Notes: generated by a model not told the origin, from the letters alone. Counted from the first letter of the stretch, positions 1 through 64,000 are shown. The stretch: 64,000 bases of DNA from Sphingobacteriales bacterium (GCA_021297855.1 JAJTHM010000055.1:4216-68215), one strand, 5' to 3'. Program-made: numbers and translations.

Positions 1-2241
1 AATATCTGTATTATTTACAGATAGAGTGGCGGTCTGTCCTTGACAGAGTTGGTTCGAAGGCGAAGCTAAGATTTGGTCATCAAATGGAGCTCTGATGACG
101 ACTTCGTATGCTGCAGTGCAAACCCCCAAACTCTCCGTATGGGTGCAGACGACCCTATAGGTTACTGGTAGAGAACCCACTGGTACATCGGCTTCACAGA
201 CCTGCAAATTACAATCTGTAGCACCATTGATAGCTGTACCATTTCTCGACCATTGATAGGTATTCTCACCTAGTCCAATGCCATGTCGGAATGTAACACT
301 TAAATCTATGCAATCGTCCTGGCACAGTCGCATATTATCTGGTCTATTTCCAGGCAATGGATTCGAGGTGTTATATATAGTACCGTTTTGATCTACCTGC
401 AGATCATAGAAATATGCGCAAACATTTGGATTGGCAGAGCTTTGCGGTACTAGATTCTCATCAATAGGCTGGTCACAGAAATGCTTAAAATCTTCTCCGA
501 AATCGATATTTGCTCTAGACTCGGTATTGACCTCTATACCAAGTTCTGTCTGCAGGAATCCAGGACCACTCGTGGTTACGAAGGGCATGGTAGGTTCTGT
601 AGGATCTGCTGACTCTAGGCACATAGGTCTTCTTTCACAGTTTAACCTTCCTCCTGGATTAACGACGTAAGTTTGCAAATCAACTAATGGAAAACGGTCT
701 ACGAAATTAGATTGCTGAAAAGGGCTCACACTAACTCTTCTCTTGCCCGAAGAAAAATAAATATCATTACCAGCATCCCTACTAAATATGCGTCCATTAG
801 GGACTACAATATCCCAACCTTTTTTAAGAGCTAGGTTTGTTTCAAAATCCTCTAATGGTTGATCATTTCTATAACCATAACTCGAATGAAACGGGAATGG
901 GCCGTTGTTAGTTGTAATACTCGGATTATGGTCTACTACAAAAGCAAAGTAATCTTTTATTACATGTGTATTCTTAAGATTAGTAGGTAAGGAACCTGGA
1001 GGGAGTGATACATCTTGCATGTAACCTCCTATTAAAATACTGGTAGGACTTACGTATTCTATTTGTGATAAAATAATTTCGTTATTTTCTGGCGGAAAAG
1101 CGGTAGGTGCTACAAAAGGATTTGGAGCATTGTTTAACCAAAAAGCAGTGTGTCCACCTAGAGCTAAAGGCACTATAGCATTGGTATTATCCATTCGTAA
1201 TATACCACCTATATAGCTAAACGGATCTGTATATAGAAGTAACAAATGATTATTAATAGGTTCTATAGTCATAGAATTAAAAGATATGGTAGGCCAGATA
1301 CCAGATCCTGGCGGCGGAACCCTTGGCGGCATACCACCTGTAAAATTTTGCTCAAAACTCCAACATTCCCCGTCATCCCAACGAGATAGTAATCCCCATC
1401 CAATTTTTGCAGAAGGACTTCCTATTCCAAAATATCCGCACGCGTATATTCGTCCATTAAACTCTATGAGATCATTAAACCACGAAATCCAATTAGAGTT
1501 CTGATGTGGAATCACTCGAACCTCAATGTCTCCCGTACATCCAAATCCTGAACAGTTAAAGTTTGGATTATTAAAAACTGTTGGATTAATTCTCACCATA
1601 AACGCTTGAGTCCAATTATTAAGAGTGCCACCTGTAACATAGGCATAACCCACAGCAAAAATATCCCCACCGGATTCTATCATTTTAGTAATCACAGTGC
1701 CGTCATATCTAATTGCATTTCCTGCTGTGTTATTGATATGCCTTCTAATTAAAAGATCTATATTTCTCGGTACATTTGGAGGTGGGGCGTTAAAATCAAA
1801 CCGCTTAATTAAAGCAGGATTATCATGCCATCCCAATGTATAATTTTCTAAGCCTCCTGTGATATAATTTCCTGTAGTTCCGAAAAAACTGCTCATCGCT
1901 GTAGCAGGAATAGTGCCACCACCATATCTATATTTAAGTTCATCCACTGCTCCATTCGCTGGATTAAATCTATGTAGTTTGATTAATTTACCGGAACCTG
2001 TATGATCCACAATAGTAGATGTTGAAACAAAATTTCCCCCTTGAAGTGCTGCATCTGTATGCTGGGTATGATAGTCTGTAAATGGAGTCGCAAGTCGAGG
2101 AATAGCAGAAGCATTTTTCCAGTTGGCCCCATAATGATAGGGTAAGGGATCTGCGTTGCATTCACCGGGCACTTGGGCAAGCACCTGCCCACCATTAAGA
2201 ATAAGAAAAGCTATGATGCTAAAAATGATTGTGTAGTTCAT
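1..2241 (-). CDS. Large secreted/surface protein, partial (3' end runs off the window); Ig-like repeats begin near the edge
   Basis: Not in the ORF track. Translated by hand from the ATG at 2241 (MNYTIIFSIIAFLILNGGQVLAQVPGEC..., signal peptide); I found no stop in the segments read down to position 1. Distal YQWSRNGTAINGAT and LCQGQTATLSV motifs are typical of Bacteroidota Ig-like repeats. Confidence 0.85.
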   Translation of the reverse strand, partial: MNYTIIFSIIAFLILNGGQVLAQVPGECNADPLPYHYGANWKNASAIPRLATPFTDYHTQHTDAALQGGNFVSTSTIVDHTGSGKLIKLHRFNPANGAVDELKYRYGGGTIPATAMSSFFGTTGNYITGGLENYTLGWHDNPALIKRFDFNAPPPNVPRNIDLLIRRHINNTAGNAIRYDGTVITKMIESGGDIFAVGYAYVTGGTLNNWTQAFMVRINPTVFNNPNFNCSGFGCTGDIEVRVIPHQNSNWISWFNDLIEFNGRIYACGYFGIGSPSAKIGWGLLSRWDDGECWSFEQNFTGGMPPRVPPPGSGIWPTISFNSMTIEPINNHLLLLYTDPFSYIGGILRMDNTNAIVPLALGGHTAFWLNNAPNPFVAPTAFPPENNEIILSQIEYVSPTSILIGGYMQDVSLPPGSLPTNLKNTHVIKDYFAFVVDHNPSITTNNGPFPFHSSYGYRNDQPLEDFETNLALKKGWDIVVPNGRIFSRDAGNDIYFSSGKRRVSVSPFQQSNFVDRFPLVDLQTYVVNPGGRLNCERRPMCLESADPTEPTMPFVTTSGPGFLQTELGIEVNTESRANIDFGEDFKHFCDQPIDENLVPQSSANPNVCAYFYDLQVDQNGTIYNTSNPLPGNRPDNMRLCQDDCIDLSVTFRHGIGLGENTYQWSRNGTAINGATDCNLQVCEADVPVGSLPVTYRVVCTHTESLGVCTAAYEVVIRAPFDDQILASPSNQLCQGQTATLSVNNTDI

Positions 2242-2427
2242 AAGTTGAAATTTTGAATTAAATATTAATACTAAGATTTTGACCCCTAAAGAATAAAAAC
2301 ACCCCAATTGAAACTAAAAATCTATATTATAGCTTTTACAATTTCTGTTTGTATTTTTACAATTTTGTTATCGCCTGCAAAGTAAGTGGAAAAAAACATA
2401 TCCTGTAATATCGTAACAAGGAATCGT

Positions 2428-2445
2428 TTCCCAAAAAATTGGGAA
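2428..2445. promoter_or_regulatory. Candidate operator palindrome TTCCCAA-N4-TTGGGAA
   Basis: Perfect 7-bp inverted repeat in the divergent intergenic region, just upstream of the TAGTTTTG (2464-2471) -7 element of the XRE gene. Confidence 0.45.
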
Positions 2446-2490
2446 TTATTAGTTGTTTTATCTTAGTTTTGTACTTTAAACAACTTAAAA

Positions 2491-2823
2491 ATGGAATTAA
2501 ATCAACTCATAGGTGCCAGAATAAAAAAAATTCGCGAGGATAACAACTTACTTCAAAAAAATATTTGTGACGAACTAAATATTAGCAAGAATACCTACAG
2601 CAGTATAGAAAATGGCAAAACTAAGCTCACGGTAGAAATGCTATTTCAATTGGCAAAATGTTTTCAAGTAGGCATCGATGTTATCTTAGACATCGATCAA
2701 AAGCAGAATCAATCCAATATCCATAATAACAATGTAGTTTTATATGGAGTTAGCAATAATGGTAAGGTAGAGTTCCATCTGACCAATGATTTTATAGATA
2801 ATATCAAGAAGAAAGATAGCTAA
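2491..2823 (+). CDS. XRE/HTH_3 family transcriptional regulator
   Basis: IGARIKKIRE...Q..I...LNISKNTYSSIENGKTKLTVEMLFQLAKCFQV is a Cro/C1-type helix-turn-helix. Confidence 0.9.
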   Translation: MELNQLIGARIKKIREDNNLLQKNICDELNISKNTYSSIENGKTKLTVEMLFQLAKCFQVGIDVILDIDQKQNQSNIHNNNVVLYGVSNNGKVEFHLTNDFIDNIKKKDS

Positions 2824-3073
2824 TTTGATTCCGATTTTGGATTCAGTTTAGTTCCTCTCTATAGTTATCGGAACGACTATCGCCTTGTTTTACTATTTTT
2901 ATACTATATCGGCATTTACCATGATTTTGGAAAATTGTTTCTTCATAGTTATTCTTTTTTTACAGTTTCGAATGATTATCCTGACAAAGGATCAGAGAAT
3001 TTGAAATATAGATTCAATACCTGACTTATGAATCTTAGATTAGCATTGCTATAAGACACAATCTTATACTTTT

Positions 3074-4642
3074 CTACTTCATCAAATCTATCTCAGCTTG
3101 CAGGATATTTTTTAACCACATTTCTATCTGTGTCCGACGCCAAATTGTGGCCGCATTGGCATACATTTTTTCCAAAACGGGTTTTTCATCCGTGAGAACT
3201 TCTGCATCTTTCATATCAAGTTGAGATTTATCCAGCATAAACTGACTAATATTTTCAGCGGTGATTTGAAAACGCGATGGCTCAGAGTAGCTAATTTTAG
3301 ACCAATCTGGTTTATTTATGCTAGCACAAATGAAAAGATTTCTTCCTTCCTCGGGCTCGGGAGTAGGGAGCAGTGTAGTCTGAAACCCAGCTGCCTCAAA
3401 AGTTTTGATCACAGAACGCGCAGCGCGACCATTTTCACCATTAGTAAATCCATAGAAATTCATCATGACCATGCCATTTTGATTTAGCATGCCTTTTAAC
3501 CTTTGAAATGATTCTATCGTTGGCACCTGAGATGGGGGTGTCTCATTGAAAAACAAATCTAAGACAATTACATCGTATTTCTTTTTGGATGTATTAATGA
3601 CATGACGTGCATCATCTACGATAATAGGAGTAGATGAAGGAACGGAGAAATGATTGACAGCTGCTTCTTTAATGCGCTGATCCAACTCTACTACCTCTAT
3701 ATCAAATCCCAAACGCTGAAATTGATGAAAAAGCATACCGCCACCTAATCCCATGAGAAGCATGGAGCTGCCTTTCGGATAAATACTCGCTGCACTTGGC
3801 ATCAATACTGACCAATCCCATAAATTATAGTCCAGGCTATCCCTATCTAGTATTGACTGAAGCGTATTATTGACTACTAAACCACGGGCCATCTTCTCGC
3901 CTTTCATTTCTGTATAAAAAGGAAAGTCAAACACCCGAACCTGACCATGGATTCCCTCAGATTCCGAAAGCAAGGTCACATTCGCATTATCATGAATATC
4001 TATAGCTAGATTTGACTTAAGAGCAAAAAAAAAGGGCAGAAGAATGGCCAGCGCTTTAAATGATTTTCCCTTTACAAGAGCTATCATTGGAAAAATAGCT
4101 AATAAGGACCCAAACATAAAACATGGCCATTTGATTCCAAATTCTGGCAACATATAAAACCCAACTAAAAAAGTGGCTACAATACCCCCTAGGGTAGATA
4201 TAGCATAGACAGATCCAGCACTTTTTCCCGTTTCATCGACTTTGGTATTGATCATATTGATGATGACTGGAGAAGTCATACCCATAAAAAGTAGCGGGGG
4301 GAACATAAAGATCAAAAGTGAAATCGTAGAACCCCAGCGAATATCCATATCTATATTTCTTGTCATAATCCATTGACTGGTGAAGGGCATTATAGCCAGA
4401 AAAACACCTGCCAAAATCAATATCAAATACACTAAATCTTCACGTTTATATTTTTCTGACACATAGCCCCCAATATAGTAGCCACTCATCAAGCCAAATA
4501 GCGTAATACCAAGCACAGCAGCCCACACATAAAGAGAGCTACCAAAGAAAGGAGCAATCATTCTCGCACCTAATAATTCGCAAGCCATAACACTGGCACC
4601 TTCTATAAAGGCTAAAAGAAATAAAAATCGGAGTTTATTCAT
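3074..4642 (-). CDS. Fused membrane domain/spermidine synthase-like protein (paralog 1)
   Basis: N-terminal multi-TM region (ELLGARMIAPFFGSSLYVW; GSVYAISTLG), then LLMGLGGG, VVELD, DDARH and YDVIVLDLF Rossmann motifs. Confidence 0.88.
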   Translation of the reverse strand: MNKLRFLFLLAFIEGASVMACELLGARMIAPFFGSSLYVWAAVLGITLFGLMSGYYIGGYVSEKYKREDLVYLILILAGVFLAIMPFTSQWIMTRNIDMDIRWGSTISLLIFMFPPLLFMGMTSPVIINMINTKVDETGKSAGSVYAISTLGGIVATFLVGFYMLPEFGIKWPCFMFGSLLAIFPMIALVKGKSFKALAILLPFFFALKSNLAIDIHDNANVTLLSESEGIHGQVRVFDFPFYTEMKGEKMARGLVVNNTLQSILDRDSLDYNLWDWSVLMPSAASIYPKGSSMLLMGLGGGMLFHQFQRLGFDIEVVELDQRIKEAAVNHFSVPSSTPIIVDDARHVINTSKKKYDVIVLDLFFNETPPSQVPTIESFQRLKGMLNQNGMVMMNFYGFTNGENGRAARSVIKTFEAAGFQTTLLPTPEPEEGRNLFICASINKPDWSKISYSEPSRFQITAENISQFMLDKSQLDMKDAEVLTDEKPVLEKMYANAATIWRRTQIEMWLKNILQAEIDLMK

Positions 4643-4722
4643 TTTTGTTAATTGAGTTGAACAAAAGTCAATGTTTCTACTGTGAATCTAACTAAATAAA
4701 ACTCGTGCATGTAAAACATTCA

Positions 4723-6294
4723 TCATTTTATCAAGTTAATTTCAGATTCTAAAATAGGTTTAATTTGGTATTCGATGGTTCTTTTTCTCCAATCCAGTGA
4801 TGGTTCTATATACATATAATCAAATCTCGGCCTCTCATCCGTAAGGATTTCCGAATCATCCAGGTCTATGTCATTGAGATGGAGAAAGTACTTTCGTATG
4901 TCCTCTATTTTTGGCAGCCCCTCTTCGATATAATTCGTTTTGGAATAATCTAACTTCTGATGAGAGGCTAAAAATACAACGTTTCTACTAGACTCATCTT
5001 CATTCGGCGTCACCATGATCTCTACCTGAAACCCAGCTTCAAGGAGTGTTTTCAAAATAGATCTTGCTGATTTACCTTTCGAACCTTTTGTATATCCAAA
5101 ATAATTTATCATCCACAAACCATTCTCCCGAAGTATTTTCTTCACTTTTAAAAAAGTTTCTAATGTCAGAACTTGGGCTGGAGGGGTTTCATTGAGAAAC
5201 ATATCAAAGGTGATGAGATCATAGGTTTTTGAGGTTGTATTGATAAAATGACGTGCATCGTCAATTTTAATATCTGCCTTAGGTGAAACACCAAAATATT
5301 GAATAGCTGTTTGTTTAATTCGTTCGTCAAGTTCTACGACTTCTGTTTTCATGCCTAGTCTGTCAAACTGGTGGAGGATGGTTCCTCCTCCCAATCCCAT
5401 AAGCAAGGCGTCGCTGCCTCTTGGAATTATATTCGCTACGGTAGGGAAAAAATAAGACCAGTCCCAACTATCGTAATTCAATTTATCTCTAAAAGCGGTA
5501 GATTGTCCGACGTTGTTGACGAATAAAGTTCTGCCGATATGATGGCCACGAAAATGGGTTTCTACGGGTGCATCGATAACACGTATTTGTCCAAAGATAC
5601 CTTCAGATTCATAAATCAGTTCTGTGTCACCACCCATAGTGGTTTTAATACTATAATTTGAGTATAAAAATACAAAAGGCAGAAGCACAAGAGTAAGTCT
5701 GAATTTTTTCAACCAAATCATAGATATCAAACATAGAAGTATTAAAGATAGGCCAAGATAACAACACGGCCAACTTATTCCATAGGTAGGCATAACATAA
5801 AATCCAAAAGCGAAGGTAGAAAGGATGCCGCCCAGAGTAGAAATAGCATAAACAGAACCAGAGGTTTTACCCGAAGTCTTGGCATCCAAATTTAAAATTC
5901 GGATGAACATAGGTGTAGAAATTCCAAAAAAACAGAGGGCAGGAAAAAGAAAAACCAAGAGTGAAACAATGGCCCCTGAAATAATATTCCCACTGATCAA
6001 TTGAGTCATAATCAATAGGCTAAAATATGGTATGCAACCAAGACCCAAAGCGCCTAAAGTCAAAGAAGTCACTGCAAGCATCTCAATCCTATATTCATAT
6101 TTAAGGGATAACACCCCCCCTAGGTAATAACCTAAAGTCAGAGAAAACAAGGTGATACCTAAAACAGAAGCCCATATATAAAGTGAATTTCCATAGAAAG
6201 GTCCAATTAATTTAGCGCCCATAAGCTCTGCTGCCATCACTGCGGCTCCTTCTATGAGAACTAACATATAAATATAGGAGCGCGGGAACATCAT
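4723..6294 (-). CDS. Fused membrane domain/spermidine synthase-like protein (paralog 2)
   Basis: Same motifs as the adjacent paralog. Start moved to the ATG at 6294 (MMFPRS), which removes the overlap with corA and aligns with paralog 1. Confidence 0.85.
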   Translation of the reverse strand: MMFPRSYIYMLVLIEGAAVMAAELMGAKLIGPFYGNSLYIWASVLGITLFSLTLGYYLGGVLSLKYEYRIEMLAVTSLTLGALGLGCIPYFSLLIMTQLISGNIISGAIVSLLVFLFPALCFFGISTPMFIRILNLDAKTSGKTSGSVYAISTLGGILSTFAFGFYVMPTYGISWPCCYLGLSLILLCLISMIWLKKFRLTLVLLPFVFLYSNYSIKTTMGGDTELIYESEGIFGQIRVIDAPVETHFRGHHIGRTLFVNNVGQSTAFRDKLNYDSWDWSYFFPTVANIIPRGSDALLMGLGGGTILHQFDRLGMKTEVVELDERIKQTAIQYFGVSPKADIKIDDARHFINTTSKTYDLITFDMFLNETPPAQVLTLETFLKVKKILRENGLWMINYFGYTKGSKGKSARSILKTLLEAGFQVEIMVTPNEDESSRNVVFLASHQKLDYSKTNYIEEGLPKIEDIRKYFLHLNDIDLDDSEILTDERPRFDYMYIEPSLDWRKRTIEYQIKPILESEINLIK

Positions 6295-6310
6295 CGTGAA
6301 TTGAGTATTT

Positions 6311-7261
6311 CTATATCCACTTCTTTTTAAAAAAAATATAAACCGTACCAATGATCAATAAAGCTGTCAAGGCTGTGACAAATACAAATCCAAAAGGATT
6401 AGAACCAAAAGGTACAGGTACATTCATCCCCCATAATCCTGAAATAATACTCGGCAACATGAGAATAATAGTGGCGCCTGTCAGCCTTTTTACGATGGTG
6501 TTGACATTATTGGATATGATGGTAGATATGGTATGCATAGAGCTATCTAAGATTCTTGAATAGACCTCAGTCATTTCAATTGCTTGCTGATTTTCAATAA
6601 TGACTTCATCAAAAAAATCGTCGTACTCCTCATTGTCTCTTGTATCCAAAAAATTAGTGCGTTTCATCTTTACCATCATCAAGTTATTTGACCGCAGGTT
6701 GGTTTCAAAATAAATGAGTGATTTTTGCAACTGAAGGATGGATACAAAATCCTTATTAGAAGCTTGTGTGTCGAGTATTTTCTCAATATCATTGAAGCGA
6801 ATATTAATTTGCTTTAAATAGTAGTGAAAGAAATCCGTGTTTTTGTCAAAAATATTTAAAACTAAATTAGGGATATCGTGAAAGATATTTTTTCGACTCG
6901 CCTTTGTAATAATACTATCAATAATAGGATTTTTATAGAGTGAGGTCGTAATAACTATGTTTTCCTTTATAACGATTGAAATAGGAATTGTGATGAAACT
7001 AGCGCGCTTACTGCTGACTAACTGCTCATTGCGCACTGGAATGTTTAATAAAATAAACTTCGTATCATCATCATCTTCATACCGTGATTGCTCATCGATA
7101 TCCAAGGCATCTGTAAAATATTCAATGTAGACTCCTAGTTTTTCAGAAATCTCATTGATGGCATTATAGTCGAATGGTGGATAAATATTGATCCAACAGC
7201 CAGCGCTCATCTCTTCTACCTCTGTGAGTTTGTCGTCTATGGTTTGATAAATAGTTATCAC
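6311..7261 (-). CDS. corA: CorA-family Mg2+/Co2+ transporter
   Basis: GLWGMNVP signature followed by a second C-terminal TM helix; GTG start. Confidence 0.92.
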   Translation of the reverse strand: MITIYQTIDDKLTEVEEMSAGCWINIYPPFDYNAINEISEKLGVYIEYFTDALDIDEQSRYEDDDDTKFILLNIPVRNEQLVSSKRASFITIPISIVIKENIVITTSLYKNPIIDSIITKASRKNIFHDIPNLVLNIFDKNTDFFHYYLKQINIRFNDIEKILDTQASNKDFVSILQLQKSLIYFETNLRSNNLMMVKMKRTNFLDTRDNEEYDDFFDEVIIENQQAIEMTEVYSRILDSSMHTISTIISNNVNTIVKRLTGATIILMLPSIISGLWGMNVPVPFGSNPFGFVFVTALTALLIIGTVYIFFKKKWI

Positions 7262-7354
7262 TGTCGGGACCCATTTATGAATGAATAATTAGAATGAGCA
7301 AATATAATAGAATTTTACCAAGGCGGTTCACCCTAATCAAAAAATAACATTACC

Positions 7355-8071
7355 TTAGTTATCTTTTGTGTCGGTATCTATTGTTTTTGAACTAGACTTA
7401 TTTCTGAAAATCTCGACAAAATAACCAATCTGCAGGAAGTCGCGACCTATCTCATCCTTGATTCGATAATCAAACTGATAAAGATAGCCTATTTGAATGG
7501 TAGAATTTTTGCTCGGTTTATAATTGAAGGCAAATAGCAATCTATTTCTCTCAAAATAGGGTTCGTTGTCTGTAAAAAAGAGCTCATTATTGACCGCAAC
7601 TTGATAGGGTTGATATCCTTTAGTTTCATTTCCAAATGGAAATCCAAACCCAACTCTATACCTAAATCTATTGCGATAGCCATTGCTCGTAAAACGCATC
7701 TCCATTCTGTATCTTTGTTCGATTTTTATTAAACCAACGGTCTGAGTAAGTATAACTTGAGGCCAAAGACGAAATTCATCATTGTTTTTTGGTGTAACAA
7801 AATTACCGCCTTCTCTATAAGTTTGATAGCTTCCGGCACCCAAGGTAAATTTTACATTAGAAAATGCTTTATAGTTTATCCCTCCTTTAATTTCATAATA
7901 ATGAAAATGGTCATAAAATTTAAGCGAGCGCAATTGAGCCTCTGCAAAGCCACTCCATTTATCATCATAATTGTATTTTACGTTTAGAATATTCCACGAA
8001 CCAAGGTCAGAAGACTGTCCTACAAGAGTAAAACTCAAAAAAAAGAAGACCCAATAAAAGGTTTTTTTCAT
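7355..8071 (-). CDS. DUF2490-like outer-membrane beta-barrel protein
   Basis: Signal peptide; EFRLWPQ, RYRMEMRF and NRFRYR beta-strand motifs. Confidence 0.75.
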   Translation of the reverse strand: MKKTFYWVFFFLSFTLVGQSSDLGSWNILNVKYNYDDKWSGFAEAQLRSLKFYDHFHYYEIKGGINYKAFSNVKFTLGAGSYQTYREGGNFVTPKNNDEFRLWPQVILTQTVGLIKIEQRYRMEMRFTSNGYRNRFRYRVGFGFPFGNETKGYQPYQVAVNNELFFTDNEPYFERNRLLFAFNYKPSKNSTIQIGYLYQFDYRIKDEIGRDFLQIGYFVEIFRNKSSSKTIDTDTKDN

Positions 8072-8087
8072 AGAAAATTAATTTAAT

Positions 8088-8870
8088 CTATTGAATCTCA
8101 ATACTGCCTTCATAGACCTTTAAAGCAGGACCAATAAGTTTAATATCAAAATACTTTCCTGCTTTTTCATTAAATTCTACGCTGAAATTTCCCCCGCGGG
8201 TCTCCACGATTATTTTATTGTCTGAAGTCATTTTCAAATAATGAAAAGCGATGGCAGCGGCCGTAACTCCTGTGCCGCAACTGAGGGTCTCATCCTCTAC
8301 TCCTCGCTCATAGGTTCTCATTTTAATAGTAGAATAATCTAATTTTTCAACCAAATTGACGTTTATACCCTTTGGGAAATCTTCTGAATACCTAATACTT
8401 CTGGCATAAGGGATCAAATCGATAGTATCTACATGATCTGTAAAATGAATATAATGTGGACTGCCAGTATCCAAAACCAAGTCTTCGCCTATGGAGCTGA
8501 ACTCAGCTATATCCTGCATATGAAGAGAAATAGAATTATCATTCAGATAATCAGCAACATAGGTAGTTTGATTGAAAGAAAAATGAGCAATATTACCCTT
8601 AATAATACCTAACTCTTGCGCAAACTGGGCAATACAACGACCCCCATTCCCGCAAAAACTACTCTCTTGTCCGTCACTATTGTAGTATCGCATTCCAAAA
8701 TCAGTCCCCTCGTCATTTATCAGCTCCATAAGACCATCCGCACCGATTCCAAATCTTCTATCACAGAGGTACTGAATCTGACCACTACTTAGCGAAAAAC
8801 TAGACGCACGCTGGTCTAACAAGACAAAATCATTGCCACAACCTTGGTATTTATAGAACTTAATCGTCAT
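8088..8870 (-). CDS. dapF: Diaminopimelate epimerase
   Basis: KYQGCGNDF, CGNGGRC, DTGSPH, RTYERGVEDETLSCGTG. Confidence 0.97.
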   Translation of the reverse strand: MTIKFYKYQGCGNDFVLLDQRASSFSLSSGQIQYLCDRRFGIGADGLMELINDEGTDFGMRYYNSDGQESSFCGNGGRCIAQFAQELGIIKGNIAHFSFNQTTYVADYLNDNSISLHMQDIAEFSSIGEDLVLDTGSPHYIHFTDHVDTIDLIPYARSIRYSEDFPKGINVNLVEKLDYSTIKMRTYERGVEDETLSCGTGVTAAAIAFHYLKMTSDNKIIVETRGGNFSVEFNEKAGKYFDIKLIGPALKVYEGSIEIQ

Positions 8871-8985
8871 TATTTTAATTGAAAATTAATCAAGATTTTA
8901 AAATTCAAAAATATGAGAGATTTTTTTAAAACATCCCATCTGATATTTTTTATAAAAATTTTATTGCAAACTGTCTAGTAATCTG

Positions 8986-8993
8986 TATATTTG
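8986..8993 (+). promoter_or_regulatory. Bacteroidota sigma-A -7 element (TATATTTG) upstream of mltD
   Basis: Matches TAnnTTTG about 95 nt before the ATG. Confidence 0.5.
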
Positions 8994-9087
8994 TTAATTA
9001 CAAACCAAGTCAAATAGCCAGTAAAATTTGATTTGTAGTAAGTTTGTATACGCAGTATTGCTTAACAATTTATTAAAATAGATCATA

Positions 9088-10983
9088 ATGAATAGTAAGA
9101 TCATAGCCACTTTTTTTGGGATAACTTTAATATTACAAGCTAATTCTCAATATGATAGCCGCAATTTCACCTATGATGAGAGCTTAAAAAACTATATCAA
9201 TTACGATCAATTAGAGGAATTGACGAATAAATTCCTCTTAAAAGATAAATCCATGGTGGATGATGAGGCGCTAAGACAGCAGATTTTTATTGAAAAGAGT
9301 GCGCTCCCTTACTACACAGATGAGGAAATGCATAAAAAAATACTAGCAATACCTGCAACGATTCCAATGAAATACCACCCTGAGGTAGGTCGAATCGCGA
9401 AGTATTTTCTTTTCGAGAAGAGAGATTATTTAACCAGAATGTTAACTGCATCCAAAACCTATTTTCCCATTTTCGAAGAAGTACTGGATGAGCATAATCT
9501 TCCTATAGAGCTTAAATACCTCGCTATAGTCGAAAGTGCATTGAATCCTCAGGCCAGATCTAGAGTAGGTGCTACAGGTTTATGGCAGTTTATGCATGGT
9601 ACGGCAAAGCATGAGGGTATGGAAATCAATTCATTGGTAGATGAGCGCAGTGATATTTATAAATCCACAGAGCATGCAGCCATTTACCTTAAAAAGCTAT
9701 ATAACATTTATGGGGACTGGTTACTCGCTTTAGCTGCCTACAACTCTGGTCCTGGCAATGTAAATAAAGCTATACGGAATTCCGGTGGTTATGATTTTTG
9801 GTCTATAAAGCATAGATTACCAAAAGAAACTCAAAATTATGTCCCATCATTTATAGCCATAGTATATGCAATGCACTATGCTAAAGAGTATAAACTTCAG
9901 CCAGGCAAGCCTATGTTAAATTTTCAGGCTTGTAAAATCGAAAAAGTATATGACAAGCAATCACTCAAATACATTTCAGAACTTGTTGGCTGCACAGAAG
10001 AACATTTATGTAAGTATAATCCCGCATTGAAAAAAGGAATAATCCCTAAAGTAGATATTGGGTATGGCTTAGTCTTACCGAAAGAATATGCTTTAAAATT
10101 CAGTGAGAAAAGAAATTTGTTAGCACAAGATCCTTATATCTACAATCCTTCATTCACTCCTCCTGTCGTTGCTGAAGATTTATTGGCAAGCAGCACGAAT
10201 GCGGATCCTAATACCTTGAGCACTGCTTCAAACATTGCGGCATATACAAAGCCAGTAGAAGAAAAGAAGTTAACTCTTTCGGAAATAGCCAATACCGTCA
10301 CTTTAAGGGATCCCAAATCCTTCGCAAGCAGCGCCTTGGATGAATCCGAAGCACAAAATAATTCTACAGAACCAAAAAGACTAATCGCCAGTTCTCCTCC
10401 ATCTTATAAGATAGTTAAAGTGATGGATGTGCAGAAAAAGACCATTTACCATAGTGTCAAAAGGGGTGAAAACCTGACTCAGATAGCTAATAAATACGGT
10501 GTAAACTTGAATGATTTGAAAGATTGGAATGATTTAAATTCAAAATCCAATTTATTTGTTGGAAAGAAATTAAAGGTTGAACAATCTGAGACTATCGTGA
10601 AGCCTCAATTTGCTCTGGATTCTAAATCGAAATCGAATGACGAAGCGGTTAGTGCTGTAACTGAAAATGTCATAGTACATAAAATCAGAAGAGGAGAAAC
10701 GCTTCTTCAATTGACTAGACTATACAATTGCTCTTTAAATGATTTAAAAGAATGGAATAATCTAAAATCAACAGATGTAAAAGTAGATCAAGAGGTCTAT
10801 GTATATATTGAATCCAATCCTAAATTTAAAAGCTACTCATACTATGAAGCAAAACTCGGCGATACTTTAGTTACCGCGAGCATTCAGTTCAATGTGCCTG
10901 TCGAAGTTTTAAAAAGCCTGAACAATAGGGGCGAAAATGAACCGCTCAAAAAAGGAGAGAAAATAAAAATCCCAACTCTATAA
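9088..10983 (+). CDS. mltD: Lytic murein transglycosylase with LysM repeats (MltD-like)
   Basis: LAIVESALNP, GATGLWQFM and LAAYNSGPG SLT motifs; C-terminal LysM domains (HSVKRGENL, HKIRRGETL). Confidence 0.9.
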   Translation: MNSKIIATFFGITLILQANSQYDSRNFTYDESLKNYINYDQLEELTNKFLLKDKSMVDDEALRQQIFIEKSALPYYTDEEMHKKILAIPATIPMKYHPEVGRIAKYFLFEKRDYLTRMLTASKTYFPIFEEVLDEHNLPIELKYLAIVESALNPQARSRVGATGLWQFMHGTAKHEGMEINSLVDERSDIYKSTEHAAIYLKKLYNIYGDWLLALAAYNSGPGNVNKAIRNSGGYDFWSIKHRLPKETQNYVPSFIAIVYAMHYAKEYKLQPGKPMLNFQACKIEKVYDKQSLKYISELVGCTEEHLCKYNPALKKGIIPKVDIGYGLVLPKEYALKFSEKRNLLAQDPYIYNPSFTPPVVAEDLLASSTNADPNTLSTASNIAAYTKPVEEKKLTLSEIANTVTLRDPKSFASSALDESEAQNNSTEPKRLIASSPPSYKIVKVMDVQKKTIYHSVKRGENLTQIANKYGVNLNDLKDWNDLNSKSNLFVGKKLKVEQSETIVKPQFALDSKSKSNDEAVSAVTENVIVHKIRRGETLLQLTRLYNCSLNDLKEWNNLKSTDVKVDQEVYVYIESNPKFKSYSYYEAKLGDTLVTASIQFNVPVEVLKSLNNRGENEPLKKGEKIKIPTL

Positions 10984-10984
10984 A

Positions 10985-11704
10985 TTGGAGATTTTTCAAT
11001 TTAAGAAATTTAAAGTTAAACAAAATTCTGCCTCTGTATTTAAAGTCAATACAGAGGCAGTTTTGCTTTCTGCTTGGGTAAATATTGAGTCCAAAATGGA
11101 AATTCTAGAGATAGGTTCGGGAACTGGTGTTATAAGCCTTGGGTTAGTCCAAAGAATTGATATTTCCTCCAACATAACCACCTTAGATATAGACAAAAAT
11201 GCCTATGCATTGACAATGGAAAACCTAGAATTAAATCAAACAACTAATATCTGCGCACAGCATAAAAGTATTCAAGAGTATTATCAAGAAAATTCAACTA
11301 AACTATTCGATTTAATCATTTCAAATCCCCCTTATTTTAACTATAAATCAAAATCAGTAAAACCAAGGAATCTACTCTCAAAGTATACAGATAGTCTAGA
11401 CTATGCTACCTTAATTGAACTAGCTAATAAATTACTTAAAAGCGAAGGTAGGATAGCCATTATTATTCCTTACGAAGACATGAAAAAAATGAATGTTATC
11501 ATTCAGACGAACCAGTTACATATACGAAGAGCATTGCTACTTTCAAGTGTGCCTCACAAGTTACCTTTAAGAGTTTTACTAGAAATAAAAAAAGGGTCCA
11601 AAAAAGAGGATTTTCTTGTGGAAGAACTTTTGGTAAAAGACCAAGAAGGTCAATTTACTGAAGAGTATAAGCGCTTAACCAAAGACTATTATACCATCTT
11701 CTAA
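10985..11704 (+). CDS. tRNA1(Val) (adenine37-N6)-methyltransferase (YfiC/TrmN6-like)
   Basis: FQFKKFKVKQ N-terminus, LEIGSGTG, FDLIISNPPYF and C-terminal EYKRLTKDYY. Confidence 0.85.
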   Translation: MEIFQFKKFKVKQNSASVFKVNTEAVLLSAWVNIESKMEILEIGSGTGVISLGLVQRIDISSNITTLDIDKNAYALTMENLELNQTTNICAQHKSIQEYYQENSTKLFDLIISNPPYFNYKSKSVKPRNLLSKYTDSLDYATLIELANKLLKSEGRIAIIIPYEDMKKMNVIIQTNQLHIRRALLLSSVPHKLPLRVLLEIKKGSKKEDFLVEELLVKDQEGQFTEEYKRLTKDYYTIF

Positions 11705-12354
11705 TATTTGTCCGTATCTACAGTTTTTTTCTTCTTTTTATTTCTCCCTAGAAATTCTATAAACTCAGCCCAAGCGAATGGGTTAGCAATATTGTTTACT
11801 GGCATCAGACCCGTACTTTGACGCAAATTATCTTGGTTGTGCTGTTGCAAATATCCCGCTCTATTTTCAGCTAAACTAGGCATCATACCATCTCGAATTT
11901 GGGTCCATCGCTCATACTGAAGATTTTGATATGCGATAACAAGATCGCCTTCGCTTATATTCAAATCTAAAACTGCTCGCTTTAATTCTTCGACATTTTT
12001 CCAAGGGACTATCACTACGGCCTCAAGTCTATTGGTATCTCGAATCATTGGTTGTGTAGCAAAAAAACGATCTCGCTTTAAATTTTCTGGTATGATTAGG
12101 ATACTTTTTTTGAATCCAACGGACGAAAACTCTATCGTGTCACCACCTCTAACTACTAAGCTGAAAAAACCATCTGGCCCAGAATAAGCACTCGATCGAC
12201 GGGATTTATTTTTAATAGTTACGAATGCCACTGTCTCCACTGAGTCGTTGAAGGAAAGCAAGGTATTGCCAGAAAACTGAATCAATCCAGAATTATCTTG
12301 ACTAGATAATTGTGTGGCAAGAAAGAGACCTAGAACTAAAAAAAATTTACTCAT
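11701..12354 (-). CDS. Exported protein with a carboxypeptidase-regulatory-like domain
   Basis: Signal peptide; DGFFSLVVRGGDTIEFSSVGFK motif. Confidence 0.7.
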   Translation of the reverse strand: MSKFFLVLGLFLATQLSSQDNSGLIQFSGNTLLSFNDSVETVAFVTIKNKSRRSSAYSGPDGFFSLVVRGGDTIEFSSVGFKKSILIIPENLKRDRFFATQPMIRDTNRLEAVVIVPWKNVEELKRAVLDLNISEGDLVIAYQNLQYERWTQIRDGMMPSLAENRAGYLQQHNQDNLRQSTGLMPVNNIANPFAWAEFIEFLGRNKKKKKTVDTDKY

Positions 12355-12408
12355 GTTGGATTCTGTTATGATACAAAACTAATCCGAATAAAATGCAATC
12401 ATGGGTTA

Positions 12409-12442
12409 AAAAAACAAAAGGCAGCCCAAAAAGAGCTGCCTT
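12409..12442 (-). terminator. Intrinsic terminator after the VPS10/BNR T9SS gene
   Basis: AAGGCAGC...GCTGCCTT stem followed by a T-rich tail on the minus strand. Confidence 0.75.
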
Positions 12443-12463
12443 CAATTTGAACATATTATCTGA

Positions 12464-15211
12464 TTAATTCTTTACTATAATCTTTCCTCCCACGATATTA
12501 TTGCCATCTTCTACACGCACGATGTATTTGCCATCTTGAAGGCCACTAATGTCTGTATTAATTATATTATCCCCTGAAATAGCACGATAAGCCATTCTTT
12601 TCACATTTCTACCAGCCATATCATATATAGCAATCATGTAGTTTGCGCCTATTTTAGACTCGAACGAAATATTTATTTTATCTGTGGTTGGATTTGGATA
12701 AATATCAAAATTAATCCTCAAATTATTGATATAATCTAGTCCACTTCTCACCTTTTTCTTGTAATCACAACTTGTTTTGAATGGGAAAGGAGCTCTCCAA
12801 AAGCCTCTACCATGCGTAGCAGCATATATCAAAGTACATTCTTCTGCATTCAGAGAATTCACTCTGAGTTTAAAGACTGGAACTCTTCCTATCTTTTTGT
12901 TGGATTCGGTCCACACTGGTGAGGCATCGCTGATATTGAATGTTTCCCATATACCAAACTCCGTACCTATTACAACGTGGTCTCTGTCCTCTGGATCTAT
13001 AGCACATGTATAAACTGGCATGACTGGAAGATTTCCCTGCTTACTGATAAAACTAGTTCCGTTTTCAGATAGGAATACTTTTGAAGTACCTCCAAATCCA
13101 ATCTGGGTAGCTACTACGTAGTTCGGATCCGTTTGATGGACATAAAGTCCACCTATTGGTCCAGTAGCACCAGTTAAATTTGTCCACGCTAAGTTTGGTC
13201 TTTTTAAACAAGGTTGATTCGGAATAGTTCTATCCACACCAAAGGAGTCAAAGTCCTTCAATGTTGTATTTTTTCTAACTCCACCTGCACCAAATAAGTA
13301 AACAGTCCCAATGTCTTTTGTACTATGAATACCATAAATAGCTCCTACACCACCCGATTCCCAATTAGTGAAGGCTGTAGGTTGTGATGGTATATGTGCA
13401 TTGGACGAGATTGTATATTGTCCGTTTTGATTAAATACGAATAAAAATGATTTTTCCACTTCATCAAATAATCCAGGAGTGACCTTCACCTTTTCTACTA
13501 AACCGATTCTAGTATGAAATCCTACATTGGCAAAATTACCTCCTTCTTCAATACAGCCCGAGGCTAATGGTTTTCTCGTTGTTGTCAAATCAGTTGTTCG
13601 AGATAAAGAACCTGTGTAAACAGTTGTATAGGCCACTTGGTAATTATTCGCAGCTGAAATAGCACAATCAAAACCATCGCCACCACTAATCTCAAGAGCG
13701 ATATTACTATTTCCTCCTGTTAGCGTAATAAATTGAGTACCATTGTCTTGCGTACCACCTACTAGTTCTCCATATTTATTTACCGCCATATCATAAAACT
13801 GTGTAATATTTAATCCAGTAAATATAGGTTTCCATGTAGCGTTTGGAAAAGATGATAATGAATTGAATGAGATATAAGGACCACCATCTGTACAAACTAC
13901 CATGGTATCTGGGCGCGTAGGGTGGAAAGCAAACTCATGATTATCTGCATGAACTAGATTCAGACCCAAAATGGCAGGTGAATTCCAGTTAGATGCTTGT
14001 ACCCAACCCAAATTGCGTGACCATCCATAAGATTTTACTGATCCTCCTAGAAAAATTTTATCGTCATCCTTTGGATGAGCAGTTAAACACAAATCGTAAA
14101 ACCCTTGACAACCCAGTGTTGAGCATAGTGGACTAAAACTTGCATCTGATTTTCCAATTAGTTCCCAAGTAGTACCTCCATCTTCGGATCGAATAACGTA
14201 TTTTAGGTCTCCTCCTCTAGTTCCAGTAATTCCGCATGCATATAGCTTTTTAGCGTCATATGCTGAAACTGCAATTCTCACATGTTGATTTCCGTCTGCG
14301 ATCCAATCAGGTCTATTTCCAATTAAATCAACAAAACTGGTGCCTCCATTCTCAGATTTAAAAACCCTGCCACTCCATGCAGCATAAATGACTGTGCCAT
14401 CATATGAGTATTTGACCTGTGCTATTGCAGTATTAGGAACTGATGTTGACTTTGTCCATGTGGTTCCTCCATCTTTGGATACCTGCATACCATTGTCAGT
14501 AGCAGCAAAAACAATATCATTATCTAGTGGATTGCACGCTATATCCAACACTCTTTTAAATTGAGCTGGTTGAGCATTAGTCAAAGAGCCGTTAATGGTG
14601 GACGTCAAATGAACAAATTCTTCTTCATCCGCTTTTTTCTTGTAAATTCCATGTCCGTTAAACTGTGAACCAAATCCCGCATTAGGTGTATTGCCCCAAT
14701 ATTCCCCAGTTCCTGCATAGATATCCCCATCTTTTGATTGAATCAAGCAGCCTATAGGCATTACCTTAAAAATATCCGCCATATTTTTCACTGGAGTCCA
14801 GTTGTGTCCAAGATTTTCTGAAACAAACACGCCTCCTGAAACCCCTGCACAATAAACTCTACCTTCTTTTGTCTTATCAAAAACAAAACCGCGCGTTCTA
14901 CCACCTACTTGGTTAGGGCCTTGATCTTCCCATACGAGTTCCTCGCCTCTTGAAGATAATCTAGAGCCCGAGAGTTCTTCTATCTCAGCCAAGGCTTTAT
15001 ACCAATCATTTTCTTCTACCTTACCAGTCACGACATTGCGCAGCTGATTCGCACGCTCTTCTGCTCTTCCTTGGATTCTAGATTCCAAGGGCATTTTCTT
15101 GGACTTTTTGTAGGAAGCCATGTATTCAAAACGTTTCATCGGTTCTTTCGCTACAAAAGCAACCAGAAGTAAAAAGAAAAATGAAAATAATACTAAGTTG
15201 AATTTCTTCAT
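12464..15211 (-). CDS. VPS10/BNR (Asp-box) beta-propeller protein with T9SS type A C-terminal sorting domain
   Basis: GPNQVGGRTR; repeated SxDxGxTW boxes; GGTQDNG, GGDG and ATHGRG; CTD IYPNP...GKYIVRV. Confidence 0.88.
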   Translation of the reverse strand: MKKFNLVLFSFFFLLLVAFVAKEPMKRFEYMASYKKSKKMPLESRIQGRAEERANQLRNVVTGKVEENDWYKALAEIEELSGSRLSSRGEELVWEDQGPNQVGGRTRGFVFDKTKEGRVYCAGVSGGVFVSENLGHNWTPVKNMADIFKVMPIGCLIQSKDGDIYAGTGEYWGNTPNAGFGSQFNGHGIYKKKADEEEFVHLTSTINGSLTNAQPAQFKRVLDIACNPLDNDIVFAATDNGMQVSKDGGTTWTKSTSVPNTAIAQVKYSYDGTVIYAAWSGRVFKSENGGTSFVDLIGNRPDWIADGNQHVRIAVSAYDAKKLYACGITGTRGGDLKYVIRSEDGGTTWELIGKSDASFSPLCSTLGCQGFYDLCLTAHPKDDDKIFLGGSVKSYGWSRNLGWVQASNWNSPAILGLNLVHADNHEFAFHPTRPDTMVVCTDGGPYISFNSLSSFPNATWKPIFTGLNITQFYDMAVNKYGELVGGTQDNGTQFITLTGGNSNIALEISGGDGFDCAISAANNYQVAYTTVYTGSLSRTTDLTTTRKPLASGCIEEGGNFANVGFHTRIGLVEKVKVTPGLFDEVEKSFLFVFNQNGQYTISSNAHIPSQPTAFTNWESGGVGAIYGIHSTKDIGTVYLFGAGGVRKNTTLKDFDSFGVDRTIPNQPCLKRPNLAWTNLTGATGPIGGLYVHQTDPNYVVATQIGFGGTSKVFLSENGTSFISKQGNLPVMPVYTCAIDPEDRDHVVIGTEFGIWETFNISDASPVWTESNKKIGRVPVFKLRVNSLNAEECTLIYAATHGRGFWRAPFPFKTSCDYKKKVRSGLDYINNLRINFDIYPNPTTDKINISFESKIGANYMIAIYDMAGRNVKRMAYRAISGDNIINTDISGLQDGKYIVRVEDGNNIVGGKIIVKN

Positions 15212-15362
15212 AATTTTAGTTTAAATTTTTATATCACAAAGATATTTTTAAAACTCTCAAAAATATAACTTTTTTCTCAACAATAATTTTTTTCTAAAGG
15301 ATTTGCTACATTTTTTAAAGAATTTAAAATTCTAACTAAAAAAGTGCAATTTTAGACAAATT

Positions 15363-15926
15363 TTAACTATCCAAATTGGAGCCTTCGGAAAGTTGAATAA
15401 TACAAAATATAGAGTAGTTTAATATATCTTGGTAATTGGAATAGGCGCCTTCAGAAATCGTAGTCTCCCCTTGATTATCTTCGATTTGCTTTATTCTAAG
15501 AAGCTTGGCCAGAATGATATCGGTCATAGAGGATACGCGCATATCTCGCCAGACTTCCCCATAATCTGTATTCTTCCTCGAAAGTAAATCTAATGTATCG
15601 TTGACTATTTCTGTATATCTAGCTTTTAGCGCTTCAAAGGACATAGATTCAAGACCTTCTGGTTTATTTGTAGCAATAATCATAGCCATGATACAATAGT
15701 TGATAATGCTGTGAAATTCATCTTGCTGACTATCTCCTATGACATTTCTTTTGGATTCTTGAATATTTCGAATGCGTTTAGCTTTAATGTAAATTTGATC
15801 CGTAAGTGAACTCAGACGCATAATGGTCCAAGACATGCCATAATCTTGATTTTTCTTTAAAAAGACCTCTTGGCAGTTGGCTATTATTTTCTTAAAAGAA
15901 TTTATTGTTGTATTCTCCATGTTCAT
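15363..15926 (-). CDS. DUF1599 domain protein (two tandem copies of the domain)
   Basis: KKNQDYG...SSLTDQI and RKNTDYG...SSMTDII repeats; divergent from folP, a common Bacteroidota arrangement. Confidence 0.85.
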   Translation of the reverse strand: MNMENTTINSFKKIIANCQEVFLKKNQDYGMSWTIMRLSSLTDQIYIKAKRIRNIQESKRNVIGDSQQDEFHSIINYCIMAMIIATNKPEGLESMSFEALKARYTEIVNDTLDLLSRKNTDYGEVWRDMRVSSMTDIILAKLLRIKQIEDNQGETTISEGAYSNYQDILNYSIFCIIQLSEGSNLDS

Positions 15927-16116
15927 AAAGTGTACAAATGTACATATATTTTTTCTTCGTCAAATTTATAAACAGACGAATAAAAAATTATATGGGATAA
16001 AAGCGAAGCGTTAAATTGATGCCATTAAAATAAATCAATAATTGCTCCTAACCATTAAAAATGAACCAATATTACTGGAGAAATATAAATGAAAAAGTCA
16101 AATTTGAATTAATCCT

Positions 16117-16124
16117 TACATTTG
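16117..16124 (+). promoter_or_regulatory. -7 element (TACATTTG) for folP
   Basis: TAnnTTTG about 30 nt before the start. Confidence 0.55.
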
Positions 16125-16152
16125 CCTTAAACCTAATTCCTACCAATGCATT

Positions 16153-17007
16153 ATGATTTCTGCATCTAGAAAAAAAAACTATTCATTTAATATTCACGGT
16201 CGTCTATGGAATTTAGACCAGCCAAAGGTCATGGGTATCTTGAATCTGACACCAGACTCCTTTTATGACGGTGGTAAATTTATCACGACAAAAGACCTTC
16301 TATTTCAAACAGAAAAAATGCTCGATGAGGGTGCAGATTTAATCGATCTCGGCGCCATGAGCTCAAGACCATATAGCAAAGAAATGCCTGTTGAAGATGA
16401 ACTGAAGCGGCTCCAAACTGCCTTGCCAGATTTATTGAAAAATTTCCCATCGACTATTTTTAGTATTGATACCTACAGAAGCCAAGTCGCCAAATATGCG
16501 TTAAATCAAGGGGTAGCCATAATCAATGATATAACAGCTGGCACGAAAGATGAAGAGATGCTTAAGGTTGCGAAAAGCTTTAGTGCACCCTATATAGCTA
16601 TGCATATGCAGGGCAGTCCTGATACTATGCAGCATAAACCAGAATATCAAAATGTCATCACTGACGTATTCCAATACTTTGGTCAGCGATTGATTCAAAT
16701 GAAAAATCAAGGAATTTCAGATATCATTTTAGATGTAGGGTTTGGATTTGGCAAATCAATCCGCGATAATTTCACCCTACTGAAACATTTATCTACCTTT
16801 CAAGAATTAGATTGTCCATTGCTAGTAGGAATATCTAGAAAAAGCATGATATATAAAAGTCTCGATACCGACCCAGAAAATGCCCTCAATGGCACTACAG
16901 CATTGCATTTTGAGGCCTTAAGGAACGGGGCTCAAATACTGAGAGTGCACGACGTAAAAGAAGCTAAGGAGGTGGTTCGGCTCTATTTAGAATATGAAAA
17001 TGCCTAA
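16153..17007 (+). CDS. folP: Dihydropteroate synthase
   Basis: MGILNLTPDSFYDGG, SIDTY, GFGFGK, GISRKS, ILRVHDV. Confidence 0.97.
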   Translation: MISASRKKNYSFNIHGRLWNLDQPKVMGILNLTPDSFYDGGKFITTKDLLFQTEKMLDEGADLIDLGAMSSRPYSKEMPVEDELKRLQTALPDLLKNFPSTIFSIDTYRSQVAKYALNQGVAIINDITAGTKDEEMLKVAKSFSAPYIAMHMQGSPDTMQHKPEYQNVITDVFQYFGQRLIQMKNQGISDIILDVGFGFGKSIRDNFTLLKHLSTFQELDCPLLVGISRKSMIYKSLDTDPENALNGTTALHFEALRNGAQILRVHDVKEAKEVVRLYLEYENA

Positions 17008-17072
17008 TATTTCGTTTCAAGTCTGAATAAAAGATTCAAACAGCAACAACCTTTAAAATAAATATTTTGGAC

Positions 17073-17080
17073 TACATTTG
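17073..17080 (+). promoter_or_regulatory. -7 element (TACATTTG) for ychF
   Basis: TAnnTTTG about 33 nt before the ATG. Confidence 0.55.
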
Positions 17081-17112
17081 TAGTTTTATACAAATAAACA
17101 GAGTAATTTAAG

Positions 17113-18213
17113 ATGGGATTAAAATGTGGTATCGTAGGATTGCCAAATGTAGGAAAATCAACAATTTTTAATGCTTTAACCAATGCAAAGGCACAGGCGG
17201 CAAATTTTCCATTTTGCACCATAGAGCCTAATGTCGGTGTCATAACTGTTCCTGACCAACGATTGACTAAAATATCGGATATCGTGGTTCCAGAGAAATT
17301 GGTTCCAACTACCGTAGAGATTGTAGATATCGCTGGACTCGTCAAAGGTGCCAGCAAAGGTGAAGGCTTGGGAAATCAGTTTCTAGGAAATATTAAAGAA
17401 ACGGATGCCATACTGCACGTAATTCGTTGTTTTGAAGATGGGAATGTAATCCATGTGGACGGTAGCGTGAATCCTGTCCGCGACAAAGAAGTCATTGATA
17501 TAGAACTGCAGCTGAAAGACTTGGAAACAGTAACCAAATCCATGCAAAAATATGAAAAGCAGGCCAAAGTCGGCAGCGACAAACAAGCGATAGCTGCTAT
17601 GGAGCTTTTGAACAAGTATAAAGCTTGCCTAGAAGATGGCATATCTGCAAGAACAATTACTATCCGAGAAGATCAGGAGTGGATAGTCAAAACATTGAAT
17701 CTATTGACCAATAAGCCAATTCTCTATGTATGCAATGTGGATGAAGCCTCCGCCAAGACAGGGAATGCCCATGTCGATGCGCTGAAACAAGCTGTAAAAG
17801 ATGAAAATGCGGAAGTACTCGTCATCAGTGCTGCTATAGAAGCTGATATCGCACAGCTGGAGAGCTTTGAAGATAGAAAGGCCTTTCTTTCCGATTTAGG
17901 GTTAGAACAATCCGGAGTAGAACAATTAATTCAGAAATCTTATTCCCTATTGAAGTTGATTACCTACTTTACTGCAGGGGTCAAAGAGGTCAGAGCCTGG
18001 ACCATACATGAAGGAGATACTGCACCTCAGGCTGCCGGTGTCATTCATACGGACTTTGAAAAAGGGTTCATACGAGCGGAGGTCATAGCCTATCAGGATT
18101 TTATAGGTCTGGGAGGAGAGTCTAAAGTCAAGGAAGCCGGAAAACTTAGGGTAGAGGGCAAAGAGTATCTGGTCAAGGATGGCGATATTATGCACTTCCG
18201 TTTCAATGTCTAA
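17113..18213 (+). CDS. ychF: Redox-regulated ATPase YchF
   Basis: [43 protein letters not shown]-terminal FRFNV. Confidence 0.98.
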
Positions 18214-18240
18214 ATAGAAAACACTTCCTAGTCAAATCCA

Positions 18241-19266
18241 TTGGATAAACTTAAAGCATTTTGGAATAAGCATCATAAGATAAATATTGTTATCTTAAAA
18301 TTAGGCTTGGCGGTTCTCTTGTTCTATAATTTATATGCCAAATTCTCAGAAAAAGGCTTTCAAGAGACCTTAGAAATATTTCAACGTGAGTTTTCCCCGG
18401 ACAAGCTCTATTACTTGTTATTCGTTATATTTCTTACCTTCTTTAACTGGGGGTTCGAGACACTCAAATTCTATCTTTGTGTGCAACGTTTAGAAAAGAT
18501 AAGTTTCTGGTTGGCATATAGAGCAATTCTGTATGGAAATGCAATGAATCTTATTTTTCCAGCTAGCATAGGCGAACTCACTGGAAGACCTTTGGTACTG
18601 AAAGAAGAAAATAGAATTAGTGGATCAGGTATTGCGTATTATGTTTCTATTGTACAGAAGGTTGCTTCTCCTTTGATGGGAATGATATTTCTTGCCTATG
18701 CGCATTATTACGGATTTCTCTCCAAAGAAAAATTGAGTTTTTTAAATCTAGGCTTATCCATAGCGGGAATCATAGTTTTGATATCTATCATAGATGTCGT
18801 ATTCTGGTTGTTTATGTACTTGAAACCTGAAGTCATGGTCAACTGGCTAGCCAAGGTCAAGTCTTTAAAAAAAATATTTGAGTCTTTAGGAGTGTTTTTA
18901 CATTACAATTTAGCCACCAAACTGACCCTTGTCGGAATAGGTTCTATCCGTTTTTTCATTTTCGTCACCCAGTACTGGCTGTTAATGTTTATATTTTTCA
19001 ATGAGTTTCCTTATTTTGAATTCTACATTTTGTGCGGAGTATATTTCTTAGCTCAATTTGTCATCCCCTCCATGGGAGCATTGGACGTTGGTATTCGAGC
19101 GAATCTCGTGCTCTTTGTCTTTAGTCTATACACCAAGAACTTTGCACAGCTCATGGCGGTGAACTACCTCATTTGGATTATCAACCTATTGATTCCATCG
19201 CTTTTTGGATTTTATCTTATGCGTAAAACTATCAATCCATTCAAAGTCAAGGAAGCGAAGTTTTGA
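18241..19266 (+). CDS. Lysylphosphatidylglycerol-synthase TM / flippase-like membrane protein
   Basis: Multi-TM; NWGFE..K, PASIGE..GR, DVGIR and WIINL..P motifs. Confidence 0.7.
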   Translation: MDKLKAFWNKHHKINIVILKLGLAVLLFYNLYAKFSEKGFQETLEIFQREFSPDKLYYLLFVIFLTFFNWGFETLKFYLCVQRLEKISFWLAYRAILYGNAMNLIFPASIGELTGRPLVLKEENRISGSGIAYYVSIVQKVASPLMGMIFLAYAHYYGFLSKEKLSFLNLGLSIAGIIVLISIIDVVFWLFMYLKPEVMVNWLAKVKSLKKIFESLGVFLHYNLATKLTLVGIGSIRFFIFVTQYWLLMFIFFNEFPYFEFYILCGVYFLAQFVIPSMGALDVGIRANLVLFVFSLYTKNFAQLMAVNYLIWIINLLIPSLFGFYLMRKTINPFKVKEAKF

Positions 19267-20863
19267 ATCCTTTCCTCTCCGCAATAAAAAAGGTATCCAC
19301 CTTTCCCCTATCGCTTATCCAGCCATATATTGGAGTCAACTTGAAAGAGTCTGGCATTTCATCAAGATGATGATAATTTCTTCTCTGTAGCATGAATAAA
19401 TTGTTTTTCGAATAACGAAGCGAATCGAATGTGACCAGCTCATAATTATCTCTTGGAGCTGTTTGATAGGTATATCCTGCCCAAGAGAGATATACCGGTA
19501 GGCTAGACATGGAGTAATCTGCCGAGAAAAATACATGCTTTGGTTTATAATTCAATGCGATAATTTTTTCAGCAATAAGTTTAGGAAACCTTCGCGTAGT
19601 CTCAAAGGCAGGAAGAGCTATGCTCCAGGCTATAAAATTCAAACCAAAAGCATAAGCTAAAGCGAGCTCAGGAAGTCGATTTTGAGGAAATTTTATCTTG
19701 GAATGTAGCAGATAAATCAAACCAAAACTACTAAAAAATAGGGAGAGAACGAGCGCGGTCGTTTGAAAATTTTCGAATGGAATCTTATCTTTCACTATTA
19801 AAATACCTATGCCAATTAGTATAAAAAGAATACCTAATCCTTTGGCATAATTTAAAATAATCCTCGATGGATTTTCTTTAAAGCTCATTACAGCCTGGGC
19901 TATATATAAGGACCAAAGCGGTATAACTGCAAAAGCATAAGAAGGCAATTTACTTTTGATAAGTTCATAAAACAACCAACCACAAATTATCCATGAAAAT
20001 TGGAAAAAGAAATGGCTAGACTTATTTTTCAGTAAAAAGTCCTTTAACATAGTATTCAACACCTTTGGTATAAAAAGAATCCATGGAAAGAAACAAACCA
20101 CCAATACAAGGAAATAATATCCAATAAAACCTGTTTGCCCATAAATCGTACCAGAAGTTCTTTTCAATATATACCAATCTATCCACCAATTTATAAACTG
20201 GCCTTGATCTTGTCTCCAGGTCAAAAGCGCCCATGCTAAAAAAGGAGTCAAACTCAAAATACATACCATCAAAAGGGTGAAAAACGTCTTTCGCTCTTTA
20301 CCAAAAATAAAAGACAATCCCAATGCTCCAAATGTAGTGATAAAAATCGGTGGACCCTTAGTCAGTCCTCCCATAGAAGTAAAAACAAATAAATAAAACA
20401 ACCATTTAATATGTTTAGATTGGATATAGGATTGTATACTGAAATAGGATCCAGTGAAACACATAAGCAAGGTAGCATCCGTCATACTTATCTTTCCATA
20501 AACTGGTATGAGCAGACTACCCATAAATACAAAAGCTGTCCAAGTAGCTATCCTCTCGGAGTATAATCTTTTGGAAAAATAGTAGAGGAGCAATAAGCTA
20601 ACTAAAATAGCTAAAACAGAAGGGACTCTAGTCGCAAATTCATTGTAACCAAAGATGGAGTAGGAGGCCGCTATGAGCCAAAAGTGAAGGGGTGGTTTTC
20701 TATGTGGCCAACTCCATTCAAAATCAGGAATTGTATAATCCCCCGTCTCTACCATAGTATAAGCAAAGCCCGCATAGGCTGCCTCATCTTGCTCCCATAG
20801 GCATAGACTATCATTCTTGTGAAAAAGAAGGATAACAAATAAAATGAAAATGAAATATTTCAA
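19247..20863 (-). CDS. ArnT/PMT-like GT-C glycosyltransferase
   Basis: DEAAYA, KPPLHFW, RVPS, LTKGP and KLPSY motifs with many TM helices. Confidence 0.88.
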   Translation of the reverse strand: MKYFIFILFVILLFHKNDSLCLWEQDEAAYAGFAYTMVETGDYTIPDFEWSWPHRKPPLHFWLIAASYSIFGYNEFATRVPSVLAILVSLLLLYYFSKRLYSERIATWTAFVFMGSLLIPVYGKISMTDATLLMCFTGSYFSIQSYIQSKHIKWLFYLFVFTSMGGLTKGPPIFITTFGALGLSFIFGKERKTFFTLLMVCILSLTPFLAWALLTWRQDQGQFINWWIDWYILKRTSGTIYGQTGFIGYYFLVLVVCFFPWILFIPKVLNTMLKDFLLKNKSSHFFFQFSWIICGWLFYELIKSKLPSYAFAVIPLWSLYIAQAVMSFKENPSRIILNYAKGLGILFILIGIGILIVKDKIPFENFQTTALVLSLFFSSFGLIYLLHSKIKFPQNRLPELALAYAFGLNFIAWSIALPAFETTRRFPKLIAEKIIALNYKPKHVFFSADYSMSSLPVYLSWAGYTYQTAPRDNYELVTFDSLRYSKNNLFMLQRRNYHHLDEMPDSFKLTPIYGWISDRGKVDTFFIAERKGFKTSLP

Positions 20864-20903
20864 AAACGTATAAAATAGAATTTACAAACGGATATATCTA
20901 CAG

Positions 20904-22604
20904 CTATACATGCAATTTACTATTCTTATGACTATATAGAAAATAAACTACCAAACCAATAAGCATCCATATCAAAAAATACATCCAATTGAGTATAGTC
21001 ATACTAGTCAATAAATAAGCACAGCTCAAAAGACCTAGCACGGGAATCAAGGTGAAATTTTTCACTACTGCCAAGCCAGTGAACACAATTAAAAGTCCAT
21101 AAAAAATTAGCAGTGCTATATTATTTACATTGTTATCTGCGTATTGAAAGAAAGAAACACCTAGCAGTGAAAATGTTTTATCATCTGGTAGCATTTGAAC
21201 TAAACTTGAAAAATAGCGAGAGCCTTCCTCATGCCATAGGCCCCAGACTATGAGACCCACCAATAATGCCAAAAGTGGAAAACGCGAACCAATCTTAGGC
21301 AAGCTGAATTTAGACTTGTCTTTAGGTTCTTCAGGTAATAATAGAACACCCCCACAAACCAATACGAAGGCAAACAAAGTAGATATACTTGTAAAATCAA
21401 TAACCCAATTATAATCTACGAAGAGAATAGGAATACCTACTACGAGACCTGTAATAATGGTGGCGTAGCTAGGTGTTTTATACTTCTTATGAATTTTAGA
21501 AAACTTTTTTGGCATCAATCCATCTCTACTCATCGACATCCAGATACGAGGCTGCCCCATTTGAAAAACCAATAATACGCTGGTCATAGCCACAATAGCA
21601 CTAACACTCACGACACCTCCTATCCAGTGCAATCCTTTTTCGAAAAATACAAAAGCCAAAGGGTCTTTGACATCCAGTAGACTGTAAGATACCATGCCCG
21701 TGAGCACGAGAGCCAATAAAATATAGAGAATCGTACAAATGACTAGGGCGTAAAACATCCCCTTCGGTAAATCAGAACGGGGGTTTCTGCACTCCTCTGC
21801 TGTAGTGCTGATAGCATCAAAACCAATATAGGCGAAGAAAACAGAAGAAACGCCTGCCATCACTCCTCGAAATCCGTTTGGCATTAAAGGATTCCAATTC
21901 GCACCATCGACATAGAAGAAACCAACGGTAATCACCAATATGATTACAACTACTTTCAACAATACCATGAAGTTGCTAAAATTTTTAGATTCCTTGATAC
22001 CGACGTAAACCACTGCAGTAATCAAAATATTGATGACGAAAGCCGGTAGATTGATAATAAATTTAAGACCCCATAAATTGGGAGCATTGGCATAAGCCGC
22101 TGCATACTTATTGGATAAGCCTTCGGCAAAAGCTCTTTTAGCCGTAGGATAATCTATGCCAAGCCAGTCCGGCAAATGCAGCCCTAAATTTTCTAATAAG
22201 GTCTGAAAGTATTCTGACCATGAAATAGCCACGGCAATATTCCCTATACTATACTCCATGACGAGAGCCCAACCGATGATCCAAGCAAATACTTCACCAA
22301 AGGTGGTATACGCATAAGTATAAGCGCTGCCCGCCGCGGGTATTCTGGAGGCAAATTCAGCATAACACATGGCGGTAAATCCAGAGGCAATAGCTGCGAA
22401 GATAAAAAGAAAGATGACTCCGGGTCCTCCACTAAAGCAGGCCTTGCCCACGGTGGAGAATATCCCTGCACCAATCACGGCGGCTATACCGAAAGAGGTC
22501 AAATCCACTACGGAGAGATTTTTGTGAAGCTTATCTCCATCCTCCAATAAATTGTGACTTTCTATAATCCCTTGGATAGACTTTTTTCTAAAAATTTTCC
22601 GCAT
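20904..22604 (-). CDS. APC-family amino acid permease
   Basis: GAGIF, CYAEFASRIPAAGSAY, FFAYIGFDA, MSRDGL. Confidence 0.93.
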   Translation of the reverse strand: MRKIFRKKSIQGIIESHNLLEDGDKLHKNLSVVDLTSFGIAAVIGAGIFSTVGKACFSGGPGVIFLFIFAAIASGFTAMCYAEFASRIPAAGSAYTYAYTTFGEVFAWIIGWALVMEYSIGNIAVAISWSEYFQTLLENLGLHLPDWLGIDYPTAKRAFAEGLSNKYAAAYANAPNLWGLKFIINLPAFVINILITAVVYVGIKESKNFSNFMVLLKVVVIILVITVGFFYVDGANWNPLMPNGFRGVMAGVSSVFFAYIGFDAISTTAEECRNPRSDLPKGMFYALVICTILYILLALVLTGMVSYSLLDVKDPLAFVFFEKGLHWIGGVVSVSAIVAMTSVLLVFQMGQPRIWMSMSRDGLMPKKFSKIHKKYKTPSYATIITGLVVGIPILFVDYNWVIDFTSISTLFAFVLVCGGVLLLPEEPKDKSKFSLPKIGSRFPLLALLVGLIVWGLWHEEGSRYFSSLVQMLPDDKTFSLLGVSFFQYADNNVNNIALLIFYGLLIVFTGLAVVKNFTLIPVLGLLSCAYLLTSMTILNWMYFLIWMLIGLVVYFLYSHKNSKLHV

Positions 22605-22726
22605 AGGTTAACTCTATATTAAATGGTAAATATAGGGGTGTAACCACGAACTCGTACTGATTTTTCGTCAGTATTCACGAATTAATATTTTGAATAAATC
22701 AACTATTGATCGCTGTAATCTAATAG

Positions 22727-25700
22727 CTATCTAACCATCATCACCTCGCCAGTTTTCGTGAAATACCTACCTAAATAGGAATAGCGGAGCGAATAGGAAT
22801 AAACTCCATTGGCGGCGGGCATTCCTTGATAGCTTCCGTCCCAGCCTTTGGATGAAGGATTGTGTTCATAGACTTTCTCGCCCCAGCGGTTGTAGATTTG
22901 GAAGTAGTCGATTGAAATATTACCTGAAAGGTTCGGAGTGAAATAATCATTCAATCCATCTCCATTCGGAGAGAAGGCGGTGGGAAAATCAATTAATGGT
23001 TGGTCTATTGCAAATATCCTAAACTGCATTTTTTCTTCGCAGTCTGCTAGATTCCAAGCCGTCACTTCAAAGGTCTTATCATCGCTGATTTGCGGGCGGA
23101 TAGATGGGCTTTGTTCACCCGATGTCCAGCGATAATTCTGCGCTCCACTCACTTGTATGTTTGTTGTTTCTCCTTTGATGACGGTGTCGATTTGCTTGCT
23201 TATGGCAGTTAAGACTGGTCTACTTTCTCTACGGTAATAATAAGGCTGATAGAGGCTGTCGCAGTAAGGAAATTCTAAACTTTTGATGGTATCTTGCGTA
23301 AAAAAACTCGCAGTTTTCAGTTGTCCTTTGTGTATGATTTCTTCACAAAACTCTATCGTCTTATCCGCTAAAAATTTCGGCTTGGGATTTGTGATATAGA
23401 CAAAATGCTTAGTCACGATACTATCACAGCCGAGATAGTTTTTAATCGTTTCTATAAAGCTATCATTTTGCGTATAGGTTCGTGTACCATAGGTAAACGA
23501 ACCGCATTTACTATGATTTATCGTATGATAGTTCGTAGGAGTCGTATGCTTGAGATAGATCGTCAATATACTATCGCAACCTTGGCTAGATTTATAGGTT
23601 TCATAATAAGTACCAGGGCTGCTATAACCTCGATAAACTTGTCCTGTGCAGACCGTCTGACGAATCGTGTCGTAGAGGACGAGATTAAAGCTGAGATTGA
23701 GTGTCACAAAACTATCACAACCTAAATAATTCGTCAAGGTATCACGATAGAGACCCGACTGAGTCAAAATCTGATTATTAAAGGCAAAAGTCTGACCCTT
23801 GCACAGCAATCTAGAAAAGCTAGAACTGGTGCTATCTATAACCGTCAAAGTCAATATCAATGTGCTATCACAACCGTTTTTATTTGTCAGTTTATGATAA
23901 TATGTTCCTGCGGTAGTCAGGGTTTGGCTATAAAAATTATGTGATTGACCTCGGCAGATAATTTTTGACTGTGGAGTCGTGTCCTGTGGGTTAATCGTCA
24001 AACTAAGTCTTAGAACACTATCACAATTTTTTATGTTTTTCAAGGTATCATAATAAATTCCTGCTTGTTTTCGGTATTTTCCTCCAAATAAACTTGAATC
24101 ACTAGAGCAAATAGCCCTAGAAATAGGCGTTTCATAACTAGGTTTAGGTATAAACTGATAGAAGATATGGCTATCGCAGCCAGCGATATTTTTCAAGGTA
24201 TCTCTATAAAAACCCGCTAGCGTCAATGAAGAACCATTAAATGTCTTAGGCATATTGCCGCAGAGGGTATCATATACATAGGTGGTATCGACGGTTCGCA
24301 CGATGAGAGTGAGCACTAGGATACTGTCGCAGTTTTGTATCGACTTAAGTGTATCTGTATATACGCCCGCAGTTTTGAGATATTGTCCATCAAAAAAGCT
24401 ACTGTCTGTAAAACATATAGCTCTATTTATAGGCATCACATAGCTTGGTTTAGGGATGAAGTGATAGAAAATGTGACTATCACAGCCATTTAATTTTATA
24501 ATTGTATCACGATATATCCCTGCTATTGATAGGCTTTGTCCATTAAATACTTTCGGCATATTACCACAGAGGGTATCATAGACATGGGTCGTATCTACAT
24601 TTTTTATATATAGATTTAGAATAACAAGGCTATCACAACCTACGAAATTAGGCAGGGTATCTCTGTATACACCCGCTGTAGTGAGCTGATTTCCATTGAA
24701 TAAAAAAGATTTACCTTGGCAGATATATTTATCTATAATAGTAGTATCTTGATGTACTTTCACAGATATGGAAGTATAGGCTGGACACCCAGTAGAGTTC
24801 GTCGCAGTGACTTTAAATGTATCCGTCGTACTGACCTTTATACTCTTGGTAGTAGCCCCTGTACTCCAGAGATAGCTCGAGGCGTGGCTCGCAGTTAGTT
24901 CTACCGTATCTCTTGGACAGATATTGGTGTTTCTTGAGGGTGTTATAGTCACAGGAGCGGTTACACAATTATTCCACTTGGATAAGAAAACTTCTTCGGA
25001 TGTACCACCTGCTAAATAGCTAGTAGGATTATTCCATAAGGCATCCATTATATAGGTGCCAGCCGTCGGGTCGAAATCAACCGAATCTTTAAAATGCCCT
25101 GTCGTGTGAATATTACCCGATTTTGACACAGCGATAGCATGCCCCCAAGTTCTATATTTACCGCCTATAGAGCGCGCCCAGACGAAGTTACCTAATTCAT
25201 CGAGTTTGGAGACGTATTGATCTTCGGGTCCAGTGGCAGTCATAGCATAGACAGCCGAGCTAGGGTTCATATCGGTAATGCCTTGAAATGCGCCTGTGGT
25301 GTATATATTATTCGCTGTATCAGTAGCTATCGACTTACAATATTCATTACTCGCACTGCCCATGGATTGAATCCAATGGAGAACGCCATTGCTATCTAGT
25401 TTCCATACAAAAATATCATTGGCACCAGCGGACAATTTATGAGATACTCCTGTATTGGGGTCAAAATCAACCTGATGCTGAAAATCACCAGCTGTGATGA
25501 TTTTATTTTTAGAATCTACCGCTACAGAGTAGGCGACATCATCGCCCGGACCACCAGCAGATTTAGCCCAGATGAAATTGCCTGCGGTATCTAGCTTTAG
25601 AATAAAGGCATCATTACGACCATTTGTGGGTATAATAAACTGGCTAGTACCTGGGTCGAAATCGCAGCTATCCGAAAAAGAACCAACGATGACCAGATTC

Positions 25701-26452
25701 CCTTGTTTATCAAAAGCTAAAGAATTGGCTTTGTCTTCCTTTTTACTGCCTATCCGTCTAGCCCAGATAAAATTACCATTGCTGTCTAGTTTAGAAACAA
25801 ATACATCATAGTGTCCCGCCGAAGTCAGGTTGTAAACTCCACTTCCTGGGTCGAAGTCCACGGTATTAAAAAAACAACCTACGGTATATACATTACTATT
25901 ATTGTCGACCTTAATATCAAATCCACCAGCAAATATGGACTCAAATGCTCGTGCCCATTTGAATTTTCCATTGGCATCGAGCTTGAGTATAAAGGCACTG
26001 GCAGTTGCGTTCGGTATAATATAGTCGCTTGTATCTAGGTCAAAATCGGTCGTATCACGAAAACTAGAGGTAATATATACATTGGATCTGGAATCTGTAG
26101 TGATACCATATCCTCCTGCATGTTGGAAAATAACTGAATTATTTGGAAATTGAGTAAATACAAAGCCCCATTTATATAGACCATTAGAGTCCACCTTGGA
26201 TACAAACATTTCACTATGGTATCTACTTACAAAAGTATCTGAGCCTTGATCAAAAATCAACCATCCTCTACATTGACCTGTGGTATATAGATTGTCGTGT
26301 AGGTCAAGAGTCGTAGCAGACCCTCCATCATGATTTAATCTTTGTCTATGCGATCGCGACCATTTAAAATTGACCTGCGAATATAATGTACCATCAATTC
26401 CTAATAGGATAAGAATGAAAAAAAGCAATGCAATTATTGACATTATTCTCAT
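22727..26452 (-). CDS. SBBP-repeat beta-propeller adhesin with CDS-motif stalk repeats and T9SS type B (CHU_C/gliding-motility) C-terminal domain
   Basis: Repeated KLDxxGNFIWA and VDFDPG; repeated GxYxDTLxxxxGCDS; C-terminal PTAFSPNGDGLND...IYNRWGE...G.V. Confidence 0.9.
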   Translation of the reverse strand: MRIMSIIALLFFILILLGIDGTLYSQVNFKWSRSHRQRLNHDGGSATTLDLHDNLYTTGQCRGWLIFDQGSDTFVSRYHSEMFVSKVDSNGLYKWGFVFTQFPNNSVIFQHAGGYGITTDSRSNVYITSSFRDTTDFDLDTSDYIIPNATASAFILKLDANGKFKWARAFESIFAGGFDIKVDNNSNVYTVGCFFNTVDFDPGSGVYNLTSAGHYDVFVSKLDSNGNFIWARRIGSKKEDKANSLAFDKQGNLVIVGSFSDSCDFDPGTSQFIIPTNGRNDAFILKLDTAGNFIWAKSAGGPGDDVAYSVAVDSKNKIITAGDFQHQVDFDPNTGVSHKLSAGANDIFVWKLDSNGVLHWIQSMGSASNEYCKSIATDTANNIYTTGAFQGITDMNPSSAVYAMTATGPEDQYVSKLDELGNFVWARSIGGKYRTWGHAIAVSKSGNIHTTGHFKDSVDFDPTAGTYIMDALWNNPTSYLAGGTSEEVFLSKWNNCVTAPVTITPSRNTNICPRDTVELTASHASSYLWSTGATTKSIKVSTTDTFKVTATNSTGCPAYTSISVKVHQDTTIIDKYICQGKSFLFNGNQLTTAGVYRDTLPNFVGCDSLVILNLYIKNVDTTHVYDTLCGNMPKVFNGQSLSIAGIYRDTIIKLNGCDSHIFYHFIPKPSYVMPINRAICFTDSSFFDGQYLKTAGVYTDTLKSIQNCDSILVLTLIVRTVDTTYVYDTLCGNMPKTFNGSSLTLAGFYRDTLKNIAGCDSHIFYQFIPKPSYETPISRAICSSDSSLFGGKYRKQAGIYYDTLKNIKNCDSVLRLSLTINPQDTTPQSKIICRGQSHNFYSQTLTTAGTYYHKLTNKNGCDSTLILTLTVIDSTSSSFSRLLCKGQTFAFNNQILTQSGLYRDTLTNYLGCDSFVTLNLSFNLVLYDTIRQTVCTGQVYRGYSSPGTYYETYKSSQGCDSILTIYLKHTTPTNYHTINHSKCGSFTYGTRTYTQNDSFIETIKNYLGCDSIVTKHFVYITNPKPKFLADKTIEFCEEIIHKGQLKTASFFTQDTIKSLEFPYCDSLYQPYYYRRESRPVLTAISKQIDTVIKGETTNIQVSGAQNYRWTSGEQSPSIRPQISDDKTFEVTAWNLADCEEKMQFRIFAIDQPLIDFPTAFSPNGDGLNDYFTPNLSGNISIDYFQIYNRWGEKVYEHNPSSKGWDGSYQGMPAANGVYSYSLRYSYLGRYFTKTGEVMMVR

Positions 26453-26719
26453 GGATGGATTTAATCTTACTTCTAAGTTTGAATTATAACTTTATTCTCA
26501 TTCTCGAAAAGAATCGTCCTAAGTTTTGAATATTCAATTTGATAGAGTTTCATGAGGTTTTTTCTGGTTTGCCCTATAGAAAATTTCACCCTAACGCCCA
26601 CACTTGAAATTTTCTATTACAAATATAACAAAAAATAGTCTAGAAAATAAAAAATCTAGTCAAACATGATAACTAAAATGAATACAGTAAGCTAACTTTA
26701 AAAATTTCTACGGCTTAAC

Positions 26720-27760
26720 TTACCTACCTAGCCACTCATTCATCTTCATACTAAACGTAAAAGTATGATTCACGCCGATGGGGCCGAAGCGAGAAAAGGA
26801 ATAGCCGAGATCGAATTTTCGTGTATAAATGCCGAAACCAAGTCCTAGACCCGTCAATCCGCGCATATTATCGAAGGAGTTTTCCAAGCCTCGCTTGACA
26901 TCATAGTTGGCTCCTATCTTGACTGCCTGACCGAAATTGATCTCGACACCGAATACAAAATGACTCAAAATGGCAGAAACTACACTTGGTTCTTGGATTC
27001 TATAGAGACTATTTTGAGGCCATAGACCATATCCCCTCCCCTCCACTGTGGTTGTGGCAGCATTCCAATGATAGAGCTCCTGAGTCATAATGATTACCCT
27101 GAGAGGATTATTTTTGAACTTTTTGCTTACGGCAAACTGGATATCAAATGGTGTCGAACTCGTCTGCGTTCTGTCTCCTACAAACTGATAGCCAATATTT
27201 TTTAATAGTAAGGTAGCGTATATTTGTCGCTCATCATCACGATAAAGCATAGACAAATCCGCTGAGGCTCCAAACATATTGGCTAAAATATAATTGGCAT
27301 AGGCGAGTTTGACTGTAGCTCCAAATTTATAATGCTCGTAGGTTTTGGATGCAGCTATATAGGCAGAAACTTCATTGGGACTAATGGTTCCAGATTCATT
27401 TCCATTGACATCGATGCGCTGTTGCTTGCCGTAGTTTATAAAATTGATTCCAACGACATATGGAATATCAAACTTATAATTATTCATAGAATAAGCTAAA
27501 TGCCCATAGAGCGACTGAAAATAAAGGCTGCTGGTTGCCATCAACTTGCCTTTACTACTAAATTCTAGTAAAGCTGGATTGGCTAAAACCAGATCAATAT
27601 GCTCGTCAGGCACAGCGATTGCTGATTTACCTAAATAATTATGCCTAGCCGAACCCGGTATATTTAGGAATTTGAAGGTGGAAGACTCCACTATATTCTG
27701 GCTAGAAAGAGGAGTCAGACATCCAAGGATAAAAATACAATGGATGACTTTGTTTAACAT
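26720..27760 (-). CDS. porQ: Type IX secretion system protein PorQ
   Basis: FKFLNIPGSAR...LG, ANPALL, INYG and KNIGYQ barrel motifs; 346-aa size fits. Confidence 0.75.
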   Translation of the reverse strand: MLNKVIHCIFILGCLTPLSSQNIVESSTFKFLNIPGSARHNYLGKSAIAVPDEHIDLVLANPALLEFSSKGKLMATSSLYFQSLYGHLAYSMNNYKFDIPYVVGINFINYGKQQRIDVNGNESGTISPNEVSAYIAASKTYEHYKFGATVKLAYANYILANMFGASADLSMLYRDDERQIYATLLLKNIGYQFVGDRTQTSSTPFDIQFAVSKKFKNNPLRVIIMTQELYHWNAATTTVEGRGYGLWPQNSLYRIQEPSVVSAILSHFVFGVEINFGQAVKIGANYDVKRGLENSFDNMRGLTGLGLGFGIYTRKFDLGYSFSRFGPIGVNHTFTFSMKMNEWLGR

Positions 27761-27821
27761 AGATTTTGATGTAGTGTTCTTCTATTACGTGATTTAAACT
27801 CCAATTTGTTCAAATTATTGC

Positions 27822-28397
27822 TTATTCCGCATTAGTTTCTTCCGTTGGAGTGCCTAATTCATTCTCATACACTTGAATATCAGTAAGTCTTGGTAGGTCC
27901 TCGATAGAATGGATGCCGAAATAGTCTAGGAATTTTTCAGTCGTGCGATAGGTGGTAGGATGCCCAGGGGTATCCTTTCTTCCGGAAATTTCAATTAACT
28001 CCCGTTCCAACAATCTCTCTATCGCATAATCGGAAGAAACACCTCGGATAGTCTCCATATCCAATTTGGTACAGTCTGGCTGAAACGCAATGATAGAAAG
28101 CGTTTCTAAGGCAGATTTTGATAGTCTTCTCTTCTGAATCGTTTCGATATAATGGACTATATATGGATAATAGGCAGCCTTAGAAACGAAGGAATAACCC
28201 GAGCCCGTTTGCTGAATTTCAATACCATACTTATCTGTTTGATATTCATACTGCAGCTCTTTCAGTGCCTCAAGGATAAGTGCGTTTTCTATTTCTGGAT
28301 GTTCCTTTTGAATCAGGCCATAAAGTTCCTCCTCCTTTATAGGATGCGGAGAGGAGAATAAAACAGCTTGTATAATAGGTTTTAATGCAATGCTCAT
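27822..28397 (-). CDS. scpB: SMC-Scp complex subunit ScpB
   Basis: LSKSALETLSIIAFQP, IRGV, GRKDTPGHP..Y.TT..FL..FG...LP. Confidence 0.95.
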   Translation of the reverse strand: MSIALKPIIQAVLFSSPHPIKEEELYGLIQKEHPEIENALILEALKELQYEYQTDKYGIEIQQTGSGYSFVSKAAYYPYIVHYIETIQKRRLSKSALETLSIIAFQPDCTKLDMETIRGVSSDYAIERLLERELIEISGRKDTPGHPTTYRTTEKFLDYFGIHSIEDLPRLTDIQVYENELGTPTEETNAE

Positions 28398-28400
28398 AAT

Positions 28401-29657
28401 CTATTCTGTTGGTTCAAATTCTTTAACCCAGCCATTGTTTGTAGCTCTCAGAAGGTTTTTTAAATCATTTTCGAAAAATAACAACCCATTACTGGCATCA
28501 TAAATAGGTCTCATATTCACGTTGATGTATGCACCTTTATACTGATAGTCCTGTACGGATAATGGAAATTTAACTCCATAATTATTTAGTACGGTCGTGA
28601 CGTACATCGCCACATCATAACCGAGAAAAACATCTGTGACTGCTCTATCTCTGGTCAAAGAGGCGTAGTCTGATTTAACTTTGCTAAGGAGGTTAGGGTT
28701 GTTTTCTAAAAAAGCATCCGTATAAACCTTGGCATCCAGCGTATCGAGAAAAGACTTGTTGATTTTATTATTTATAACCCAGTAGCTGTGACCAAAAACA
28801 GTCACATTATGAGGCTTCAATTTCACCAATTTTCCGAGAATTTCATTCACAATAGCTGTTTCATGATAACCTACCATGTAAACTGCGTCTCGGGTAGTAT
28901 CTAAATAGGACTTAAAACTTAAATCTGAATTATATTCGAGCAATTTGAGTCTTTTAGAACCATCTTTTTCAGACATAAATTTCAAATAATTCGCTACCTT
29001 TCTCTCTGCCTTGTTTATGCCATCATAGACATAAAAAATATCGGTGTTTCTTTTGTTCTTATCCAGAATAATCTTTACGTAATAGTCGTAATAAACTCTG
29101 TTTTTTGGCGCATGAAACTTGAACACATAAGGGTTATCCTTAGCAGGAAGGTCTGAAGTATTCTGAGCAAGAAACATCGGTATTTTTTTATCTAAGCAAT
29201 ACTTTGAGACTAAAATCGCTTGAGAAGAATGAAATGGAGCTATAATGGCATCGAATTTCTTCTTAGATAATTCTTGAATAATGGCCTGAGTTGAAGAATC
29301 GCTTCGATCATTATCCCAAATGTGAATATTAAATTTCGCATTCATTTTGGCTATTTGCGGAAAGGCGACATTGACCCCTTCCCAAAAACCTAAAGCTTCG
29401 CGGGACTCTGAAGACATGCTTGCAGGCTTATCTTTTCCATCACTTTTGACAATGCTATTTTTTCGAATAGGCAGAATAAAGGCAATATTATAAATAGCTT
29501 TTCTAGAGTAATTAAGAGAATCTAAATGTTTGTAAGGATTGTCCCTTAGCACCGGAGTGGTTGTATTTTCAAGGGCAGGGCTGTTCTCATCTTCTACAAT
29601 TTGAGAAAAGCTGAACAGGTGCAAAACCGAAAAAAATAATATAAATATATACTTCAT
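28401..29657 (-). CDS. Exported type I periplasmic-binding-fold (LppC/PBP1-like) protein
   Basis: Start moved to the ATG at 29657 (MKYIFILF, signal peptide), 1 nt after the guaA stop; NIAFILP...GFWEG, DAIIAPF and LGYDV motifs. Confidence 0.65.
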   Translation of the reverse strand: MKYIFILFFSVLHLFSFSQIVEDENSPALENTTTPVLRDNPYKHLDSLNYSRKAIYNIAFILPIRKNSIVKSDGKDKPASMSSESREALGFWEGVNVAFPQIAKMNAKFNIHIWDNDRSDSSTQAIIQELSKKKFDAIIAPFHSSQAILVSKYCLDKKIPMFLAQNTSDLPAKDNPYVFKFHAPKNRVYYDYYVKIILDKNKRNTDIFYVYDGINKAERKVANYLKFMSEKDGSKRLKLLEYNSDLSFKSYLDTTRDAVYMVGYHETAIVNEILGKLVKLKPHNVTVFGHSYWVINNKINKSFLDTLDAKVYTDAFLENNPNLLSKVKSDYASLTRDRAVTDVFLGYDVAMYVTTVLNNYGVKFPLSVQDYQYKGAYINVNMRPIYDASNGLLFFENDLKNLLRATNNGWVKEFEPTE

Positions 29658-29658
29658 T

Positions 29659-31200
29659 TTATTCCCATTCAATGGTAGCTGGAGGTTTAGAACTGATATC
29701 ATAAACCACTCGATTTATACCTTTAGCGTGGTTGATAATTTCATTTGAAATTTTCGCCAGTAATTCATATGGCAAATGTACCCAATCGGCGGTCATTCCA
29801 TCAAGAGAATGCACACAACGCAGCGCTACGACTTGCTCATAAGTGCGCTCATCGCCCATAACGCCGACACTATGCACAGGTAGGAGGATGACTCCGCTCT
29901 GCCATACCTTTTCATACCAGCCACTCTCATGTAGGTTTTTGGTAAAAATAGCATCTGCTTCTTGGAGTAGTTGCACATTTTTCGCATTGACTTCGCCTAT
30001 GATTCGGATACCCAAGCCTGGCCCAGGAAAAGGATGTCGATTTAAAATATGGGGAGGTACGCCTAAATCTGCACCTACTCGACGCACTTCATCTTTGAAA
30101 AGCAATCTAAGCGGTTCTACAATTTTCAATCCTAATTTTTCTGGAAGACCCCCCACATTGTGGTGTGACTTTATGGTAGCACTCGGGCCATTGACCGATA
30201 GGGATTCAATAACATCTGGATAAATGGTCCCCTGAGCAAGGTATTTGGCATTCTCCACTTTTTTGGCCTCCTCTTCAAATACCTCAACAAAAACCCTTCC
30301 GATGGCTTTTCTTTTAGCTTCTGGCTCGGTAATGCCCTTCATCGCTGCGTAGAATTTTTCTGCTGCATTGACTCCGATAATGTTCAACCCGCTTTCTTTG
30401 TAGGAATGAAGTACTTCTTCAAATTCATTTTTGCGCAATAATCCGTTATCTATAAAAATACAGATTAACTGCTTGCCAATAGCTCTATGAAGTAGATAGG
30501 CAGCTACCGAAGAATCGACTCCACCACTCAATCCTAGAATCACATAATCCGTCCCAATTTTTTCTCTAAGTTCAGTTTCCTGCGTTTGAATAAATGACAA
30601 TGTCGTCCATTCTGCATGGCATTGACATGTATCTTTGACAAATCGCTCGATCAATTCTTTACCACATTGGGTATGAGTCACTTCAGGATGAAATTGAACT
30701 CCAATTAAATCATTCTTAAACAATCCTTCATTAGAAGCAAAAGCCGCTACGATGCCATTTTCAGTTTTGGCGATGGTGTGAAAATGAGGACCTACCTCTA
30801 CAATGCTATCGCTATGGCTCATCCAAACCTCTGAATGGTCCTCTACATTTCTAAACATAAGGTGACTATGATCAAATATGACCTTAGCGCGTCCGTATTC
30901 TCGCACTTTACTTTTGGTCACATGACCCCCGTGATTTTTGATAGTATATTGAGCCGAATAGCATACAGCAAACACAGGAACATAATTTGTAATTCCTTCA
31001 ATATCTATTTGTGGACAATTCTCATCCAAAGAAGAATATGGACTACCCGATAGGATAACACCTTTGATAGACTTGTCTGTCCAATCAATCTCTTTGTGGA
31101 AAGGGATGATTTCACAATACACATTTAACTCTCGTACTCTTCTGGCTATCAATTGTGTATACTGCGAACCAAAATCTAAAATCAGTAATTTTTCTGTCAT
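29659..31200 (-). CDS. guaA: GMP synthase (glutamine-hydrolysing)
   Basis: [49 protein letters not shown]. Confidence 0.98.
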
Positions 31201-31215
31201 TTCTCTATCAATCTA

Positions 31216-31223
31216 CAAATATA
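31216..31223 (-). promoter_or_regulatory. -7 element (TATATTTG) for guaA
   Basis: TAnnTTTG 15 nt upstream of the guaA ATG. Confidence 0.6.
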
Positions 31224-31286
31224 CATTCTCCCGCTTTTTAGCTTTGATTTTTGTTTAGAATTTTAAATTTTCAAAACAATATTTAT

Positions 31287-31450
31287 GCGAGTGCGCTTTC
31301 TGACCACAAAACAATTTACAGATTCCTGCATTCTGACGCTTAGGTCAACACAGGTTAACAGAAACGAGGCTTCTGACCATCAGCTGCCGCCTCTGTCGGA
31401 TGAAGCGCAGCCCTGACTGCCTAACGGGCAGCGGAATTCAGCCAACTCGT
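31287..31450. other. GC-rich structured intergenic element (ncRNA, REP-like repeat or sORF; unresolved)
   Basis: Complementary ends GCGAGT/ACTCGT, an internal CTGCCT-AAC-GGGCAG hairpin and four CTGAC copies, set in AT-rich flanks. Confidence 0.35.
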
Positions 31451-31553
31451 TATTATTGGTAAAAACAAGCCCTTGCATAATTTATTTGAATTGATTTCAA
31501 TTGAGTAAGCATATAGACATTTAATTTTACCTTTGATTTCTTATCTTTGCCCA

Positions 31554-33953
31554 ATGAGCACGACACAAGTAAATAGCAGAAAAGAAATCTCATTCGAAGA
31601 GTTTAAAAAAGAAATATTGGCTGACTATCAGCTGGCATGGGAAAGCCGACATTTCAGTACGATAGGCAGAAAAGAAGTATTGACAGGTAAGGCCAAATTT
31701 GGAATTTTCGGTGCTGGGAAGGAATTAGCCCAGATAGCTCTCGCCAAATATTTTCAAAATGGCGACTATAGAACAGGGTATTATCGCGACCAAACGATCG
31801 CTTTGGCTTCAGGGAATGTAACCTTAAAGCAACTTTTCGCTCAATTATATGCCCATGCTAATGTAGCTCATGATCCTATGTCTGCAGGTAGAATGATGAA
31901 TGCGCACTATGCTACGCGTATGCTCGACGAAAATGGAGATTGGAAAAATCTCATGGAGATGAAAAATATGCCTGCTGACCTCTCCCCTACGGCTGCTCAA
32001 TCCTTAAAAGCGATAGGTCTAGCACTTGGCTCCAAACTTTATAGAAATAATAAAGAAATTCAAGATAAAACGACCTTTTCAAACAATGGTAATGAAGTTA
32101 CATTCTGTACCATTGGGGATGCCTCGACGAGCGAAGGAATTTTCTGGGAATCCGTCAATGCTGCTTGCGTCATGCAAGTTCCTCTTATATTCAATGTTTG
32201 GGATGATGGCTATGGCATATCAGTACCTCAAAAATATCAGACTGCCAAGCAATCTATATCCCAAGCGATGAGTGGGATGAAGACAGATAGCCATTCTGTA
32301 GGCATGAATATCTTTACTGTTAAAGGTTGGGACTACCCTTCTTTAGTCAGCACCTATAAAACAGCTGTAGAGGCTACGCGGAAATCTCATTCACCTGCCT
32401 TGGTGCACGTCACGGAGGTCACACAACCACAAGGGCACTCCACGTCGGGCTCTCACGAGCGCTATAAAAGCCCCGAACGCATGCAGTGGGAGCAGGATTT
32501 CGATTGTCTAGTTCATTTTAAAAACTGGATTATCGCGAATAAAATAACGGACGAAACTCACTTAGCTGAAATTGAAAAAGAGGCACTAGAAAAAGTACAG
32601 ACGGCTAAAACAGAAGCATACGAAGCCTATTTACAAGAAATAGTGCAACTAAAAGATGAAGTGAGACCATTTGTTGATTTACTTAAGTCTAGTTCAAGTC
32701 AAGCAGGAGCTATAGAAGAACAAGTGCAAATTATCGAATCTAAAAATACCATATACAAGCGTGAAGTTTTAAAAGCAGTGCATACGATTCTGAGTTTAAC
32801 TGAAAAGGAAGAGCTCGCTGCATATGAAAATTTAAAGTCATGGTACTATGATGTCGTGCGCGCAGAAGAAAAAGTATATGGCTCACATTTACATAGTCAG
32901 AGTAAAGAAAATGCATTAAATGTAAAAGAGATAAAACCAGATTATAGCGATGCTACAGAAAAGTCTGGTCATGAAATTATCAATCATTATTTTGATCAAC
33001 TATTTGCTATTAGACCTGAAATGGTCGCCTTTGGAGAAGATGTAGGAAAAATTGGGGATGTAAATCAAGGGTTTGCAGGCTTACAGGATAAATACGGAGA
33101 AAATCGGATTTTCGATTCAGGTATTCGAGAAGCTACTATCATAGGACAAGGACAAGGGCTGAGTATGAGAGGCTTGAGACCAATCGCAGAAATTCAATAT
33201 CTAGATTATTTACTGTATGGATTGATGCCACTGAGTGATGATGTAGCCACCCTTCAATACAGAACCTGCGGTGGACAAAAATCACCGGTGATTGTGCGCA
33301 CACGAGGACATCGATTGGAAGGTATATGGCATTCGGGAAGTCCTATGGGTATGATTTTGCATTCACTGAGAGGTATGTACGTATGTGTACCTAGAAATCT
33401 GACTCAGGCTGCAGGTATGTATCAAACGCTTGTGCAGAGTGATGAACCAGCGCTCGTCATAGAACCCCTCAATGGCTACAGATACAAAGAACTGATGCCA
33501 AATAATCTAGGAGAATTTACCCTTCCTCTGGGAAAAGTAGAAATATTAAATGAAGGAACAGATATCACTATGGTGAGCTATGGTTCTACGATTCGCATCT
33601 GTCAAGATGCCATAGAAAAACTGAAAGCAAGAGGTATTTCAGTAGAACTCATCGATGTGCAAACTTTATTGCCTTTTGATCTTTCTCAAGATATTGTTTT
33701 CTCTCTTAAAAATACGAATCGTTTGATTATAGTAGATGAAGATGTGCCTGGAGGTGCTTCGGCCTTTATACTACAAGAGATATTAGAAAAACAAAAGGGT
33801 TATCAATATCTAGACTCTGCGCCTAAAACCATCACCGCTAAACCGAATAGACCTGCCTATGGAACGGATGGCGATTATTTCTCCAAACCCAATGCAGAGG
33901 AAATCTACGATGCAGTGCTAGCTATGATGAAAGAAGTGAAACCAAATCTGTAA
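31554..33953 (+). CDS. Fused E1 alpha/beta 2-oxoacid dehydrogenase (TPP-dependent, branched-chain type)
   Basis: GDASTSEG TPP motif, GHSTSGSHERYK, FGEDVG, AEIQYLDY. Start moved to the ATG at 31554, just after TATCTTTG (31542-31549). Confidence 0.92.
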   Translation: MSTTQVNSRKEISFEEFKKEILADYQLAWESRHFSTIGRKEVLTGKAKFGIFGAGKELAQIALAKYFQNGDYRTGYYRDQTIALASGNVTLKQLFAQLYAHANVAHDPMSAGRMMNAHYATRMLDENGDWKNLMEMKNMPADLSPTAAQSLKAIGLALGSKLYRNNKEIQDKTTFSNNGNEVTFCTIGDASTSEGIFWESVNAACVMQVPLIFNVWDDGYGISVPQKYQTAKQSISQAMSGMKTDSHSVGMNIFTVKGWDYPSLVSTYKTAVEATRKSHSPALVHVTEVTQPQGHSTSGSHERYKSPERMQWEQDFDCLVHFKNWIIANKITDETHLAEIEKEALEKVQTAKTEAYEAYLQEIVQLKDEVRPFVDLLKSSSSQAGAIEEQVQIIESKNTIYKREVLKAVHTILSLTEKEELAAYENLKSWYYDVVRAEEKVYGSHLHSQSKENALNVKEIKPDYSDATEKSGHEIINHYFDQLFAIRPEMVAFGEDVGKIGDVNQGFAGLQDKYGENRIFDSGIREATIIGQGQGLSMRGLRPIAEIQYLDYLLYGLMPLSDDVATLQYRTCGGQKSPVIVRTRGHRLEGIWHSGSPMGMILHSLRGMYVCVPRNLTQAAGMYQTLVQSDEPALVIEPLNGYRYKELMPNNLGEFTLPLGKVEILNEGTDITMVSYGSTIRICQDAIEKLKARGISVELIDVQTLLPFDLSQDIVFSLKNTNRLIIVDEDVPGGASAFILQEILEKQKGYQYLDSAPKTITAKPNRPAYGTDGDYFSKPNAEEIYDAVLAMMKEVKPNL

Positions 33954-34157
33954 TGGTTCGAAGTGTACTCAGTGATTCTTGGAATAAGTATTGTAAATTG
34001 AAAATTTACTAACACTAAGACGAAGAGACTTCGCCTAACAAGGAAAGAAGGAAAAGATTATATCCGCAATAATCCCAGAAGAAGAGAAGGGTGCTATAAT
34101 CAATAGTTACTGAAATTATTTTTTAGGACATTGATTTTTTAAATTATATTTGTTCTA

Positions 34158-34240
34158 GTTATTCCCGTATTTATTACGGGATTAGTTTTGTTTTCATAGT
34201 ATTCTGGAGTTCGGTTTCCCCTACCGAACTCCTTTTTTTT
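34158..34240 (+). ncRNA. Candidate stand-alone small RNA (~80 nt)
   Basis: TATATTTG at 34145-34152; 5' hairpin TCCCGTA/TACGGGA; single-stranded TTTTGTTTTCATAGT; terminator GGAGTTCGGT/ACCGAACTCC + T8. Confidence 0.5.
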
Positions 34241-34244
34241 GCAT

Positions 34245-34276
34245 AAAAAAAGCCTAGTGTAGACCCACTAGGCTTT
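34245..34276 (-). terminator. Intrinsic terminator of the minus-strand secreted operon
   Basis: AAAGCCTAGTG/CACTAGGCTTT stem with a T7 tail on the minus strand. Confidence 0.8.
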
Positions 34277-34301
34277 ACCTAAGAAAAAATCACGTTAAAA
34301 T

Positions 34302-35234
34302 CTACCTTATTAGTCTAATCTTTTCAATATTTCCATCTGACTTATAAAGCCAAAGATAATAATTACCCCGACTTCTTAGCTCTGAGCCAAAATGTATAAA
34401 TTCAGGTTTAATCCACGTCGATAGCTTCTGCCCTATGTCATTATAAACTTCTACCTGCAAAATTCTAGTCTCGCTATTAATTTTAAAAATAGAGTTATCT
34501 GAAATTGGGTTATGGAAATTAAGGATTGTTGAAGGTGAATTAACGGAGCTGATAGAATTAGTATTCACGACTACATCTATACCATCTGATGCTTTACAGC
34601 CAAAAGAATCCACAGCATAACTCATGTAAAAAATGCTGCTCGACACATATGTTCTGGGATTAACTGAATTTGTATCTATAAGTGACTTATTAGGTGACCA
34701 GGAATAACGAACGGGTGATTTGCCCTTTTTTATATTACTTGAAATCTGAATAGTATCGTATTTAGACTTATAGAAATGGGAAACCGCTGTATAAACATAT
34801 TGAGAATATGACACTAGAAGAGAGTCTCTTGATTTATTACCTACACTATCTGTAACTTCAAGAACAACATAAAATAAGTCCTTATTTAAACTACCAAAAT
34901 AAGGATTGGTTATTTCGAAAATCGTAAGTTTAGGATTGGCATCGGTAGTGTCATTTAAGATATCCTTTGCATATAAAAATGGCTTAGATTGTAAACTAGT
35001 CTTAAACTCAAATTTCCATGCATATTTATATGGTTTTATCCCACCTATAGCAGAGGGGTTTCCCCCAAGATAGAAGTTCTTGTTTAAACTTATAGGGGCT
35101 GGTATTTTTTTACCTAAACTATCACACAAATATAAATCACTACCTGCATCTGCAGTTAATTGTGATAGCAAACATTTACTTGAAAGCAAGAAAATAAAAA
35201 GTCCAGTTCTAAATACTATTGGCATCATATTCAA
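34302..35234 (-). CDS. Secreted protein with Ig-like segments and a degenerate T9SS type A C-terminal domain
   Basis: Signal peptide, ADAGSD, GGIKPYKYAW, YSWSP; C-terminal NP...VYNDIGQ...GNYYLWL. Alternative ATG at 35228. Confidence 0.7.
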   Translation of the reverse strand: MNMMPIVFRTGLFIFLLSSKCLLSQLTADAGSDLYLCDSLGKKIPAPISLNKNFYLGGNPSAIGGIKPYKYAWKFEFKTSLQSKPFLYAKDILNDTTDANPKLTIFEITNPYFGSLNKDLFYVVLEVTDSVGNKSRDSLLVSYSQYVYTAVSHFYKSKYDTIQISSNIKKGKSPVRYSWSPNKSLIDTNSVNPRTYVSSSIFYMSYAVDSFGCKASDGIDVVVNTNSISSVNSPSTILNFHNPISDNSIFKINSETRILQVEVYNDIGQKLSTWIKPEFIHFGSELRSRGNYYLWLYKSDGNIEKIRLIR

Positions 35235-35245
35235 TAAAATTTAAG

Positions 35246-35277
35246 AATGTAGGTATTCAACATTGAATACCTACATT
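35246..35277. terminator. Intra-operon perfect hairpin (attenuator or stabiliser)
   Basis: AATGTAGGTATTCAA-CA-TTGAATACCTACATT, a 15-bp perfect inverted repeat between the S8 gene and the downstream gene. Confidence 0.6.
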
Positions 35278-35284
35278 TTGTGAA

Positions 35285-36919
35285 TTAAAAACAAGGAGAG
35301 TCTCTTACTATTATTTCAAAACTACTTCCAGAATGCACTTCAAAGCCATCATGGAGTTCAGTTCCTCTGAAGGATTCATATTTTACATTTGACCCGTTAG
35401 GAATAATTACGTTACCCTGAGTGCCTCCAGTAACATTTCTGCCTGCCACTATTAGAGTATTTCCCCAGATAGTAGTGTTTCCTGAAGAATATTTTGTAGA
35501 TCCAGATGAAAGCCTATTCTGTTGAAAATTAGTTCCTAGCCTCATTGCTTCTTTCAATGCTTCAAAGGCATCTATACGTCCTGTACCTAATCTCCCTGCA
35601 AACTGGGTGTTAAGATTAATACTATAAATAGAGTTATTTGCAGTACTTTTTACAATGTTAAAAATTTGTCTAGCTGTTAGACATGGGTTTGTAGATGCAA
35701 TTAAGGCGCAAAGTCCAGCCGTCATTGGCGAGGCATATGAAGTTCCAGAGCTTGGACGATATCCACCATTTAGTGCATTTATAGTTGTTAAGGCTACTAA
35801 GTATCCTGGGGCGCAAACATCCACTCTTGAATTGTGCATATGAGATTGCCCATTTCTAAAACCCGTTAAGTGAACATCTCGCCAACTAATCTCTTCTCTC
35901 CACCCCGCATATCTATTAGGAGATCCAGGTGCTTCCATATGACCAACTGAGGTTACACATAATACATTATCTAACGCTGATGGCCATACCCAAGAAGTGT
36001 CCATTCCAGGCAGTCCACCACCACCACCCCATAATGAACCATTGCCAGCTGCTGCTACAAATACTACATTATTACTATCAACAATTTCATTTACAACTGC
36101 ATTTGAAATTAATGGAAATCGCATAGATGCTGTATCCATCCTACCTCCCCAGCTTGCATTAACTGCTCTAACGCCAGGGTGTTGAGACATACGTAACAGA
36201 CCATCCAAACCAAGTGTAGTTCTAGTATCAACGAAAACTAATTTACAATTCCCTCCAGTAATGGAAGCAATACCTTTGCCATTATTCGATCTACCAACAG
36301 CCATACCTGAAACTTCTGTACCATGATTATCTTGAGCCCCATTTGCATATATTGCATCAATCACCCCAGAATAATCTTCATGATTTTGCTCTATGTGCCA
36401 ATCTTCAACACCGACTTTAATTCGATGGTCTCCTTTGGAAATATTCCAAGCCTCTCCTGCTCTTATCAAATTTAACTGAGTATTCACACATATCGTTGAA
36501 GTTTGACTTGAAGTTGGAGTTAATGAATCAGATCTATTTGTACAAGTGTAGTAGTCATTAGAATAGGCTGGTACTTTATTCGGGATTTTTTCAGCAAATT
36601 CAAAATGAGTTCCATATGCGTTAAGCAATGTCTGTAGATTTGAAGTTGTAGAACGAATAAAAATTACTTTTTTTAGCAAAGGAGTTTTTACTATTGGAAA
36701 TGCTCTTTGTGTTATTGTAACAGTGTTGTTAATATTATTGTAAAGACTAGATGCTCCGTATATGCCATTAATGTAAGTTAATAGGTTTGATTTATTAAAA
36801 TTAGTAGGGACAACTGAATAATTCTTCAACACTACATAATAATCATGAGTGTTTTGACCAAACAAGGATATTGATATGGTAAGAAAAAAAGCAATTATTA
36901 ATTTGTTAAAATTTCTCAT
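35285..36919 (-). CDS. S8 (subtilisin) serine protease with a C-terminal '3-coathanger stack'-like domain
   Basis: Triad VGVED / HGTEVSG / SGTSYASP, oxyanion AAAGNG; tail GNVIIPNGSNV...ELHDGFEVHSGSSFEI. Confidence 0.88.
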   Translation of the reverse strand: MRNFNKLIIAFFLTISISLFGQNTHDYYVVLKNYSVVPTNFNKSNLLTYINGIYGASSLYNNINNTVTITQRAFPIVKTPLLKKVIFIRSTTSNLQTLLNAYGTHFEFAEKIPNKVPAYSNDYYTCTNRSDSLTPTSSQTSTICVNTQLNLIRAGEAWNISKGDHRIKVGVEDWHIEQNHEDYSGVIDAIYANGAQDNHGTEVSGMAVGRSNNGKGIASITGGNCKLVFVDTRTTLGLDGLLRMSQHPGVRAVNASWGGRMDTASMRFPLISNAVVNEIVDSNNVVFVAAAGNGSLWGGGGGLPGMDTSWVWPSALDNVLCVTSVGHMEAPGSPNRYAGWREEISWRDVHLTGFRNGQSHMHNSRVDVCAPGYLVALTTINALNGGYRPSSGTSYASPMTAGLCALIASTNPCLTARQIFNIVKSTANNSIYSINLNTQFAGRLGTGRIDAFEALKEAMRLGTNFQQNRLSSGSTKYSSGNTTIWGNTLIVAGRNVTGGTQGNVIIPNGSNVKYESFRGTELHDGFEVHSGSSFEIIVRDSPCF

Positions 36920-36923
36920 AAAA

Positions 36924-38018
36924 TCAATTTTCTTTTAAAAACATTTTTGAATCCTTTATACTACCATTGATCTTGAGTGTATAGATATAATATCCTGGTG
37001 ACAAGTTACTACCATTATACTCAGTACTGCCTATACCAGTGCCATCGTTTAATACAATAGTAGACTGAAGCGTCCCCATTATATTGCGCACCTCAATTGT
37101 TGCAGAAGTAACAGGTGTGCTTTCATCTATAAAATAGGTGATTGTAGTAGTGCCATCAAAGGGATTGGGATTATTTTGAAATAATCTAGATCTTGACTGC
37201 CCTATAGTGTCAATTGAGCGACCTTGCCAATTGATGATTTCTTGGCGCAGTTGTGCAATTTCAAGTCGTTGGCTGTCTATAATCTTTTGTTGGTCTTGGA
37301 TTCCACGCACAATTATAGGGATAAATTCAATATAATTAACAGCTTCACTATTTCCTATTCCAGATACTAAATTTGGGAACAATCTTGAAATTGCCTGTGC
37401 TGTAAATCCAAAATGTAAACTTGTATCATTATTTGGGTTTAAGCTATATGATTTGCCAGTAACAGAGGAATCGAGTATCGCCGTATCTACATCATAGCCA
37501 CCAATATTGAAGTTTTGTTTATAATTATACTTTAAAGGAACTAATTGTAATAGTTTAGACAATGTGTTTTCAGGTAAATTGGTCATATTTTCCTTTGCAG
37601 CAGAATCAGAATGAGTAAAATAATTACCCCCTATAGCCACTACATTTCCATGAACTTGAAGTTTGAAATTTTGTACCTGATATTGAAACGGCCACGTTCC
37701 AGCAGTTTTCTGAAACCAAGGATTTGCAGGATTGCCTATACTGACGTGTCCATAATCTGAAATATGCAGTTTGAAATTTCCGCTATTAAATGAAGGCCAA
37801 GGTTTCCAAAAATTTAGTCCTGAGGCATAATGCTCTATTCCCCATTGACTTTGATTTGAAGCAGGGCTGCTTGAATTAAACCCAAGACCTAGCCAGCGAT
37901 AGTTTTGATATCCAATCTGAGTACTTCCACCACTAACACGGAATATTCCTTGGGCACTTATATTTAAAGTCATAATACTTAAAATGACCAAAACTATTTT
38001 TATTGATTTTTTTTTCAT
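36924..38018 (-). CDS. Peptidase S74 (intramolecular chaperone) domain protein with T9SS type A C-terminal domain
   Basis: SDSAAKENM, L..L.P..Y, HFGFTAQ...FP.LV and VNYIEFIP...GIQ.QQ coiled coil; CTD LFQNNPNPF...GYYIYTL. Confidence 0.85.
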   Translation of the reverse strand: MKKKSIKIVLVILSIMTLNISAQGIFRVSGGSTQIGYQNYRWLGLGFNSSSPASNQSQWGIEHYASGLNFWKPWPSFNSGNFKLHISDYGHVSIGNPANPWFQKTAGTWPFQYQVQNFKLQVHGNVVAIGGNYFTHSDSAAKENMTNLPENTLSKLLQLVPLKYNYKQNFNIGGYDVDTAILDSSVTGKSYSLNPNNDTSLHFGFTAQAISRLFPNLVSGIGNSEAVNYIEFIPIIVRGIQDQQKIIDSQRLEIAQLRQEIINWQGRSIDTIGQSRSRLFQNNPNPFDGTTTITYFIDESTPVTSATIEVRNIMGTLQSTIVLNDGTGIGSTEYNGSNLSPGYYIYTLKINGSIKDSKMFLKEN

Positions 38019-38190
38019 TTGTCTTTTTATTTAAGTGAATTTCATTTGATTTACTTTGCTCAGGCATTCAAGCCTAAGGCTTGTATTTGAAAACTTTGTT
38101 TTAAAGTACCTCATATCGATCTTGCATCGTATGATTGAATAACTAATGCTCCAAGTCCAAGGTTTAAACGTGAATAAAAAATATAAAGAA

Positions 38191-38339
38191 GGGTGTGGAG
38201 CCTGTTGCTTATTTACTAACGCCGTACTCGGTACTGGAAACCTACAAGGAAATTATTAAACAAGCAAAGGACACACCCAAAGGGTGTGGTCTCTGCCCGT
38301 CTCCTCTCTTCCTTGTTTAAAATTTCCAGTTTTAGTACG
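38191..38339 (-). promoter_or_regulatory. Candidate structured 5' leader RNA with two mutually exclusive folds
   Basis: Nested stems CGTACT/AGTACG, ACTGGAAA/TTTCCAGT, ACAAGGAA/TTCCTTGT and CACACCC/GGGTGTG; an alternative helix pairs 38191-38214 with 38257-38278; minus-strand TATATTTG at 38458-38465. Confidence 0.6.
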
Positions 38340-38519
38340 ATGAGAAGAAATAGCGTGACCGCTTTATATTTTTACGTTTTTTATCTAGGCTGTCATCTGT
38401 ATCATTGTTTTAGTTTTGAATTGATATTTGTTCTAGTACAACATAAATTAGATATGACAAATATACTAAAAGGTGTGTAATATTCTATCAAAAAAGAAAA
38501 AACTTATCATTTTGCCCTC

Positions 38520-38689
38520 CGAGGTGGTTCGTTTAGCTTAGTGCATTAAAGTTTTAGCATAAAAAGCTAAAATCTTATCAAATTTGTCTAAAGATTTATA
38601 CATATAATCTATACGCTTTGGCGATTTTGTCTAAACTTTTAGATAGAATTATTAACGCTTTAGCTTCGGTCGCTAAAACGACCACCTCG
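38520..38689. repeat. 18-bp inverted repeats enclosing CTAAAnnTTTAG-like palindromes at 21-bp spacing
   Basis: CGAGGTGGTTCGTTTAGC (38520-38537) / GCTAAAACGACCACCTCG (38672-38689); units start at 38525, 38546, 38567, 38588, 38609, 38631, 38652 and 38673. Confidence 0.8.
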
Positions 38690-38820
38690 ACACCTAAAGG
38701 CTAGGCACTGCTGCTAGTTTAGCGCATTTTATCACTAAGAATTTTTAACTATAATATTTGAGGAATATCCTACGTTATAGTCTTGATAATAAATTTCATA
38801 ACCACTTAAATTTTTGGACT

Positions 38821-39297
38821 ATGCCATTAAACAATTTAGGTAAGACACACATTACCGCTGCACAGATTACAGACTTTGACAAAGCCTTGGACGATCTCAT
38901 TACCATAGCTACCGCTATCACTCAAAACCTCACGGATGAAGAACGCAGTCGATACGGGAGTATCAATGAAAAGAACAAGCTTCTAGTCAATGGTACGATG
39001 GATTTTCATAAGAATCAGCCCAATCTCGAAAGTCCAGACATTGACTGGACGGAATTTGAAGCAGACTATGCAGATAGACAATTTGCAGATACGAGAGCAG
39101 ATAAGATTCAAAGCTTGTTGCGTCTAATCACAGATTTCAAGATAGTACATGATTATGACAACTACCACGATGCCCTAACAGATTATGACTATACGAAATA
39201 TAAAGCAGGTACCAATACCGCAGGATTTTCAGAAAAACAAAACTATCTCAAACAATTTTTTCCCAATACCGGTAATACTACACCTCCTGTGGAGTAG
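38821..39297 (+). CDS. Hypothetical alpha-helical protein (158 aa)
   Basis: The ATG at 38821 (MPLNNLGKTH) follows an AT-rich initiation region. The sequence (NLTDEERSRYGSINEKNKL, DWTEF, HDYDNY, YKAGT) looks like a recurrent Bacteroidota hypothetical family; this is from memory, not searched. Confidence 0.8.
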   Translation: MPLNNLGKTHITAAQITDFDKALDDLITIATAITQNLTDEERSRYGSINEKNKLLVNGTMDFHKNQPNLESPDIDWTEFEADYADRQFADTRADKIQSLLRLITDFKIVHDYDNYHDALTDYDYTKYKAGTNTAGFSEKQNYLKQFFPNTGNTTPPVE

Positions 39298-39320
39298 CTA
39301 TAATATAAGTTTTTAAGGGT

Positions 39321-39356
39321 TAACAAAGGACTGCTAGAAATGGCAGTCCTTTGTTA
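39321..39356. terminator. Intrinsic terminator after the 158-aa gene
   Basis: TAACAAAGGACTGC...GCAGTCCTTTGTTA 14-bp stem. Confidence 0.75.
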
Positions 39357-39745
39357 CGCATGAAAGCCACTGCTACTCCCTCGTCAACTTCATCAGCTCT
39401 TTACTACCAGATTTATCCACTTTCTACTTTGTCGGTATTATTAACCAGTAACCCATTTAAAATCTGAGTTTTATTGTTGGTAAAAACACCCAAAGGGAGG
39501 AAATATAAGCACTAGCATTTTTAACTTTTATCTTTCTCCTATACTTATCTCTTTTTAATTGTTAGGAGTAATTATTGATTTATTTTAATGGTATTTTGAA
39601 GGTATCAATTTAACGCTTAGCTTTTATCCCAGAAAATTTTTATTCATCTGATTATAATTTGACGAAGAAAAATTTTATGTACATTTGAGCATAGAAATAG
39701 ACGATTAGAAAAAGAAATAATACCCACTGCAAATACCAACTCGCT

Positions 39746-42139
39746 ATGACCCTCTACGAAAAACTCCAACTAGCCTCTAGCGAAGAAGATGTCAAAGACG
39801 CTTATATCAAAGCCATAGGTATCAAGGAGTATCAGAAAAATTTGATAGATATTCAGACCAAGGAAATCTGGTTTGAAGCTAAAGAGGGTGGACGAAACTC
39901 GACCTATGCCATGTTTACCCAGCTAATGCACTATGTACAAGTGGCACTCGACCGAGGGGAATATATACCGCCATTCTTAGCGGTTATCGATACGCAGAAA
40001 GCAGCTATCATGAAAAGTGAGGATGTCATACCCTTTCTAGCTAAAAAGACTATCAAGTGGGGTAAATCGGCGAGTGGCTATACACAAGAAGCCTTAGATG
40101 AAGTCTCGGCTTATATCGGGACGTATTTTGTCAGCTTCAAGATAGAAACCCACGAAGAGGAGTTTATCCATACGATAAAAAATGCTATAGTCAAAGGCGA
40201 TATTATCCGCACCCAAATCACCCCGGACAATCTCAAGCAGGTATTTGATAAATGGGTAGCGATGATAGGGCGAGAGATACGAGACATAGCCGAAGAAGAT
40301 TATGCCTTGCTCTTCTTTGCCGACATCATGAGCGATGGCACGGTATCGACCCATACAGACTTGACTGCCGAGCTGCTGCATCGAAATAATCAACCTGTAT
40401 TTATGCTCAATGGCAAGCTCTACGAACTATCCAACCGAGAAGGCTACCGACAGTTCTGGGCTATCTATCATCGACCGCCTAAGGCTGAATACCGAAATTA
40501 TCTTCTAGAGCGCAGAGATAGTCTGATCCCTATCGACGAGCGCAGCTTCAAAGGGGCGTATTATACCCCACTCGCTGTGGTGGACAAGGCTTATGATAAA
40601 CTGACCGAAACCCTCGGCAAAAACTGGCAGAAAGACTATATCGTCTGGGATATGTGCTGTGGGGTAGGAAACCTCGAAATCAAGCACTCCAACCCTCGCA
40701 ATATATTTATGTCCACCCTCGATAGCGAAGATATCGATGTGATGAAAGCCACCAAAACCTGTGTAGCTGCTACCCGATTTCAGTATGATTATCTCAATGA
40801 TGACATAGCCGACGATGGCTCGATAGATTATACACTGACCAATAAAGTCCCCCAAGCTCTCCGACAAGCTATAGCCGATGGAAAGAAAATACTGGTGCTG
40901 ATCAATCCGCCGTATGCGGAAAGTGGCAGTGGTATAGGTAAAGGGGATAAAAATAAAATAGAAGTAGAACAAACACAAATAAATACTCTAATGAAAACCC
41001 AAGAAATGGGTTATGCAAGTAAAGAATTGTTTGTTCAGTTTTTGGCAAGAATTGCAAAAGAAATACCTTCTGCAACTTTAGCCATGTTTAGTACATTGAA
41101 ATATGTCAATGCTCCAAATTTTGAGAAATTTAGAGGAATTTGGAATGCTAAATATTTAGGTGGATTTGTAGTACATAGTAAAGCATTTGATGGATTAAAA
41201 GGTGATTTTCCTATTGGATTTTTAGTGTGGAAAACAGATCACCGTTCTCAAAAAAAACAACCAATAATTGAAATTATTACTGAAGTTATTGATAAAAATG
41301 CTAAGCCTATTGGAGAAAAAAGTTTTCATAATTTGCCAAATAAAATATTCCTAAATGCATGGATGAAAAAGTCAATGACAAATAATGAACTTGCATTGCC
41401 TTTATCTAATGCTTTAACTATTTCGAAAAATCCAAGAATAAAAATGTCATGTGATAATATGAAAGGATTTTTATTTGCTGGAAATAACGATTTTCAAAAT
41501 TCATTAACAGGCACTTTAATTACATCATCAATATATACAGGTCGAAATGGTGGAGGTGTATATATAGACCAAAAAAACCTTTGGCAGGCTGCAATTGTAT
41601 TCTCCGTTCGAAGATTAATTAAACCTACATGGCTAAATGACCGCGACCAGTTCCTGCAACCTACAGAGCCGCTGACCGAAGAGTTTAAGACTGACTGCCT
41701 GATATGGATGTTATTTAATGGTTCTAACCTCACTGCCTCTGCCAATGACCTCGACTGGAACGATAAAAAATGGTCGATAGTCAATCACTTCATTCCTTTT
41801 ACAGAAGAAGAAGTCGGCGCACCTGATCGGTTTGAGTCAGACTTTATGGTCCAATATCTCCGAGATAAGAAGCTCAGCTCTGAAGCCAAAGCTGTCCTCG
41901 ATGAGGGGCGCAAGTTATGGAGAGCCTACTTCGCCCATACCGATGTACGAGCTATGCGCGATGAGCTGAAACTAAACCGCCCCGATGTAGGCTGGTATCA
42001 AGTCCGCAAGGCACTGGAAGCTCGAAATAAAAGTGGAGATTTTTCTGTAGTCAGTTTTGTAGCATTTAAAACGGCTTATGAAGTCTTGAGTGACAAGCTA
42101 AGACCCATGGTGTATGAATTGGGATTTTTGAGGAAATAG
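39746..42139 (+). CDS. Fused PD-(D/E)xK nuclease / N6-adenine DNA methyltransferase (type IIG-like restriction-modification protein)
   Basis: N-terminal SEEDVK...IDIQTKEIWFEAK; GAYYTP; motif I WDMCCGVGNL; motif IV INPPY; promoter element TACATTTG at 39680-39687. Confidence 0.8.
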   Translation: MTLYEKLQLASSEEDVKDAYIKAIGIKEYQKNLIDIQTKEIWFEAKEGGRNSTYAMFTQLMHYVQVALDRGEYIPPFLAVIDTQKAAIMKSEDVIPFLAKKTIKWGKSASGYTQEALDEVSAYIGTYFVSFKIETHEEEFIHTIKNAIVKGDIIRTQITPDNLKQVFDKWVAMIGREIRDIAEEDYALLFFADIMSDGTVSTHTDLTAELLHRNNQPVFMLNGKLYELSNREGYRQFWAIYHRPPKAEYRNYLLERRDSLIPIDERSFKGAYYTPLAVVDKAYDKLTETLGKNWQKDYIVWDMCCGVGNLEIKHSNPRNIFMSTLDSEDIDVMKATKTCVAATRFQYDYLNDDIADDGSIDYTLTNKVPQALRQAIADGKKILVLINPPYAESGSGIGKGDKNKIEVEQTQINTLMKTQEMGYASKELFVQFLARIAKEIPSATLAMFSTLKYVNAPNFEKFRGIWNAKYLGGFVVHSKAFDGLKGDFPIGFLVWKTDHRSQKKQPIIEIITEVIDKNAKPIGEKSFHNLPNKIFLNAWMKKSMTNNELALPLSNALTISKNPRIKMSCDNMKGFLFAGNNDFQNSLTGTLITSSIYTGRNGGGVYIDQKNLWQAAIVFSVRRLIKPTWLNDRDQFLQPTEPLTEEFKTDCLIWMLFNGSNLTASANDLDWNDKKWSIVNHFIPFTEEEVGAPDRFESDFMVQYLRDKKLSSEAKAVLDEGRKLWRAYFAHTDVRAMRDELKLNRPDVGWYQVRKALEARNKSGDFSVVSFVAFKTAYEVLSDKLRPMVYELGFLRK

Positions 42140-42511
42140 GTTTAGATGTAAGAGGTTAGATATGAGATGTTAGATATTAGAAGTGAGAAATAAGAAATAG
42201 GTATTCAGCTCTTAGTGCGCTTTGTGGGATTCTTTATTCATGTTGAAATGGTTTTATTAAGGAATTCATATTTGCTGCGCAGGAGTGCACTTGGTGGTTA
42301 ATAAAAGGGTGACTTGAGATATGAGATGTAAGATGTTAGATATTAGATGTTAGAGATGAGAAGTGAGAAATTAGAAATAAGAAATAGGTATTCAGCTCTT
42401 AGTGCACTTTGTGGGATTCTTTATTCATGTTGAAATGGTTTTATTAAGGAATTCATATTTGCTGCGCAGGAGTGCACTTGGTGGTTAGAGGTTAGAGATG
42501 AGAAGTGAGAA
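42140..42511 (+). repeat. Heptamer tracts (GTTAGAT/ATTAGAT/ATGAGAA...) interleaved with a 115-bp direct duplication
   Basis: 42186-42300 and 42373-42487 differ at one base (GTGCGC vs GTGCAC); period 187 bp. Confidence 0.9.
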
Positions 42512-42550
42512 AACGAGCTGTATTTGGTAATATAAATGAAAAATTAGGGC

Positions 42551-43717
42551 ATGAAATTAAGTATCGAGAAAAAAATAGAATACCTAGACAAGGTAAGCGC
42601 CTATTACTGTAGTTTAAGTCATAATGTATTCAGTGATTATAAAAATCAAATGGATATAGTGCTGGGGCTAGAAGATGAATACACCTATCTCACCTCTACG
42701 GAAACCTATGAAAATGATATAGAGAATCCTTATCTGCGAATAGAATTGAACGAATGGGATCAGCTCCTAGCAGAAATAGAAATTCAACATCAAGATAAAA
42801 GGCTCTATCCTCATTTTTACCAAGATGCCTCCTTGGATCTCGGGTCTATTGAAGCTAGTTTAGATATCGATGGCACTAAATACAAATTGGACAAATATCA
42901 GCTTCTCAGATATACCAAACTCCAATTGCAGAATTTGACTAGATTTAAAATCATGGATAGCCTGCGACCGCAGAATAAGGAAAATCGAAATAGAGTGAAA
43001 GAAATGTTTAAGGACTACAATGAAAGTCTAGATAAAAAGCTTTCAAACGTCGAAGAGACAGAACTCAATCATAAAAAAGACATTGAATTAGCCGATTTTT
43101 ATCTATCCGTAATTAATAAATTTAAGACCGTAAAACCGCTAGGAGAGATCATAGCTCAGGAGTTCAGACCCTATCAGCCAGACTATAAAAAAGAATATAG
43201 GTATAGTGACCATCCTGTGTGGGATATGCCTTGTATTTTCCGATTAAAACAGGGTCGTATAGATCCTACTATCCAGTATTCTATAGTATATAAAAATGAA
43301 TTCTTATACCAAGGGATAAAGGAGATAGACAATTATCATGACTTTACATTGATATCAGAGTTCAATCATGGTATGCTAGTACCGACCGATAGCTGTCAGA
43401 TATTTTCTATCATAGATCCATCGGTGAGTATTGGGCTTTGGTATATTTTAGGATCCTATTACTATAAAAAAATCGGATATAGAGCTTTTGCTATGAATAC
43501 TCCTTTTTTAGATATTCCTATCCCTATACTCGATGCTATGTATCAGCCATATTTTGCAGATAGCTTGAATCTATATGGATATTATAAAGAAAGGCAAGAA
43601 TCTTATCGTAGATTAGTGGATAACACAAAAGCTATCTATGCTCATCAAGGAGAAAAAGCGGCTAATTATTATATAGAGTTGACATTAAATGAACTAGATG
43701 AAGGTTCTGCTTTTTAG
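42551..43717 (+). CDS. Hypothetical protein (388 aa)
   Basis: Long ORF with an ATG start; no signal peptide and no confident family motif. Confidence 0.75.
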   Translation: MKLSIEKKIEYLDKVSAYYCSLSHNVFSDYKNQMDIVLGLEDEYTYLTSTETYENDIENPYLRIELNEWDQLLAEIEIQHQDKRLYPHFYQDASLDLGSIEASLDIDGTKYKLDKYQLLRYTKLQLQNLTRFKIMDSLRPQNKENRNRVKEMFKDYNESLDKKLSNVEETELNHKKDIELADFYLSVINKFKTVKPLGEIIAQEFRPYQPDYKKEYRYSDHPVWDMPCIFRLKQGRIDPTIQYSIVYKNEFLYQGIKEIDNYHDFTLISEFNHGMLVPTDSCQIFSIIDPSVSIGLWYILGSYYYKKIGYRAFAMNTPFLDIPIPILDAMYQPYFADSLNLYGYYKERQESYRRLVDNTKAIYAHQGEKAANYYIELTLNELDEGSAF

Positions 43718-43736
43718 AAATTAGGGATGTATAGAT

Positions 43737-43806
43737 GATAGATATTAGACGTTAGAAGTTAGATCATAGATACTAGATGTTGGATATTAGATGCTAGAGA
43801 TGAGAG
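43737..43806 (+). repeat. Degenerate heptamer tandem repeat (nnTAGAn, about 10 units)
   Basis: GATAGAT ATTAGAC GTTAGAA GTTAGAT CATAGAT ACTAGAT GTTGGAT ATTAGAT GCTAGAG ATGAGAG. Confidence 0.85.
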
Positions 43807-43877
43807 GGGTAATTTTAAAAGGAAAATATGAGTGTATTTTGTGAAGTTTTATCAATAAAAAATGATGCGAGTAAACT

Positions 43878-45794
43878 ATGATTAAAAAATGGTTTGACAA
43901 ATTATTGGGTAAATACGAAGATCTGAATCTAGATACTGATAAAGATAGGCTAGCAGACACATTTGACCAGCTGGCTAGGTATAAAGCCGAGGACAGAGCG
44001 ATAGGATTTAAAATAATAGAATCTCGCCAATCAGGATTCATCGTCAAGGTTGAGGGACTATACGCTTTTGTAGCTTATCTTAAAATGCCATGGTTCTATG
44101 CTGATATTAAAAAATGGCATACTATAGCACCCTATATGATCGATTGTAAAATGGGGGGTAAGATACAGCGTATGTCCTATGAGGACAATCTTTATGTGAC
44201 CATCGATGCTTCAGATACTGTACTGAAAACTGCTACATTTCAAATCCATAAGGCTTATCGATGTATCGTATTATGGAAGAATAATCAAAGTGTGCTAGTA
44301 GAGTTAGGGCAAAATTTTGACTGGAAATGTGGGTCAATCGAAGCCGAGGTCAAAAAGTCATCATTTTACTTTCTAGAAGAATTTAAAGACTTGAATATCG
44401 GAGATTCATTTGTCACTTTTTTCCACGGATTCGAAACCGAAGGTAAAATGATATTTGGACACCAATGGGTGGACAAAGAATTAGAAAATGGAGAATTAGA
44501 AAAACTAATAGGTAGTGTACAACCTATCACGATACACAAGGAATCGCGCCATAAATATACCTATTGGTATAGAGGACAGTATCAGTGCCAACTCAGTATT
44601 ACAGAAGATATTTATGGCGATAGTTATCCGCTGGATATTCTAGAACAATATTTAAATAATTTGGCAGATAATAGTACAATCTTATGCGAGTTTATAGCTA
44701 TAGGAAAGCTGAAATATAAAATAAAGCTAAAACTAGCCGACCAACTTTGCCAAGCAATTTATGATATTCATATTCAGAAAAATAAGAAACAAATTGTAGA
44801 GATCGCAGACAAGCTGAACTCAAAATCGAAACCTGCACCTAAACCAATAGTAGTAAATCGCAAGGATGAAAAAGTGCAATATCTCCATACGATACAAGAA
44901 TTTACAGTAAAAATAGATGAAAATGGAGTCAAGACCTACTGGTTAGACGATAACTATAATGGCATTCCCCATTTAATGTTCAAAGAAATAAAATCAGATC
45001 AACCACTCAAAAAAAAATTGCGAAAACTAATCAATCTAGCAGTGAACGGGGATAAGTTATGGTTTTATATTTCGGATAAATTAGGTAAGAAAAACATACT
45101 TTATATACAGCAAACCATAGAATCAGCCAATAAGAATTTAACCGATTGGCCTATAAACAAAGAAAAAAATAAGGTAGAGATAAAAAAGGCCATCGTATCT
45201 GACAGGATAAGCGAATCGATGGCTGATGAACTAGATTCTATAATGGATACAGAGCAGGATATCGCTATTAGATATGATGCCGATGGTAAACGAAGGTATT
45301 GGTTTCAGAACTATGAGTGCAAGAAAATACGTTTTTTTGAAAACTATCTCGAAAATGTAAAATATATTAATCCTGTCAAGCGCTATTTACAAGGCCTGAG
45401 CGATTGTTCGACCATTCGGTGTGTGATTACCGGTATAGATACTCGGAAAAATAAACTGCATATCAAACTGAGTAATATGTATAAAGAAGCGCCTCATCAA
45501 TCCATGATTTTAGATACTGAAAAGGAACGATTTATAGGCAAAGAGGAACTAATTGATATTCGTTATGAAAATAATCTGCCTATATTCTATCTCAAGAATC
45601 AATGGAAGTGTCGGTTTCCTCGATCTTATAGCGCAGTACCCAATAATAAAGGAAAGATAATGAAGTATATAGAACTAAATAATCCTTTCTGGATGACTTG
45701 TATCATTACAGGGCGCGATCGCCATTCGGAAGAGTATATATTAGAATTGACCAAAGAGCAGCAGGAGGAGATAATCAAGTCTATAATTGAGTGA
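43878..45794 (+). CDS. Protein with an S1/OB-fold-like N-terminal domain and degenerate internal repeats
   Basis: GFKIIESRQSGFIVKVEGLYAFV resembles an S1 domain; four later repeated modules. Confidence 0.55.
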   Translation: MIKKWFDKLLGKYEDLNLDTDKDRLADTFDQLARYKAEDRAIGFKIIESRQSGFIVKVEGLYAFVAYLKMPWFYADIKKWHTIAPYMIDCKMGGKIQRMSYEDNLYVTIDASDTVLKTATFQIHKAYRCIVLWKNNQSVLVELGQNFDWKCGSIEAEVKKSSFYFLEEFKDLNIGDSFVTFFHGFETEGKMIFGHQWVDKELENGELEKLIGSVQPITIHKESRHKYTYWYRGQYQCQLSITEDIYGDSYPLDILEQYLNNLADNSTILCEFIAIGKLKYKIKLKLADQLCQAIYDIHIQKNKKQIVEIADKLNSKSKPAPKPIVVNRKDEKVQYLHTIQEFTVKIDENGVKTYWLDDNYNGIPHLMFKEIKSDQPLKKKLRKLINLAVNGDKLWFYISDKLGKKNILYIQQTIESANKNLTDWPINKEKNKVEIKKAIVSDRISESMADELDSIMDTEQDIAIRYDADGKRRYWFQNYECKKIRFFENYLENVKYINPVKRYLQGLSDCSTIRCVITGIDTRKNKLHIKLSNMYKEAPHQSMILDTEKERFIGKEELIDIRYENNLPIFYLKNQWKCRFPRSYSAVPNNKGKIMKYIELNNPFWMTCIITGRDRHSEEYILELTKEQQEEIIKSIIE

Positions 45795-45813
45795 TAGCAA
45801 CGCAAAAAATCTC

Positions 45814-48177
45814 CTAAAAATATACATACGTCACCCCTTCCCCGCCATTTTCTGGCAAAGCCGCTTCGTATTTGGTCACACTCTTATATTGGCGCAATTG
45901 GTTAATTATCTCCGTTCGAAGTTTCCCTTTGCCATGAATGATCTTGATTTCATGGAAATTATTGAGTAAAGCCCTATTAATAAAATCATCGAGTTCAGCT
46001 ATACCCTCATACGTAAATTTTCCTCTTATATCCAACTCGCGCGAGCTGGATCTATCTATTGCAATTAATCGCTTAGTTACTGCCTTTTTCTTATTTTCCT
46101 CAGGCGGCAGAAGAATCAATTCAGAAGCAGAAATAGTAGATTTCATATTATCAAAAATAACTGTCACCTTATCCTTATTCATTTTTTCAATAATACCTAT
46201 GGCATTCGTTTGTATAAATTGAACTCGATTCCCTATAGATAGTTTTTGATTAGGATCTACTTGATGAATTTGTTTGAAAAGTTCTTTAGATGTTTTAGCA
46301 GATTCTACTTTTTCTTCATTCAGCAGTTCCTGCTCATGAGCTAACTCTTCCAACTTCTTCTTGTTCTTTAACCCGTCTTTGAATAGTTTCAATTCTTTCT
46401 CCTTTTCCGCGATTTGTTCTTGAAGCAAAAGTGTTTTTTCATAGCGCATTTTTTTTCGCATAAGATCCATATCCAGATGGAGTCTATTCCAATCTTTCAA
46501 TTGCTTTTTCAACTCCATTTCAGATTTTTCCAATTCCTTTTTCTGCAGATGTAAATCTTTTTCCTTCTTTTCCAATTTGAATAATTGTCTATCGTATTTC
46601 ACCTTTTCGCTTTCGCTTAAGGCTTCCGCTCGCTTAATCACTTCTGCATTTAAACCCATCTTGCGCGCGATATGAAACGTGTATGAGCTGCCAGGAAATC
46701 CTACGGATAATTTAAACAAAGGTTCTAATTTAGTCTCATCGAAAAGCATACTGGCGCTAAACGTATCTTTTCTCGATTCAGAAAACTTCTTTAAATCACT
46801 ATAATGTGTAGTAGCTATGATAATAGACTTGTGGCTTAAAATTTTCTCTAATACAGATTGTGCCATAGCAGCACCAAAGGAAGGATCTGTGCCATCTCCA
46901 AGCTCATCGAAGAGAAACAATGAGTCTTGATTCGCGCACTTCATCATATGATTCCATAATCTCAATTTAGAAGAATAAGTACTTAACTCATCTTCTATCG
47001 ACTGTAAATCCCCTAAATCTCCAATGATATCCGCAAAAAGGGGGACAACAGAGTTTCCTTCGGCTGGGATAGGGATAGCCTTCTTAGTCATGAGGCCAAG
47101 AAGGCCTAAGGTCTTTAATGTAACCGTTTTTCCTCCTGCATTCGGCCCACTAATTACGAGTAGATGATAACCTTCCTCAAAAGTTAGATGGAAGGGGACA
47201 ACTGATGTATGGTCTTTCTTTGTCTTTAATTTCAATAATGGGTGAAAGGCATTTTTTAAATTAAACTTATTGCCTATTTTTGGGATACTCCCATCGATCT
47301 TAGCCATGAATCTAACGAGGGCTTGAATAGAATCCCATTCTGCCATGTACTCTTGGTATTGAAATATTAGATTCTTATATTTAGCCAGAAAGGCCGTGAG
47401 TTGCATTAGAATTTTTCGAATCTCTCTATCTTCTTCACGCTCCAATTCTGAGGCTTCATTATTCAGATAAATAGTTTCAGCTGGCTCCATATAGACTACA
47501 TTTCCAGATTCTGATTCATCGAGAATAATCCCTTTTATAGATCGCTTAAAGGCAGACTGCAATGCTAGTACTCTTCGGCTCTGTCTCAAAGATTCTTGAA
47601 TCTCGTGAAGATGTCCCGATTGTTTTGCTGCATTTAGAGCTCGAGAAAATGCATTATCAATTTCAGATTGAATAGATTTTTTCCTGTCACGGATTTGAGC
47701 TAACTCTTTGCTTGCAGAAGATTTTACCTTTCCATTTTCATCTATAACGCGCTCGATTTCTCGAAGCAATGCTGTATCATAAAACAAAACACCCGCCTTA
47801 TGCATAAGCATTTCCAACTCATTCTGATTGGTAGTCTCTTTAAAAAATGTTTTGATATCTCTCACATTTGAAACGAGTAAACCGAGATTGAATATATCCT
47901 CGACAGGTACCACATAATTTTCAATATCTAATTTATTCAAATGAAAATTGAACTCAAATATATGCTGTATAGTAAAATCAGGAAATTGCGTTTTCAAAAA
48001 ACGATATTCTGAAAGATAGATATATACCTTCTCAATTTCAGACCTCTTTAACTCTTTATCAATAAAATTTTTCTTATAAAATTCTATACCATATTCAGAC
48101 AAAAAGCATCGATAGACTTCATTTAAAACCAAGTCAAATTCAAGTAGTTTTTCTGTTTGTTCTTTATAGTTAATCAT
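45814..48177 (-). CDS. mutS2: MutS2 family protein (ATPase + Smr domain)
   Basis: LEFD N-terminus, ISGPNAGGKT, LSTYSS, DELGDGTDP, ATTHY; Smr ELDIRG...IIHGKG. Confidence 0.93.
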   Translation of the reverse strand: MINYKEQTEKLLEFDLVLNEVYRCFLSEYGIEFYKKNFIDKELKRSEIEKVYIYLSEYRFLKTQFPDFTIQHIFEFNFHLNKLDIENYVVPVEDIFNLGLLVSNVRDIKTFFKETTNQNELEMLMHKAGVLFYDTALLREIERVIDENGKVKSSASKELAQIRDRKKSIQSEIDNAFSRALNAAKQSGHLHEIQESLRQSRRVLALQSAFKRSIKGIILDESESGNVVYMEPAETIYLNNEASELEREEDREIRKILMQLTAFLAKYKNLIFQYQEYMAEWDSIQALVRFMAKIDGSIPKIGNKFNLKNAFHPLLKLKTKKDHTSVVPFHLTFEEGYHLLVISGPNAGGKTVTLKTLGLLGLMTKKAIPIPAEGNSVVPLFADIIGDLGDLQSIEDELSTYSSKLRLWNHMMKCANQDSLFLFDELGDGTDPSFGAAMAQSVLEKILSHKSIIIATTHYSDLKKFSESRKDTFSASMLFDETKLEPLFKLSVGFPGSSYTFHIARKMGLNAEVIKRAEALSESEKVKYDRQLFKLEKKEKDLHLQKKELEKSEMELKKQLKDWNRLHLDMDLMRKKMRYEKTLLLQEQIAEKEKELKLFKDGLKNKKKLEELAHEQELLNEEKVESAKTSKELFKQIHQVDPNQKLSIGNRVQFIQTNAIGIIEKMNKDKVTVIFDNMKSTISASELILLPPEENKKKAVTKRLIAIDRSSSRELDIRGKFTYEGIAELDDFINRALLNNFHEIKIIHGKGKLRTEIINQLRQYKSVTKYEAALPENGGEGVTYVYF

Positions 48178-48183
48178 GGTGAA

Positions 48184-49095
48184 TTATTCCTTCTTGTATA
48201 GTGGATGATAGAGTTCTATTGTTTTCCTCAAAAATTGGTTATCTAAATGAGTATATATCTCTGTAGTGGTTATGGATACATGGCCGAGCATTTCCTGGAC
48301 AGCGCGCAAATCAGCTCCCCCTTCCACTAAATGCGTAGCAAAAGAATGACGGAAAGTATGTGGGGAAATATTTTTTCGCAATCCGATGAGACTCGCTTGT
48401 TTTTTTATCATATTGAAAACAGAAATTCGCGACAAAGGAGTCCCTTTCAGATTTAGGAAAACAAAATCTTTATGTTCTTCAGCTACCGATTTCTTCTTTC
48501 TATAGTTATCTAAATATATTTTTAAATACTTGATAGCATCTGACCCTATAGGCACTATGCGCTCTTTATTGCCTTTGCCGATGACTTTCACGATTTCTAC
48601 ATCCAATTGAATCTCGGATAGTTTTAAATTCAAAAGTTCAGTAATTCTCAGTCCACAGCTATATAGAACCTCTAGGATAGCCCTATCCCGAGTACCACCT
48701 TCTGTGCTCACATCAATAGATTCCAACAATTTTTCAATCTCTTCAAAACTTAAAGTATCTGGTAGTTTTCTTATCAATTTTGGAGCATCTATCAATTCGG
48801 CAGCATTTTGATTCGTATAATTTTGATAGACTAAAAAATTGAAAAAAGTTTTCAATCCAGATAAAATTCTAGCTTGCGTGGACTCTTGTATGGAAAAGTT
48901 ATCAATAAGATATGCAAAAAAATCCTCAATATTATTTCTACTAAGGTTTAAAACTGTCAGCTTTGGATTTTGAAAATCACAGAAGACATGTAATTTTTGA
49001 ATGTCGTTGAGATAAGCGTCAATAGTATGCCTGGAAGCATTCTTCTCAAGTTTTAGAAAATTTTTGAACTCCAAAATTAAAAAATTCCAATCCAT
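48184..49095 (-). CDS. xerD: Site-specific tyrosine recombinase XerD
   Basis: RDRAILEVLYSCGLRITEL, GKGNKER, HTFRHSFATHL, MLGHVSITTTEIY. Confidence 0.88.
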   Translation of the reverse strand: MDWNFLILEFKNFLKLEKNASRHTIDAYLNDIQKLHVFCDFQNPKLTVLNLSRNNIEDFFAYLIDNFSIQESTQARILSGLKTFFNFLVYQNYTNQNAAELIDAPKLIRKLPDTLSFEEIEKLLESIDVSTEGGTRDRAILEVLYSCGLRITELLNLKLSEIQLDVEIVKVIGKGNKERIVPIGSDAIKYLKIYLDNYRKKKSVAEEHKDFVFLNLKGTPLSRISVFNMIKKQASLIGLRKNISPHTFRHSFATHLVEGGADLRAVQEMLGHVSITTTEIYTHLDNQFLRKTIELYHPLYKKE

Positions 49096-49098
49096 TGC

Positions 49099-52000
49099 TT
49101 ATACCCGAATACAGTTTTCCCTTACCCAATCTTTATACATAGCTTCAAAATGCCAAAACTCATTTTCATAAGGTATGAATCCTGCATTTAGCATAAGATT
49201 TCGCAGCAATTCTCTGTTTTCCTGCTGTTTGTTAGATAACCGAGAATAGCTCCAATGGGCTTTTTCGCTAAAATCATCAAATTCACAGCCAAAATCTAAT
49301 AATTTATTAGGAATATATGGACTATCTGAGATTTCCATAATCAGAACATCTACAGCCATTCCATAATTATGCAAAGAATCAGTGTCTGGCGATGCTATAT
49401 AGTTTACCTTATTGGGTCCTTGATAGATATCCCACATTTTCCTTTGAACATCAAATGGACGCAGGGCATCTTTTATAACCAATTTATAATTCTTATTGAT
49501 TTCAAACAAAATCTCCTTGGCTCGCAACATCTTATAGTAAGCTATTTCATTGAGATAAGCTCCCTTAAAACTTTGGTATAAAATCGTACTAAACGCATTT
49601 TCTGACACACTGTACTCTAAGTCAATATAAAACTCTTTTTCACTTAGTCTTATAAATTCCTTACTTACCCAATCCAGTTCTATAGCAGAAAGCTCTGTTT
49701 TTGTCGGTTCGCTCATTTTAGGTAGTGAAATGAAAAAGCTCGTCCCCTGTCCTAATTTTGTATCAAACCAAATAAGACCATTCATCGAATGCAATATCTT
49801 CTTGGTTATAGCTAGTCCTAGTCCACTTCCAGAAGACTTAGTCGTAAAATTAGGTATAAATATCTTATCTCTTTCTTCTTCTTTGATACCCTTTCCATAA
49901 TCTTTGATTTCAAGAATAAAATACCGTTCATTGTCTCTTAAGGTTATATCTATAATGGTTTCCTCGTCATCATAAGCTTGGATAGCATTTTTAACTAAAT
50001 TGTTGAGACAACTAATCATTTGATTTCTGTCGCACTCAACCATAGCGGAAGATAGTCTTGATTTAAATAAAACTTGACACACTCTTGATTGGAAAACATG
50101 GACGGTATTTTGTATAAGGAGTTTCCAATCTAGCTGTTCTATATGCGGAGTATGTAATTTTCCGAAATTGGAAAATGCAGTAGCGATATTATCGAGATTA
50201 TTTATTTGTTCGATCAAGGTTTCCGCAGTGCTGGATACCAATTGATCCAAATTACTAGCCCCTTCCTTCATATTCCTTTGTAGAAATTGAATTTTTAGCT
50301 TCATAGGAGTCAATGGATTTTTTATTTCATGCGCAATTTGCTTGGCCATTTCACTCCAGGCATCTTCCCTCTCTTGCTCGGCCAATAATCTTGCACTCTC
50401 TTGAATTTCATCTACCATGATATTGTATCGCTTGACCAACTCACCGATTTCATCTTTATATTGATACTCTAGATACTCATTTTTACGAGATAGTCCCAAA
50501 TTCGAAATTTTCTCAGCAAGTGTTTGTAATGGCTTAGTGATTCTATTAGCTAACCAAATTGCAAACAACATCGATATAAGAAAGAAGAGTACATATAAAT
50601 TAATTAATACAACGATTAGTCGCATTTCTTCATTGAGCGATCCTTTACCATCGAAACTCGTCAGTCTTAAATAAAATTTTCTATTACCAGGATTGCTTCT
50701 TAAAACACTGTAATATTCATTAATTGGGATTTCATTTAGTCTTAGTTTTTCGATATTAAAAAATTCATTGTTTTTTAATCCAAAGAATATTTTTGACTCT
50801 AGTAATCTAGGGTAAATCATATTCTCCATAGACCTATAACTAGACTGAATCAGTTTACCTTCATCGTTATAAAGATCATATTGGATGGAAGTTATCCCCT
50901 TGAGTTTCTTAAAATGAAGATCAAAATCATTGGCTGGATTCAGAAAACTCGTATTATAAATTTGTTCAATAGCCTGCTGAATAACTTTTAAATTATTATA
51001 TGCTATTTCCTTATTGTAATTCGTAAATCTAGATTTCAGACTACTGAAACTTAATAGGGTAATCCCACTAAATATGCCAATAATGAGTAAAAATATAGCT
51101 AAGACAATTTTACTCCTAAGTTCATTAAAATGAAACAAGGGCTCTGATATATAGGTAATTCTTAGAGACCAAACGACAAAGAATAGAAAAATAGAGAGGA
51201 GAAAATTAATACAAAATATATATGAAAATTGAGTCAAAATAGAAACGGGATTCGCTTTTTGTGTCGTGACTAACACTTTTATCGTATCAGAGAAATTAAA
51301 AACAAAGTGCTCAAAATCTAAACCAAACAATTCATCAGAAAATCTAGGTACGTCAGGTGAAACGGGATATTTTTTATTATAGTTATAGGGCCCCAATTGA
51401 TCATGCAAGGTGTCATTGATGTATAAGCCATGACTTATCTTATTCTCCCTAATGATGACATCATTAATTGCATCTTTAGTACTGCTCGCTATATTGGATA
51501 AATAAGTCCTTGGATAGACCATAAGCTGAATTTGCTCCTCACCGCTGGATTGCTGAATTAGATACTTCCTTACAGAATTGGACTGAATTAAAAAAAGTTT
51601 GGACTTTTCGTTACTTACTAAAAGTTCTATCGATGGATTTCCGTTTTGATCTAACCATTTTTGATATTCTAATTTATCAATTTCATCGCACTCGATATCT
51701 TTAAAATCTTGTAAATATGACTTTAGGCTATCTACATTATATCCATCGAGACCCTGAATGATCCTAGCTTCCAGACCCCTATCCAAACCAAAGGTGACAT
51801 TTGTAGCAATAGAAGATAAAATAACCTCTTCTTTCTTTATATTATATCGTGAAAGTAAAAAGGTAGTCGTGAAAGAGGCAAAGAAGAGAAAAACGACAAA
51901 GCTATAGACTCTATTTCGAATATTAAAGTAATACCTGCCATAGAACAAAGCGATAAAAAACAAGAGCAGGACAAAGGTGAGCTTGACCTCTAAGCGAAAA

Positions 52001-53268
52001 CTCCCCAAAATAAGCAATAGAATAATGGAAAGCAAGAAAACAAAAAAAGACAAGATTATCTTCCGATTGTTCAGTTTAAAATTATAAATAGTTTTTAAAA
52101 TCAGATTAGATAAAAGATAATAATTCGAAAAGGTCATTAACATGATACCTAAACCTATGAAGCTGTAAATTGTTAATCTTGGGAAATAATCAAAATTAAA
52201 CCAAATAGAGCTCTCTACCACCATACGCTCAAAAATCTTATTGATAGAAAAGGATTCGCCTAAAAGAAATATTAAAGCAATGGTATGAATAAAAAAAGCG
52301 AAAACTGTGTTTTCCCATTTTTTTAGATTGATGACTAAATTTTCCTGTAAATAATATAAGATAATTTGAGTGGAAAAAACAAATAAAAACAAATCACCAA
52401 GAGATGGTGTGACATCAGAAGAATAGAGGGATGGGTTAAATAATTTGAGGGTGTAAAAAATAGAAGGTAACTTGTAAAATAAAAGCAACTTTCTGGTAGA
52501 ATAAACCAACCCTACAAAAACTATACAACCCAAAATAGGATAAATACGCGTAACGGGCTTCGCAAAAAAGTATAAAATTCTAATGTAAAAAAATGCAGCA
52601 ATCATTATAGCCAAAAGGCCAAGGATGATCCATAGATCATTCGAATGTACTACTCGCTTAAGACAGAAAAGAAAGTTTCCCTGACTATCAGTAAAATCTT
52701 TAGAGTTAGTTTCTTTGTACCCAATTATTAAATACTCTTTTCTCTCGTTTTTGTTGTGAAAAAGACGAAAGGAGCTGTTTAATTCTTCTTCAACAAACCT
52801 ATTCAAATCATACCAAAAAACAATATATTTACCTTTGAATAATACTTTATGCAATAAAAACTTATCCTGCTCTATTTCTCTGTATGATATTGAGTTAATA
52901 TTGCCTAGAGTATAGGAATTGAGATAGAAGGTACTATGAGTCCAATACTCCAGAGAAAAGTCACTTGAATTGTAAATCTGATAGGATAAAAGTCTATTGG
53001 ATAAATAATTTTTAGTCTTATCAAATGCTAAATTACCTTCAATAATCTTATCTAATAGATTCGAATCTTTTGGCAACTTCTCCATAGCTGTAATCTCATT
53101 TCGCCAATAATCATACTTTGAGTTTTGTTGCCAAATTTCGAAGGGATTATAAGAAATAAACCAGTAAATTGCTGCAAATAGGATAAAGAAAAAGGATGAA
53201 GTTCTCACACTTTTCTGTTGAAAAGCATACTGAAATAACCCACTAATTCTATACCACCTATAGTTCAA
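49099..53268 (-). CDS. Membrane HAMP histidine kinase (NtrY-like) fused to a C-terminal VanX/M15D D-Ala-D-Ala dipeptidase
   Basis: H-box AKQIAHEIKNPLTP; N/G boxes NLVKNAIQA, DYGKGI, GSGLGL; then DALRP, SLHNYGMAVD and EFWHF. Confidence 0.88.
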   Translation of the reverse strand: MNYRWYRISGLFQYAFQQKSVRTSSFFFILFAAIYWFISYNPFEIWQQNSKYDYWRNEITAMEKLPKDSNLLDKIIEGNLAFDKTKNYLSNRLLSYQIYNSSDFSLEYWTHSTFYLNSYTLGNINSISYREIEQDKFLLHKVLFKGKYIVFWYDLNRFVEEELNSSFRLFHNKNERKEYLIIGYKETNSKDFTDSQGNFLFCLKRVVHSNDLWIILGLLAIMIAAFFYIRILYFFAKPVTRIYPILGCIVFVGLVYSTRKLLLFYKLPSIFYTLKLFNPSLYSSDVTPSLGDLFLFVFSTQIILYYLQENLVINLKKWENTVFAFFIHTIALIFLLGESFSINKIFERMVVESSIWFNFDYFPRLTIYSFIGLGIMLMTFSNYYLLSNLILKTIYNFKLNNRKIILSFFVFLLSIILLLILGSFRLEVKLTFVLLLFFIALFYGRYYFNIRNRVYSFVVFLFFASFTTTFLLSRYNIKKEEVILSSIATNVTFGLDRGLEARIIQGLDGYNVDSLKSYLQDFKDIECDEIDKLEYQKWLDQNGNPSIELLVSNEKSKLFLIQSNSVRKYLIQQSSGEEQIQLMVYPRTYLSNIASSTKDAINDVIIRENKISHGLYINDTLHDQLGPYNYNKKYPVSPDVPRFSDELFGLDFEHFVFNFSDTIKVLVTTQKANPVSILTQFSYIFCINFLLSIFLFFVVWSLRITYISEPLFHFNELRSKIVLAIFLLIIGIFSGITLLSFSSLKSRFTNYNKEIAYNNLKVIQQAIEQIYNTSFLNPANDFDLHFKKLKGITSIQYDLYNDEGKLIQSSYRSMENMIYPRLLESKIFFGLKNNEFFNIEKLRLNEIPINEYYSVLRSNPGNRKFYLRLTSFDGKGSLNEEMRLIVVLINLYVLFFLISMLFAIWLANRITKPLQTLAEKISNLGLSRKNEYLEYQYKDEIGELVKRYNIMVDEIQESARLLAEQEREDAWSEMAKQIAHEIKNPLTPMKLKIQFLQRNMKEGASNLDQLVSSTAETLIEQINNLDNIATAFSNFGKLHTPHIEQLDWKLLIQNTVHVFQSRVCQVLFKSRLSSAMVECDRNQMISCLNNLVKNAIQAYDDEETIIDITLRDNERYFILEIKDYGKGIKEEERDKIFIPNFTTKSSGSGLGLAITKKILHSMNGLIWFDTKLGQGTSFFISLPKMSEPTKTELSAIELDWVSKEFIRLSEKEFYIDLEYSVSENAFSTILYQSFKGAYLNEIAYYKMLRAKEILFEINKNYKLVIKDALRPFDVQRKMWDIYQGPNKVNYIASPDTDSLHNYGMAVDVLIMEISDSPYIPNKLLDFGCEFDDFSEKAHWSYSRLSNKQQENRELLRNLMLNAGFIPYENEFWHFEAMYKDWVRENCIRV

Positions 53269-53316
53269 GACCTTTTTTATGCAAAGGTAAACTGAAATGC
53301 CTTAACAGATAGTGAA

Positions 53317-56300
53317 TTATCGCATTAAAGTAAAGGATCCCTGGTGCTCTTTAATACCCCAAGGAGTTTTCAATTTAGCAAAATAAACATAAACTCCCAT
53401 AGGTGCTGGTCTTCCTTTGAAAAACCCATTCCAACCTTTCAATTGATTGGTTTCAAATACCTTTTCGCCCCATCGGTCATAGATAGCAAAGATGATCACC
53501 TCGGTGCATTCGTCCATATTTGGTAGGTACTCATCATTCAGATTATCCTCATTTGGGGAGAAAACATTGGGAAAACCATAATAACATTTCTCAGGTAATT
53601 TACCCTGAACTAAATAAGATACCGTATCCCAGCAATCATTCTCATCTGTGACTCTAACTGTAAATAATTTTGGGCCCATATCATTGATTTTATAATAGAT
53701 ATCAGGCACGTTGCTACCAGTTTGCAGCCAGAAATAAGTCTGACCTCCTGAGGCAGAAAGCGTCACAGTTTGTTTGTACAATACTGGATTTGGAATAGAT
53801 GGAGTAATGACAGCCTTTGGCTTAGGATGAACAATTATATGAATATATTTTATAGTATCGCAATCAAACATGAAAACATTGCGTTGTCTAATTGAATCTG
53901 CTTTCATTTTAGATAATAAATATGTTTTTCCATTATAACGGAATGGCGCACAGCCTGCCACCGTTGTGTCTTTATATACTTTATTGTAAATTTCTACTCG
54001 CCCAATATTAATAATTGAATCACAATTCAATATGGTTTTTGACTTTATCGTATCAAACTGAGTGAAAGAAATGGTATGCTTTTTACCCTTGGCATCTTGA
54101 TAAAATTCACATCTACGTATGGTATCAATAGGATTAATTTGCTTTTGTAAAACATTTAATCTTAATAAATTAATAAAGCTATCGCAGATTCCATCGGCTT
54201 TTTTGATAGTATAGAAATAATTATTAGTCGTTTTTCTGTAAATTCCATTGAACAAAACACTATCTCCAAAACAAATACGAAGATTTTGGGCAGTAGAATC
54301 TATCGTTCTATTCGTATAAACCACTACGGTATCATAGGCCTTGCAGCCACTATTCCTATCCATAATTTCGAGTATGTAATTGATACTGTCATTTACTATA
54401 CTGCAAATAGGATCCGCTATAGTAGCATCATTAAGATACTGAGTAGGCGTCCATTTATAAGTCCAGTCTGAGATAGGTGATTCTCCTAGCTGCGTGGTGA
54501 AGGCAGCCAAACAATTATTGGTATCCTTGCCAGCATTCGGATTAATTTGAATGATGGAAACTGTTTTTGTCATCGTGTCGAAGCATACGCCATTGGTTAC
54601 AATGAGTCGTAGCGTATAAGAGCCTCCACTAGGGAAGGTCAAAATAGGCGGATTCGCTCCTGCGAATGTATTCGGAATCGCCGAACCAAAGTTCCAGCTG
54701 TAGGATGTGATTGGGCCTTTGCTTGTATTGGTTATTGGCAAAGTCTCTCCAAAACAAAGCAAGTCTTTCGGTATAGTGAATCGCGCTCTCGCAGGGCAGC
54801 ACACCTTGGTATTCACTATAAAAGTATCCCTATGTAAACAACCGAAAGTATCTCTGAATTCAAGATAATAGGTACGATTGGTCGTAGGGAAGAAGAATGG
54901 ATTCTTGGATGTAGTAGAAGAAATAGAAAGATTCGGAGACCAAAGGATATTGGTAGCATAGATAGGTATCGTCATCTGCACAGAATCTCCAATACAAATG
55001 ATCTGATCTTCCATTTTTGGATAAATTGCAGCTGCCTTCACATCGACATCTATAGTATCAATCAATTGACAGTTTTTCAAACTTGTATAAGAAACTAAAT
55101 ATCGTTGATTATTCGATACAAAAACGTTTGGATTGCGAATGGTATCATTTGAAAGTCCTGAAACAGGGCTCCATTGATATTTACTTCCAGCACTAGCTAA
55201 CACTTTGATAGAATCATTGAGACATTGGGTGAAAGTGAATCGGCGAGGGGTGTCGCATGGATGAGGTTGGGTATTTATCCCACAACTATCAATAATTAAA
55301 CTACAATTTGGGTTAGTTTGGTTGATTTGTGCGCTGCCGCCTAATGTCCCATTATAAGCAGTATTTCCTTGTTTATTGAGCAGGTTGTCAAAGATATAAT
55401 AACCTATTAATCCAGTTTGGGTGGTTGGATTAGGAAGGGAAGTGTTCATATACTGCCTTATTTGAGATTGTGAACGAGCTACATTCCAAATTCTGACTTC
55501 ATTGATAAAGCCTTTTGTAGGTAAATTATTTATTGCTGCATAATTCCCTATAGTTGTTTGATAATTATTTGTAATTAAATTACCTGAGGCCGCTACTTGA
55601 CTCATTAAAAATCCATTTCTATAATACGTTAGACTAGTCCCATCATAAACCATTGCAATGTGATAGGATTTATTTAGCACGTTATAACAAGATGGTGGCG
55701 TTGTAAAAAATCCATTAGTAGTAGTAATATATCCGTGATTTGCCCTTAATGTATAATTTACATCTGCAGGAGTAAAATGTTTAGAAACAATTTCACGTTC
55801 ATCTAATGTACCAGAAAATGTATCTTGCTGAATTACTAATGCTTCTACTGTTACCTTATTTCCAGTTATATCCAAATCTCCAATCGTAATCCTATCACTT
55901 GTATTTGTCGATTTTAACCAATTATTGCAATTTATTTGAGTCGGCGGAACATTACACGTCCCACAATAGCCTTTGACTTCGGAGGGAGCGAGGACACGGT
56001 TGTAGATACGGATGTCGTCCACATCGGCATTGAGCCAGTATGGATATGTAGCATTATCTAACTTACCTATAAAAACATCCATGTTATGAGAACCAATACT
56101 ACCGGAATAGCTGCAAGAATATTTCTTTTCACCATTGATATAAGTATGAATACTGTCGCCAGTGTATACCACAACTATACAATACCAAGTGTCTCGTTTA
56201 ACATAAGGCGGATTATGAATTTGACTCAAAGAACAACCACCCGAAGAAGAAACTGACCCATAAAAATTATTCTGATTAGTATCAGCGGATGCAGTACAAC

Positions 56301-59300
56301 CATTGATTGGAGAATAGCGCAACAAATAATTACCGCTCAAAAAATCTGTATTGCCTTTCATTAATATAGAATTCCCTTTACATGCTCCATTATAAAATCC
56401 CCTAGGTTTTAAAATAGCTGTAAGGGTAATTTTATTTCCTGAGAAATTATTCAAGCTAGTAGAATTAGCTACTTGCATATAATTGCTTGTCCCATTAAAT
56501 CTATATGCCGTATTCGCGACTCCTGCTTTCCCTGTCACTGGTGTGGCTCCAAAATTCGTGGCATGGTTGCCTAATCCTGATTTGTCCTGGGTATTGCCAT
56601 TGAAATCTAGGTGGAGGACTTTGCCAGTATTGAGATTGGTGGTGTCGCAGTCGGAAGAGATTGTTTTACAAGAATCTTTATATACTATCATTTTCATAGC
56701 TACCCATGCACAGGAACCATTTGCATTTGTCCCTTCGATAGTGAATGCATTGACACCGTTTGTAAGTATAGACTTATTTATTAAAACGGATGAAACATTA
56801 TTCCAACCAAAAGGAGTAGAAGTCACATGAGTTCCATTGACCTTAAACGATACTATATTATCATCCGCCTGCACTAGAACTCGAATACTGTCGATAACAG
56901 ATACATTAGGGATATTAATTTCTCTCTTCACATTGCAGGTATTGCTTGTTGTGCTACCCCATATCATTTGATTAGCATTCTGAATACCTATTAAATTAAT
57001 TGGACTCCATACATGAGAAGGCTGCCCACAAGTATTTATACCTAAGCTAGCTTTTACCCAGTTTCCGCTTGTGTTTTGATAATACCAATTAGAGGTATCT
57101 GTGTAGTATAGCGTTGAATCTTTACAAGAAACATTACTGCAATCTTTTGTATAATAGACTTTCATTCTAAAATAGGTTCCGTAGCAACCACCAAAATCGC
57201 CTGGTTTGACAATAACTTCATTTAATGGAGAAATAGAATTTCCAAGATTTATCTCAGCACCAGTCATAACAATTTGTCCATAATGGATGGGATTCGTAGC
57301 TTTATACACCACTTTATTATTCACCCAAACAGAATCGATATAATCATCAGAAATCATCCATAATCTGACACTGTCTATAACAGAGCCTGTGGGCAAGGTA
57401 AATTGTTTTTTTAAATAGGGAAAACTTCCAGAAAAAGTTGAAGTGGTCGTATGACTCGAACTATTGTAGGCAGTTCGAGAGCCTGTATTTATAATAGGAC
57501 CCCAAAGACAATTTGCAGCTGCCACTCCTGGAAATAAACTCGTGTTGGCAGCAAATGTACCCGCACAATAACTACTCGCTGATAATGAACCCCAAGTCCC
57601 ATTTGTTTGCAAAGCTTGCCAACCAGTCTGGGCGGAGTTGACTTCCATAGAGTCTCTGCAAAAGGAAGAACTAGAGAGCTGAATTCTAACTATTGTATCC
57701 ATCCCCATCTTATTCCCCACACACGAACTATCCGAAAAACTACTGATACTAATCCAACTCGTATCCTTTTTAGGAACAATGGAGAAGAAATAAGGATTAG
57801 AGCGGATATTAGATTGGGTAAAGTTATTGGTACCATCTGTTAAGGTCACGTTAAATGGCGGATTTCCCTTGAAATGCACGGTGATAATTACAGGATTGGA
57901 GTTATAACTCGTATACTTTCGATTGGTTAACCATGCTCGAGGTGTATCAATATTGACATAATTTGTTTTTGTAATCGTATCACAACCCAGACTATTGCAG
58001 GTAATTAAGGTGGTTGATTTAAGGCCATTGGCTCCATAGGTTACGACTGGATTTGCTATAGTCGAGGCAGAAGGGGAACCTCCAGGAAAACTCCAATTAT
58101 AAGTCAAACTAGGTATGCCAAAACTTTTGGCTATATATCGCACAGACTTGCCAATACATTGAAAGGTATCTAATGCTATAAAGTCTGATTTTGGTTTCTT
58201 AGTTAGGCATTGAAGAGCTTGAAATGCATTGATACGACCAGCACCAAGACTATCTTTCAAGATAGGGTTTTGAGCGGCTATATTATCACATGTTCTTTTC
58301 AAACAAGCTTCAATACTATCAGCAGGCATCGGATTGTAACATTTCATTAGACCACATAGACCCGCAACCAGAGGCGAAGCCATACTCGTACCACTCATTA
58401 ATCCATAAGAGGTTGTAGCTCCTGCAAGACAACTTTGGATATCAACCCCAGGTGCAGTCACGTCAATGGTACTACCATAGTTAGAAAACCATGCTCGTGC
58501 GTCTGTGGAGGCAGAAGCAGCGACACTGATGACATGATTATAAGAGGCTGGATACATATCATTTGAAGAATTACTATTTCCAGCCGCCGCCACACATATG
58601 ATACCCTTTGTTTTGGCTATATTGAATAATGTTTGATAGGTCGCTGACCAGCCTCCTCCTCCCCAGCTCATATTAATCACATCACAACCACTCGCATTTA
58701 TAGCATAATCCAGTCCCTGAAATGCACCTGTTAACGAAGAATTGGGGCTCAAACCAATTTTCACTGGAATCATCTTACAATTATATCCGATAGCGGCTAT
58801 TCCTTTACTATTATGGGTTTGTCCAGCGATAATTCCAGCTACATGTGTACCGTGAGTGAAAAAAGAATTAGTAGGTGCCGTCGCAGAGGGATCATTGTCA
58901 TTATTGGCAGCATCCCATCCTCTCCAATCGTCAATGTATCCATTGCCATCATCGTCTATGCCATTGCCGTTTATTTCGCCGGTATTGATATGCCATTGAT
59001 TGACTAAATCCTCATGATTCATTAGGAAACCATCATCTGTCACTGCAATTTTTACTTGTGTACAACCTTGACCTAGATTCCACGCAAGGTCAGCTTGTAT
59101 CTTAGCTAAATTCCATTGGCTGGAATACAATGGGTCATTCGGAGTAAAAAACAATCTATAAATAGGTACTTTTTCTGCAAAATCTATTTGTTCTAATTGA
59201 TTGAGTTGAATAACAAGTGTATCTAGATTAATCTCTTTTTCAAAAACTATTTCATAAGTAGAACTCAGAAGTGGGTGTTTTGACACAGGTAATATGCTAA

Positions 59301-59466
59301 TTACCTTGGTTCTAGAAAACAATTTGGTGACTATCGGGTCCTTATCGAGGGTGAATGAATTTTTAAACTCCCCACTAACTTTAACAAATAGTCTATCTGA
59401 GTAATAGTCTTGACTAAAAAGATTTATGGTTCCTAGTAAAATACATAGAAATAAAATGATTCGCAT
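53317..59466 (-). CDS. S8 serine protease with PKD, lectin-like and LamG domains and a T9SS type B C-terminal domain
   Basis: IAVTDDG / HGTHVAG / SGTSMASP triad; YNWSFPGG PKD; DDIRIYNR and NEVRIWN LamG ends; PNVFSPN...IYDRWGE. Confidence 0.92.
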   Translation of the reverse strand: MRIILFLCILLGTINLFSQDYYSDRLFVKVSGEFKNSFTLDKDPIVTKLFSRTKVISILPVSKHPLLSSTYEIVFEKEINLDTLVIQLNQLEQIDFAEKVPIYRLFFTPNDPLYSSQWNLAKIQADLAWNLGQGCTQVKIAVTDDGFLMNHEDLVNQWHINTGEINGNGIDDDGNGYIDDWRGWDAANNDNDPSATAPTNSFFTHGTHVAGIIAGQTHNSKGIAAIGYNCKMIPVKIGLSPNSSLTGAFQGLDYAINASGCDVINMSWGGGGWSATYQTLFNIAKTKGIICVAAAGNSNSSNDMYPASYNHVISVAASASTDARAWFSNYGSTIDVTAPGVDIQSCLAGATTSYGLMSGTSMASPLVAGLCGLMKCYNPMPADSIEACLKRTCDNIAAQNPILKDSLGAGRINAFQALQCLTKKPKSDFIALDTFQCIGKSVRYIAKSFGIPSLTYNWSFPGGSPSASTIANPVVTYGANGLKSTTLITCNSLGCDTITKTNYVNIDTPRAWLTNRKYTSYNSNPVIITVHFKGNPPFNVTLTDGTNNFTQSNIRSNPYFFSIVPKKDTSWISISSFSDSSCVGNKMGMDTIVRIQLSSSSFCRDSMEVNSAQTGWQALQTNGTWGSLSASSYCAGTFAANTSLFPGVAAANCLWGPIINTGSRTAYNSSSHTTTSTFSGSFPYLKKQFTLPTGSVIDSVRLWMISDDYIDSVWVNNKVVYKATNPIHYGQIVMTGAEINLGNSISPLNEVIVKPGDFGGCYGTYFRMKVYYTKDCSNVSCKDSTLYYTDTSNWYYQNTSGNWVKASLGINTCGQPSHVWSPINLIGIQNANQMIWGSTTSNTCNVKREINIPNVSVIDSIRVLVQADDNIVSFKVNGTHVTSTPFGWNNVSSVLINKSILTNGVNAFTIEGTNANGSCAWVAMKMIVYKDSCKTISSDCDTTNLNTGKVLHLDFNGNTQDKSGLGNHATNFGATPVTGKAGVANTAYRFNGTSNYMQVANSTSLNNFSGNKITLTAILKPRGFYNGACKGNSILMKGNTDFLSGNYLLRYSPINGCTASADTNQNNFYGSVSSSGGCSLSQIHNPPYVKRDTWYCIVVVYTGDSIHTYINGEKKYSCSYSGSIGSHNMDVFIGKLDNATYPYWLNADVDDIRIYNRVLAPSEVKGYCGTCNVPPTQINCNNWLKSTNTSDRITIGDLDITGNKVTVEALVIQQDTFSGTLDEREIVSKHFTPADVNYTLRANHGYITTTNGFFTTPPSCYNVLNKSYHIAMVYDGTSLTYYRNGFLMSQVAASGNLITNNYQTTIGNYAAINNLPTKGFINEVRIWNVARSQSQIRQYMNTSLPNPTTQTGLIGYYIFDNLLNKQGNTAYNGTLGGSAQINQTNPNCSLIIDSCGINTQPHPCDTPRRFTFTQCLNDSIKVLASAGSKYQWSPVSGLSNDTIRNPNVFVSNNQRYLVSYTSLKNCQLIDTIDVDVKAAAIYPKMEDQIICIGDSVQMTIPIYATNILWSPNLSISSTTSKNPFFFPTTNRTYYLEFRDTFGCLHRDTFIVNTKVCCPARARFTIPKDLLCFGETLPITNTSKGPITSYSWNFGSAIPNTFAGANPPILTFPSGGSYTLRLIVTNGVCFDTMTKTVSIIQINPNAGKDTNNCLAAFTTQLGESPISDWTYKWTPTQYLNDATIADPICSIVNDSINYILEIMDRNSGCKAYDTVVVYTNRTIDSTAQNLRICFGDSVLFNGIYRKTTNNYFYTIKKADGICDSFINLLRLNVLQKQINPIDTIRRCEFYQDAKGKKHTISFTQFDTIKSKTILNCDSIINIGRVEIYNKVYKDTTVAGCAPFRYNGKTYLLSKMKADSIRQRNVFMFDCDTIKYIHIIVHPKPKAVITPSIPNPVLYKQTVTLSASGGQTYFWLQTGSNVPDIYYKINDMGPKLFTVRVTDENDCWDTVSYLVQGKLPEKCYYGFPNVFSPNEDNLNDEYLPNMDECTEVIIFAIYDRWGEKVFETNQLKGWNGFFKGRPAPMGVYVYFAKLKTPWGIKEHQGSFTLMR

Positions 59467-59519
59467 AGTAAATTATTTTCAAGGGCAAATATAAAGAGTA
59501 ATCTTTAATTTACTATTAA

Positions 59520-60251
59520 TTATTCAATCATAAATGACATTTGATAGTAATTGTTAACAGCAGTAAGGGGCTTATACTTGACATAAAAATTTTCCGTAAA
59601 CTCCTTGAACGCTTTAAACTCATGCATCGGTACACTATATTCATCAAAAAACAGAATATCTCCCTTTTTTAAATACGGATATAAAAGTGATAGAGAAAAA
59701 ATAGTAGCACTATATAAATCTGCATCTAAATGAATAATTCTTAGGTCTGCACTAGTCAATTCTTGACCTTTGTCATTTAAAAATGGTACTAGTGAATCCT
59801 GAAATAATCCCTTAATGTATTTAGCACGATTATCTTTAAGTTCTGGCACATTGTAGCTCATATCCCCTTTTTTAAAAAAACTTCCCCAATTTTCTGGCAA
59901 CCCTTCGAATGTATCAAAGCCATAAAACCTTGACGTCGGATTTGAATTCAATGTTAGAAATTTATTAAATGAATTTCCACCAGCTACACCAAACTCCAAA
60001 TAGACTACTTTTTTGGTTGAAAGATTAAATTCATTGAACACGAAATCAAACATTCCTTCTCTATCGTCATAATTTCGAATAAGTCTATAAAAGTCATTCT
60101 TTAGAAGCACTTTTTTATATTCTGAAACCTTCAAAACCATTAAATTCCAATAATAAATGTAATTCATTAACTTCGCAAAAGGATAAAATATATAAGTTAA
60201 ACGACTTAAAATTAAGAAATCCTTTAATATCTTTACTAAACCAAACATCAA
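59520..60251 (-). CDS. TylF/MycF/NovP-related class I SAM-dependent O-methyltransferase
   Basis: YLEFGVAGG, GFDTFEGLP, KGLFQDS, HLDADLYS, FDE. Confidence 0.88.
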   Translation of the reverse strand: MMFGLVKILKDFLILSRLTYIFYPFAKLMNYIYYWNLMVLKVSEYKKVLLKNDFYRLIRNYDDREGMFDFVFNEFNLSTKKVVYLEFGVAGGNSFNKFLTLNSNPTSRFYGFDTFEGLPENWGSFFKKGDMSYNVPELKDNRAKYIKGLFQDSLVPFLNDKGQELTSADLRIIHLDADLYSATIFSLSLLYPYLKKGDILFFDEYSVPMHEFKAFKEFTENFYVKYKPLTAVNNYYQMSFMIE

Positions 60252-60329
60252 TTAAATTTTTAAACAGGCAAATATATTATAAATTTACAGAACATTATAT
60301 ATGTTTGTCACTATAAACAAGTTCCTTAT

Positions 60330-60830
60330 ATGATAGAATTCAACTGGCTTATATTGCTTATTTCGTCCTGTATCCCAATCATAGTGGGATATGTATGGTT
60401 TAATGCCAACTTTTACAAGAAAATATCGAAATCCAATGAACAGCTAAATCTATCTATAAAATGGAGTTTGGTTAGTATAATAGGGCTTTTTATTTTAAGT
60501 TTCATGTATAGTATTACTTTATCGTATCAGGTCATTCATCAATTGCATTTCCAGAGCATGCTCATAAACGAAGTAGGTTTTGAGAAAGGAGAAGGAAATG
60601 CATATAAGGATTTAATTTATATATTAGAACTTTATGGCAAAAATTTTAGAAGTTTTGGACATGGGGCTTTCCATGGTATTTTAAATTCTATCTTTCTTAT
60701 CATGCCTATCTTAGTTTTTCAAAAATTAATCACAAAGATTGAATGGAAAATAATTGCCTATATATGGGCATTTTGGGCAATTTGCAGTATGATTATGGGG
60801 GGAATTATTTGTGAACTATATACTTCTTGA
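60330..60830 (+). CDS. DUF1761-like membrane protein
   Basis: NW...P..VG.VW.N N-terminus and FRSFGHGAFHG motif. Confidence 0.75.
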   Translation: MIEFNWLILLISSCIPIIVGYVWFNANFYKKISKSNEQLNLSIKWSLVSIIGLFILSFMYSITLSYQVIHQLHFQSMLINEVGFEKGEGNAYKDLIYILELYGKNFRSFGHGAFHGILNSIFLIMPILVFQKLITKIEWKIIAYIWAFWAICSMIMGGIICELYTS

Positions 60831-60835
60831 ATTTT

Positions 60836-62599
60836 ATGATAAAACCAACAAGATTATTTGATTATATTGATAAACAAGCGATTGAATTTCCGCAAGAAAA
60901 AGCTATCTCACATAAGCACAATGGCAAGTGGATTCACTATTCTTCGAAAGACTTTCAAAAGAATGTCAATGAATACTCCTTGGCTCTTTTGGCTCATAGT
61001 GTGGGAAAAGAGGATAAAATTGCCATTATATCAGGAAACAGACCGGAGTGGAATTTTTGTGACAATGGTATTTTACAAATAGGTGCAGTCAATGTACCCA
61101 TTTACCCAACGAGTTCTATAAATGACTATGAGTTTATATTAAACAACTCTAGTGTCAAATATTTATTTATCTCTGATGCTACGATTTATGAAAAAGCATC
61201 TAAAGTCAATGTCCCAAGTTTAAAAGGAATCTATTCCTTCGAACCAGTTACAGGCTGTAAACATATTTCCGAATTTCTCGATAAGGCAGATTGGTCAAGA
61301 CTGGAGGAGGTTGAAAAAATAAAATCTGGAATTCAATCCAAAGATTTGGCTACCATTATTTACACGTCAGGCACTACTGGAAATCCTAAAGGAGTGATGC
61401 TTTCTCATAGAAATATCATATTTAATGTAGAGGAAGTTTCCCCACATTTACCCGTAGAAAAAAATCATAAAGTGCTCAGCTTTCTTCCGCTTTGCCATAT
61501 TTTCGAGCGCGTAGTCACCTACTTTTACTTTTACAAAGGAGTAGAGGTGTACTTTGCAGAAAGCATAGATACTCTCAAAGAAAATATAGCGGAGGTCAAG
61601 CCACATTTCATGACCTGCGTGCCGCGTTTGATGGAAAAAATCTATGATGGGATTATTGCAAAAGGACATGATTTGAAGGGTATAAGCAAAATACTATTCT
61701 ATTGGGGAATCAATCTAGCTCATAAAGAAAATGCGAAAACTAATCTTTTTTATCCCCTCTTGAATAAAATCATATTCAGCAAATTCAGACAAGCTCTTGG
61801 AGGCAATATTGTTGGTATAGTCACAGGGGCAGCTGCACTTCAGCCGAGAATAGGAATTTTCTTCAATAATGTTGGAATCACTGTAAGAGAGGGCTATGGC
61901 ATGACAGAAACGGCTCCCGTGATTTCGTTTAATCGATTTGGGGAAGGAGAAAATAGACCTGGCTCTGTGGGAATAATACTGGATAATATTAAACTAAAAC
62001 TAGAGCATAGGGAAGGTATGCAAGAAGATGAAGGAGAAATTTTGGTGCAAGGAGACAATGTGATGATGGGGTATTATAACAATCCTGAAGCAACTTCCAC
62101 CACGATCATTGATGGTTGGTTATATACAGGTGATGTAGGTAAAATAGAAGACAATAAGTTTTTAAAAATCACAGACAGAGTCAAAGAACTCTTTAAAACC
62201 AGCGGAGGCAAATATGTCGCGCCTCAGCATTTGGAGAATACCCTTAAGGAGAGCAAATACATAGAGCAGATTATGGTCATCGGGAATAATAGAAAATTTG
62301 TTTCTGCTCTTATCTATCCATCTCAAATCAATTTAAAAAATTGGGCGGAATTTAAAGGATTGGATATTGATTTTACAAAAGCAGATTGGACTAAAAATTC
62401 TGAGATTCAGAATAAAATTAAAAGAGTCATTGACCGATATAATGTACACTTCAATCATGTGGAACAAATCAAGAAATTTACTCTTGTAAACCAAGAGTGG
62501 ACAATTGATGGAGGAGAGTTAACACCTACTCTAAAGTTGAAAAGAAAAGTCATAGAAGCGAAAAATCAAGACATAATCGATATTATGTATAAAATTTAA
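60836..62599 (+). CDS. Long-chain fatty acid--CoA ligase (AMP-binding family)
   Basis: YTSGTTGNPKG, EGYGMTET, YTGDVG, KTSGGKYVAP, ELTPTLKLKR; ATG at 60836 preferred. Confidence 0.93.
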   Translation: MIKPTRLFDYIDKQAIEFPQEKAISHKHNGKWIHYSSKDFQKNVNEYSLALLAHSVGKEDKIAIISGNRPEWNFCDNGILQIGAVNVPIYPTSSINDYEFILNNSSVKYLFISDATIYEKASKVNVPSLKGIYSFEPVTGCKHISEFLDKADWSRLEEVEKIKSGIQSKDLATIIYTSGTTGNPKGVMLSHRNIIFNVEEVSPHLPVEKNHKVLSFLPLCHIFERVVTYFYFYKGVEVYFAESIDTLKENIAEVKPHFMTCVPRLMEKIYDGIIAKGHDLKGISKILFYWGINLAHKENAKTNLFYPLLNKIIFSKFRQALGGNIVGIVTGAAALQPRIGIFFNNVGITVREGYGMTETAPVISFNRFGEGENRPGSVGIILDNIKLKLEHREGMQEDEGEILVQGDNVMMGYYNNPEATSTTIIDGWLYTGDVGKIEDNKFLKITDRVKELFKTSGGKYVAPQHLENTLKESKYIEQIMVIGNNRKFVSALIYPSQINLKNWAEFKGLDIDFTKADWTKNSEIQNKIKRVIDRYNVHFNHVEQIKKFTLVNQEWTIDGGELTPTLKLKRKVIEAKNQDIIDIMYKI

Positions 62600-62652
62600 T
62601 CCAACAGAAGTCCTTCAATAGCTAAATTTGCAATTTAGAAATTTATACCGAC

Positions 62653-63969
62653 ATGAAAAAAATATTATCTATCCTCATATTGTTTGCCGCGACAAGCGCC
62701 CATAGCCAGATACATACACTCAAGGAGTCTATTTATTTTGGACTAGGCAAAACATCGCTTAATAGACCCCAAAAACAAAAACTAGATTCAATTGTAACGC
62801 TTTTGAAAAATAGCAAGTCCTATGTCGGCGAGGTAAAAGGACATACTTGCAATCTTGGGTCGTTGCGCATCAATAAAGTGATATCCAATTTGAGAGCACT
62901 TAATGTTTTAAACTATTTAGTTGACAAAGGAATTAAAAGAGATAAGTTTTCCTACTCATCTTTTGGTTTTTCTCAGCCGGTAGCTGATAATAGAAGCCAA
63001 CAAGGTAGGGCATTGAATAGAAGAACAGATGTCGAAGTTGTTCTTAGTCTTTTTGATGAAATAGTAAGTTTTAATGAAGATGGGGGAAAATCTAAATCCA
63101 ATCCAAAAGAATCTAAAAGTGATAAGACTAATTTAGCGGATGCCCCACCATTCGAAATTGGACCCGATTTTTCAACTGGAAAAATCCCAAAAGCTGGAAA
63201 TAAAATAATAAAAGTCACAAATGGTATCTCTCTGGAAGTAGAAAAAAATAGTTTAGTATCAGGCAGCAGTGAACCAATAGATCTAGACTTCAAAGATTTT
63301 TCCCAAAATTATGATATTATAAAAAAAGGATTTAATACATCCTCTGGAATATGTCAAAACTTGTCACTGATAGCTGCATTTTCAGTTAATCTAACTCAAG
63401 AGTATCAAGAACTATCCATCAATAATCAAAAGCCTCTCATAGTCAATATTCCTTCTGAATACTATCCTAACGCAAAATTATATTCTAATCCTCGGAATTG
63501 GACAGCAGATACTATAAACAAGATGTCCTACAATTACGAGAAAAAAGCATATGAAGTATCCATAATAAATAATACAAGTGTGCTAGGTATTTTCGACAAT
63601 GTTCTTGATACGATAGTATTTTTAAAAGTAAAAATAAAAGGACTTTCTCCAGACTTAATTAAGCCTTATGTCATCTATGACAATTGCAATATATCTGCGT
63701 GCTGCAGACAGAAAGGGAAATGGTTCTTAGTGCCTGTAGCTGTAAAAAGTTCTACATATAAGATTCGCTCTTCCTATACCGATTACTCTAGTAAAAATGG
63801 TGATTCATATTCTATTAATTATGATATTAAGAACCTCGATCTTTCTAAATTAAAGGTTGATCATAGAGAGGGAAATCAAATTATTTATAAATATCCTGAA
63901 AAAATAAAGATAACAAATCAAAAACTAGATAAATCAAGTCTTTGCGACCAGATACCAGCTGGGAACTAA
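62653..63969 (+). CDS. Exported protein with an N-terminal OmpA-like peptidoglycan-binding domain
   Basis: Signal peptide; IYF...GHTC...S..RA..V..YL...GRALNRRTDV; promoter element TAAATTTG at 62623-62630. Confidence 0.85.
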   Translation: MKKILSILILFAATSAHSQIHTLKESIYFGLGKTSLNRPQKQKLDSIVTLLKNSKSYVGEVKGHTCNLGSLRINKVISNLRALNVLNYLVDKGIKRDKFSYSSFGFSQPVADNRSQQGRALNRRTDVEVVLSLFDEIVSFNEDGGKSKSNPKESKSDKTNLADAPPFEIGPDFSTGKIPKAGNKIIKVTNGISLEVEKNSLVSGSSEPIDLDFKDFSQNYDIIKKGFNTSSGICQNLSLIAAFSVNLTQEYQELSINNQKPLIVNIPSEYYPNAKLYSNPRNWTADTINKMSYNYEKKAYEVSIINNTSVLGIFDNVLDTIVFLKVKIKGLSPDLIKPYVIYDNCNISACCRQKGKWFLVPVAVKSSTYKIRSSYTDYSSKNGDSYSINYDIKNLDLSKLKVDHREGNQIIYKYPEKIKITNQKLDKSSLCDQIPAGN

Positions 63970-64000
63970 TTAAATAGCAGATTGCGAGATATTAGTCATT

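Follow-up and report, generated by a model that had tools for sequence, protein, structure and literature searches.

What does a short array of phased palindromes do beside the gene of a small helical protein from an unnamed family? The question is raised by a locus in a 64,000-nucleotide stretch of a Sphingobacteriales bacterium genome (GCA_021297855.1), hereafter the window; G000 denotes the genome of the window and G001 that of a sister species. A sequence-only reading of the window had proposed that array and gene make up an undescribed module, and had offered three explanations of the array: a phased binding array for a protein, a hairpin RNA partner, or an invertible or MITE-like element. 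We compared the locus with its copies and homologues in other Bacteroidota, and weighed these and other explanations.

Anatomy of the array and its gene

The features of the locus, in window coordinates, are as follows.

38480..45803, no strand: variable island holding the cassette and genes for a 797-aa MTase-like protein and for proteins of 388 aa and 638 aa
38510..38703, no strand: degenerate phased array of about eight cores in a 21/22-bp register, with the conserved left edge of the unit; non-coding
38520..38537, plus strand: left arm, an inverted outer unit of the array (…GGTGGTTCGTTTAGC), invariant in all four copies
38546..38663: inner cores of the TAAA-NN-TTTA type, starting at 38546, 38567, 38588, about 38610, 38631 and 38652
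38672..38689, plus strand: right arm (GCTAAAACGACCACCTCG), the inverted-repeat match, kept across copies
38704..38820, plus strand: putative promoter and leader, with TATAAT/ATATTTG at about 38750-38759
38821..39297, plus strand: gene for an acidic, all-helical protein of 158 aa that belongs to an unnamed Bacteroidota family (from translation, AF2 model and homologues)
39318..39355, plus strand: terminator hairpin (about 39325-39350) and right edge of the conserved unit, where homology ends

Five 12-bp palindromes with 21-bp phasing and one slip had been described. They start at 38546, 38567, 38588, 38631 and 38652, and the resulting steps of 21, 21, 43 and 21 bear the description out, with a sixth, degenerate and decayed core at about 38610 inside the longest step. 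Half-units are also found inside the arms (CGTTTAGC at 38530 and GCTAAAACG at 38672), so that the register spans about 38525-38684 and has eight positions in one 21/22-bp register. The arms had been called near-perfect 18-bp inverted repeats; they are indeed present, but the adjective was generous, since complementarity read from the sequence is 15/18 ungapped and 17/18 with a single 1-nt indel. As the arms are inverted copies of the array unit, the supposed terminal inverted repeat consists of outer units and is not a transposon end. Self-complementarity of each core in the window is only 4-5/6; the cores retain the inner TAAA..TTTA and have lost most outer bases. In G001, one copy still reads ACCTAAACTTTTAGGT. 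The window copy is thus a decayed version of the array, closed at both ends by two inverted outer units.

We found no ORF of at least 30 aa in any frame over 38481-38757, in agreement with the earlier description of the array as non-coding; a heptad-repeat coding sequence was rejected on the same ground, no such ORF running through the window array. Taken on its own, the array is statistically weak. TRF reported no repeat in it, its lag-21/22 autocorrelation gave z = 2.6, and in a palindrome-chain test on the window alone an equally long phased chain arose by chance in 422 of 5000 simulated sequences, which is not significant. Its strength comes from the comparison with other genomes.

Copies of the cassette and its genomic context

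The segment 38510-39355, which comprises array, leader, gene and terminator, matches G001:C27:1379-2225 with 83% identity over 850 columns. Homology to this G001 cassette stops at both ends, and its genomic context differs from that of the window; the left limit of homology is 38510 for G001:C27, C27b and C8. Three copies occur in G001, two of them with the array only and truncated on the gene side; in one of these gene-less copies the break coincides with the start of a repeated sequence and of an rve-type transposase gene. The array is not scattered through G000 independently of the gene, an outcome that would have told against the sequence-only reading: the 191-nt element is present there as a single copy (blastn against the whole genome), and its arms match nothing else. 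Across the four copies, invariant columns make up 82/98 of the cores and 43/72 of the linkers (Fisher p = 7e-4, indicative only because the four copies are related).

The conserved unit leaves no space for a promoter to the left of the array. At its other end, the stem and the T-run of the terminator are both kept in G001, which, with the all-helical model of the protein (see below), upholds the earlier description of a stand-alone helical gene with its own terminator; a simple terminator scan did not flag the hairpin at about 39325-39350.

On a larger scale, the cassette opens a variable island of 7.3 kb (about 38480-45803), with the array at the left edge. Conservation of the left flank reaches about 38470 in G001:C13, a locus without the island, and homology on the MutS2 side ends at 45804-45818 in G011, G001, G003 and G009. 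In relatives the T9SS-type gene on the flank is retained together with its leader, as is MutS2, while the island and the junction are absent. Within the island, the translation of the downstream 797-aa gene has an NPPY motif and weak PADLOC matches to MTase_II, with no Pfam match. We tentatively propose, jointly with the docking-array reading given below, that the array and the 158-aa gene beside it are passed on as a single cassette of array, promoter, gene and terminator.

Arrays beside homologues across Bacteroidota

We surveyed homologues of the gene at 80 loci, with one genome per species; culturable carriers among them include Flavobacterium jejuense EC11, Chryseobacterium edaphi PBS4-4 and Limnovirga soli KCS-6. 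A scan for exact 12-bp palindromes was too strict and autocorrelation was used instead: an array was called when the lag-21/22 signal reached z >=4 with a count of at least 8, within 500 nt of the gene. Two loci with less than 500 nt upstream (L030 and L041) were left out of these counts (n = 78), and 554 control windows were placed 2-4 kb away. A 21/22-bp periodic array was found on either side of the gene at 62/78 homologue loci, against 12/554 controls, and the module of phased array and small helical protein proposed from the window alone is therefore seen well beyond it. The signal was upstream in 24/78 loci and downstream in 39 of the 76 with a full downstream window; 10/78 loci (rows of the protein tree) had no array. 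TRF on all 80 loci placed repeats upstream in 27, downstream in 28 and overlapping the gene in one, and reported none in 24. The median gap between array and gene is 161 nt for upstream arrays and 128 nt for downstream ones, and the latter sit behind an intrinsic terminator in the loci inspected.

The position of the array follows the protein tree. In a quick ML tree of 78 proteins, arrays are upstream in 22+2 of the 36 members of one clade and downstream in 29+3 of the 42 members of the other, and none of 500 label shuffles was equally clustered. Distant paralogs with 25-29% identity (G000:C118, G001:C19 and G001:C4) also have downstream arrays, with z of 3.2, 6.4 and 8.6, respectively. The 75%-identical paralogs of G000 have different upstream arrays, built from GGTAAAATTTTACC and GTGGTCGTTTTACC units; the GTGGTCGTTTTACC units, which are related to the left arm, repeat directly upstream of the C91 paralog. 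Arms of the CGAGGTGG type are confined to the G000/G001 subfamily, and the expectation that inverted repeats of this type would flank homologues across the family was not borne out. Among 30 arrays of at least 90 nt, 20 have no open frame among the six and the other 10 have one or more; no relative was found to carry the array as an intact heptad-repeat ORF.

No other neighbour is conserved: besides the family gene, any shared gene occurs at no more than 5/80 loci. Genes for restriction-modification, nucleases, toxins and transposases abound around the loci, as judged by N-terminal sequences and Pfam, and the cassettes stand alone, with housekeeping genes on either side. Further 21/22-bp arrays are present elsewhere in G000, and the G000 arrays beside other gene families are built from unrelated direct-repeat units. 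Judged by these genome comparisons, array and gene are a recurring unit, present in many sequence versions across Bacteroidota.

The repeat unit and its constraints

We averaged 254 units from 32 arrays with at least five chained dyads, after dropping L057 (masked or low-complexity cells). The averaged unit is r-A-C-S-T-A-A-A-A / T-T-T-T-A-S-G-T-y (consensus ACSTAAAA/TTTTASGT), which recurs at intervals of 21-22 bp; the median number per array is 7 (range 5-22). The outer ACS/SGT is common to nearly all arrays, while the inner 8-10 bases are locus-specific (TAAAATTTTA, CAACCGGTTG, TAATGCATTA, GTGTCCCGACAC and TATTCAGATA). A super-period of 42-44 or 63-65 bp is common.

A palindromic unit may be read as a DNA site or as an RNA stem. 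An RNA stem on a fixed strand is expected to favour G·U and to avoid other mismatches. Mirrored positions in 33 arrays gave 1537 Watson-Crick pairs, 103 G·T, 97 A·C (binomial p = 0.72) and 335 other combinations, 40 of the latter coming from L057; the lack of a G·U bias favours double-stranded DNA sites and disfavours RNA stems. At position 6, either half of the unit has C or G whatever the other half has, with 52% pairing, a pattern that indicates half-site degeneracy and not pairing. The constraints on the array, as far as they can be read from aligned units, thus argue for a DNA-like rather than an RNA-like element.

A family of small acidic helical proteins

The AF2 model of the 158-aa protein is all-helical (pLDDT 85.7), with a 54-residue helix at 76-129. 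The most conserved motif of the family is R-[YF]-G-S-[IV]-N-E-x-N-K, where the predicted secondary structure (helix at 39-44, G46-S47, helix at 50-65) resembles a helix-turn-helix. A word-seeded search gave 287 relatives, all of them unnamed, and an exhaustive HMM search gave 462 clusters at 50% identity. Members are single-domain proteins of about 160 aa; longer or fused forms were not seen in the search, which is weak evidence of their absence. The family is present in 13/400 other sampled Bacteroidota genomes, often with 2-4 copies each, and is acidic, with a median pI of 5.2 and a median net charge of -5 (n = 77 members). Contigs from RNA libraries of three freshwater metatranscriptome studies cover 38828-39265 and start at 38806-38834.

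Searches of Pfam, PHROGs, PADLOC and NCBIfam gave no match to the protein, and neither PDB Foldseek nor BFVD gave a fold match to its model. The best Z of the VIA wide fold search was 5.3, within noise for helical models, the best E-value of a profile search against PDB sequences was 0.068, and ESM Atlas matches were only to unnamed Bacteroidota clusters. No recognisable DNA-binding domain or fold (HTH or RHH) was detected by these family and fold searches. When 72,556 plasmid records and 50,697 phage records were searched with the family by tblastn, neither set gave a match.

Which protein may bind the array

The comparisons show the array, its conservation, its link to the gene family and constraints typical of DNA; that a protein binds it is our inference, and we also propose which protein this may be and what the complex may do. 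Our tentative reading, to which we give somewhat less than an even chance, is that the element is a double-stranded-DNA docking array for a DNA-binding protein, coupled to the gene family, with the family's own product as the likeliest binder. Among the three explanations offered by the sequence-only reading, the phased protein-binding array is the one that fits best. The dyad-symmetric sites lie two helical turns apart, and dimers bound to them would align on one face of the helix. The 158-aa product is a candidate binder of its own array: the helix-turn-helix-like segment at the conserved motif would read the invariant outer ACS/SGT bases, and the 54-residue helix would supply dimer or higher-order contacts. 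An upstream array, which in the window precedes the presumed promoter by about 60-240 bp, would in addition serve the gene's autoregulation, whereas a downstream array would be a site of action only, as in plasmid centromeres.

Four observations speak for binding by the family's own product. The ACS-N10-SGT unit type tracks the 158-aa family, the coupling to arrays survives deep divergence of the protein, the upstream-or-downstream placement mirrors that of genes for centromere-binding proteins, and the most conserved motif falls on the helix-turn-helix-like segment. Against it, the family is acidic and has no recognised DNA-binding fold, and proteins with near-identical N-termini and motifs are found with different inner cores (CAACC/GGTTG at L034 and L037, TAAAA/TTTTA at L031, L039 and L040). 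The putative reading residues of L084 and L090 are likewise near-identical although their inner cores change. The 10 loci lacking an array, the 10 long arrays with an open frame, the weak statistics of the array in the window and the HTH genes described next also count against this reading. The pair L068 and L076, with 146/161 identical residues and a common half-site AC[CG]TAT[TC], fits the own product equally well as the binder considered next.

The strongest competing explanation, which we consider unlikely but serious, keeps the docking array and changes the binder: this would be a regulator of about 125 aa with an XRE-type HTH and a coiled coil, acting in cis or in trans, or else a host factor, and the 158-aa protein would be regulated cargo or effector. 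Proteins of this build are bona fide dimeric DNA binders, and palindromes of 16 bp suit HTH dimers. Genes with HTH_3 plus a coiled coil end directly before arrays at G000:C45, C46 and C50 and at G001:C27b, with the order HTH-coiled-coil gene, array and 158-aa paralog at G000:C45, and the order HTH-coiled-coil gene, array and DUF6261 in G085. Such genes also adjoin arrays that have no helical-protein gene, at least 15 paralogs of them are present in G000, and the inner cores vary without any change in the 158-aa protein, which a second binder would accommodate. However, the HTH-coiled-coil gene adjoins the 158-aa gene at only 5-7/80 loci and is missing at no fewer than 73/80, so that matched paralogs acting in trans would be needed. 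Moreover, a periodic array lies beside only 3-5 of the 15 HTH-coiled-coil genes tested in G000, and the ACS-N10-SGT unit type follows the 158-aa family and not the HTH-coiled-coil gene.

Mobile, RNA-based and plasmid-type explanations

The array could also be a selfish or neutral minisatellite of the kind of BrickBuilt (23-nt repeats) or MITEPgRS/MITE464 (41-nt repeats), with tandem repeats of about two or four helical turns enclosed by inverted ends. It would be multiplied by slippage or by a transposase supplied in trans, with no function in its place beside the gene. As described (PMC4596501, PMC2575886), these Porphyromonas gingivalis elements are Bacteroidota MITEs: intergenic arrays of internal tandem repeats with short inverted ends, present in 10-20 dispersed copies per genome, whose IS5-type terminal repeats are shared with resident IS elements. 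The element of the window has inverted ends as well, two of its three G001 copies lack the gene, other 21/22-bp arrays occur in G000, and units are more alike within an array than between arrays. However, the BrickBuilt and MITEPgRS repeats are direct and non-palindromic and are not described as linked to a gene family, whereas here a single G000 copy goes with one protein family.

Since the arms are unmatched elsewhere in G000, no resident IS shares them, and a search with an arm 17-mer, in one genome per species, gave 20 matches, none of which was the element. The gene-less G001 copies are truncated on the gene side, the cores are more conserved than the linkers, and the coupling to the gene family is phylum-wide, holds in distant paralogs and has a clade-specific position. 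No direct repeat that would mark a target-site duplication is evident at 38510 or 39355, which is weak evidence with only two full copies. We regard a functionless minisatellite as improbable.

A MITE proper is disfavoured, as no terminal repeats shared with a resident IS were found and dispersed copies are few (1 in G000 and 3 in G001). An invertible switch was rejected because the unit has no recombinase next to it; the XerD-like gene at 48184-49095 belongs to the conserved chromosomal surroundings. The suggestion of a MITE-like or invertible element thus fares poorly, given arms that are array units, their uniqueness in G000 and the truncation of the gene-less copies.

Less probable still is that the array acts as RNA, either as one long imperfect hairpin or as a train of small hairpins partnering the protein, much as a type III antitoxin or the RNA of another RNA-protein module would. 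The ToxI/ToxN pair likewise has locus-specific repeats adjoining a conserved small gene, the arms could close a 170-nt hairpin, and predicted RNA folding is more stable than in shuffled sequences for the plus strand (z = -4.6) and for the minus strand (z = -3.3); palindromes, however, fold by construction, and these scores carry little weight. RNAalifold on the four copies found a compensatory change in 1/48 predicted pairs, with a covariation term of +0.5, weak evidence either way. The even balance of G·T and A·C, the predominance of pair-breaking mismatches, the missing promoter space to the left of the array and the intrinsic terminators before downstream arrays all count against an RNA.

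Rfam 15 gave no match on the array and only three sub-threshold, chance-level matches elsewhere in 37900-39900. None of the contigs of four RNA libraries over 38000-39800 spans the array, although contigs cannot prove absence. A ToxIN-like type III toxin-antitoxin system fits poorly, with arrays downstream at 39/76 loci and no RNA-type mismatch bias; no ToxN/AbiQ endoribonuclease chain is among the fold matches to the model, which is all-helical. The hairpin RNA put forward earlier is accordingly disfavoured, on the mismatch counts and the terminators alike.

Finally, it is highly improbable that the array is what remains of the iteron origin or partition centromere of an integrated element, a function of plasmid type: the geometry matches (sopC has 16-bp dyads at about 21.5/43 bp, and iterons recur at about 22 bp) and centromeres too lie upstream or downstream of their gene, but there is no Rep, ParA, ParM or ParB gene in the island or at the 80 loci, the protein family is unmatched in plasmid and phage records, and the cassettes stand alone between housekeeping genes. 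A plasmid partition locus was rejected since the island has no NTPase of the ParA, ParM or TubZ type and the 80 loci have no conserved neighbour, and an iteron-type origin since no neighbouring protein matches a Rep family.

Comparison with known systems

The docking array that we favour resembles several described protein-DNA systems. With sopC/SopB, the type Ia partition system of plasmid F, it shares tandem 16-bp dyads with a period near 43 bp (2 x 21.5), a position next to, and in some cases downstream of, a small-protein gene, and a locus-specific site sequence; unlike sopC/SopB, the cassette has no ParA/ParB homologue or NTPase, is chromosomal and stands alone, and its binding is a prediction. 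As in parC/ParR of R1 and pSK41 and in iteron/Rep systems, helically phased repeats may lie directly upstream of the gene and would double as operator, and we take from these systems the working model of a cooperative coating of one DNA face. They differ in that no ribbon-helix-helix or Rep family and no motor or replication partner is found here, and in that the units here are palindromic and theirs direct. REP/BIME-2 elements of Proteobacteria also consist of palindromic units in alternating orientation with short linkers; however, REPs are one sequence in hundreds of copies per genome, moved by RAYT transposases, whereas here the sequence is array-specific and the gene partner fixed.

Arrays were also found beside two other families of helical proteins. 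In G085, 2/3 loci of DUF6261 (PF19775) have an upstream array by eye. As in the present cassette, the array lies beside a small all-helical protein, sometimes after an XRE HTH plus coiled-coil gene; the 158-aa family differs in its base period of 21/22 bp and in having the array downstream in about half of the loci. PF19775 has no match in G000 and is present in 1/120 other sampled genomes, and DUF6261 receives passing mentions only in the literature searched. The other family, of 250 aa, has two paralogs in G000 with 29% identity and downstream 21/22-bp arrays. An hhalign comparison of alignment A2 with three DUF6261 proteins gave a probability of 0.1 (the alignment is shallow), and hhalign detected no link among the three helical families (158-aa, DUF6261 and 250-aa). 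As far as such profile comparisons reach, the 158-aa family and DUF6261 are different protein families, not detectably related.

No published description of the pairing of array and gene was found in the main texts of the literature searched on Bacteroidota repeats, iterons and DUF6261. New here are the limits of the unit, its clade-structured coupling to a gene family across the phylum, the consensus, the evidence for DNA over RNA, the links to XRE-type coiled-coil genes, and the second and third array-associated families.

Implications for Bacteroidota

A bolder reading, which we put forward as a speculation with odds clearly against it, is that these loci form a Bacteroidota cassette class: an orphan centromere-like track with a helical protein of novel fold that would polymerise into a DNA-templated filament. 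The class would comprise at least 2-3 unrelated families (158-aa, DUF6261 and 250-aa), sometimes with an XRE plus coiled-coil partner, and the filament would mark, insulate or tether accessory DNA such as defence islands. If true, this would be a chromosome-borne organisation of DNA and protein without a described counterpart.

For genome annotation, the arrays are a hazard, since annotators may take them for CRISPR-like repeats, for MITEs or for spurious ORFs. For the 158-aa family, so far without any annotation, the survey provides a fixed partner in cis, and its function can be tested on a defined target of 150-400 bp. The cassettes are often found in defence and mobilome neighbourhoods. 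If they are protein-DNA modules, the logic of centromeres, iterons and operator arrays would extend to stand-alone chromosomal cassettes. Taken with the arrays of DUF6261, they suggest that Bacteroidota make general use of dyad arrays phased by two helical turns, a use so far unstudied.

Periodic arrays elsewhere in the genome

Searching the window's own genome (G000) for arrays of the same periodicity, we found the arrays listed here, with contig and positions.

Periodic arrays in G000 outside the window
L109, C1:28097-28664, long 21/22-bp direct-repeat array with a 43-bp super-period, just 3' of a helical-protein gene
L110, C116:563-1296, long 21/22-bp direct-repeat array with a 43-bp super-period, just 3' of a helical-protein gene
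L111, C46:50113-50484, 21-bp periodic array, directly 3' of an HTH_3 + coiled-coil gene (~121 aa)
L112, C50:442-838, 21-bp periodic array, directly 3' of an HTH_3 + coiled-coil gene (~121 aa)
L113, C108:17103-17425, 21-bp periodic array

The helical proteins beside L109 and L110 are paralogous (254 and 247 aa, 29% identical); both contain an internal duplication, and neither had a match in Pfam or NCBIfam. The L109 copy adjoins cas2 and a CRISPR array. The arrays on C46 and C50 are without any helical-protein gene, and the array on C108 corresponds in type to part of the C116 array in reverse-complement orientation. Within the window, a weak 21-bp repeat (2282-2493; autocorrelation z = 9.1) with two TTTTACAATTT units lies 5' of the window's HTH_3 gene (2491-2823).

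Homologs of the 158-aa gene

In the sister species G001, the ortholog of the 158-aa gene (L019/L010, G001:C27:1690-2162) is split over two reading frames, with an overlap near residue 35; either a frameshift or a sequencing error accounts for the split. In Limnovirga soli (L045), a tandem pair of 158-aa genes is followed by a ~390-bp array built of alternating ACCAAAATTTTACT and ACTAAAATTTTAAC units (18.6 units of 21 bp in all). Downstream arrays also accompany family members on contigs assigned outside Bacteroidota, namely in Acidobacteriota MAGs (L084 and L090) and in a MAG labelled Acinetobacter pittii (L108); these assignments could reflect transfer or mis-binning.

One array copy in G001, C27b, is without the 158-aa gene and is cut on the gene side. 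A 16-nt sequence sits at its cut point, adjoining an rve-family transposase gene, and also occurs in two other loci; over all three loci its positions are L025:10118, L015:2367, and L062:3785 and 7481. This recurring sequence probably marks an insertion-sequence end.

The island and its left flank

To the left of the array, a non-coding region of ~400 nt (38019-38480) lies upstream of a T9SS/Peptidase_S74 gene (36924-38018, minus strand). It is 76% identical to G001:C13, with a partial counterpart at two sites of a further relative, G009. Wastewater metatranscriptome contigs span 38178-38382 with zero differences, several of them ending at 38381. An Rfam search returned no family at threshold; the region is a candidate for a long structured leader or for an sRNA.

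Three further genes complete the variable island that holds the array and the 158-aa gene.

39746-42139, 797-aa product
42551-43717, 388-aa product
43878-45794, 638-aa product

No family was found for these proteins in Pfam, PHROG or NCBIfam. The 797-aa protein carries an NPPY motif and has weak matches to PADLOC MTase_II, and its homologs again lie 3' of a 158-aa gene in three other loci (L066, L091 and L101). The three genes may constitute an uncharacterised restriction-modification or defence system.
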